NCBI GenBank assembly: GCA_030606485.1
Contig: JAUWGH010000001.1
Span: 1-32,000 of the forward strand
Length of the DNA stretch: 32,000 bases
Direction of reading: 5' to 3'
Source: Promethearchaeota archaeon
Lineage (GTDB): Archaea > Asgardarchaeota > Lokiarchaeia > Sigyniarchaeales > SOKP01
Positions 1 to 32,000 of this stretch are shown here, in pieces. The notes beneath the pieces were generated by a model. That model was not told where the DNA came from, did not search any database, and was given only the letters and a program-made list of their open reading frames with translations. Numbering within the stretch: the stretch's first letter is position 1; every line of letters begins with the position of its first letter. A program made the position numbers and the translations under genes.

Positions 1-1023
1 AATATCATCTGGATGTATTAAATCTAATCGGGTTTTTCCCAACATATCATCGTTAGAATAACCTAGAATTTTCAAATAAGTTTCCTCATTAATATATTCG
101 TGTTCGAATTTTTGATTAAGAATTGTGATTAAATCATTTGCGTTTTCAGAAATAAGACGATATTTTTCTTCGGATTCTTTTAATTTTTGTTCTACCTTCT
201 TGCGCTCGGAAATATCTCTTGCAATCATTAAAATTTTATTTTCTCCATCTTGATCTATAAATCTTTTTCCCCTAACTTCAAGCCAATGATAAATGCCATT
301 TTTATCTTTAAGTCGCACCAAATCGATTAATTCGCCATATTTAAAACCTTTTTTAAAAGACTCAATTGCATTATTAATATCATCTGGATGCATAATTTCT
401 AATGTGGATTTACCAATTAAATCATCTTTAGAAAATCCCAATATTTTAATGTGAATATTTTCATTAATGTATTCAAATTGGGTTTTTTGATTAACAATGG
501 CAATTAGGTCATTTGCATTTTCTGAAATTAATCGATATTTTTCTTCAGATTCTTTTAATTCTTTTGTCCGTTCAATTATTTTTTGTTCTAATTCTTTATT
601 TAAATTTTTAAGTTGTTTTCCAGATTCTTTTAATTTTAATTCTATTAATCGTAATTGTGTAATATCTTTAGCAACCCCTAAAATTCCATAGATTTTTCCA
701 TCTTGCCTTAAAGGTATTCCATATGTTTCAACATACAGGAATTCACCATTTTTTGTTTTTAATTTGTATTCTGTATGTGTTAATTGCTTACCAAAATCTC
801 TAATTTCTGCTAATGCCTTAAATGCTACTGCTAATTGATCTTTACTAATCAAATCATTGAAACTTAAATTTTTAATTTCTTCCCTATTATAACCAAGTTT
901 TTCTAACGTGATTTCATTTGCATCAAGAAATTTTCCTTTAAAATCATGAACGTAAATCAAATCTAAAGAATATTCAAAAAGGTCCTTAAATTTTTCTCTT
1001 ACTAACTCTAAACTATAAGTCAT
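1..1023 (-). CDS. Multi-PAS-domain sensor protein (probable histidine kinase N-terminal part); 3' end lies outside the window
   Basis: Manual translation from ATG at 1023: MTYSLELVREKFKDLFEYSLDLIYVHDFKGKFLDANEITLEKLGY...GILGVAKDITQ, then two more PAS units each starting KESEEKYRLISENANDLI and containing HPDD; open to position 1 with no stop, hence absent from the ORF track. Kinase domain is not visible, so that part is inference. Confidence 0.9.
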   Translation of the reverse strand, partial: MTYSLELVREKFKDLFEYSLDLIYVHDFKGKFLDANEITLEKLGYNREEIKNLSFNDLISKDQLAVAFKALAEIRDFGKQLTHTEYKLKTKNGEFLYVETYGIPLRQDGKIYGILGVAKDITQLRLIELKLKESGKQLKNLNKELEQKIIERTKELKESEEKYRLISENANDLIAIVNQKTQFEYINENIHIKILGFSKDDLIGKSTLEIMHPDDINNAIESFKKGFKYGELIDLVRLKDKNGIYHWLEVRGKRFIDQDGENKILMIARDISERKKVEQKLKESEEKYRLISENANDLITILNQKFEHEYINEETYLKILGYSNDDMLGKTRLDLIHPDDI

Positions 1024-1319
1024 ATTTCCTCAAATTAGTTTGTTTAAATTAATTTCCAGTCTTTTGAGTTATTTTTTAAAGAGTCAATATTTTTATTATT
1101 AACCCCTATACTACGTGAATAAAAAATAGATTATATTAATATTACTTTTTTAAAAAGATTAAAATTAAATATAATTATAATTAATAAAGTTATCTTTAAT
1201 AAATTGGAACAATTTAAACAACTTTTTAATTTATAGCAGAGCCTTTTAATCAAGTAGATATAAAATTAAATAATTTGATAATGAAAAACTTTTAAAATCT
1301 AAATATTTTCTATATTTGA

Positions 1320-1449
1320 ATATATCTTTGACATAATTTATTTAACCAATATAAATATTGGGATTTCACAACTGGATAAGATCTCGTAAATTTGGGTCAT
1401 AATCGGTAAAGCCAGAAGTTAAAGAATCTCCAAAACATAGAAAAATCAT
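1320..1449 (-). pseudogene. Degraded GDSL/SGNH-hydrolase 5' remnant
   Basis: ATG at 1449 reads MIFLCFGDSLTSGFTDYDPNLRDLIQL* (block I motif FGDSLT); a shifted frame continues KSQYLYWLNKLCQRY before further stops. Left boundary is approximate. Confidence 0.6.
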
Positions 1450-1542
1450 AATTAATAAAATTATAATGTAGGAAAGATTTAAAATATATATAGATTAAAA
1501 AGAATATATATAAGAAATATGGGGGTATAGCCTAGTTTGGAT

Positions 1543-1559
1543 AACTATTTGTTCCAGAA
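1543..1559 (+). other. tRNA intron 1 (17 nt, D-loop, approx. position 20a/21)
   Basis: Bulge-helix-bulge fold by eye: helix TTGG(1537-40)/CCAG(1554-57), bulges ATA and AAA; splicing gives AGTTTGGATA-GGGCG. Boundaries may shift by 1 nt because of flanking As. Confidence 0.75.
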
Positions 1560-1597
1560 AGGGCGTTAGCTTGCGGAGCTAAAGGCCGAGGGTTCAA

Positions 1598-1627
1598 AAG
1601 AGAAAGCATTTCGCTTCTTGTGAATAA
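1598..1627 (+). other. tRNA intron 2 (30 nt, T-loop, position 58/59)
   Basis: BHB: helix GTTC(1592-95)/GAAT(1622-25), bulges AAA and AAA, internal hairpin AAGC-ATTTC-GCTT; splicing restores TTCAAAT. Confidence 0.8.
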
Positions 1628-1645
1628 ATCCCCCTACCCCCATTT

Positions 1646-3016
1646 CTATCTAGCTTTTTCTAATTTTCGTTTGTATAATGATTGAAAAAATCTTAACTTT
1701 TGTTCAACTTTACGACTATTAAAAAAAAGGAAACGATGAAATATTATATTAATTTCGTCTTTATTTGCATCAGGGAATGCAAAAGTGATCTTTTTTACAG
1801 GTTTTACTTGATTAATGTTAAATAATGGTTTTAAAATGGGTAAAAATATTTCAGACAAATTATCGCTTTTTTTATTTAATTTTAAGAGATCACCATTAAC
1901 TTTAAAAAATAAATTTATTAAAAAAAGTAAATGAAACAGATTTGCCATAAAAATATATTTACATAAAAAAAATAATTGCTCTACATTCGAAAATGGAAAT
2001 TCAAGTGTTAATTTTGACCCAACTCTGTTTAAATCATTCTTTTTATCAATCCCCATTTCCTCGTAGCCTAATTTTAATAAAAAATTTAATAAACCTGGAA
2101 ATCTTTTCTTATCAAAAAGTACCCAATATTCTTGCTTTCCTTTGATAAAAAAGAACCCTTCTTTAAAAACTACAGAAGTATAATATAATTTTCCAGTTTT
2201 TATTGCTATTCCTTTCTGAACTGTTATTGAATCTTCAGTCCATGCTTCTTCGGCGAACAATATAGAATATTTTTTAAAAGATTCCAGAATATCACTATAT
2301 ATTTCCTCATAATTATCAATCTTAGATTTATATTTCTCCAGATAAGATAATTCTTTTTGAATTGTTTCGATAAGTGTAATATAAACACACATGTATTTCT
2401 CTCTATATTTTTTGATAAGTTCAATTGCATCTTCCTGTTCCTTTAATTTTATTTCAATTTTATCATTTTTTATATCAACCTTTTTAATTTGAGTATCAAA
2501 AGATTTCTCCTCTAATTTTTCCCTTTCAAATATATTATCGATAAAATGTAATTTTATTGAAGGAGATTTGATTGGTAATGAAAAAATAACCTTTTCTTTG
2601 ATTCTGGGAAATTTTGAAATAATATTAATAAATTTCTCTGCAATTAATTCTATTTTTCCACTATTATCTTTAATCAAATTTCTTGTATCGATTAAAGGTT
2701 GATTTTTATTTGAATTATTAATAAGTTTATCATTGATATAATGAAAATTTCTTACGTAATAGTTATTATCTTGCAAATAGCTTAAATTCTTTAATTTTTT
2801 TTTTTCCCATTTGATTAAAAAGGGATCCGGAATTATCAAATCGAGTTCTTTAGATTTAATCATTTCAAAAAGTATTTCATATAGAATCTTCTCAGAAATT
2901 GGATTTGGACTTTTCAATCTACAAATAAAATTGAAAATCTCAATATATAAGACTGCACCTAATCTATGAGAGGATATCTCCTTGATTATACTTTTTTTAA
3001 TTTCCGCTTTTAACAT
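1646..3016 (-). CDS. Hypothetical protein (456 aa)
   Basis: Long ORF with ATG start and host-like Lys/Ile-rich composition; no motif recognised. Stop lies 3 nt from the tRNA 3' end. Confidence 0.75.
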   Translation of the reverse strand: MLKAEIKKSIIKEISSHRLGAVLYIEIFNFICRLKSPNPISEKILYEILFEMIKSKELDLIIPDPFLIKWEKKKLKNLSYLQDNNYYVRNFHYINDKLINNSNKNQPLIDTRNLIKDNSGKIELIAEKFINIISKFPRIKEKVIFSLPIKSPSIKLHFIDNIFEREKLEEKSFDTQIKKVDIKNDKIEIKLKEQEDAIELIKKYREKYMCVYITLIETIQKELSYLEKYKSKIDNYEEIYSDILESFKKYSILFAEEAWTEDSITVQKGIAIKTGKLYYTSVVFKEGFFFIKGKQEYWVLFDKKRFPGLLNFLLKLGYEEMGIDKKNDLNRVGSKLTLEFPFSNVEQLFFLCKYIFMANLFHLLFLINLFFKVNGDLLKLNKKSDNLSEIFLPILKPLFNINQVKPVKKITFAFPDANKDEINIIFHRFLFFNSRKVEQKLRFFQSLYKRKLEKAR

Positions 3017-3208
3017 TAATATTAAATTTTAATAGAATCTATTTAAAAATAACTTTAAATTAAGATATGAATTAAATTTTAATCTAAGATCTCATAATTT
3101 CTTGAAATATTATGAAGAAAATTAAAAATCCTGTTAAATTTAAAATTAATAATTTTAAGTAAATTTATCGGAGATTTTAAACTCCAAATAATTTCAAATA
3201 TTATAGAC

Positions 3209-4756
3209 ATGATTAAAGAAGAAAAATTAAATATCTTGTTTGTGAATCCATTTAAATTAATTCCTGAATTCATGGATCAGGAAATTTTATTGGGTCCATT
3301 ATATGTACAAAATTTCATAAAGAGTAAGATAAAAAATGTGAAAACTGATATAGTTGACATGATTAAAGAAGAGAAGTTAGGTAATTTTAATCCAGATCAA
3401 TTTGAACCAATAGAAAAATTTCATTCCCAAATGGATAAATTATTAGACACAATAAATTTTGAATTAGATATAAATTCAATTGTAGCAATAACCGTTCCCA
3501 CTTCGAAGCATTTTATTCCTACTATGATGATTGCGAAATATTTCCAGAAGAATTATCCTCAAATTCCCATTGTTTTAGGTGGAGCCCATGTTAGCTCTGT
3601 CCCTCAGGATTTTATTTTCGATAAGACACCTATAGATTATATTATTATCGGGGAAGGGGAATTATCTTTCTTGGATATTATTAATAGTGGGTTTAAGAAA
3701 CAAAAAACACCCAAAAAATATTTAAACAATCCCATTGAACAATTAGATGATCTTCCGGTAATAGATTTCTCTTTATACAACAAATATTTAAAGGAATTCA
3801 CAACTCTAAGCATCTCTCTCAGTAGGGGTTGTCCTTTTAATTGTTCGTTTTGTATGGAAAAAAAATTAATTGAAGGAACTGGAAACATACATAAAAAGTG
3901 GAGAAGTTATACTCCAAAACGCGCAAAAATAGAACTAGAATCAATGCTTAAATTTGGCGAGATTAATAACATTAGATCATATGCTTTTTATGACCCCATT
4001 TTCGGCTTTAGTCGGCAATGGCTATTAAAATTTTTGAATTTATATCCTATAGAGCCTGATTTTCACGTATGGACCGAATGCCGTTTGGATGTTTTAAATG
4101 AAGATGTTTTAACTAAACTGGCAGCCCGAAAAGTCTCATTGATGTATGGATTAGAGACTTATTCGAAAAAAATGCTTTCAATCATGAATAAAACTAATAA
4201 TCCTACTCAATATATAGAAAAATTTAATGAAATTATGAAAATTTCGGAAAAGTTGGAGATGTTCTGCGTTTTAAATATTATTATCAATCATCCTGGCGAA
4301 ACAAGACAATCTTTTAAGGAAACATTTGAATTTGCGAAAAAAATTTCTGAAAAAGTTGATTTAGTTAATTTGAATTATAATTTAATGCGAAATTTTCCAG
4401 GAACGCCACTATACTGCAATTTGGATTATTATCGAGAGACATATGGAAGTGAATTTTATTTTCTTGATTGGTGGAAATATAAGGAACAATTAGATTATGG
4501 TTTAACTTGTATTCGCCCCAGTAAAAATTTATCCTTAAGAGAAATTTTAAATTTATATAGAGATTCCTATATTGAATTGCAAGAATTAAATATTAAACAT
4601 TTAAAAGAATCAAAAAATAGATTGGAAGATTATTTTGTAAAAATAATGTATGAAAAAAATAAAATAACATTTCTTGAAAATTTAATTAAAAATATGATTG
4701 AATTTTTAGATGTACATGAGATAGAAATCGAATCTAAACATGAAAGAAAGAGTTAA
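3209..4756 (+). CDS. B12-binding-domain radical SAM protein
   Basis: N-terminal ILFVNP...LGPLY and VLGGAHVS / DYIIIGEGE (cobalamin-binding domain), SRGCPFNCSFC (CxxxCxxC), GLET, later PGTPL. Confidence 0.9.
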   Translation: MIKEEKLNILFVNPFKLIPEFMDQEILLGPLYVQNFIKSKIKNVKTDIVDMIKEEKLGNFNPDQFEPIEKFHSQMDKLLDTINFELDINSIVAITVPTSKHFIPTMMIAKYFQKNYPQIPIVLGGAHVSSVPQDFIFDKTPIDYIIIGEGELSFLDIINSGFKKQKTPKKYLNNPIEQLDDLPVIDFSLYNKYLKEFTTLSISLSRGCPFNCSFCMEKKLIEGTGNIHKKWRSYTPKRAKIELESMLKFGEINNIRSYAFYDPIFGFSRQWLLKFLNLYPIEPDFHVWTECRLDVLNEDVLTKLAARKVSLMYGLETYSKKMLSIMNKTNNPTQYIEKFNEIMKISEKLEMFCVLNIIINHPGETRQSFKETFEFAKKISEKVDLVNLNYNLMRNFPGTPLYCNLDYYRETYGSEFYFLDWWKYKEQLDYGLTCIRPSKNLSLREILNLYRDSYIELQELNIKHLKESKNRLEDYFVKIMYEKNKITFLENLIKNMIEFLDVHEIEIESKHERKS

Positions 4757-5553
4757 ATCTGAATATAATTTAAGATATCAGAAATTTTATTGATTGTATA
4801 ATCTGGCTTATATTTAGGTAAAATTTCTTGTTCGAAGGGGAATTTAAAAGATCTTTTTATTAAAAATGTATTTAATTTTGCTTTTTTCCCACCAATCATG
4901 TCCGCTGCTTCGTCTCCAATCATAAGGCAGCTCTCTGGGCAATGGGATAAACCTATTTTTTCAAGAGTATTATGAAATATTTCTACATTTGGTTTTCTCT
5001 TACCGAAACCTGCAGATGTTACAATTGCATTAAAATATTCAAAAAGATGGTGTTTTTTTAACATATTAATTATGCTATTATGATGTCGCGCATTAGATAA
5101 AATAGCTATTTTAATCTTTGCATCTAACAAGGTCATTAAAGTTTGTTTAGAATCTGAAAAAGGAATCCATGCATCATCAGAAAACGAATGATATTTATCA
5201 GATAATTTATTTAAAATTTCATTAGTGAGAAATTTTTTTAAAATAGAAGGTTCTAAATTCTTCATATTTTTTAAGACAAATTCAAGAATTTTCGCAGTAG
5301 GATATTCTAATTTGGTCTTAATACTCAATTGCCAAAATTTTCTGTTCTGTTTTTTAATATTTTCAACAAAAGTATCAATTTGATTATCATTAAAAAGCCC
5401 TTCGCTTTTTAAAAATTCCGCAACTAAATTTAGACCTTGATATTCAATTTCAATATATCTTTCAAGCGATGGATTCTTAAAATGGAATAATGTGAAACCA
5501 AAATCAAAAATAATACCTTCAGGTTTGATTTTAGTCTTAATTAAATTATCCAT
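4753..5553 (-). CDS. HAD-superfamily hydrolase
   Basis: Motif I IIFDFGFTL, motif II ILSN, motif III KRKPNVEIF, motif IV MIGDEAADMIGG. Shares a TTAA stop overlap with the radical SAM gene. Confidence 0.9.
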   Translation of the reverse strand: MDNLIKTKIKPEGIIFDFGFTLFHFKNPSLERYIEIEYQGLNLVAEFLKSEGLFNDNQIDTFVENIKKQNRKFWQLSIKTKLEYPTAKILEFVLKNMKNLEPSILKKFLTNEILNKLSDKYHSFSDDAWIPFSDSKQTLMTLLDAKIKIAILSNARHHNSIINMLKKHHLFEYFNAIVTSAGFGKRKPNVEIFHNTLEKIGLSHCPESCLMIGDEAADMIGGKKAKLNTFLIKRSFKFPFEQEILPKYKPDYTINKISDILNYIQI

Positions 5554-5620
5554 TATTAATCACATTAAACATTTAATAAGAAGATTATAAAAATTTAATG
5601 ATTGTAACGATATTGTAACG

Positions 5621-6139
5621 ATGGCTTTAAATAAATGGTTGGATGAGGATAACTCGAAAAATAATAAAGGAAAATCAAAAATGACAATCATATCCCCATT
5701 TAAAGAACAGAAGTTAAAAAAAATAAAAGAGTCAATTAGGAAGAGTCAAAAGCAAGAAACAGAATCGAAAGACCCAATAGATGTTTTCATCTCATATGTA
5801 TCGGAATTTAAAAAGTTTCTAAATTCAAGAACTTATCTACGTGGGGATCTAAATAAACTGATTACATGGATAATAAATTTAAACTACAAATATAAAGAAT
5901 TGATCAATTCCAATGAAAATTTTAACACAAATAATAAAGAGAGTAATATTGAGTTATTAAAAGAGATTCCTCCTACTTTTCTTGATGAAAAATTAACTTT
6001 AACTTTAAAAAAATATGCCTATAAAGATAAAATGAATAATTCCGATAGATATTATTTGCGTAAGTTGAAATCTCTCGTTAAAGATCAGCTAAAAAGAGCA
6101 AGAATATATCAAATTATGGATAAAATTTTAAATCAATAA
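5621..6139 (+). CDS. Hypothetical protein (172 aa)
   Basis: ATG-started ORF filling the gap between flanking genes; helical, basic; no recognised motif. Confidence 0.7.
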   Translation: MALNKWLDEDNSKNNKGKSKMTIISPFKEQKLKKIKESIRKSQKQETESKDPIDVFISYVSEFKKFLNSRTYLRGDLNKLITWIINLNYKYKELINSNENFNTNNKESNIELLKEIPPTFLDEKLTLTLKKYAYKDKMNNSDRYYLRKLKSLVKDQLKRARIYQIMDKILNQ

Positions 6140-6269
6140 TTTTAAATCAAAAACTAATTATTAATCCCTCTGATTTTATTGAATAATACTAAATTTAAAA
6201 ACATATGATTTAATATAACTCTTAAGTAAAGGCATTAATATATTAAAATTAAAAATTGGGTTGTTAAAG

Positions 6270-7349
6270 ATGTGGATTGTGTGTCCTATAGCTGGTGTTG
6301 GAAAAAGACTTCAACCTTTCACTTATACTAAGCCTAAGGCGTTTTTAAAAATAGCTGGAAAGAAGATTATCGACCATTTATTGATTAAATTGAAAAATAA
6401 TTTCCCTCAGGGCACGGATATTTTATTTATCATTGGATATAAAGGAAGGCAAATTTCCGATTATTTAAAAGATAATTACTCAGATTATTATAATCTTTTT
6501 TTTACAGAACAAAAGCCCTTAGGTTTTGATGATGATATTCCATATTTCTCGGGACTCGCTGATGCCGTTCTTTTAGCTAAAGATTATGTAAAGAATGACA
6601 ATTTTTTTATCATTTTGAGTGATAGATTACCAACGCGTGACTACTCAACAATGTTAATTTCTTTTCATCAAAATCAATTTGATATTTTAATTAACGTGCA
6701 GGAAGTAAAACAACCAGAATACTATGGTGTAGTGCAATGTGATGAGGGTGGCAATATAAAAAAAATAATAGAAAAACCCGAGCAATATGTTTCAAACCTT
6801 GCTGTTTCAGGAGCATATTTAATCAATAATTCAGTTTCTTCCATTTTTTTTGAATTAATCCAGAAACAATACGAAATTCCACTTGATAATGGAAGAGAAC
6901 ATCAACTAACACCAATAATACAAAAATTAATTGATATGGGAAAAACAGTTAAAATAAATAAAATGCATGATACTATCTTAGATTTTGGTCGTCCAGAGAG
7001 TCTTATTGAGGGAAATCGCTATTTATTAAGTGAGATAAAACAAATTGATCCACTTTATGAATCTCTAAAAATTAAAGGAAATTCTATATCTTCTAAAATA
7101 ATACCTCCAGTAATAATTGGGGATAATGCAAAAATTACCAATTCGATAATAGGTCCTAACGTTTCTGTTGGCGATAATATCATTCTAAATAAATGTATTT
7201 GTTCGGATACAATAATTGGAGATAATACATCTCTAAATAAAATTATTACTTCAAGTAGTCTAATTGGAGACTTCTCTACTTTGGAAGATCTTATCAAAGA
7301 AAATATAATAATTGGGGATTCTTCTTGTATTTCAACTTCTGAAAGGTAA
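6270..7349 (+). CDS. Sugar-phosphate nucleotidyltransferase (glucose-1-phosphate thymidylyltransferase long-form-like) with C-terminal left-handed beta-helix
   Basis: PIAGVGKRLQPFTYTKPK, YGVV, IIEKP, AVSGAY, DFGRPESL; hexapeptide repeats (VIIGDNAKITNSIIGPNVSVGDN). ATG at 6270 preferred over TTG at 6261. Confidence 0.88.
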   Translation: MWIVCPIAGVGKRLQPFTYTKPKAFLKIAGKKIIDHLLIKLKNNFPQGTDILFIIGYKGRQISDYLKDNYSDYYNLFFTEQKPLGFDDDIPYFSGLADAVLLAKDYVKNDNFFIILSDRLPTRDYSTMLISFHQNQFDILINVQEVKQPEYYGVVQCDEGGNIKKIIEKPEQYVSNLAVSGAYLINNSVSSIFFELIQKQYEIPLDNGREHQLTPIIQKLIDMGKTVKINKMHDTILDFGRPESLIEGNRYLLSEIKQIDPLYESLKIKGNSISSKIIPPVIIGDNAKITNSIIGPNVSVGDNIILNKCICSDTIIGDNTSLNKIITSSSLIGDFSTLEDLIKENIIIGDSSCISTSER

Positions 7350-7480
7350 TAATTTCCACTAAGAAAAAATCGATTTAAAAGAATGGACCATTAAAAATTT
7401 ATATATTTAAAATACCCTTAGTTATAGTATATTAAAATAATTAATATTAAAATTTAAAAAAAATAAAGAGTACGATATAA

Positions 7481-7984
7481 ATGGGTTTTGGTAAGGCTTT
7501 CGGTTTAGGATTTCTAATTTATGTTGCTTTGAATTTTGTCTTTGCATTAATTGTTGCCCTTTTAGCAGGTACAATAGATCTCTATTTTAGTGGGATAACA
7601 ACATATCCTCTGGTATTCATTAGTTCTCTTTTCGCTCCAATATTAATTCTCCCTGGCGATGCATGGTTAACTCTAGGAATATTAGCAGTATTATCTGCTC
7701 CTGCTGCTGGAATGCTTCTAGCTTTAATAATAATGATAGGATTAATTGTTCCGCCAATATTAGCCGCAATTATTGCTGGCCGAACTGGAGGGGGTAAAGG
7801 AGCAGCATTCGGAGCTTGGTTCTTAATTGCTATTATTTGTGCTACTGTACCTCTAGTCTTAGGTATTATCGCTGGTACCCTCTTAGTTGATGTTACTACA
7901 ATTCTAACTTTTATATTGAGTGGAGTTATAAACGGATTATTTTATGGAGCAATAGCAGCGCTTTCGGCAAGAGAAGGTTTTTAA
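7481..7984 (+). CDS. Small Gly/Ala-rich polytopic membrane protein
   Basis: About five hydrophobic segments; followed by a T-tract. Confidence 0.8.
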   Translation: MGFGKAFGLGFLIYVALNFVFALIVALLAGTIDLYFSGITTYPLVFISSLFAPILILPGDAWLTLGILAVLSAPAAGMLLALIIMIGLIVPPILAAIIAGRTGGGKGAAFGAWFLIAIICATVPLVLGIIAGTLLVDVTTILTFILSGVINGLFYGAIAALSAREGF

Positions 7985-8002
7985 AATAATTAGATAATTC
8001 AA

Positions 8003-8021
8003 TTTTTTTTTTATTTTTTTT
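8003..8021 (+). terminator. Oligo-T tract, putative archaeal intrinsic terminator
   Basis: T10-A-T8 run about 20 nt after the stop at 7984. Confidence 0.5.
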
Positions 8022-8119
8022 CAATCTTAAATCTCTATTACGATAGTTATTTAGATTAAATTTAATAGTTAATTCAAAAAATTATTATTATTATTATTTC
8101 ATATTCTTCTTTAATTATT

Positions 8120-8569
8120 ATGAGCTCTTTTAGTGAATTTATAAAAACATTCGAGTTAAGAAGTAACAGATTAAAGGGAAAATTTCTCCCAATTTCAGAA
8201 AATATAAGAAAAAAAAGACATAACTATAAAGTTAAATCAATTTATTCTTTAGAAGATGAATTAAAAGACCGTTTTTATTTAATTAAATTTATTAATCCTG
8301 AAAACAAACCAAAATATCTTTATTTTATATCTTTTATTTTAGCATATCAAAGTTCTGATTTACTTGTTTTTATTGCTAGAGATTTAGTAAAAAGAGCTAA
8401 CATACTTTTGACACAATATCCCCTAAAAGCTAAACACTTTAGATTAAGTTTAATATGTTTAAAAGAGATAAAAAATAAGGATGATTTTTTCAAAATCAAA
8501 CAGATAATGAAAGAAATATATAAAGAGTTAAAAATTAAATTAATTAAAATATCTGAAATGACCGATTAA
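8120..8569 (+). CDS. Hypothetical protein (149 aa)
   Basis: ATG-started ORF directly upstream of pyk; no motif recognised. Confidence 0.65.
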   Translation: MSSFSEFIKTFELRSNRLKGKFLPISENIRKKRHNYKVKSIYSLEDELKDRFYLIKFINPENKPKYLYFISFILAYQSSDLLVFIARDLVKRANILLTQYPLKAKHFRLSLICLKEIKNKDDFFKIKQIMKEIYKELKIKLIKISEMTD

Positions 8570-8602
8570 TTTGATTAATAAAATTATTTCTAGTTGATTT
8601 TT

Positions 8603-10051
8603 ATGTCTTCTGAAAAATTGGTTAAAACAAAAATTGTAGCTACACTTGGTCCTGCTTCTAATAATATAGCCATAATTAAAAGATTAATCGATACTGGTGT
8701 TGATGTTTTTCGATTAAATTTTTCTCATGGAACGCATGAACAAAAAACTGAAACTTTTAAAATGATTCGAGAAGTAAATGAATATATTGGTATAATGTGC
8801 GATATACAAGGCCCTAAAATTAGGGTTGGAACAATAAAAGAACCATTTATTATGAATGTGAATCAAAAAATAAAGATTTATGAAGAAAACATTGAAGGAA
8901 ATGAGGAACAATTCAGCATCCCCTATGATGGTTTTCTTTCGGATATAAGCATCGGAGATTTAATATTTATTAATGATGGTATCATTCGAATTGAGATTAA
9001 AAGTAAAGAAAAGGATCATATAATAGGGCAAGTAATTTCGGGCGGGCCAATTTCCTCTAATAAAGGAGTTAATATCCCTTCTGGTGAACTTAAACAGAAA
9101 GTTCCAACTAAAAAAGATGTAGAAGATATGAAATTAATTGCAAAGCTTGATCCTGAATTTTTAGCTATTTCTTTTGTTGGAACTGCAGCCGATGTATTGA
9201 ACGTTAAAAAATTGATGCAAAATTTTGGTAATTCAGAAATCAAATTAATTTCTAAAATTGAAAGACCGATAGCTTTAAAAAATTTTCCGCAGATATTAGA
9301 AGTTTCTGATGGAATAATGGTTGCAAGAGGAGACTTGGGCGTTGAAATATCCCCAGACCTAGTTCCCGTCAAACAGAAGGAAATAATAAAGCAATGTAAT
9401 ATCTTAGGAAAATTTGTAATTACAGCTACGCAGATGCTGGAATCGATGACAATAAATCCAATCCCTACTAGAGCAGAAGCAAATGATGTATTCAATGCTG
9501 TATTCGATGGCACAGATGCTGTAATGCTTTCAGGCGAAACTGCTATGGGAAAATTTCCAATACAAAGTGTGAGTTATATGGACCGCATTGCTAATACTGC
9601 TTCTGAGATTATACCTCCACGAGATCCTGCTGATTTTGACTCTGAAAAACTACAACATACACAATTATTAGGTAGAGGTATTCTAGATCTTTCACATCAA
9701 TTAGTAAATTTGAACTATCAAGGTAAGATTTTAGTTATTACCAGAAAAGGATTTGGTTGCCGGATGATTTCTAAATATAGACCACCACTACCGATATATG
9801 CAATTACTCCGTTTAAAAGAACTGCAAGAGAATTGAATCTTTTATGGGGTGTAATGCCAATCCATATTACAGATGAAAATTTTTTTAATCAACCCGTAGA
9901 GGATATTATAAGTCAAGCAGTTCAATATGCTGTTGATCATAGGCATTTTGAGTTAAATAATCATGTAATTATATTATTAGCTTCAAGAAAATATCCAGAT
10001 TTTGGAAATCTAGTCGGATTTTATTATGTAAAAGAAATAATCGAAAAATAA
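8603..10051 (+). CDS. pyk: Pyruvate kinase, K+-independent type
   Basis: KTKIVATLGPAS, FRLNFSHG, KIERP, GIMVARGDLGVE, ATQMLESM, DGTDAVMLSGETA. DIQGPKIR has Lys at the position of the K+-binding Glu (GPEIR) of muscle PK. Confidence 0.97.
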   Translation: MSSEKLVKTKIVATLGPASNNIAIIKRLIDTGVDVFRLNFSHGTHEQKTETFKMIREVNEYIGIMCDIQGPKIRVGTIKEPFIMNVNQKIKIYEENIEGNEEQFSIPYDGFLSDISIGDLIFINDGIIRIEIKSKEKDHIIGQVISGGPISSNKGVNIPSGELKQKVPTKKDVEDMKLIAKLDPEFLAISFVGTAADVLNVKKLMQNFGNSEIKLISKIERPIALKNFPQILEVSDGIMVARGDLGVEISPDLVPVKQKEIIKQCNILGKFVITATQMLESMTINPIPTRAEANDVFNAVFDGTDAVMLSGETAMGKFPIQSVSYMDRIANTASEIIPPRDPADFDSEKLQHTQLLGRGILDLSHQLVNLNYQGKILVITRKGFGCRMISKYRPPLPIYAITPFKRTARELNLLWGVMPIHITDENFFNQPVEDIISQAVQYAVDHRHFELNNHVIILLASRKYPDFGNLVGFYYVKEIIEK

Positions 10052-10064
10052 TAAGAAATATCAG

Positions 10065-10082
10065 TTTTTGGGTTTTTTTTTT
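10065..10082 (+). terminator. Oligo-T tract after pyk, between convergent genes
   Basis: TTTTTGGG followed by T10, 14 nt downstream of the pyk stop. Confidence 0.5.
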
Positions 10083-10088
10083 AAAAAT

Positions 10089-10895
10089 TTATTTCTCTTT
10101 TCTTTTAATCTTCAGATCGTATGCAATATATAATATAATTCCGGCTAAAATAATTGCTAGTCCAACTATCCACATAAAATATTCAAATTCTGTTTGACTG
10201 GTCCAAGTCCAACCCCAAGCATGTGAAAAAAAGTCGAATGGAAGGAAAAATAACATTAAAAATATCATTGATATATCGATTATACTAGCAAAAATTAAGA
10301 TTTCAACCGTTCTAATTTGTTCTCGTTCTCCAATTAAAGTACTAATCAGGTTTGAAATTTGTTTATTTTTAAATATTATACCCATAAGAGCTGAAATTAC
10401 GATAATTTCTATCCATGCTTTTATTAAAATTTCAATAACTATAGCTTCTGGCATTCCTATAACGATATTTAAATCCCATATCGTGAAAATCATTTCTGGA
10501 ATATAACCTACAATTCCCGCAATTAGAATTCCAATTATTTTTTTATAATTGTTTTGTTTAAAGAATGTTATTTTTTCAGTTAGAATATAATAAATAAATC
10601 CGACAGAGAATCCAGTTAAAATTTTTCCTGGGATCAAAGCTGGATTTGCAAAACGAAAAGCAGGAATAAGCCCTACTATAGCTCCTGCTATTGAACCTAA
10701 TATAGGTCCACCACTTAAAGCTACAATATATGTACCTACATGTGACAAATCAATTGCGACACCGGGACCTATTGGTAACGTATATACTGATAAAAATGCT
10801 AAAACCACGCCCAATGCACTCATTACGCTTAGAAATGCGATAGACTTTGAGTTAAAATAGTTTTTAGGAAGAATTCTTTTCGATTCTGGCTCCAT
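10089..10895 (-). CDS. ECF transporter S component with C-terminal extension
   Basis: IAFLSVMSALGVVL, IDLSHVGTYIVALSGGPILGSIAGAIVG and KILTG match the S-component pattern; about two extra hydrophobic segments at the C-terminus. Confidence 0.75.
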   Translation of the reverse strand: MEPESKRILPKNYFNSKSIAFLSVMSALGVVLAFLSVYTLPIGPGVAIDLSHVGTYIVALSGGPILGSIAGAIVGLIPAFRFANPALIPGKILTGFSVGFIYYILTEKITFFKQNNYKKIIGILIAGIVGYIPEMIFTIWDLNIVIGMPEAIVIEILIKAWIEIIVISALMGIIFKNKQISNLISTLIGEREQIRTVEILIFASIIDISMIFLMLFFLPFDFFSHAWGWTWTSQTEFEYFMWIVGLAIILAGIILYIAYDLKIKRKEK

Positions 10896-11143
10896 ATTTA
10901 ATCCAATTTAAAGAAATGATTTTTATTAAATTATTAAATATAAAAATATTCCATTCTATAAAAAGGATTACTCAAATTTTCCCTAGTTTTTACTCATCTT
11001 TAGGTAGCCTAAATTATTTAATATTATGCTAAAATGAAGAATTTTTTTAGAATTCGCAATAAAAAAATTTTAATAGTATTCTAATGCGATGATTTTCAAC
11101 TAATTCCTTAAAAAATTTGAAATATTTATAAAATTGAATAATT

Positions 11144-11758
11144 ATGGAAAACGACATTAATCTTATTGATAAACTTCTTAAATTTGCACATGGGAGTGTT
11201 TATGGTATATCATCAGTTGTAATTGGACTTTTATTTAACATTATTGCATTAATCTTATTTCCAAACTATAATTTTCTTCTTAATATGATAAGCGAATTGG
11301 GTGTAGGCCCAGGTGGAATTTTTTTTAATTTAGGATTAATTTTAGCAGGGATATTAGCAATTCCATTTTTTATTTATTTTGGTCGAGTTCTTAGAAGTAA
11401 TAATACTAATACCAGTCTTGAAAAAAGTGCAGTGACTACTTCTATTATTTCTTGTTTTTCTTTTGCGCTTATTGGATGTTTTCCAGCAATACAGAATAAC
11501 AATATTGTTTTGTTTTTTCATGGCACTTTTACTTTAATAAATTGGATATGTGAGATTCTTTATTTAACTCTTTTTAGCATTTTAATTTTAAAAAGTTCTA
11601 AATTTTCAAAATTACAAGCTTTTCATGGTTTTATTGGTATTGGTGTAATCGGGTTTAACTTATTCACATGGTGGCCGATAACAGAATGGGCTGTTGCATT
11701 ATTCATTACATCTTGGATTCTTGTTAATGCAATATATATGCTTTATAAAAAAATATAA
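11144..11758 (+). CDS. DUF998-like membrane protein
   Basis: YNFLLNMISELG, FFNLGLILAG, LIGCFP, FFHG and TEW motifs across about six TM segments. Confidence 0.7.
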   Translation: MENDINLIDKLLKFAHGSVYGISSVVIGLLFNIIALILFPNYNFLLNMISELGVGPGGIFFNLGLILAGILAIPFFIYFGRVLRSNNTNTSLEKSAVTTSIISCFSFALIGCFPAIQNNNIVLFFHGTFTLINWICEILYLTLFSILILKSSKFSKLQAFHGFIGIGVIGFNLFTWWPITEWAVALFITSWILVNAIYMLYKKI

Positions 11759-11794
11759 ATATTATAAAAAACTGCTTTAAAGGCATATTAATCT

Positions 11795-13060
11795 CTATTT
11801 TTTCAAAATCTGCTTCTCTTTTGAATCGAGTTGCAACCAATCGCTTATTTCTTTTTTTATTTTTATTGATTTTGAGGATAATAATTTGAGGAATGGAATT
11901 ACAGTTCTTGTTGCTTCAATAGAGGATATTTCATATACATCCTCAATTTTTTTTGCTAAAGAAAGTTTATCTCTGCCAATTCTACTTGAAATAATTTCAG
12001 GAAAAGTAGTTTTTACGAATTTTGGTGTATAACTCCTCTTTTTTGCAAGAGAGACACCTCCACCAAATAAATCAAAAAAATAAGGCAGTAAAGCCCAATT
12101 TTGATATTTTCTTATTCGACCAAATATTTGGTCTGCAGTGGAAATATTTTCAAACGCATCGACCAGTTCAACATTTAAATTAATATATTTCGGCAAATTT
12201 TCATTAACCCATCTATATAATAAATCATAATTCACATCTGATTTATCAAGTAATCTTTTTGCATCGATTAATGTTTTTACTTCTGTAAATAGAGACCGTA
12301 TTAGAGAAAAAATAAGTTCAGAGGTATCTCTTTGAAGTTCATCTAAATTTTTAAGAGATTCAGCGCTTCTTCCACCTTGCATTAATCCTTGGAGATCATT
12401 TATGGAAGCACGTAGATCACCATTGTTTTTTTGAGCAATAGAAATTAAATCTTTAGGTTTAAAATCATTTATATTTTCTCTTTTAAGGATTTTTTCTAGT
12501 ATTTTAATAACAGCTTCCTCAGATAAGGGTTGAACTTCAAATTTTCTTACTTTTTTATATATTGGATTTAAACTTCTCTTATATTCATTGGCGATCATGA
12601 CAATTGGAAATTCACTATTAATCATAATTTCCAAAACAGTTGGAATCGCTCCTTTATCACTAACTCCATAAATTCCATCTATTTCATCGATAAGGATTAT
12701 TTTATTTTTTGATTTAAATATGAAATCCATCATATCTCTTGCTTTAGAAGCTTCATCTAATTTCTTTTTTAGTGATTTTTGCGTTCGAGTATCAGATGCA
12801 TTTGTTTCTATTACTTGCATGTTTAGATCATTGGCTATAGCATAGATAACAGAAGTTTTCCCGATGCCTGGTGGTCCTTCAAGTAATACTGCCTTTTCTT
12901 TACTCTCTTTTTTAAAATTTTTAATAAATTTAATTAGCTCATCAATTAAATCGACCTTTTGTCTATTAACTTTTGCAACTGGTTTTGCCATCTCCTTTAT
13001 AGATTTTGGGCGATACTTCTCAACCCAAGGTAATTCAGACTTTTTTTCTATCTCTTCCAA
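11795..13060 (-). CDS. rfcL: Replication factor C large subunit
   Basis: PWVEKYRP, Walker A GPPGIGKT, ETNASD, Walker B IDEIDG, GDLRASIND, WVNENLP, ADQIFGRI; TTG start. Confidence 0.92.
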   Translation of the reverse strand: MEEIEKKSELPWVEKYRPKSIKEMAKPVAKVNRQKVDLIDELIKFIKNFKKESKEKAVLLEGPPGIGKTSVIYAIANDLNMQVIETNASDTRTQKSLKKKLDEASKARDMMDFIFKSKNKIILIDEIDGIYGVSDKGAIPTVLEIMINSEFPIVMIANEYKRSLNPIYKKVRKFEVQPLSEEAVIKILEKILKRENINDFKPKDLISIAQKNNGDLRASINDLQGLMQGGRSAESLKNLDELQRDTSELIFSLIRSLFTEVKTLIDAKRLLDKSDVNYDLLYRWVNENLPKYINLNVELVDAFENISTADQIFGRIRKYQNWALLPYFFDLFGGGVSLAKKRSYTPKFVKTTFPEIISSRIGRDKLSLAKKIEDVYEISSIEATRTVIPFLKLLSSKSIKIKKEISDWLQLDSKEKQILKK

Positions 13061-13084
13061 AATATTGTTCCTTATTGATTTAAA

Positions 13085-14131
13085 TTAAAATTTTTCAGAT
13101 AACAGACACATTTTCGAAATTAAATTAGAAAGTTGAATATCATCATCTTGACCATCAATACTTCTAAAATCAGCGTCGGCAATATAATTAATATATTGAA
13201 TCTTAATAGATTTACTAAGAGGGAATTTAATTATTTCATCTAACAATTGTTTATATATTTCTTGCGCAGAATAATTAAATTCTCTTCGAATTTTTCTCAA
13301 TTGTGTTCTTACAGCAGAAAAATCGCCTTTTAAAATAGGTCTTAAAAGTTCTTTTATTTTTTTATCCCTATCCCTATTAATAACTTCGAAAAGCACTTCT
13401 GAATTGATGTTTGTTGATATCATTGCAGATAATTGCAAAATATCGATTGCTTTATTTAATTGACCCTCTGAATACTTATAAAGAAGTCTGAGTGCTGGTT
13501 CATTGATTTTAATTTTCTCCTTTTTTAAGACTATTTCAATAAAATCGCTAAAATTTTTATATTCAACAGGAGGGATAAATAAGATTTGGCAACGAGATAT
13601 AATAGGATCAATAATTGCTGAAATTTTAGACGTAATAAGAATTATTCTACAATTAGAACCATAAGTCTCCATAAGCCTTCTAAACCCTTGCTGAAATTGT
13701 CCTAGAGTTTCAAAATTTTTCACAATTAATATTTTAAATGGAATTTCTCCAATAGCTTTTATCTGAACGAATGGTTTTACTTTTATATCTAAGAATGGAT
13801 GGATATACCTTTTCTTCCCTGCTCGACTTCCAATCATCCCTGTAGAAAATGTAGATCTAATTCCAGCTTGCCTTCTTTCTTCTTTGGATATGGGAACGTC
13901 TGCAAAAAGAGTTTTCAAATTAGATTCATAAGATCCTCCTAAAAATTCTTTAGCAAAACATTTAGCAATAGTAGTTTTTCCAACTCCGTGATAGCCGGTT
14001 AAAAGTAAATGAGGAAAATTCTTTTTTGAAATATATTCTTTTAATTGAAATTTAATTTGTTCTCTACCACAAATTTCACTTAAAGTTTTTGGTATATATT
14101 TAACCGACCAAACGGGAGAATTAATAGTCAT
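13085..14131 (-). CDS. Divergent second replication factor C small subunit (degenerate Walker B)
   Basis: WSVKYIP, PHLLLTGYHGVGKTT, IIDPIISRC and the RFC C-terminal collar are retained; Walker B reads IVKNFET and sensor 2 reads GQLNKAID. Confidence 0.88.
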   Translation of the reverse strand: MTINSPVWSVKYIPKTLSEICGREQIKFQLKEYISKKNFPHLLLTGYHGVGKTTIAKCFAKEFLGGSYESNLKTLFADVPISKEERRQAGIRSTFSTGMIGSRAGKKRYIHPFLDIKVKPFVQIKAIGEIPFKILIVKNFETLGQFQQGFRRLMETYGSNCRIILITSKISAIIDPIISRCQILFIPPVEYKNFSDFIEIVLKKEKIKINEPALRLLYKYSEGQLNKAIDILQLSAMISTNINSEVLFEVINRDRDKKIKELLRPILKGDFSAVRTQLRKIRREFNYSAQEIYKQLLDEIIKFPLSKSIKIQYINYIADADFRSIDGQDDDIQLSNLISKMCLLSEKF

Positions 14132-14137
14132 TGTTAT

Positions 14138-15136
14138 TTATTTCAACTCCCTACTGATCATATTAAATAATGCATTTAATTGAATTTCTGAATTAGAACC
14201 TTGAGTTATTCTAAATTCGTATTCTCCAAGGTAACTATAAATTCTTGCTAAATTTATATTATTTAAACCCTTCTCTTGAGATATTTTTAATAACACTTGT
14301 CTCATTAAATTCCTACTTGAGTATCCACTAAGACTTTTAAGTATCTCTTTTAGATCATCAATTTTGCCTAGTTTTAAAGCATTAAATAATTTTTCTAGGA
14401 TTTCTGGTTTGAAATAGCCCGAGATTGAATAAATTTCATCAAGTTTTAGATCATCAATAATTTCTAAAGCAACAGTCATTTGTAATGCATTAATTGCTTT
14501 TCTAAGATCTCCCTCACTGATGAAAAATAATATATTTAACAATTTTTCTTGATTCTTTATAGTGATGTTTTCTTTCTTTATTATAAATTTTAAACGAGAA
14601 TTTATTTTCTCTTTATTTAATGGTGTAAATCTTAAAACTGCACATCTTGAAATAAGTGGATCTATAATTCGGTTTATATTATTACACAAGAATATAAAAA
14701 TTACATTTCCTGAAGATTTTTCTATGATTCTTCTTAATGCCTGCTGAACAGTTCCAGGTATATTATCTGCCTCATCAAGAATCACAATTTTACCATGATT
14801 CTCTTCCGAATCTAGTGAAATGATTGATTGATTAACAAATTTTTTTAAAATATTCCTAACATATTCCATCCTGACATTATCAGAGGCATTTAGTTCTAGA
14901 AGAAGCCCTTTCTTTTTACAATCATTACCTAATAATTTATGTGTTAAAATTAAAGCCGAACTTGTTTTACCTGTTCCGGCAGGACCAGTAAAAATAAGAT
15001 GAGGAACTGTTTTACTATTAATAAATCTTTTCAAATTATTAATTGCGAGATTCTGGCTAATAATATCCTCGAATTCCTGTGGTCTATATTTCTCAACCCA
15101 AGGAACATCTAATAAGGATTCATTATCCAATGCCAT
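14138..15136 (-). CDS. rfcS: Replication factor C small subunit
   Basis: PWVEKYRP, GPAGTGKT, LELNASD, ILDEAD, LISRC, GDLRKAINALQ. Confidence 0.95.
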   Translation of the reverse strand: MALDNESLLDVPWVEKYRPQEFEDIISQNLAINNLKRFINSKTVPHLIFTGPAGTGKTSSALILTHKLLGNDCKKKGLLLELNASDNVRMEYVRNILKKFVNQSIISLDSEENHGKIVILDEADNIPGTVQQALRRIIEKSSGNVIFIFLCNNINRIIDPLISRCAVLRFTPLNKEKINSRLKFIIKKENITIKNQEKLLNILFFISEGDLRKAINALQMTVALEIIDDLKLDEIYSISGYFKPEILEKLFNALKLGKIDDLKEILKSLSGYSSRNLMRQVLLKISQEKGLNNINLARIYSYLGEYEFRITQGSNSEIQLNALFNMISRELK

Positions 15137-15160
15137 TAAATTAAATTCTCCATCGACTTA

Positions 15161-15610
15161 TCAGAATTTTAACTCCAGTACTTCATATTTCTTTTTAAAT
15201 TTATATTTTTCATAAAGCTTAGCTGCTTTCAGCGCTTCTTCTTTAAGATTTATTTTAACTCTTTGAACTTTGATTTTCTTTAGATGATTTAGAGCCTCTT
15301 GTAGCAAATATTCTCCAACTCCTTTTCCTCTATACTCTGGACTTACAAAAACTAACTTTATATATCCTTCACTTAAGCCATAGGGATCAACCCTCAATTC
15401 AGCGACGATCATCCCTGCTGGTTCGCCAGTTTCTATATTTTCTGCTAAGAAAATACCATGCCTTTGCAATGGATCATATAATCTTCTTGATATACCCCAA
15501 TCAAACCTTCGTTCATCAAAATTTTCTCCTAAATCAGAAACAAGTTGACTAACAAACTGCTTTAACATCTCTCTATCATCAGGAGTTCCGACTCGAATAC
15601 GAACGTCCAT
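15161..15610 (-). CDS. GNAT-family N-acetyltransferase
   Basis: Acetyl-CoA motif A VFVSPEYRGKGVG and A.KLYEKYKF. Confidence 0.9.
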   Translation of the reverse strand: MDVRIRVGTPDDREMLKQFVSQLVSDLGENFDERRFDWGISRRLYDPLQRHGIFLAENIETGEPAGMIVAELRVDPYGLSEGYIKLVFVSPEYRGKGVGEYLLQEALNHLKKIKVQRVKINLKEEALKAAKLYEKYKFKKKYEVLELKF

Positions 15611-15731
15611 ATTATGATACCTTAAAAATATTTATAAAGATATATAAAAATTATCTCTTTAATCATTTATTAATTTTTAATTGATTGTTCTATTTTCAAA
15701 ATAATAAGAATAAAAAAGTGAAGAACTTTTT

Positions 15732-16004
15732 TCACCCGCCCCCCCTTTTAATCCATGCTGCAACTTCTGGATCATCATTACCACATGATCGGCATTTACT
15801 CCTAACACCGTATACATCTAATGAAAGATGTACTCGAGTTAATAGTGCACCACAATTTTTACATGTAATATATTTCGCACCGCAATCTTCACACATCTTC
15901 AAATTAGTATCGGTTACAAATGTGTATCTTCGTTTCAGGATACTATCGTTCACGATTCGAAAAATTGTGCCTCCACACTCATCACATACTTCTTTTTCAG
16001 ACAT
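15732..16004 (-). CDS. Small protein with four CxxC pairs (double zinc ribbon)
   Basis: CDEC, CEDC, CKNC and CRSC in 90 aa; ATG start. Confidence 0.85.
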   Translation of the reverse strand: MSEKEVCDECGGTIFRIVNDSILKRRYTFVTDTNLKMCEDCGAKYITCKNCGALLTRVHLSLDVYGVRSKCRSCGNDDPEVAAWIKRGGG

Positions 16005-16166
16005 TTAAATCATTTTTTCTTCTTTGTTCGAAATTATTATGAAAATGAATAAATGGTTCCTAAGATATTAATAAAAGATAAGATTTTTAATGATTTCCAA
16101 TTAATAACATTTCAATATATTTTTTTCTAAAAAAAATTAATGTAAAAAGAGTAAAAAAAATAAAAA

Positions 16167-16487
16167 TTAATCCATTTTTAATTTCTTCATTTGTGTTTGA
16201 GCTTTCGGGTTTATCTCTTCAAGAGTTCTTATAAGCTGAACAACTTTATCATCTGCAAGTGCTTCTGAGAAGAGCAGAAGGTTTTCAAAAGAACCAATAA
16301 AAAGACCCTTTCGCTTTATTGGCTTGCCATCTTGTTTTATTGGATTTATCTCTAAGAATAGAAGGGCTGGACGCGTTTTTGTAGCAGGCACTTTCACTAC
16401 ATAAACTCCTGGAATTGGAGTCTCCATTTTTCCCCAATCTTCTGCATCTTTTAAATGTTCTCTGAGTTGTAATTTAATATCTGCCAT
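16167..16487 (-). CDS. Conserved-looking hypothetical protein, possibly PC4-like fold
   Basis: Start moved to ATG 16487 (MADIK), preceded by SD-like AGTGAT; the segment DGKPIKRKGLFI resembles the PC4 signature. Confidence 0.75.
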   Translation of the reverse strand: MADIKLQLREHLKDAEDWGKMETPIPGVYVVKVPATKTRPALLFLEINPIKQDGKPIKRKGLFIGSFENLLLFSEALADDKVVQLIRTLEEINPKAQTQMKKLKMD

Positions 16488-16642
16488 ATTTATTATCACT
16501 TTTTTAATTTTGTACGTCTTATATATAACATGTAACATATAAATCTTTTGACAAATTTCAAAATTCCCATTTTTCTATAAGAACTAAAATTCTAAGAAAT
16601 GAACAATAAATAAAGAAATAAGAAAAATTTTAATTTTTATGG

Positions 16643-16822
16643 CTATTCGGGTTTTGGAGCTTGAGATTTTTTAAATATTTCTTCTAAAAATAATTCTTTT
16701 TTAATTAAATCTCGAACTGCCACACGAATAGCTTCTGATCTATTTGGAAATCGGCCTTCGGCTACAAAAGCTTCTAACATTTCTAAATATTTTTCAGGTA
16801 AGCAAACAGAAGAGAGTTGAAT
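16643..16822 (-). CDS. Ribbon-helix-helix (CopG/Arc/MetJ) regulator with ATT at the expected start
   Basis: (ATT)QLSSVCLPEKYLEMLEAFVAEGRFPNRSEAIRVAVRDLIKKELFLEEIFKKSQAPKPE*; the NRSEAIRVAVRDL signature is clear; an in-frame TGA lies three codons upstream of the ATT. Confidence 0.8.
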   Translation of the reverse strand: MQLSSVCLPEKYLEMLEAFVAEGRFPNRSEAIRVAVRDLIKKELFLEEIFKKSQAPKPE

Positions 16823-16828
16823 TATTTT

Positions 16829-16833
16829 TCACC
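16829..16833 (-). promoter_or_regulatory. Shine-Dalgarno GGTGA for the RHH gene
   Basis: Minus strand reads AAGGTGA-AAAATA-ATT, a 6-nt spacer. Confidence 0.6.
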
Positions 16834-17075
16834 TTTTTATTTTTTATTATATTTTTCTCTTATTTTAATTTTGCAGTAGAAATTGACCACTACCTAAAAA
16901 TATATCTAAAAATTAATGAGTATTTATTGCCGACAAAAATATATGGAAATTTGTCTCATTTTTACTTCATTTTATTGTAACTAATTATTAAAAAAAAATT
17001 AAAATCATTTTTTCTATATTTCACTCTTTTAATTTTTAATTAAAAAAATAAATTGATTAATTTAAAAACAAGAAG

Positions 17076-20000
17076 TTATTCTTTTTTATTTTTTCTTTCC
17101 TGAAGTCTTTTTCTTAAATCCTCTCGCCGTTTTCTTCTTTCTTCTAATCTCTGTTTAATGTCTTGTTCTTTCATTTTTTCCGCTTCTAATTTTTTTGTTT
17201 TTTCTGTCTTTACTCTTTCAATCTTTGTTTTTCTTTCTTTCTGTGCTGTTTTTAATTGATCTATATATTGCTCTACTCTGTTTGCTTCTCTTTCCCAATC
17301 CTTTCCTAATTCTTTAAAAATATGATGAGCTTTTTCAGCAAATTGGATTGCTCTTGATAAATTATTTCTTCTCTCTGCCATTTTACATTTATTCATATAA
17401 CTAAATGCTGCTTCAGAATCTACTTTTCTGCCAATAACATCTCCAGTTTCTTCAATTTCTCGTTTTATTCTTTTTTCCTTAACATTGATTTTATTTATAT
17501 CAATTTGTTCAATAATAATTTTTAAAGCATTAGCCCATTGAATTTCTTCAAAAATTTCTTTTACTTCTACTAATACTGAAACAACACGCATATATTTTGC
17601 TCGTAGGCTTGCTCTTTCAGCTTCATCTAATAAATTATAGGCCCTATCTATTTCTTTAAAATATTCTTTTTTTTCAATTTTTTCCTCTTGAATTATCGGA
17701 ATTAAGCTTTGATTTGTGATTCCATCAATTTTAAGTTTAATTTTTTGGGCTTCCTTCTTCCAACCTGAATTAATAAATTCAGAATAAACTTTTCTGAGCA
17801 ATCTTACGGCAGAATTAAACTTTTTACTATTAATTAATTCATTTGCTTCATCCAAAGCTTGATAAGATTCCGCTTCTTTACTTTTAAGTTTTATTTTTTC
17901 CTTCTCTTTTTTTAAATATTTGCTTCGTAACTTTGCTGCAGAACTTTTTTCTAATTCAGATTGTATTCTTTCGGATTCAGACATTAATTCTTCCATTTTT
18001 TTCTTTTCTCTGCTTATATGTTTTAATCTTTCTTTTCTCTCTTCAACTTCTCTCATTTTCTTTTTTAAGTAAAATAAATGGTCTTGATCAATTTTTGTAA
18101 CTTCTTGTTTCCACCCCAATTCCCCAAAAATTTGACGTGCTTCCGTATATTGTTCATATGCCTTATCAAATTTCTCTTTTAAAATGAAATTGGAAGCTTT
18201 ATCGATTAATCTAAACGCGTTTTCACCCTTTCTTTTTTCTTCCTTCTTTTTAACAGCAAGTTCTGATAATCTCTCTTTACGTTTTTCTCTTTCTTTTTCA
18301 AGTATATGTCTAAATTTTTGTTCCATTTCTCTTTCTTCAACAAGTTTAGCTGCTTCAATTTCTTTAGCTTTCTCAAATCTTTGAGAAAAAGTCTCTCTTT
18401 CCTTTTTAAGCGAAAGAATAGTATTTGTTATTAAAATAATCCCTTCTTTATAATTAATCTCTTCGAAAATCTTTTTACTCTCGTCATATAATTCAATAGA
18501 TTCATCAAATTTCTTATTCCTTAATTTAGATTTTGCTTGATCCATTAATTGAAATGCTTTTTCCTGCAATTGTTCGATTAATTTTTCCCTTTCTTCAGCT
18601 TCATATAACTTTTTTCTCTTTAAATCTAATTCTCTGTCTTTTAGAGCTTTTTGCTCATCTGTTAATTTTTGAATCTCTAATTTTTCTTTTTCCTTTTCAA
18701 ATTCTTTAATTTTTTCTAACTCTCGAAATTTAATATCTTTCACTAATTTATTTTTATAATGGGTAATTGTCGCTATTAGGGATTCTGCTTGCTCATTCCA
18801 ATCGACAGATTGTAATTTATTTTTAGCCTTTCTGTAAATTTTAATTACTTCTTCATAGGGACAAGGTTTTGAAAAATCTTTATATTTCAAATTCTTTTCA
18901 TATTCTCTTGCCATATTTTCTGCAACATTAATCATTTCATCTATCTCTTTCTGAACTTGAAGTTCTTCCTTTTTCTTTTTCTCATATTTCATCATTCTTA
19001 GGTCTGCTGCAACCGAATCTTTTAAAGATTCTTGAGGGGGAAAATATTCCATTTCAACCTTCTCAAATTTTTGCCGTTCAAATTCTCTAAATTTTTTATC
19101 ATGTTCTAATTTTTGTTCATAATGTTTAATGGTTTCTCTATAAGCTTTAATTTGATCTGTCCATCCAGTTTCCTTGAGAATCTCAATTATATCTTCATAA
19201 ATCTCTATTATGTTTTCATAGGGACAAACCTTTGAAAAATCTTTTTTTCTAAGTGTTAATTCATATTCTCTTGCTAATGATTCTGCATAATTAACTTTTT
19301 TTTGTATTTCCTCTTCAATCCGTTCTTGTTTTTTCTTTTTTGTCTCTAATTCCATTTGTTTATCTAACATTTCTTGACTTTTTGCGTCATCCACCAAAGG
19401 AGTAATAACAACCTCGTCTATTTCTTGTTTTCGGCGTTCTAACTCTCTTAATCTGATGTCACGAACGGATTTTTCCTCATAATGTTTAATCGTTTCTGAA
19501 TATGGTTTGATTTGATCAGTCCATCCTGCATTTTTAAGAATTCCGATTAATTCTTCATAAATTATAATTATTTCATCAAATGGAGATTCTAAAGAGAAAT
19601 CTTTTTTTTTCAATGCTAGCTCATATTCTCTCTCTAATGATTCTGCATAATTCACTCTATCTTGGATTTCATTTTCAATTTGTTGTTGTTTAAGCTTCTT
19701 TTGTTCCAATTCAATTCTTTTATCTGTAATCTCTTGGCTTTTTGCGTCATCCGCCAAAGGAGTAATAATGACCTCGTCTTTTTCCTGTTTTTGGCGTTCT
19801 AACTCTCTCAATTTTAAATCATGGGCCAATTCTTGCTCATAATACTTAATAGTTCCCCTATAAGGCTTAATTTGCTCCATCCATTCTACTTCTTTAAGAA
19901 TTTTTATAATATCTTCATAAATCAAAATTATTTCATTATATGGAGCTTTTTGAGAAAAATCTTTCTTTCTCAAGGCTAAATCATACTCTCTCTCTAACTG

Positions 20001-21767
20001 TTCTGCGTAATTTATTCTATCTTGAATCTCCTTTTCTATTTGCTTCTGTTTTTTCTTCTTTAACTCCAATTTATCTCTTTTATCGGTTACAGCTTGAGTT
20101 TCAATTTGATCTTCAACAGGTGATACAGATATTAATTCTTCTTCCTTCTTTTGGCGTTCGATCTCTCTTAATTTTAAATCACGAGCTAATTTTTGCTCGA
20201 AATGTTTAATAGTTTTTTTATACGGATTAATTTGATCAGTCCAACCGGTTTTATTAAGGATTTCTATTATTTCTTCATAAGTTGAAATAATCTCCCTATA
20301 TGGATTTTGTTGATCAAACTTTCCTTTCTTTAAAGCTTTCTTATAATCCCTTTCTAATTTCCCTACATAATTTACTTTATCTTGAATCTCTTTTTCAATT
20401 CTTTTCCGTTCTATCTTTTGTTGCTCTAATTTTTTTAATTTTTCTTCCTTTTGAATTGACGCTTTTTGGAGAGATTCTTGTTTGATTAATTCAAATTCTT
20501 TTAATTTATTTTGTTGAATTTGTAATTGTGCTTGCCTTTCCTTCTCTTTTAAAAGCAATTTTGAATATTTATTCTTCTTCATTTTTAATTTTTTAATTAA
20601 TTCTTGAATCTTAGGGACTTCTGAATGCCAACCTATTTCTTTAAAAATTTCAGTCGCAAGTAAATAATTCTCCAGAGCTTCATCAAATTGATTTTCTTCT
20701 TCAAGTTCTGAAGATTCTCCCAACAGATCATATGCTTCTATACTTAGGTCTTTTTCATTTTGCTTTTTTTGTTGATACGCTTTTATTTTAGTATCTTTTA
20801 CATCTTCAACATACTTTTTTAATTCTTGTTGTTTTAATAAAAATTCTTGACCTTTTTCAAATATTTCTTTACTTACCTCTTGTTTTTTCAATTGTTCTTG
20901 CTGTAATATCATAAATCTCTTCTGTTTTTCCTCCAAATCCTTAATAAATTGTTGAATCTTATGAATTTCACTTTGCCAATTGATCTCATTAAATAATTGT
21001 ATTGCTTGATTATAATTTTTTAGTGCTTTCTCAAATTCATTGGATTGGATTAGCTCTGAGGCTGCACCCAACAGATCATATGCTTCCATACTTAGGTCTT
21101 TTTCTTTTTGCTTTTTTTGTTGATACATTTTTAATTTTGTTTCTTTTATATCTTCAGATTTCTGTAGAAATTCTCCATGTTGTGAAATTATTTCTTGTTC
21201 TTTTTCTGTTATTTTTTTCTTTTTTTCAATAATTTTTATTTTTTTTTCCTGTGTTTTTAGAAATTCATTTTTCCTATCATTCAATTCCTTAATTAGCAGC
21301 TCCACCTTAGGAACTTCTGAAGTCCAACCTATCTCCTGGAAAATATTTTTTGCTTGCATGTATTTCTCAAGAGCTTTATCAAATTGATTGAATTGGCTAA
21401 AATTTGACCCGTTTTCCAAATAATCATATGCCAATTTACTTTTTTCTTCTATTTCTTCTTTTTTCTTAGCGAAAACCGCTAATTTCTCTTTTTTTAACTG
21501 AGCTTTATCTACTTCTTCACTCTTTTGTTCGCTTTTCGGAAAAATTTGATTATATTTATTATGTGCCTCTTCAATTAATTTTTCAGTTTTTTGAACTTCA
21601 TTTTCATAACCAGGTATCTGTTTCAATATATCTATGGCTTTATTATAACAGTCTATACCGTCATTGAATTTATCCAATTCAATAAGTTCCTTCCCCATAT
21701 TGATTATCTTAAATACTTGTTTTACAAGATCATCATCAACATTATCTGAATTAGCGGGATTTTTCAA
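17076..21767 (-). CDS. 1563-aa charged helical repeat protein (TPR/MIT-like bundles joined by coiled coils)
   Basis: Nine A(Y/F)xL..A..L....F..A...Y..A...F.E.xW..E..KI units and five about 120-aa units, separated by E/K/Q-rich coils; TTG start. Confidence 0.9.
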   Translation of the reverse strand: MKNPANSDNVDDDLVKQVFKIINMGKELIELDKFNDGIDCYNKAIDILKQIPGYENEVQKTEKLIEEAHNKYNQIFPKSEQKSEEVDKAQLKKEKLAVFAKKKEEIEEKSKLAYDYLENGSNFSQFNQFDKALEKYMQAKNIFQEIGWTSEVPKVELLIKELNDRKNEFLKTQEKKIKIIEKKKKITEKEQEIISQHGEFLQKSEDIKETKLKMYQQKKQKEKDLSMEAYDLLGAASELIQSNEFEKALKNYNQAIQLFNEINWQSEIHKIQQFIKDLEEKQKRFMILQQEQLKKQEVSKEIFEKGQEFLLKQQELKKYVEDVKDTKIKAYQQKKQNEKDLSIEAYDLLGESSELEEENQFDEALENYLLATEIFKEIGWHSEVPKIQELIKKLKMKKNKYSKLLLKEKERQAQLQIQQNKLKEFELIKQESLQKASIQKEEKLKKLEQQKIERKRIEKEIQDKVNYVGKLERDYKKALKKGKFDQQNPYREIISTYEEIIEILNKTGWTDQINPYKKTIKHFEQKLARDLKLREIERQKKEEELISVSPVEDQIETQAVTDKRDKLELKKKKQKQIEKEIQDRINYAEQLEREYDLALRKKDFSQKAPYNEIILIYEDIIKILKEVEWMEQIKPYRGTIKYYEQELAHDLKLRELERQKQEKDEVIITPLADDAKSQEITDKRIELEQKKLKQQQIENEIQDRVNYAESLEREYELALKKKDFSLESPFDEIIIIYEELIGILKNAGWTDQIKPYSETIKHYEEKSVRDIRLRELERRKQEIDEVVITPLVDDAKSQEMLDKQMELETKKKKQERIEEEIQKKVNYAESLAREYELTLRKKDFSKVCPYENIIEIYEDIIEILKETGWTDQIKAYRETIKHYEQKLEHDKKFREFERQKFEKVEMEYFPPQESLKDSVAADLRMMKYEKKKKEELQVQKEIDEMINVAENMAREYEKNLKYKDFSKPCPYEEVIKIYRKAKNKLQSVDWNEQAESLIATITHYKNKLVKDIKFRELEKIKEFEKEKEKLEIQKLTDEQKALKDRELDLKRKKLYEAEEREKLIEQLQEKAFQLMDQAKSKLRNKKFDESIELYDESKKIFEEINYKEGIILITNTILSLKKERETFSQRFEKAKEIEAAKLVEEREMEQKFRHILEKEREKRKERLSELAVKKKEEKRKGENAFRLIDKASNFILKEKFDKAYEQYTEARQIFGELGWKQEVTKIDQDHLFYLKKKMREVEERKERLKHISREKKKMEELMSESERIQSELEKSSAAKLRSKYLKKEKEKIKLKSKEAESYQALDEANELINSKKFNSAVRLLRKVYSEFINSGWKKEAQKIKLKIDGITNQSLIPIIQEEKIEKKEYFKEIDRAYNLLDEAERASLRAKYMRVVSVLVEVKEIFEEIQWANALKIIIEQIDINKINVKEKRIKREIEETGDVIGRKVDSEAAFSYMNKCKMAERRNNLSRAIQFAEKAHHIFKELGKDWEREANRVEQYIDQLKTAQKERKTKIERVKTEKTKKLEAEKMKEQDIKQRLEERRKRREDLRKRLQERKNKKE
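18700..20395 (-). repeat. Five intragenic tandem units with a 360-nt period (last interval 363 nt)
   Basis: Equivalent codons recur at 20021/20381 (cttgaatctc), 19261/19621/19981 (tcata.tctc) and 19381/19741 (tttgcgtcatcc.ccaaaggagtaata). Outer boundaries are approximate. Confidence 0.9.
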
Positions 21768-21990
21768 TAATTTTCACTACTTTTTTATAGTTTTAAGATC
21801 TAATACTACAAATAACAATAAAACACTTGTATTATAATTTCATTGATTTTTAATTGCATAAATGGATATTTGATATTAAGAAGACTATAATTTTAATTTT
21901 TTATGTCAAAATTCCATCAGAAATTTATAAAATTTGAAAAAAAGGAAATAATTAATCTCTTAAGTTTATGATTTATCAATTATTCTAATT

Positions 21991-22066
21991 TTGATCGCAC
22001 ATTCGGCCTCCTTCAGAGGTCAATGTTATTTAGAAATTGATCGCACATTCGGCCTCCTTCAGAGGT
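21991..22066. repeat. Perfect 30-bp direct repeat with 16-bp spacer
   Basis: TTGATCGCACATTCGGCCTCCTTCAGAGGT at 21991-22020 and 22037-22066. Confidence 0.97.
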
Positions 22067-22396
22067 TAAATTCCATCCATTCTCCTCTTTTTTTACATAA
22101 CCAAGTGATTTTATGTTATTTAGAACTTCGAGTACTTCATCTCTTTTCTTTTGAATATTAAAATCCACGCGTAGTGAGAATATTATTTCATCAATTGGGA
22201 CTGGTGAATTAAGTTCATCTTCCATGACTCCTAGTGCTGCTAGAACTTCATTTTGTTGCCCAATATCACTATCCATACGTCTTTGTTGCTCATCTAATAA
22301 CCAAGGATAATCAACTAACATTTGTTTGATTTTTTCTTCATCTCCTCTTTTAAAATAAAATTCAAAATCATCCCGTATTTTTTTCTTTTTTGCCAT
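22013..22396 (-). CDS. Hypothetical protein with probable C-terminal winged helix
   Basis: L..IKSLGYVKKEENGWNLTSEG is a typical wing; ATG at 22396 (MAKKKK) preferred over GTG at 22408. Confidence 0.75.
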   Translation of the reverse strand: MAKKKKIRDDFEFYFKRGDEEKIKQMLVDYPWLLDEQQRRMDSDIGQQNEVLAALGVMEDELNSPVPIDEIIFSLRVDFNIQKKRDEVLEVLNNIKSLGYVKKEENGWNLTSEGGRMCDQFLNNIDL

Positions 22397-22510
22397 TCTT
22401 GAATGCACTTAAACTATATATCTATTGCAATTTAATATAATATAATCTAAAATAATAAATAAATAAAATACATCTATTTATATCGTATTATTAATAATTA
22501 AAAAAAATTA

Positions 22511-25500
22511 ATGATAAATATGTCGCAAAATAAGAAGAAATCTTGTAAGAAACATGACAAGTTCAATTATTACTGCAAAGATTGTAGGGCAGCAAATGAG
22601 GAGCAAAAAGAAAAAGAAAAACTACTCTATCCAGATGCAATCGAAAAAGGGAAAATTAAGGAGGAAAAATTTAAAGTCAGCAAAAAGATTACACCCCCAT
22701 ATGAACGTGGTCCTTACAAAAAAGATATTAAAGAACCCTCAAGAGAACCTCGATATAAATACACTCCAATAAAAAAAATAAAAGAATTTAAAAAATATCT
22801 TTTACTCTTGATTCCGTTAATCGCAATTATCTTCTTGTTATCAATATTTTGGTTTATCCCCAGTTGGACAGCAGGAATAAATTTAGAAATTCAACTCTAT
22901 TTTAACAAAGCGGGAGGGTTAAATTATGTCGAAATTTTAACACTAAATTTTTGGAGCGCAAATTTTATATTAAATAAAACTGCCTTAATTGGAGCCTTTT
23001 TAGGCGTAATTATCATGAGCATTCCCCCAGAAAGATCTCTTTTTACTCTCCTCGGCACTTATTTGGGATGGGGCCGGCCCTCTAGGATTAAAGCGATGAT
23101 TTATTGGTGGACAATAGGTTTTGGAGTTTTTTATTTAATTGGTCAATTGATTGATGCAGGGTCATATTTTAGTTGGGCAATTTATCTTTTAGATAATGAA
23201 ATTTTTGATTTATCTCCAAATCTGATGAGTAATGCATTTAATGTGCTTTTTGATCAAAATAGCACGGATTTAACAAGTATCTTTCTCTATGCGGCGCTTT
23301 ATTTACCCATAATAAATTTTGTTTTGGGAGTTATTATTTTTCGGATTATTTTAAACATAATAAAAAATTTATATCTTAGAAGGAACGATTTTTACGCTCT
23401 TGCAGATCTCTTTTTGATTATAGGTATTATTTTCGGATTAGTTTTTTTAAATTTACCGATATTTTCCTTGGACGGTTTGAATCTGCTGCAATCGGCGTCC
23501 TTAATTCTTGGTTTTATTGGATTTATTGTATTGGGGATTATAATTGATGGATATGGGTTTTTATTTATTAAGAAACATGGAAGAGGTTTTATAATGGTGA
23601 GTTCCCACCAGAAAAAAATGGGTATATTAGCTATTGGGTTAATAGTTATTATTATAATTCCACTCATTATTAGCATACCAGTGGCAGTTAATATTGAATC
23701 AAATACTTACACATGGGAAGTAGAAAGATGGAATAAAAAAATAGCCCGTGAAGTCGAGTGGACTCGAATCTGCGCTGGATTGGACATGTTTGAAGAACGT
23801 ACTATAGAGAATTATACGGAATCTACTATTACTCCCGATTCGCAAATTATACCTCTCATCCGTCAATATGATCAAAGTGTAGCTATTCAGAAAATGTCTG
23901 CACAGATTGCTTCAAAATATGAATCTATAGCAGATAGTGATATTATCTATATTGGAGGGACTGAATATTGGGTTTCACCAAAAACTCTACGAATGTCTGG
24001 CATAACTCCCGGTGGAGTAGAGTTACATACAGCCCTTTTTGATCATGTGGAAGGATTTCTTGCTATGGATACGTTCACTGGTGATTTATTAACAACTGAA
24101 AGTGAATATCTAAATGTTTTTAATGTATCTTCGAATTATCCAATATTTTTTGGTGAACGCGAGAGTACTGTCTTTGCTGCACAATATTATTCTACTGCAG
24201 ATGAGGGGGACTTTTTTGATTTTACTGAAGCAGGTCTTGGGGCATATGAGACAGATATTCTTTTAAATACAACGTGGTCAGCAGGAATTGAAAACTTAGA
24301 ACATGCATATGAAGGAGCACCAGATGGAGAATTAGAGGGACTAGAGCAATTTTTTTTTACTTCTAACCTAGGATTATTTCCATACGCTTTAAATTTAACA
24401 GAAAGTAGTTATTTAATTAATAGAAATATAAAAACCAGAATCTCTGAAGCACTTTTACCTGGGCTTTGGCTAGATCCTGATCCATATCTTATTTTTAATA
24501 CGAATGCTGGTAAAGTATATTATGGGGTTTCTATATGCACTAATATTGTTATAGGGTCTTATTCCAAGAGTCCTATATATAGATTTTTAGGAATTTGCTT
24601 AATAGATCTTTTAGATGGCAGAATGACATTTTATAAGAATCCTGCTTTAAAAGAAAATATTAACGATGATTTGACTTATCCATTTTGGAAAATCTATCTA
24701 GAAAAATATCCATGGAAGAATGTACCAAGTTGGTTAAAATATCAATTAAGATACCCAGAAACGCTTTTTGAATTACAATTAGCTTACGAATATATATATC
24801 ATGTTCAAGAAGCTACGACATTCCGAAGAGGTGATGATTTTCATGAGCGACCAGAAGGTGGAAATCTTTTCTATATAGAAACTGATTTAGGTGATGGTAT
24901 TGAGTATGTTGGAGTTGATTTAGCTGAGTATATTGGTAGAGAGGCAAGAATTCTTTCAGGTTTATACGTAATAAGACATGGAGATAATTTTGGACAAGCA
25001 ATATTATATCATACAAGACATCTAACTAGCGTTAATTTAATTGGACCAGTAACAGCTAGAGAATATTATGGTACTGCAGCAACCAAAGAAATTGAATTAA
25101 TTACAAATCCTAGACACGGAAATACATTAATCTATCCATTGGCTGGTTCCCTTTATTATTTTGTACCTACCTATGCTACAGTAGGTGGTATTCAAGATTT
25201 AAAATTAGTAGGGTTAGTCGATGGATTTTCAGATATAGATCCCGGTTATGGTGTAACCGCAATTGAGGCATATAACGTTTTGAATATAACAGCCGAAGAA
25301 GAACCAAGTGAAGGTGTCTCATTTAGTTATACTTATGATTCTTCTGTAGAGTATCCGAACCCAGCCAATTCGAGAATCCAAGTAGAAGTTGATTGCAATC
25401 TCTCACTTATAGCAAAGGATGTAGTAGTAAAAGTATTGATCTATTCTGATCTTGTTACTGTTTCCATTCCTTCTGGTGAGAGTTTAATTAAAAGTGCATT

Positions 25501-25714
25501 CACGTGGGGCGATGGCAATATTGGTTATAATTATACGTTATTTAAAAAAGATCTTTATCCGGGCGAAGGAAAAATCCTTACTGCACAGTTCTATGCTGCG
25601 AGTTCAGTGAGTGCCTCTGGACTTTTAGTTATGTTTGAATATATATTAATTGTGGATGATGTAGTTATTTACACAAGTGAAAAAAATTCGATATTATTTA
25701 CTAAAAGCATTTAG
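22511..25714 (+). CDS. UPF0182 (COG1615)-family membrane protein with N- and C-terminal additions
   Basis: Seven or more TM segments followed by RQYD, PIFFGE, RNIKTRI, LWLDPDPY, LRYPETLFELQ and YHV, matching family motifs as I recall them. Start may be ATG 22520. Confidence 0.8.
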   Translation: MINMSQNKKKSCKKHDKFNYYCKDCRAANEEQKEKEKLLYPDAIEKGKIKEEKFKVSKKITPPYERGPYKKDIKEPSREPRYKYTPIKKIKEFKKYLLLLIPLIAIIFLLSIFWFIPSWTAGINLEIQLYFNKAGGLNYVEILTLNFWSANFILNKTALIGAFLGVIIMSIPPERSLFTLLGTYLGWGRPSRIKAMIYWWTIGFGVFYLIGQLIDAGSYFSWAIYLLDNEIFDLSPNLMSNAFNVLFDQNSTDLTSIFLYAALYLPIINFVLGVIIFRIILNIIKNLYLRRNDFYALADLFLIIGIIFGLVFLNLPIFSLDGLNLLQSASLILGFIGFIVLGIIIDGYGFLFIKKHGRGFIMVSSHQKKMGILAIGLIVIIIIPLIISIPVAVNIESNTYTWEVERWNKKIAREVEWTRICAGLDMFEERTIENYTESTITPDSQIIPLIRQYDQSVAIQKMSAQIASKYESIADSDIIYIGGTEYWVSPKTLRMSGITPGGVELHTALFDHVEGFLAMDTFTGDLLTTESEYLNVFNVSSNYPIFFGERESTVFAAQYYSTADEGDFFDFTEAGLGAYETDILLNTTWSAGIENLEHAYEGAPDGELEGLEQFFFTSNLGLFPYALNLTESSYLINRNIKTRISEALLPGLWLDPDPYLIFNTNAGKVYYGVSICTNIVIGSYSKSPIYRFLGICLIDLLDGRMTFYKNPALKENINDDLTYPFWKIYLEKYPWKNVPSWLKYQLRYPETLFELQLAYEYIYHVQEATTFRRGDDFHERPEGGNLFYIETDLGDGIEYVGVDLAEYIGREARILSGLYVIRHGDNFGQAILYHTRHLTSVNLIGPVTAREYYGTAATKEIELITNPRHGNTLIYPLAGSLYYFVPTYATVGGIQDLKLVGLVDGFSDIDPGYGVTAIEAYNVLNITAEEEPSEGVSFSYTYDSSVEYPNPANSRIQVEVDCNLSLIAKDVVVKVLIYSDLVTVSIPSGESLIKSAFTWGDGNIGYNYTLFKKDLYPGEGKILTAQFYAASSVSASGLLVMFEYILIVDDVVIYTSEKNSILFTKSI

Positions 25715-25739
25715 TCTCAGATAAAACAAGAAAATCAAC

Positions 25740-25758
25740 TTTTTTTTTTAAATTTTTT
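25740..25758 (+). terminator. Oligo-T tract between convergent genes
   Basis: T10-AAA-T6, 26 nt after the stop at 25714. Confidence 0.5.
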
Positions 25759-25787
25759 ACTTGATTTTTATAAAAAAGAGCCTATTA

Positions 25788-26504
25788 TTATAATTCTGCT
25801 AATAAACTTTCAACTTCAGATTTAGAAAGCAATTTATATATTTTCTCTTCACTAGAGATATGAGAAATTTTAATAGTTTCTGCTGTTAAGTCATCATCAA
25901 CACTTTCCTTTATAGCTCTTATTGCTAACAATTGAATTTCTCTTAATGAAAAGGTTGGGTTATATTCCTTCTCAATAAATTCCCTTGCAGTGCTCTCTCC
26001 CGACCCTAATGCATAAGCTTTAAAACTACGATATATCCCGCTTGGAGATGTTGTATAAATCTGAGGCCCATCTGAATCATAACCAATAAAAAATAAACTA
26101 CAACCGAAGGGTCGAATTCCGCCATACTGTGTATAGATTTGTTTTAAATCCGCAATAGATTTTACTAACATATTTATTCTTACTGGTTCATCATATGTTA
26201 ATCTATAAGATTGAGCTTGTACCCTTGCATAGTTTACCAATACCCTAGAATCTGCATGTAAACCTGAAATTGCACACCCTATATGTTTATCAATCTTAAA
26301 TAACTTATCGATTGAATCAATTTCCATTAAAGAAGATGCAATTTTAATATGTGCAGCTAAACACACATCATTTTTTGTTTTTATTCCTACAATTAAAGTT
26401 CCTCTTCTAACTGCCTCTAACGCATACTCTACTTGATATAATCTTCCCTCTGGGGAGAAAATAGTTAGAGCTCGATCATATTGAATTTTTCCGCCTCCAA
26501 ACAT
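25788..26504 (-). CDS. psmA: 20S proteasome alpha subunit
   Basis: YDRALTIFSPEGRLYQVEYALEAVRRG, GIRPFGCSL, ALGSG; ATG at 26504 (MFGG) preferred over TTG at 26516. Confidence 0.96.
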   Translation of the reverse strand: MFGGGKIQYDRALTIFSPEGRLYQVEYALEAVRRGTLIVGIKTKNDVCLAAHIKIASSLMEIDSIDKLFKIDKHIGCAISGLHADSRVLVNYARVQAQSYRLTYDEPVRINMLVKSIADLKQIYTQYGGIRPFGCSLFFIGYDSDGPQIYTTSPSGIYRSFKAYALGSGESTAREFIEKEYNPTFSLREIQLLAIRAIKESVDDDLTAETIKISHISSEEKIYKLLSKSEVESLLAEL

Positions 26505-26715
26505 CTCAGTTTTCAACCAAATTTTTAATAGTTAAACTTTTTATGAAATATTAATAAAAATTCCTACTTCTAGGTACAATAATAAAGAATTATCTTTTAT
26601 AAAATTAGATTTATCAAAATATAATTATTGTAGGAATAAATGGTTATAAAAATCTAATCAAGGAGAATTCTCAATTAAATAGTAAAAATTACTTTTTTTT
26701 ATCGTAAGTTCTTAT

Positions 26716-27261
26716 TCATAATTCTAAATTTACTTTTTTAAGAATTGCTAATACAAGCGATTTAAAAGCCTCTTTAATATTACCTCCCGTTTTTGCAGAA
26801 GTTTCAAAATAGCCTCCTGAATCATATTCTTCACTAATTGCTCGACCTTCTTCTGTCCCTACTTCCCTATAATCTTGTGCTAAATCAATCTTGTTTCCTA
26901 ACATCACTGATTGTTTCTGCCCAATTACTTTTTCTGCCTCTTCTTTCCAATTCGGTAGGTTTGTGAATGAACTCCGGCGTGTAACATCAAAAACATACAT
27001 TATTGCTGCAGCTCCACGATAGAAGGGGGGGCGAACAAATGAAAAATGACGTTGTCCAGCTAAATCCCAGAGTTGTAATCGTACCTCTAAATCAGGATAT
27101 TCTGGAATTTCAACTTTTTTAATCGCGAAATTGCTTCCAATCGTCATCACATATTGTTCGGTAAATTTCTTCTCTGTATATTGTAAAACTAAGGAAGTTT
27201 TTCCTACTCCTCCATCACCAATAACTACCACTTTATATATTAGTGCTTTTTTTATTGACAT
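26716..27261 (-). CDS. Rab-like small GTPase, no C-terminal prenylation motif
   Basis: G1 GDGGVGKT, G2 TIGSNF, G3 WDLAGQ, FYRGA, G4 NKID, G5 ETSAK; ends KKVNLEL. Confidence 0.93.
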   Translation of the reverse strand: MSIKKALIYKVVVIGDGGVGKTSLVLQYTEKKFTEQYVMTIGSNFAIKKVEIPEYPDLEVRLQLWDLAGQRHFSFVRPPFYRGAAAIMYVFDVTRRSSFTNLPNWKEEAEKVIGQKQSVMLGNKIDLAQDYREVGTEEGRAISEEYDSGGYFETSAKTGGNIKEAFKSLVLAILKKVNLEL

Positions 27262-27531
27262 GTTTGTAAAATAACTGTCTATTTTTTATTGGCTTGATAG
27301 ATTATTAATTTAATTCTAATAATTTGCTTTAATAAATATTTAGTATTTTAGAATTAATATAATTTATTTTTAATTTTAATTTCTAACGCTTTCAAGGTTC
27401 TTTTAGAACGATCTTTATAACAATACAGTATGGGTTTTTAAAAATTTGACTATTTATTCTAAAATTAGGAATTTTTATTTATTTATTATATTTCCACTAT
27501 TAATTTTAGTATTTCTACGCAATAAGTTGCA

Positions 27532-28401
27532 TTAAGCGGATAATTTTTCAGTTTGAATATCAATAACTCCTTCGATTTCATAGATTTCATTTTTTAAGGG
27601 CTCTAAATTATCTTTATTTAAAAGCTCAACATAAACTTCATAAATGCACTTATCGGCTTCTGTGCATATTCCTGCAGTAAAAATTAATGAGATATTATAT
27701 TTTGAAAAGATACTAACTATATCTTCCATAATTGCTGGTGTTAATTCAGTGCCAAAAATAATTTCCAACTTAGTTATTTCTTTCGAAGTAACTGGGATGA
27801 TATCTAATTTTAATGAATCTCCTCGTATTCTATGCACTATAAATAAATTATTTTTATTTTTAGTCAATTTTTGTAAATTATGAATCATTATTTCAGGAAT
27901 GGAAACTGTTTTAAGCTTTTGAAAAACCTTAAATTTAATTAATCTCCCTTCGGTTTCAACACTTTTAAGCGACAGGATTTTATATAACTTGTCTAATTTA
28001 CTATTTAGAGTTTTAAATCTTTTCTGAACATCTGATTTCTGCATTGAACTTGGATTGTGTATATAAAATGCTTTATACAAATCATCTATTTTTGTGATTT
28101 GATCAATAAATTTTTTCATTTCTAATTGATATTCTTTAATTTCAATTTCCTTTTGAATAATTACCGATAACATAATTAGTTCAATGCTTCCCCGTGCCCA
28201 ACCAGATGGTATTCTAAAAATCCAATTTGCTGTTCGAAGCTCAGAAGAAAAATCATGGGTGAAGAAACCATCATCACCAGTATCTAAGAGAGAAACTATT
28301 TGATTTAAGGTCTCTTTTTTTAAGTTTTTAATTAAATCTTCGGGCTTACTAGCGATTGCTTTAGGTCCTATAATTTTATCAAAATATACAAGTATTAACA
28401 T
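27532..28401 (-). CDS. Longin/uDENN-like N-terminal domain fused to C-terminal ACT-like domain
   Basis: LVYFDKIIGP and FRIPSGWARG at the N-terminus; C-terminal beta-alpha-beta-beta-alpha-beta pattern (IMEDIVSIFSKYNISLI...LKNEIYEIEGVIDI). Confidence 0.7.
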   Translation of the reverse strand: MLILVYFDKIIGPKAIASKPEDLIKNLKKETLNQIVSLLDTGDDGFFTHDFSSELRTANWIFRIPSGWARGSIELIMLSVIIQKEIEIKEYQLEMKKFIDQITKIDDLYKAFYIHNPSSMQKSDVQKRFKTLNSKLDKLYKILSLKSVETEGRLIKFKVFQKLKTVSIPEIMIHNLQKLTKNKNNLFIVHRIRGDSLKLDIIPVTSKEITKLEIIFGTELTPAIMEDIVSIFSKYNISLIFTAGICTEADKCIYEVYVELLNKDNLEPLKNEIYEIEGVIDIQTEKLSA

Positions 28402-28555
28402 TTTCTAAAGCAAAAATTTTTCAATTATCTTAAAGCTTTTATGCAAAACTTATAAATTTTTAAATTTTTTCTTTATGAAAAAAAAAGAAAGGGTGGAAGG
28501 TGATCAGGATTTTGTTCTATTTATCTTATATTTATGAAGTTTAAAACTAATTATT

Positions 28556-28834
28556 TTATTTTCTCACAATCCTAAAGGTTTTAAAATCTCTATCTCCCCG
28601 ATAGTCAACATCGGTAACTGGAACTCTAACAAAATTTTCATGATCAAATTTTTTTTCAGGCGTTCTTTTTTGATAAAGAGAAAGATTACTCGCCATTCTG
28701 AGTTCCTTAAGCAAAAAATCCCGTACCGCAACCCTTATTAATTCACTTCTTGATGGATAAAGGCCTTCATGTCCTGTTAATTTATCAATGGCATTTATAT
28801 ATGGTTCTGGTATATTTACTGTAACAATTTTCAT
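28556..28834 (-). CDS. Ribbon-helix-helix transcription regulator
   Basis: MKIVTVNIPEPYINAIDKL...YPSRSELIRVAVRDFL; start moved to ATG 28834. Confidence 0.88.
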   Translation of the reverse strand: MKIVTVNIPEPYINAIDKLTGHEGLYPSRSELIRVAVRDFLLKELRMASNLSLYQKRTPEKKFDHENFVRVPVTDVDYRGDRDFKTFRIVRK

Positions 28835-29487
28835 AGTAAGGTTAAGCTCCTTGAATTTCAACACATTTTATTTTATCTGAGATAATGATCTATTATGATG
28901 TTCTAGTATTTAAAATTTTGTACGAACTGTTATTTTATAAAGGATACAGCCTTTTTTGTAAAATATATTTAAATAATTAACATAATAATAAATTATCAAA
29001 AAGATATAATTAAAAAAAATCTCTTTTTTTAGTCTAATTCCATTTTTCTTCAGAATTTTTAATTATAATTTTTTCAATTTTTCTTAATTACTATTTAAAA
29101 TTATTTTAAAAATATTTTAATTGTTGGTGAAAATTGTTTAATATTTTTTTAATTATTGATATAAGATTTCATAATCATTATTCAATTTCTATAAATTTTT
29201 AATCTCAATGGTGTTAATTTTATCAATTTTAAATTAGATTAAAGATTTTCGCTATTAAGTATTTTTTTTGAAGAAAAAAGAGTGTTTTGAGAAATATTAG
29301 TGGATTAATTCAGAACAGTTAATATGTAAAAATATGATATGCATGATTATTAAATTTTAAATTGTATTTTTGAAAGCTTTTGATGAATTTTGTCCTCTTA
29401 AACACTCCTACTTTTTCAAAACATAGCTAACAATTTATATAACTCTGATTTTGATTTTATTTTTATTCTATTTTTAGAGTTAAATTT

Positions 29488-29515
29488 TTATAGCAGTAGA
29501 GTCCTTATAGCAGTA
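29488..29515. repeat. 11-bp direct repeat TTATAGCAGTA x2, candidate operator
   Basis: Copies at 29488-29498 and 29505-29515, about 33 nt upstream of the TTG at 29549. Confidence 0.55.
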
Positions 29516-29548
29516 AAGAAACTATTATTTTGTAATTAATCCTTTGAG

Positions 29549-30973
29549 TTGAGAATTATTTCAAACGATCTTACAAGAAAATTAAGAGTTTTAATTAAAA
29601 GTAGTAATTTTGATGTTAATAATTATTTAGTTTTTAATGAACTAAACAAAGAACAACAAAAGATCATTGATAATGCTATTTCTATTCTTAAGGAAAATAC
29701 AGTAGACGATGTAAAGGTATTTGGGGGCAATATTGACAAGAATGAAGAAAAGTTTGAGAAATTAAAAGAGAATATTAAGAAAGAATTAGAAAATGAAGAA
29801 TATAATGAAATTAAAAATGATCTTGAAAAATTAATAAATTCTTATGTTAAAAATTTTCAATTATTGATTCCAATGGTTTGCGGAGCGATTATCCCTGTTA
29901 AACAATTACCCTATGTTGAAGTGTATTTTCGGACAATTCCAAGAATTATGGTTGATAATGAAAAACCCGAAAAAATGTCAATTAATAATAATTCAATCTC
30001 ATATTACGGAGAAATTAAATGTATTATTCCACGGATTACCTTATTTGGAAAAATAAAAGATGCAGATCCGTTATTTGCACCCTTGATAGGTGATCTTGAT
30101 TTAGGTGACTTTAATCCGGAAAAATCAGAGCATAAAGGACCAATGATCGGGAATTATTCATATATAACTGAACTAATTACTTCAATGGATAAAGACACAA
30201 CCAAAAATAATTTAACTCGCTATCACGAACAGTATCAAAGGCATGGAGAACCAATTTGTGATTTTCTACTAAAGGATAAAGAATTAATGGATGCAATGGA
30301 AAAACTTTCCTCAGCCATAGAGTCAAAAAGAACCAGCTCATCTGTGTCAGTTTGCGCTATAGCAGTACCAAACATACAAGATAAGTCAACAATTGTTGTT
30401 GTTCAAGATGAAAGTAAATCACCAAACGCATATGCTACTTGCTTTGAAGCATTATTACGGTTCTCTGCCCTATGTTATGAAGCACCCTCTACAAAAAAAC
30501 CTTCAGAAATGAGTACTAGCCCAACACCTCCAACTCAAGCAGGACAGGCTATTGGACCAGGCGGACAGAGATTAGAGGTTTGGACTCAAGAAGAACTTGT
30601 AAAAGATGCAGCTGAGCGCGGGCTTGGAACTGGACTTCCACCAAACATGGAACTATGGACTGAAGAGCAATTAATAGATATGGCAAAATCTCGTACTGAT
30701 TTAGGAGTTAATTTACCTGAATGGTCTGAAGAAGAACTTGAAAAGCTAACAAAATCTCGTCAGGGAACACTAAATATTCCTGAATGGAAGGATACTGGCT
30801 TACCTGTATGTGAAAAGTGTGGTTATACACTCAGAGAAGGTTGGTCTGAGTGCCCTATTTGCAACTGGAAGGTTGGAGCGCCAGTACCTAAAGAAGAGCA
30901 AGAAAAAGATAGTTCTGATGATATTGAAAAAATCGAGCAAATTCAAAATGAAGATAAAAATGATTCAGAATGA
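29549..30973 (+). CDS. Hypothetical protein with W(T/S)xE(E/Q)L repeats and C-terminal zinc ribbon
   Basis: WTQEEL, WTEEQL, WSEEEL repeats; CEKCG...CPICNW; TTG start uncertain. Confidence 0.8.
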   Translation: MRIISNDLTRKLRVLIKSSNFDVNNYLVFNELNKEQQKIIDNAISILKENTVDDVKVFGGNIDKNEEKFEKLKENIKKELENEEYNEIKNDLEKLINSYVKNFQLLIPMVCGAIIPVKQLPYVEVYFRTIPRIMVDNEKPEKMSINNNSISYYGEIKCIIPRITLFGKIKDADPLFAPLIGDLDLGDFNPEKSEHKGPMIGNYSYITELITSMDKDTTKNNLTRYHEQYQRHGEPICDFLLKDKELMDAMEKLSSAIESKRTSSSVSVCAIAVPNIQDKSTIVVVQDESKSPNAYATCFEALLRFSALCYEAPSTKKPSEMSTSPTPPTQAGQAIGPGGQRLEVWTQEELVKDAAERGLGTGLPPNMELWTEEQLIDMAKSRTDLGVNLPEWSEEELEKLTKSRQGTLNIPEWKDTGLPVCEKCGYTLREGWSECPICNWKVGAPVPKEEQEKDSSDDIEKIEQIQNEDKNDSE

Positions 30974-31088
30974 TATAATTAAATTTTACTATTTTTTAAA
31001 AAATTTTTTTAATCATCCAATTTTTAAATAGTTAATATTTTGAATTATTTTTAATTTACAAAACCAAAAAATAAACCTGATTATTGCT

Positions 31089-32000
31089 ATGCTAAAAGAC
31101 ATATTCTTTATAAACAGTAGAGATTCCAGTGTACTAAATGTTGATTTAACCCAAGATAATTTTTCAAATATGAAAATAATAAGCTATCCAAAAAAATTAT
31201 CTAACATTGTTAAAAACAAGTCTATCTCAGATCTAATATTGAATTTTAAAGAAAAAGTATCCAGTCTCGAGGTGGGAAAAAATAAAACTCCTGTTTTGTA
31301 TTCCCCATTAATTACTGAAGGAATTAACATATATAGCTGTCTAATTTATCCCGATGCAATTATCGGTTTAATTTTGGATAAAGATGATAATCCCTATGAT
31401 TTAAAAGAAGTTTTTCAAGATCAAATTAACAAATATTTTTTACCTCAAAAGAAAAATATTATTAATAATCATTTCGAATTAGAAACACTATTAATCTCAA
31501 TCTTTATAGACATAAGACGATATTATGATGAAATTTTAGGATATTCTCCATTTTTAGCATTTAGAGATCATGGATCGATATTAAAAGTTTTTATTTTTGG
31601 GCTTGATGAAGCTGGTAAAACTTCATATGTACGAAGAATAACTACGGGAGAATATGATGAAAATTATTATGAACCAACTAGACAGTTCAATATTGATCAT
31701 TATACACATAATGATTACAATTTTATTTTTTGGGATGTTCCTGGTCAAGTAAGACTTAGATCTAAGTGGCTTTTAGGGATGCAAGATTCTAATATGTTAA
31801 TATATATGATAGATGCAGCCGATGAAGTAAGATTTGAAGAATCTAAAAAAGAATTATGGAATATTTTAGTTCGATACGAGCTTGAGGGTGTTCCTCTTCT
31901 AATTTTGGCTAATAAAATAGATTTGCCTTTTGCTCTCACATCAGAAAAGGAATTAATCACACATATTAATTTAAATGAAATTACTAATCGGACTTGGGAT
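31089..32000 (+). CDS. Arf-like small GTPase with about 160-aa N-terminal longin-like domain; runs off the window
   Basis: Manual translation from ATG 31089, open for 304 codons: G1 GLDEAGKT at residue 171, PT, G3 WDVPGQ, G4 ANKID. Confidence 0.9.
   Translation, partial: MLKDIFFINSRDSSVLNVDLTQDNFSNMKIISYPKKLSNIVKNKSISDLILNFKEKVSSLEVGKNKTPVLYSPLITEGINIYSCLIYPDAIIGLILDKDDNPYDLKEVFQDQINKYFLPQKKNIINNHFELETLLISIFIDIRRYYDEILGYSPFLAFRDHGSILKVFIFGLDEAGKTSYVRRITTGEYDENYYEPTRQFNIDHYTHNDYNFIFWDVPGQVRLRSKWLLGMQDSNMLIYMIDAADEVRFEESKKELWNILVRYELEGVPLLILANKIDLPFALTSEKELITHINLNEITNRTWD

Follow-up and report, generated by a model that had tools for sequence, protein, structure and literature searches.

The RFC system of Lokiarchaeales has been described in Ca. 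Harpocratesius repetitus, in which an rfcS3-rfcS2-rfcL operon was reported with the canonical rfcS1 located elsewhere (Feng et al., 2025; Nat Ecol Evol 9:2333, PMC12680538). RfcS2 in that system carries Walker A and the arginine finger and lacks Walker B, and RfcL lacks the arginine finger (PMC12680538). All four RFC subunits of Ca. H. repetitus were recovered by tandem-tag co-purification, and AlphaFold3 (AF3) models assign RfcS2 to the E position and locate its insertion within the DNA chamber (PMC12680538). The physical place of RfcS2 in RFC, facing RfcL, has been published only for this organism, from the co-purification and the AF3 models (PMC12680538). The phylogeny and topology tests of the same study group eukaryotic RfcE with RfcS2 and RfcB/C/D with RfcS3, and the view of this system as an intermediate toward the eukaryotic heteropentamer is a published hypothesis (PMC12680538). 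This description was restated in a 2026 review. The system can be regarded as a living clamp loader of a form intermediate between the archaeal 4S+1L complex and the eukaryotic heteropentamer, and is used in arguments on eukaryotic replisome assembly.

The operon and the RFC genes of the genome

The window, i.e., the whole stretch of 32,000 nucleotides that was analysed, contains a Lokiarchaeales-type rfcS3-rfcS2-rfcL clamp-loader operon (Table 1). The three genes are co-oriented, all encode RFC proteins, and are separated by 6 nt (rfcS3/rfcS2; 14132-14137) and 24 nt (rfcS2/rfcL; 13061-13084); the minus-strand ORF coordinates thus confirm the three-gene operon proposed in the initial annotation. 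The rfcL gene starts with TTG, with AAGGAA 8 nt upstream, and its product scores 319.7 bits against the archaeal RFC large subunit model NF003229, above the curated cut-off of 280. The neighbouring GNAT gene may be co-transcribed with the operon. A sigma-70 promoter scan returned 28 sites against 30.4 expected, a model that is uninformative for an archaeon.

Table 1. Coordinates of the operon genes, their conserved neighbour and the diagnostic regions of RfcS2 (positions in the window).
Feature	Position	Strand	Remarks
GNAT acetyltransferase gene	15161..15610	minus	24 nt upstream of rfcS3; conserved neighbour
rfcS3	14138..15136	minus	332 aa; first operon gene; GPAGTGKT, DEAD, SRC and GDLRK all intact
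rfcS2	13085..14131	minus	348 aa; middle gene; putative ATPase-dead small subunit, predicted E-position
rfcL	11795..13060	minus	421 aa; third gene; Walker A/B intact, no SRC finger (KKV)
RfcS2 Walker A, GYHGVGKTT	13970..13996	minus	Lys kept; GPPG relaxed to GxxG
RfcS2 basic insertion, residues 79-112	13796..13897	minus	follows beta-strand 2 ('NASD'); position of the E-plug in eukaryotes
RfcS2 degenerate Walker B, KNFE	13709..13720	minus	replaces DEAD; checked by translation
RfcS2 sensor-1 position, ITS	13628..13636	minus	replaces (S/L)CN or CN(Y/N); Asn lost
RfcS2 arginine finger, SRC	13589..13597	minus	retained; checked by translation
RfcS2 sensor-2 position, GQLNK	13451..13465	minus	replaces GDLRK; Arg lost

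The first operon gene had been annotated as rfcS. Against NF001679, the model of the canonical archaeal RFC small subunit (curated cut-off 303 bits), its product scores 283.8 bits and that of rfcS2 242.6 bits, both below the cut-off, and a gene on contig C5 of the same genome (G000; approximately 248071-249039) scores 429 bits, above it. Judged by sequence, this C5 gene, which is unlinked to the operon, is the canonical rfcS1, and the first operon gene, whose product shares 44% identity with it, is a divergent RfcS paralogue (RfcS3) and not the canonical rfcS. The genome, which is 100% complete, contains four RFC genes, including one RfcL gene, and one PCNA gene; a second clamp and a second large subunit were sought in it and neither was found. 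Since the canonical small-subunit gene is the fourth one, on C5, and not the gene that opens the operon, the 1L:3S1:1S2 make-up suggested earlier is incomplete.

Motif loss, insertion and conservation of RfcS2

The RfcS2 motifs were held against the solved archaeal RfcS sequences 2chq and 1iqp. Walker A and SRC are kept and Walker B and sensor 2 are degenerate, just as the initial annotation had read them, with coordinates and translations checked. The sensor-1 Asn, a residue that annotation did not mention, is also lost. Among 40 homologues, G46, G51 and K52 of Walker A show little or no variation, and S179 and R180 of the arginine finger are invariant. SRC is present in all RfcS2 orthologues examined (n=36). 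The Walker B site of the orthologues reads KNFE, KNFH, KDFD or DDFH and never contains DE. Some orthologues from the sister family carry another residue in place of the Thr of Walker A (GKME, GKLE), and nucleotide binding by RfcS2 may therefore not be universal.

The basic insertion previously noticed at the NASD region is a 34-residue stretch (VPISKEERR...KKRYIHP; 8 K/R vs. 2 D/E) that takes the place of the short NASD-ERGI loop. The conserved insertion following the NASD strand amounts to approximately 28 residues, and the motif DxP(L/I)TxEER...(V/I)S(T/S)xxxGSxAG is kept across the order. A PDB search with the N-terminal 135 residues of RfcS2 identified no chain matching the insertion. The AF2 model of RfcS2 has the RFC small-subunit fold (mean pLDDT 86.2), with a short helix at insertion residues 83-88 and low confidence at residues 93-106 (pLDDT 42-49); AF2 predicts no beta-hairpin in the insertion, of which the loop part is modelled with low confidence.

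The same operon and the same RfcS2 motif losses were found at 30/30 loci of the same family and 6/6 loci of the sister family. Two cultured species, Promethearchaeum syntrophicum MK-D1 and Lokiarchaeum ossiferum, also have this operon and these losses, and their RfcS2 orthologues share 40-43% identity with that in the window; sister-family orthologues share 36-44%. The RfcS2 orthologues form a clade with 98-99 SH-aLRT support, as do those of RfcS3 (98-99), which occupy the same operon position at all loci. A locus search with a 6-sequence RfcS2 alignment retrieved Lokiarchaeales genomes and, outside that order, a single weak match in Woesearchaeota. Deep metagenomic RfcS2 subclades (P0136 type) also exist.

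The loss of several catalytic motifs at once could suggest a recently duplicated middle gene that is losing its function in this genome. However, the rfcS2 reading frame is intact, and the insertion, SRC and the Walker A Lys are conserved. A search for orthologues with an intact DE Walker B gave 0/36 across the two families, and the same losses recur in all 36 and in the cultured species. The mean identity to other genera is 52% for S3, 51% for S2 and 50% for RfcL; S2 is thus as conserved as its operon neighbours and diverges at their rate, indicating purifying selection on S2. Lineage-specific decay was rejected given the conservation over 36 loci and has next to no probability left. As judged from these alignments, purifying selection maintains the pattern of a dead subunit across the order.

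Proposed clamp loader

The operon and the unlinked rfcS1 very probably specify a heteromeric PCNA clamp loader in which RfcS2 is a non-catalytic E-position subunit (probability about 0.88). By analogy with the relative and its models, RfcS2 would be the end subunit, separated from RfcL by the pentamer gap. The P-loop of RfcS2 has probably kept its ability to bind nucleotide; hydrolysis is predicted to be impossible, given the loss of the acidic pair of Walker B, the Asn of sensor 1 and the Arg of sensor 2. The SRC arginine, from RFC architecture, would complete the ATP site of the D-position neighbour. The basic insertion, which belongs to a DNA-facing loop, may extend into the central chamber in the manner of an E-plug, in agreement with the published AlphaFold3 models, and may gate DNA entry. 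RfcL, with Walker A/B kept and SRC absent as expected there, would take the A position, and RfcS1 and RfcS3 would fill positions B to D. The motif pattern, the order-wide conservation, the RfcL without SRC, and the co-purification and AlphaFold3 models of a relative all point to the non-hydrolysing, finger-donating E-position specialist that the initial annotation had proposed; where RfcS2 sits, whether it binds nucleotide and whether it acts as a plug are judged from the relative's co-purification and from structure prediction.

Two loaders might be present instead, one composed of S3, S2 and L and the other a separate canonical 4S+1L complex of RfcS1 with the same RfcL, so that RfcS2 would act only in a specialised complex (e.g., in repair or unloading). 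The unlinked position of rfcS1 fits this arrangement, as does the fact that it is still a strong canonical RfcS that is retained in relatives, and an S1+L complex is plausible, given that Methanosarcina RFCS1-RFCL complexes have some activity (PMC2880001). Against it stand the single RfcL gene and the single PCNA gene, and sequential tags on RfcL and then RfcS1 also recovered RfcS2 and RfcS3, with at least some of the complexes containing all four (PMC12680538). We consider separate loaders improbable and favour one heteromeric loader with RfcS2 at its end.

Relationship to eukaryotic RfcE and other clamp loaders

The point most worth attention is whether RfcS2 is linked to eukaryotic RfcE by descent or by convergence. 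The resemblance (dead Walker B, kept finger and same-loop insertion) could have arisen independently, with RfcS2 not an ancestor-side relative of RfcE, a reading that we hold as possible but clearly the less probable one. Its rationale, equally tentative, is that in an open AAA+ spiral the terminal subunit would be freed from ATPase constraint wherever small subunits diversify. By sequence score, RfcS2 is nearest to archaeal RfcS, then to eukaryotic B/C/D, and farthest from RfcE: bit scores against PDB chains are 163-179, 84-96 and 56-69, respectively, and profile scores are 329-331, 197-233 and 153-172. With the whole RfcS2 chain, the top 48 Foldseek matches are archaeal RfcS and B/C/D chains and RfcE is not singled out; in the VIA fold search, B/C/D and archaeal chains reach Z ~27 vs. 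Z ~24 for RfcE. No similarity in sequence links the RfcS2 insertion to RfcE. In other archaeal groups, small subunits that are dead or half-dead carry insertions of unrelated sequence at the same loop. For example, a P0157-type subunit of this kind adjoins rfcL in a relative of the same class, and the euryarchaeal RfcS2 type P0201 has IFIDNAEF at Walker B and GNLAK at sensor 2. Another Asgard family has a paralogue with an insertion at this loop, again of unrelated sequence, in which the motifs are still intact.

Descent is favoured by the published phylogeny and topology tests, which put RfcE with RfcS2 (PMC12680538), and raw similarity is an unreliable measure for fast-evolving proteins. Among PDB chains, only RfcE aligns with the RfcS2 profile colinearly through the insertion; the RfcE insertion lies at the same loop, and the profile therefore passes through it in one stretch. 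Our trees were quick runs on non-eukaryotic RFC sequences, a composition that counts against reading convergence from them; their deep branches lack resolution, which leaves room for convergence. Under LG+G4, all insertion-bearing subunits grouped together with SH-aLRT 82, a clade that LG+C20 did not recover; a single origin of these subunits is not claimed on that account. Because the PDB and fold scores are not nearest to RfcE and dead, insertion-bearing small subunits appear to have been built independently in other archaeal lineages, convergence keeps a minority share of the probability. Dead, insertion-bearing end subunits may have arisen repeatedly in archaea, in which case the likeness of RfcS2 to RfcE could reflect convergence or long-branch attraction; we put this forward with some doubt. 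If true, the likeness would be no evidence for derivation of the eukaryotic E subunit from a Lokiarchaeia-like donor.

Compared with eukaryotic RfcE (yeast Rfc5, human RFC3), RfcS2 shares the predicted non-hydrolysing state, the kept P-loop, an SRC arginine directed to the D site and an insertion at the same loop. It differs in that its sequence score to RfcE is the lowest among PDB RFC small-subunit chains, with a slightly lower fold score, and in that its insertion bears no relation in sequence to that of RfcE and is modelled as a short helix and a low-confidence loop, not as a beta-hairpin like the eukaryotic E-plug, which fills the DNA chamber.

Euryarchaeal RFC small subunit 2 (NF009067/PRK12402) is likewise a single specialised subunit ending the small-subunit chain, and Methanosarcina acetivorans RFCS2 is part of a 3:1:1 complex (PMC2880001). 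P0201, a member of NF009067 (426 bits), combines degenerate Walker B and sensor-2 motifs with an equally long insertion region at the same loop, whereas RfcS2 in the window reaches 191.8 bits and falls short of the curated cut-off (317). The two insertions differ entirely in sequence, no supported joint clade is formed under the better model (LG+C20), and there are two types of small subunit in the euryarchaeal systems but three in Lokiarchaeales. With delta-prime of the bacterial gamma complex, RfcS2 shares only distant homology (~47 bits to delta-prime models). Delta-prime (HolB) is an ATPase-dead AAA+ end subunit that gives an arginine finger to its neighbour, and the analogy is functional.

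The locus is closest to the Lokiarchaeales system of Feng et al. (2025), with which it shares the gene order, the unlinked rfcS1, the motif pattern and the insertion at the E-plug site. Nothing essential differs, and the operon in the window comes from a different family within that order. The doubt about novelty voiced in the initial annotation was justified: its observation is correct but is a rediscovery of a system already known, with biochemistry, since 2025 (PMC12680538). Beyond that study, the present analysis adds the sensor-1 and sensor-2 loss, the insertion motif, the equal divergence rates and the conserved GNAT neighbour. Collectively, the window contributes one more family-level member of the described system and not a new kind of system.

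RFC genes of the window and its genome

Three RFC ORFs are arranged head-to-tail on the minus strand of the window, whose G+C content is about 27–29%. The window lies on contig C10 of a 3.75 Mb genome that is 100% complete, and the nearest relatives of its RFC proteins are found in Promethearchaeota/Lokiarchaeota MAGs. Two RFC small-subunit-like proteins and one large subunit were identified in the operon with Pfam and NCBIfam; RfcL scores 319.7 bits on the large-subunit model NF003229 (cut-off 280). The rfcS3/rfcS2 junction reads TAA-ATAACA-ATG (6 nt) and the rfcS2/rfcL junction TAA-24 nt-TTG, with AAGGAA 8 nt ahead of the TTG. This start is needed for rfcL because the first downstream ATG would drop the conserved PWVEKYRP box. 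The gene after rfcL is convergent, and the operon therefore ends at rfcL. The rfcS3 start is preceded by GGAG, and 24 nt separate rfcS3 from the end of an upstream GNAT acetyltransferase gene. In most loci of the order rfcS3 has a GNAT homologue next to it; the two genes share an orientation in the window's family and in two sister-family loci and are divergent in Promethearchaeum. Two short antisense ORFs are most probably spurious, given how AT-rich the DNA is.

A whole-genome search with RfcS3 as query revealed one more RFC gene, the fourth, on contig C5. Its product shares 44% amino acid identity with RfcS3; it scores 429 bits on NF001679, the canonical archaeal small-subunit model with a cut-off of 303, and reaches 327 bits against Pyrococcus RFCS. 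RfcS3 falls short of the NF001679 cut-off with 283.8 bits and scores about 200 bits against archaeal RfcS. On these scores the C5 gene is assigned as the canonical rfcS (rfcS1), so that the operon reads rfcS3-rfcS2-rfcL with rfcS1 unlinked. The initial annotation, which labelled the first operon gene rfcS and missed the C5 gene, is corrected on both points. One RfcL and one PCNA are encoded in the genome. At its arginine-finger motif the rfcS1 product reads SRA in place of SRC, which preserves the arginine.

Coordinates of RFC genes and neighbouring features (window positions unless a contig or fetched locus, L0xx, is named)
Feature	Location	Strand	Remarks
rfcS3	15136..14138	-	332 aa
rfcS2	14131..13085	-	348 aa
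rfcL	13060..11795	-	421 aa, TTG start
GNAT acetyltransferase gene	15161-15610	-	
Short ORF	12864-13088	+	antisense to rfcL/rfcS2
Short ORF	14562-14747	+	antisense to rfcS3
rfcS1	contig C5, about 248071-249039 (L002:1489-2457)	+	
Standalone RFC small-subunit paralogue, one other Asgard family	L043:2953-4167; L045, L047, L048, L049, L055	+ (L043)	about 370 aa
RfcS2-like gene, same-class genome G237	L050:3045-3965	-	directly upstream of rfcL
rfcL, G237	L050:1773-3041	-	

Motifs and conservation of RfcS2

The motif states of RfcS2 were read by aligning it with its neighbour and with the sequences of solved archaeal RfcS (2chq, 1iqp). Walker A (GYHGVGKTT) and the SRC arginine finger are retained, with KNFE instead of DEAD at the Walker B site, ITS instead of (S/L)CN at sensor 1 and GQLNK instead of GDLRK at sensor 2. 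The alignment confirms the motifs first described for the middle gene and adds one detail, the missing sensor-1 Asn. Residues 74–115 stand in place of a canonical 14-residue loop, a net insertion of ~28 residues that is rich in Lys/Arg (8 K/R vs 2 D/E in residues 79–112). The AF2 model has a small-subunit fold and is confident overall (pLDDT 86.2); in it the insertion forms a short helix (83–88) followed by a low-confidence loop (93–106).

In a search of 301 genomes from the phylum, S2 was matched over its full length with at least 36% identity in 64 of 68 same-family genomes and 6 of 7 genomes of a sister family in the same order, and matches elsewhere were at paralogue level only. The S3-S2-L order is present in all fetched loci of the family (30/30) and sister family (6/6), and also in Promethearchaeum syntrophicum MK-D1 and Lokiarchaeum ossiferum. 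Orthologues with an intact DE pair, named beforehand as a sign of lineage-specific decay that would refute the initial reading, were looked for; every S2 orthologue examined has KNFE, KNFH, KDFD or DDFH instead, and the reading is not refuted. All of them keep GxxGxGK and SRC and lack the sensor-1 Asn and sensor-2 Arg. The insertion contains a conserved motif, DxP(L/I)TxEER...(V/I)S(T/S)xxxGSxAG. S2 is conserved like its neighbours, with mean identities to other genera of the family of 52% (S3), 51% (S2) and 50% (RfcL). The same motif losses in all orthologues, together with this matching identity, rule out lineage-specific decay. Judged from these comparisons, S2 is a non-catalytic protein under purifying selection. 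Apart from the two corrections to the gene set, the initial interpretation holds at its core.

Deep metagenomic dead-RfcS2 subclades were also identified among the protein representatives (P0136, P0137, P0147, P0154, P0222 and relatives; 33–38% identical to the window S2); none of the scanned GTDB species genomes contained anything that matched them closely. A related cluster, P0128, carries the submitter label Bathyarchaeota.

RfcE and other insertion-bearing small subunits

As a single sequence, S2 scores 163–179 bits to archaeal RfcS, 84–96 to eukaryotic B/C/D subunits and 56–69 to RfcE, the eukaryotic E subunit (yeast Rfc5, human RFC3); a 40-sequence profile gives 329–331, 197–233 and 153–172, respectively. 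Fold comparison gives Z about 27 for B/C/D and archaeal chains and about 24 for RfcE. Only RfcE chains align unbroken with the S2 profile through the insertion (4–347 vs 6–351), where all others break; RfcE thus carries a stretch of additional residues there, similar in length. This alignment favours a link between RfcS2 and RfcE. The insertion has no sequence match in the PDB, which speaks against a shared origin.

Several further small-subunit groups, drawn from other Asgard genomes and from representatives at 50% identity, have insertions at this loop. The standalone Asgard paralogue has a 65-residue region there, longer than that of S2, with Walker B (DEAD) and sensor 2 (GDLRR) intact. A second insertion-bearing type has dead motifs, and one example, the RfcS2-like gene of the same-class relative G237, adjoins rfcL. 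This gene has degenerate motifs and a different insertion type (YYExY..W.E.AK...KRxGxS..P); its match includes one in-frame TGA. In the euryarchaeal RfcS2 type (P0201), which scores 426 bits on the euryarchaeal small subunit 2 model NF009067, Walker B reads IFIDNAEF and sensor 2 reads GNLAK. The insertion sequences compared across these groups are unrelated to each other. Trees built after deleting the insertion columns give strong support (98–99) to the dead clade whose insertion region spans 43 residues; the grouping of this clade with the other insertion-bearing groups has a support of 82 under LG+G4 and is absent under LG+C20. Dead or insertion-bearing types thus occur in several groups with unrelated insertions, making recurrent evolution of E-like subunits plausible, and the resemblance to RfcE may be convergent; as the trees cover archaeal sequences only, this qualifies the link to RfcE and is no finding in its own right.

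Proposed role and comparison with known systems

Each ATP site in the RFC spiral is completed by an arginine finger from the subunit that follows. No subunit follows the last one (E) to complete its own ATP site, yet E must give a finger to D, and the first subunit (A) has no need of one. RfcL keeps Walker A and B and has KKV instead of SRC. In their motifs, RfcS2 (finger kept, hydrolysis residues lost) and RfcL (no SRC) present the E and A pattern. RfcS2 would still bind nucleotide and probably occupies the E position, where its insertion may serve as a chamber plug.

The operon with a dead S2 is already known. The same system was described in Lokiarchaeales, with an rfcS3-rfcS2-rfcL operon, rfcS1 elsewhere, an RfcL without arginine finger, and an RfcS2, 'akin to the eukaryotic RfcE', in which Walker A and arginine finger are present and Walker B is absent (Feng et al., 2025; PMC12680538). 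In Ca. Harpocratesius repetitus all four subunits co-purify via RfcL and RfcS1 tags, and AlphaFold3 models place RfcS2 opposite RfcL with the insertion at the E-plug site (PMC12680538). Feng et al. proposed that the eukaryotic stem received an rfcS3-rfcS2 pair from a lineage resembling Lokiarchaeia (PMC12680538), and a 2026 review restates their account. A specialised single end subunit has been known in Methanosarcina and haloarchaea since 2005–2010 (PMC2880001). Since the system matches the description by Feng et al., the present finding is a correct rediscovery.

Follow-up and report, generated by a model that had tools for sequence, protein, structure and literature searches.

The fused gene and its surroundings

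The window, by which we mean the whole 32,000-nt stretch of DNA that was analysed, contains a 289-aa open reading frame (27532-28401, minus strand) whose N-terminus reads MLILVYFDKIIGPKAI. It codes for a longin domain, a small linker subdomain and an ACT-like domain, and will be referred to as the longin-ACT gene. Full-length homologues of the protein were found at identities from 98% down to about 22%, which indicates that this is a real gene; a search of NCBIfam with the 289-aa protein gave no match. Both the reading frame and the FRIPSGWARGS motif described in an earlier note on this DNA are present, and the codon of the arginine in that motif, Arg70, is CGG (28194-28192).

The gene that follows on this strand, read in the same note as a small GTPase, is indeed one (26716-27261, minus strand; 181 aa; Pfam Ras, E-value 4.8e-48). 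All five motifs G1-G5 of this Rab-like protein can be recognized (the P-loop GDGGVGKT, T40, DLAGQ, NKID and SAK), and its orthologues, which share about 60% identity across the Asgard archaea, bear the NCBI name "Rab family GTPase". The catalytic glutamine of DLAGQ is kept, as expected for the substrate of an arginine-finger GAP. At its C-terminus, KKVNLEL, the protein lacks the cysteine prenylation motif of eukaryotic Rabs. The two genes are separated by an AT-rich spacer of 270 nt (27262-27531, minus strand), in which no terminator-like hairpin was found; scans of this DNA, which has a GC content of 27%, returned promoter- and terminator-like matches at chance level. The stretch is present in metagenomes from cold seeps, marine sediments and vents, and the sequencing runs listed for it include no RNA run.

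On the other side, 154 nt upstream of the longin-ACT gene, lies a gene for a ribbon-helix-helix (RHH, CopG-like) protein (28556-28864, minus strand; Pfam RHH_1, 5e-06). This is the most conserved neighbour in the organism's family, where at nearly all loci it flanks the fused gene on the 5' side, pointing in either direction. It is followed by a divergently transcribed gene (29549-30973, plus strand) for a 474-aa zinc-ribbon protein, which has only weak matches to Pfam zinc-ribbon models and whose gene recurs near the fused gene in several of the family's genera (cluster c3, at loci L001, L006 and L029). The last gene (31089-32000, plus strand) runs off the window and codes for 334 aa comprising an N-terminal extension and an Arf-like GTPase (Pfam Arf, 7.5e-34). 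The extension was considered as a further member of the same longin family, and rejected as the family HMM did not match it. The 32,000-nt window holds no adjacent gene for a partner longin.

The N-terminal longin domain

The AlphaFold2 model of residues 1-145 (27967-28401, minus strand) has a pLDDT of 94.6 and shows the strand-strand-helix-strand-strand-strand-helix order of a longin fold (E2-8, E12-19, H29-41, E45-50, E56-65, E73-82 and H88-102), followed by C-terminal helices. The model was compared with solved structures using VIA-align and Foldseek, and longins fill both match lists. The best match with VIA-align is FLCN (6nzd_H; Z 13.2 over 131 aa, 2.5 Å), followed by NPRL2 (8fw5_B; Z 12.9) and a chain of the yeast SEA complex (8adl_S; Z 11.8), while all other longins have Z values of at most 11.6. 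Generic longins such as VAMP7 (Z 9.9) and AP2 sigma (9.8), the chains of the C9orf72-SMCR8 complex (9.0-9.7) and GEF-type longins (DENND1A, 9.5; TRAPP, at most 9.1; with Mon1-Ccz1, these fall within Z 8-9.5) are further away. The domain is therefore structurally nearer to GAP longins than to the longins of SNAREs, adaptors, TRAPP or DENN proteins, by a moderate margin of 2-3 Z units. The top matches with Foldseek are 8adl_S, 8dhb_J and 9o5d_D. The earlier interpretation of the N-terminus as a longin is thus supported, with the arginine-finger GAP longins FLCN and NPRL2 among the nearest solved structures, and the predicted model places residues 1-145 in the FLCN/NPRL2/SMCR8 ("GAP-type") class.

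This likeness to FLCN, NPRL2 and SMCR8 is not accompanied by a significant sequence-profile match. The Pfam models Folliculin and NPR2 matched neither the 289-aa protein (E-values up to 1) nor any of 133 family members (E ≤ 0.1), five of which weakly match Afi1 (best E-value 0.018). Profiles of the full-length protein, the N-domain, the core sheet, the Arg loop and the C-terminal half found nothing significant among PDB sequences; NPRL2 chains are reached at E-values of 0.4-1.1 only, and over the first 31 residues only.

Conserved motifs of the longin domain

Two motifs stand out in the longin domain. The first is G12-P13, the "GP motif" (28363-28368, minus strand), in the strand 1-strand 2 loop; the second is R70-G71-S-I-E74 (28180-28194, minus strand), in the strand 4-strand 5 loop, which holds the candidate arginine finger. 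Amongst 133 divergent family representatives, with 22-40% identity to the query, G12 is found in 132, P13 in 128, R70 in 130, G71 in 131 and E74 in 121, which puts each of the first four residues at 96% conservation or higher. The GP motif and R70-G71 do not vary among the 27 full-length homologues. The conservation of Arg70, which the earlier note had named as a check on its GAP proposal, is therefore borne out, and the GP motif is likewise near-invariant. According to PMC12290439, the GP motif is a feature of GAP longins and is absent from non-GAP longins.

The family profile places G12-P13 on G20-P21 of human NPRL2, with the segment from strand 1 through the GP motif to strand 2 aligned to NPRL2 residues 10-40 at a sub-significant E-value of 0.41. 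P13 and R70 are 57 residues apart, which is also the distance from P21 to R78 in NPRL2. R78 is the catalytic arginine of NPRL2 (Shen et al. 2019, cited by PMC8213707). The profile of the Arg region did not match any PDB chain, and the equivalence of R70 to FLCN R164, NPRL2 R78 and SMCR8 R147 is only indirectly supported. The orientation of R70 may differ from that of FLCN R164, and since R70 is conserved jointly with E74, a structural salt bridge between the two is conceivable.

The C-terminal half

The C-terminal half (C-half) begins with a small strand-helix-helix-strand-strand subdomain in the full-length model (residues 146-204; 27790-27966, minus strand). It is possibly winged-helix-like, and none of the free-standing C-half proteins lacks it. 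Residues 205-289 (27535-27789, minus strand) follow, with the strand-helix-strand-strand-helix-strand order of an ACT fold (E208-216, H222-233, E237-248, E251-260, H263-274 and E279-288). The closest structure is the C-terminal, metal-binding domain of NikR (TM-score of 0.85 with Foldseek, which also returns the ACT domains of IlvN and Rel; Z 11.5 with VIA-align), followed by the ACT domains of aspartate kinase and of the small subunit of AHAS (Z 10.7 for both). The C-terminal half is also matched by an Atlas cluster of ACT proteins (TM-score of 0.64 over 114 aa). Ribosomal protein S6 is on a par with the ACT domains (Z about 10.5), so the fold of residues 205-289 is not diagnostic by itself, the ferredoxin-like fold being a common one. 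A roadblock fold was also considered for this half and rejected, as the structural matches are ACT/ferredoxin-like.

At the sequence level, the best Pfam model, ACT_AHAS_ss, gives an E-value of 0.06 and scores 14 bits where 27 are required, so that the 289-aa protein misses the threshold of the ACT clan. Among 36 C-half homologues, one matches ACT (0.047) and one NikR_C (9e-4), and ACT models match none of 10 free-standing C-half proteins. The description of the C-terminus as "ACT-like" is therefore appropriate for its fold, but not for its sequence family.

The conserved site of this domain is a hairpin with the signature G244-I-C246-x5-C252-x-Y254-E255-x-Y257 (27631-27672, minus strand). In 50 C-half sequences drawn from the whole phylum, its residues are conserved at 98-100%, and two family alignments (A4 and A5) show them invariant. 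F216-G217, at the position of the classic ACT glycine loop between strand 1 and helix 1, is conserved among close relatives only, and not in distant homologues. The protein thus shares with the ACT-fold regulatory domains of NikR, aspartate kinase, the AHAS small subunit and RelA a fold of about 80 residues (Z 10-11.5, rmsd 1.8-2.6 Å) and the C-terminal, regulatory position in a multidomain protein, but its conserved site is the Cys-x5-Cys...YExY hairpin and not the strand 1-helix 1 glycine loop. Sensing of amino acids, as suggested in the earlier note, is not indicated. CASTOR1, which the note had brought in for comparison, is the arginine sensor of the mTORC1 pathway; it comprises four ACT domains and its target is GATOR2; it is not part of a GAP polypeptide. 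It resembles the fusion in tying an ACT-type fold to Rag-GTPase nutrient signalling, by analogy only. The searches gave no sequence match and no specific structural match to CASTOR1.

Fused, free and split forms in Asgard genomes

Of 400 genomes of the phylum that were searched, 330 carry the C-half module, mostly in open frames of 137-170 aa, and its usual form, Asgard-wide, is a free-standing protein of about 145 aa. Beside the fusion found here, the two halves are linked in a split form, in which a longin gene is followed by a free C-half gene in a tight two-gene operon (L027 and L044-L049, from sister families). The longin proteins of these operons carry winged-helix-like segments (weak ArsR/NmtR match, E-value 0.33). 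In other classes, free C-half genes are located beside a gene for an HTH protein of about 235 aa (HTH_HVO_0163_N, 1e-13). A search for proteins of 507-2000 aa with the C-terminal half in a longer fusion found none, although this search is weak evidence. The longin type of this gene is, in many relatives, fused to PAS/histidine-kinase modules, and may on that ground be a general interaction or input domain.

Longins of the FLCN/SMCR8 type with GP and Arg motifs have been published from Asgard archaea (PMC12290439; preprint 10.1101/2020.10.19.343400), and the "NPRL2-like" or "FLCN/SMCR8-type" longins described there (Liu et al. preprint; Traffic 2025, PMC12290439) are of the same domain class, from the same phylum and with the same motifs as the one presented here. 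The PAS/histidine-kinase fusions reported in these two sources were recovered here too. The text of neither mentions an ACT-like fusion partner, and the parts consulted do not describe the Asgard-wide free C-half or the split operons. The emphasis of PMC12290439 is on Heimdallarchaeia, while the fusion family is Lokiarchaeial. A search of the available library combining Asgard, longin and "ACT domain" found no paper. What seems to be new is the longin/ACT-like fusion itself, and apparently also the C-half as an Asgard-wide, usually free-standing protein of about 145 aa, the split longin/C-half operons of sister families, and the change of GTPase neighbours between lineages (Rag-like, Rab-like or Arf-like).

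Association with small GTPase genes

The link between a longin-ACT gene and a small GTPase gene, put forward in the earlier note for this locus, recurs across loci at the level of the two gene families. The Arf-like gene of the window is kept near the fused gene in at least five genera of the family to which the organism belongs, with orthologues at a distance of 2.5-3 kb at L001, L029, L033, L035, L037 and the P0012 locus. Sister families have either a different Rab-like paralogue or Rag-like GTPases in place of the gene at 26716-27261; in one of them, divergent Gtr1/RagA-like genes lie beside both fused and split forms, the fused form being that of L026 and L040. In another family, a Rab-like gene is found within 2 kb at 7 of 8 loci. 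The same longin type is directly fused to a GTPase at L039, and a paralogous free longin gene of this genome starts 43 nt after a GTPase gene.

The role of the particular Rab-like gene next to the fusion is a separate question. Its adjacency to the longin-ACT gene is restricted to the same genus (L001 and L002). In a relative with 55% identity, it is 4.9 kb away, behind four other genes and still beside the proteasome alpha gene, and it is absent at L004 and L006, so that it does not hold up as a conserved partner. The orthologue, in this genome, of the sister family's Rab-like neighbour is another gene (C8:369229-369771). These observations, together with the presence of about 65 small GTPase genes in the genome, fit a chance juxtaposition, in which case the longin-ACT protein would act on the Arf-like or Rag-like GTPase, or on none encoded nearby; we give this explanation an even chance. 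Against it, the share of genes in this genome that lie no more than 0.5 kb from a GTPase gene is only 4% (rising to 9% at 2 kb and 11% at 3 kb), and the repeated, independent acquisition of different GTPase neighbours argues for selection on proximity to a GTPase gene. Three proteins of this genome are candidate substrates: the Rab-like neighbour (26716-27261), the Arf-like protein encoded from 31089 on, and a Rag-like GTPase whose gene (C10:37193-38404) lies at a distance of about 9 kb. All three are of the classes acted on by FLCN, NPRL2 and SMCR8, according to PMC8213707, and the neighbouring GTPases of the fusion family as a whole belong to these same classes.

Possible functions of the fusion protein

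We consider it an evenly balanced proposition that the gene product is a small-GTPase regulator carrying its own sensor. The longin domain, probably as a dimer, would dock a GTP-bound small GTPase, into which R70 could be inserted as an arginine finger by analogy with FLCN, NPRL2 and SMCR8. The ACT-like half would bind a small ligand or a metal at the Cys-loop, and this binding may alter the assembly or the activity of the longin platform. Both GAP activity and its gating by a ligand are predicted properties. The likeness to FLCN, NPRL2/Npr2 and SMCR8 consists of the longin fold, the GP motif between strands 1 and 2 and, as a candidate counterpart of their catalytic arginine, the near-invariant arginine of the strand 4-strand 5 loop. 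Eukaryotic GAP longins form heterodimers and carry a DENN or other C-terminal domain; in the fusion, a DENN or NPRL2-type C-terminal domain is absent and the ACT-like module takes its place.

A more specific version, in which the protein is a single-polypeptide archaeal prototype of the nutrient-sensing longin GAPs (GATOR1 and folliculin) and a metabolite or metal bound at the Cys-loop switches the Arg70 finger on or off toward a Rag-, Arf- or Rab-like GTPase, appears unlikely to us. Were it true, sensor-gated inactivation of GTPases would be older than the eukaryotes. Should the fusion couple a ligand to the inactivation of a GTPase, the amino-acid branch of mTORC1 signalling would follow a logic with archaeal roots. 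Without such a coupling, this is still an uncharacterised protein family, outside Pfam, in most Asgard genomes. Which GTPases are targeted by the Asgard "GAP-type" longins, and whether these are GAPs at all, is a question raised in the Traffic 2025 article (PMC12290439), and in the cultured Lokiarchaeon MK-D1, GTPases can rarely be paired with their regulators from gene order (Tran et al. 2024). The fused and split longin/C-half genes located beside Rag-like, Rab-like and Arf-like GTPase genes provide concrete pairs for reconstitution, and the C-half is a candidate sensor whose signature (Cys-x5-Cys...YExY) is clear-cut.

Fairly unlikely as well is that the protein serves as a non-catalytic platform for a GTPase, that is a GEF, effector or scaffold like TRAPP, Mon1-Ccz1, DENN or a Ragulator-type complex, with R70 and E74 in a structural role and the ACT-like half used for oligomerisation. 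ACT domains commonly dimerise, which would suit such a role, as would the joint conservation of R70 and E74. Longin and roadblock dimers are mainly GEFs or scaffolds (review PMC10933270), and the longins of DENND1A, Mon1-Ccz1 and TRAPP do match the model, at the lower Z values given above. The best structural matches, however, include the known GAP longins FLCN and NPRL2 and not the GEF longins, and the GP motif, which non-GAP longins lack according to PMC12290439, is conserved here at about 97%.

The regulator reading is also to be weighed against a ligand-sensing transcription co-regulator that would follow the logic of NikR or Lrp/AsnC together with an adjacent DNA-binding protein, the longin serving for coupling to some other partner or for dimerisation. 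The position of the RHH gene 5' of the fused gene at nearly all loci of the family, the HTH protein beside the free C-half genes of other classes, the NikR metal-binding domain as top structural match (with the one homologue matching NikR_C) and the winged-helix-like segments of the split-operon longins are all in line with this explanation. It is nevertheless quite improbable, considering that a small regulator gene beside its target is common and does not imply a physical partnership, that no DNA-binding domain was detected by sequence in the fused protein, and that it would leave the near-invariance of the longin's GP and Arg motifs unexplained. The proposed DNA-binding partner encoded next to the module differs between lineages: in this organism it is of the RHH type, and in other Asgard classes its place is taken by a regulator with a double winged helix.

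The longin-ACT gene and its N-terminal domain

The longin-ACT protein is encoded on the minus strand at 27532-28401 by an open reading frame of 289 aa, in a window whose GC content (~27%) is that of low-GC archaeal DNA. Its N-terminus reads MLILVYFDKIIGPKAI, and it contains the segment FRIPSGWARGS, in which Arg70 is encoded by the codon CGG (28194-28192). An AT-rich spacer of 270 nt separates it from the gene of a Rab-like small GTPase on the same strand (26716-27261; 181 aa, Pfam Ras 4.8e-48), the translation of which contains GDGGVGKT, DLAGQ, NKID and SAK. The earlier note, which had proposed a candidate metabolite-gated GAP, described the reading frame, the FRIPSGWARGS/Arg70 segment and the adjoining GTPase correctly, and its interpretation is partly supported. 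Since homologues are found at identities from 98% down to ~22% (under the database names Lokiarchaeota/Promethearchaeota), the reading frame is, judged by its conservation, a real gene.

Residues 1-145 have no match in Pfam or NCBIfam. An exhaustive HMMER search returned 296 relatives, ~35 of which have the whole longin and C-half architecture, and the N-terminal domain alone is common to more than 100, often joined to PAS and histidine-kinase modules. In an alignment of 133 N-terminal domains (22-40% identity to the query), F7, G12, P13, F47, N59, F62, R70, G71 and E74 are each at least 90% conserved, R70 being present in 130 sequences and G12 in 132. The AlphaFold2 model fed with this alignment has longin topology (pLDDT 94.6). 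When it was searched all-against-representatives, FLCN was the top structural match (Z 13.2, 131 residues, 2.5 Å) and NPRL2 the second (Z 12.9); the yeast SEA-complex chain 8adl_S and the solved Lokiarchaeal longin 8yqg scored Z 11.8 and 11.6, and generic longins, VAMP7 and AP sigma among them, less than 10. Foldseek concurs, and the longin N-terminus that had been claimed is borne out.

This class of longin is already known. In PMC12290439 (2025), the GP motif is defined as specific to GAP longins, and Asgard 'FLCN/SMCR8-type' longins are described as having a GP motif and an arginine finger in the same arrangement, so that the central idea of our finding is already in print; the paper also asks which GTPases these longins serve. 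Residues 10-40 of NPRL2 align to the first 31 residues of our family profile, GP motif included (E 0.41, not significant alone), an alignment which makes G20-P21 the GP motif of NPRL2. The catalytic arginine of NPRL2 is Arg78 (Shen et al. 2019, as cited in PMC8213707), 57 residues after P21, which is exactly the spacing between P13 and R70 in the longin-ACT protein. R70 is supported as a candidate equivalent of the known arginine fingers.

The C-terminal half

In the full-length model (pLDDT 73), the C-terminal half (residues 146-289) consists of a small strand-helix-helix-strand-strand unit (residues 150-204) and a strand-helix-strand-strand-helix-strand domain (residues 208-288). Structural matches to the latter are the metal-binding domain of NikR (Z 11.5) and the ACT domains of aspartate kinase and the AHAS small subunit (Z 10.7 each), with ribosomal protein S6 scoring about equal to the ACT matches; a cluster of archaeal ACT proteins in the ESM Atlas matched 114 residues (TM 0.64). 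By sequence, ACT membership reached sub-threshold scores only, so the modelled domain is named ACT-like in fold and is not filed as a member of the ACT family; the proposed ACT-like C-terminus stands as a fold but not as a family assignment. In 50 sequences that span the phylum, P203, G244, C246, C252, Y254, E255 and Y257 are conserved at 98-100%; they lie away from the usual ACT glycine loop. This signature would fit a specific site (metal, redox or other) better than generic amino-acid binding, and amino-acid sensing by this half is not indicated.

A profile of residues 146-289 matches 330 of 400 genomes of the phylum. Among the matches listed, frames of ~290-330 aa (the fused form) occur only in the organism's own order, and the matches outside it are open frames of 137-170 aa that stand alone. 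The fused form is patchy within the organism's family; the genome of the organism (3.75 Mb, 13 contigs) has the fused gene once, a single free C-half and five additional longin-domain paralogues. In sister families the gene of a 413-488-aa protein, which has this longin type and winged-helix-like segments, directly precedes a free C-half gene (139-158 aa); the two genes overlap or lie at most ~50 nt apart (loci L027 6451-8267, L044 6655-8545, L045 5153-7066, L046 4014-5738, L047 2687-4460, L048 5406-7116 and L049 6622-8347). Because the modules are fused in one lineage and operon-paired in another, gene arrangement gives good evidence that they function jointly.

GTPase neighbours

Adjacency of the Rab-like gene to the fused gene is confined to the genus. 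In a 55%-identical relative the two are 4.9 kb apart, with four genes between them, and the Rab-like gene keeps its place next to the proteasome alpha gene; from the fused-gene loci of the other genera examined it is absent. As a fixed partner, it is therefore not borne out. At least five genera of the organism's family have, at a distance of 2.5-3 kb from the fused gene, an orthologue of the window's Arf-like GTPase, which is extended at its N-terminus. A second family has another Rab-like paralogue, orthologous to 369229-369771 of contig C8 in the organism's genome, within 2 kb of the gene in 7 of 8 loci. In a third, Gtr1/RagA-like GTPase genes (Pfam 2e-26 and 5e-28) are divergent from the fused gene as well as from the split operon. 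A small GTPase gene lies within 0.5, 2 and 3 kb of 4%, 9% and 11% of the genes in the organism's genome, and the related genomes compared are not independent samples. Three lineages with three GTPase classes argue for a functional link of the family to small GTPases, and against a fixed partnership with the window's Rab-like gene, whose adjacency may equally well be incidental or not.

The longin half would act on a small GTPase, probably as a GAP with R70, and the ACT-like half would set its activity or assembly; we take this reading of the protein as a small-GTPase regulator to be the most likely, with about an even chance. A non-catalytic platform or a GEF is unlikely. No paper combining Asgard, longin and 'ACT domain' was found in the searchable literature. 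Four things seem to be new: the fusion, a C-half family that spans the phylum and has a Cys-loop signature, the operons in which the two modules are split, and GTPase neighbours specific to each lineage.

The window's Arf-like gene (31089-32000, plus strand, on to 32093 in the genome) has an N-terminal extension of ~160 aa, with no match to the GP/Arg longin family HMM in that part. The Rab-like and proteasome alpha-subunit genes (25788-27261, minus strand) remain side by side in relatives, including those in which the longin-ACT gene is no longer next to them. Elsewhere in the organism's genome (L008 3163-4711, contig C10:229162-230711), the gene of a Ras-like GTPase (326 aa, extended at the N-terminus) precedes by 43 nt that of a free 174-aa longin paralogue, and a free C-half gene lies ~9 kb away (L008 13266-13730). 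Locus L039 of one relative (9987-10949, minus strand) encodes a direct fusion of 320 aa, with a GP/Arg longin at residues 4-141 and a small GTPase domain at residues 152-318. Both arrangements agree with the link of the longin family to small GTPases.

Other conserved neighbours

The RHH gene (28556-28864, minus strand) is conserved 5' of the fused gene in the organism's family, in either orientation. In other Asgard classes (L012 6075-6788; L014, L015, L018 and L021; neighbour cluster c2), the free C-half gene has as its neighbour the gene of a double winged-helix regulator of ~235 aa (Pfam HTH_HVO_0163_N, 1e-13), which, as with the window's RHH gene, ties the C-half module to DNA-binding proteins. 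That the longin-ACT protein is a ligand-sensing partner of such neighbours, by a NikR or Lrp-like logic, is improbable.

In several genera a divergent gene is conserved beside the RHH/longin-ACT pair (29549-30973, plus strand; cluster c3); its 474-aa product has a zinc ribbon at the C-terminus and no family assignment. Several genera also have, directly after the fused gene, one for a ~420-aa protein that matches the HIT domain weakly (E 0.001), and then an NTP-transferase gene (L006 6915-8174, L004 2067-3347, L028 and L029); in the window the place of the ~420-aa gene is taken, through rearrangement, by the Rab-like gene.
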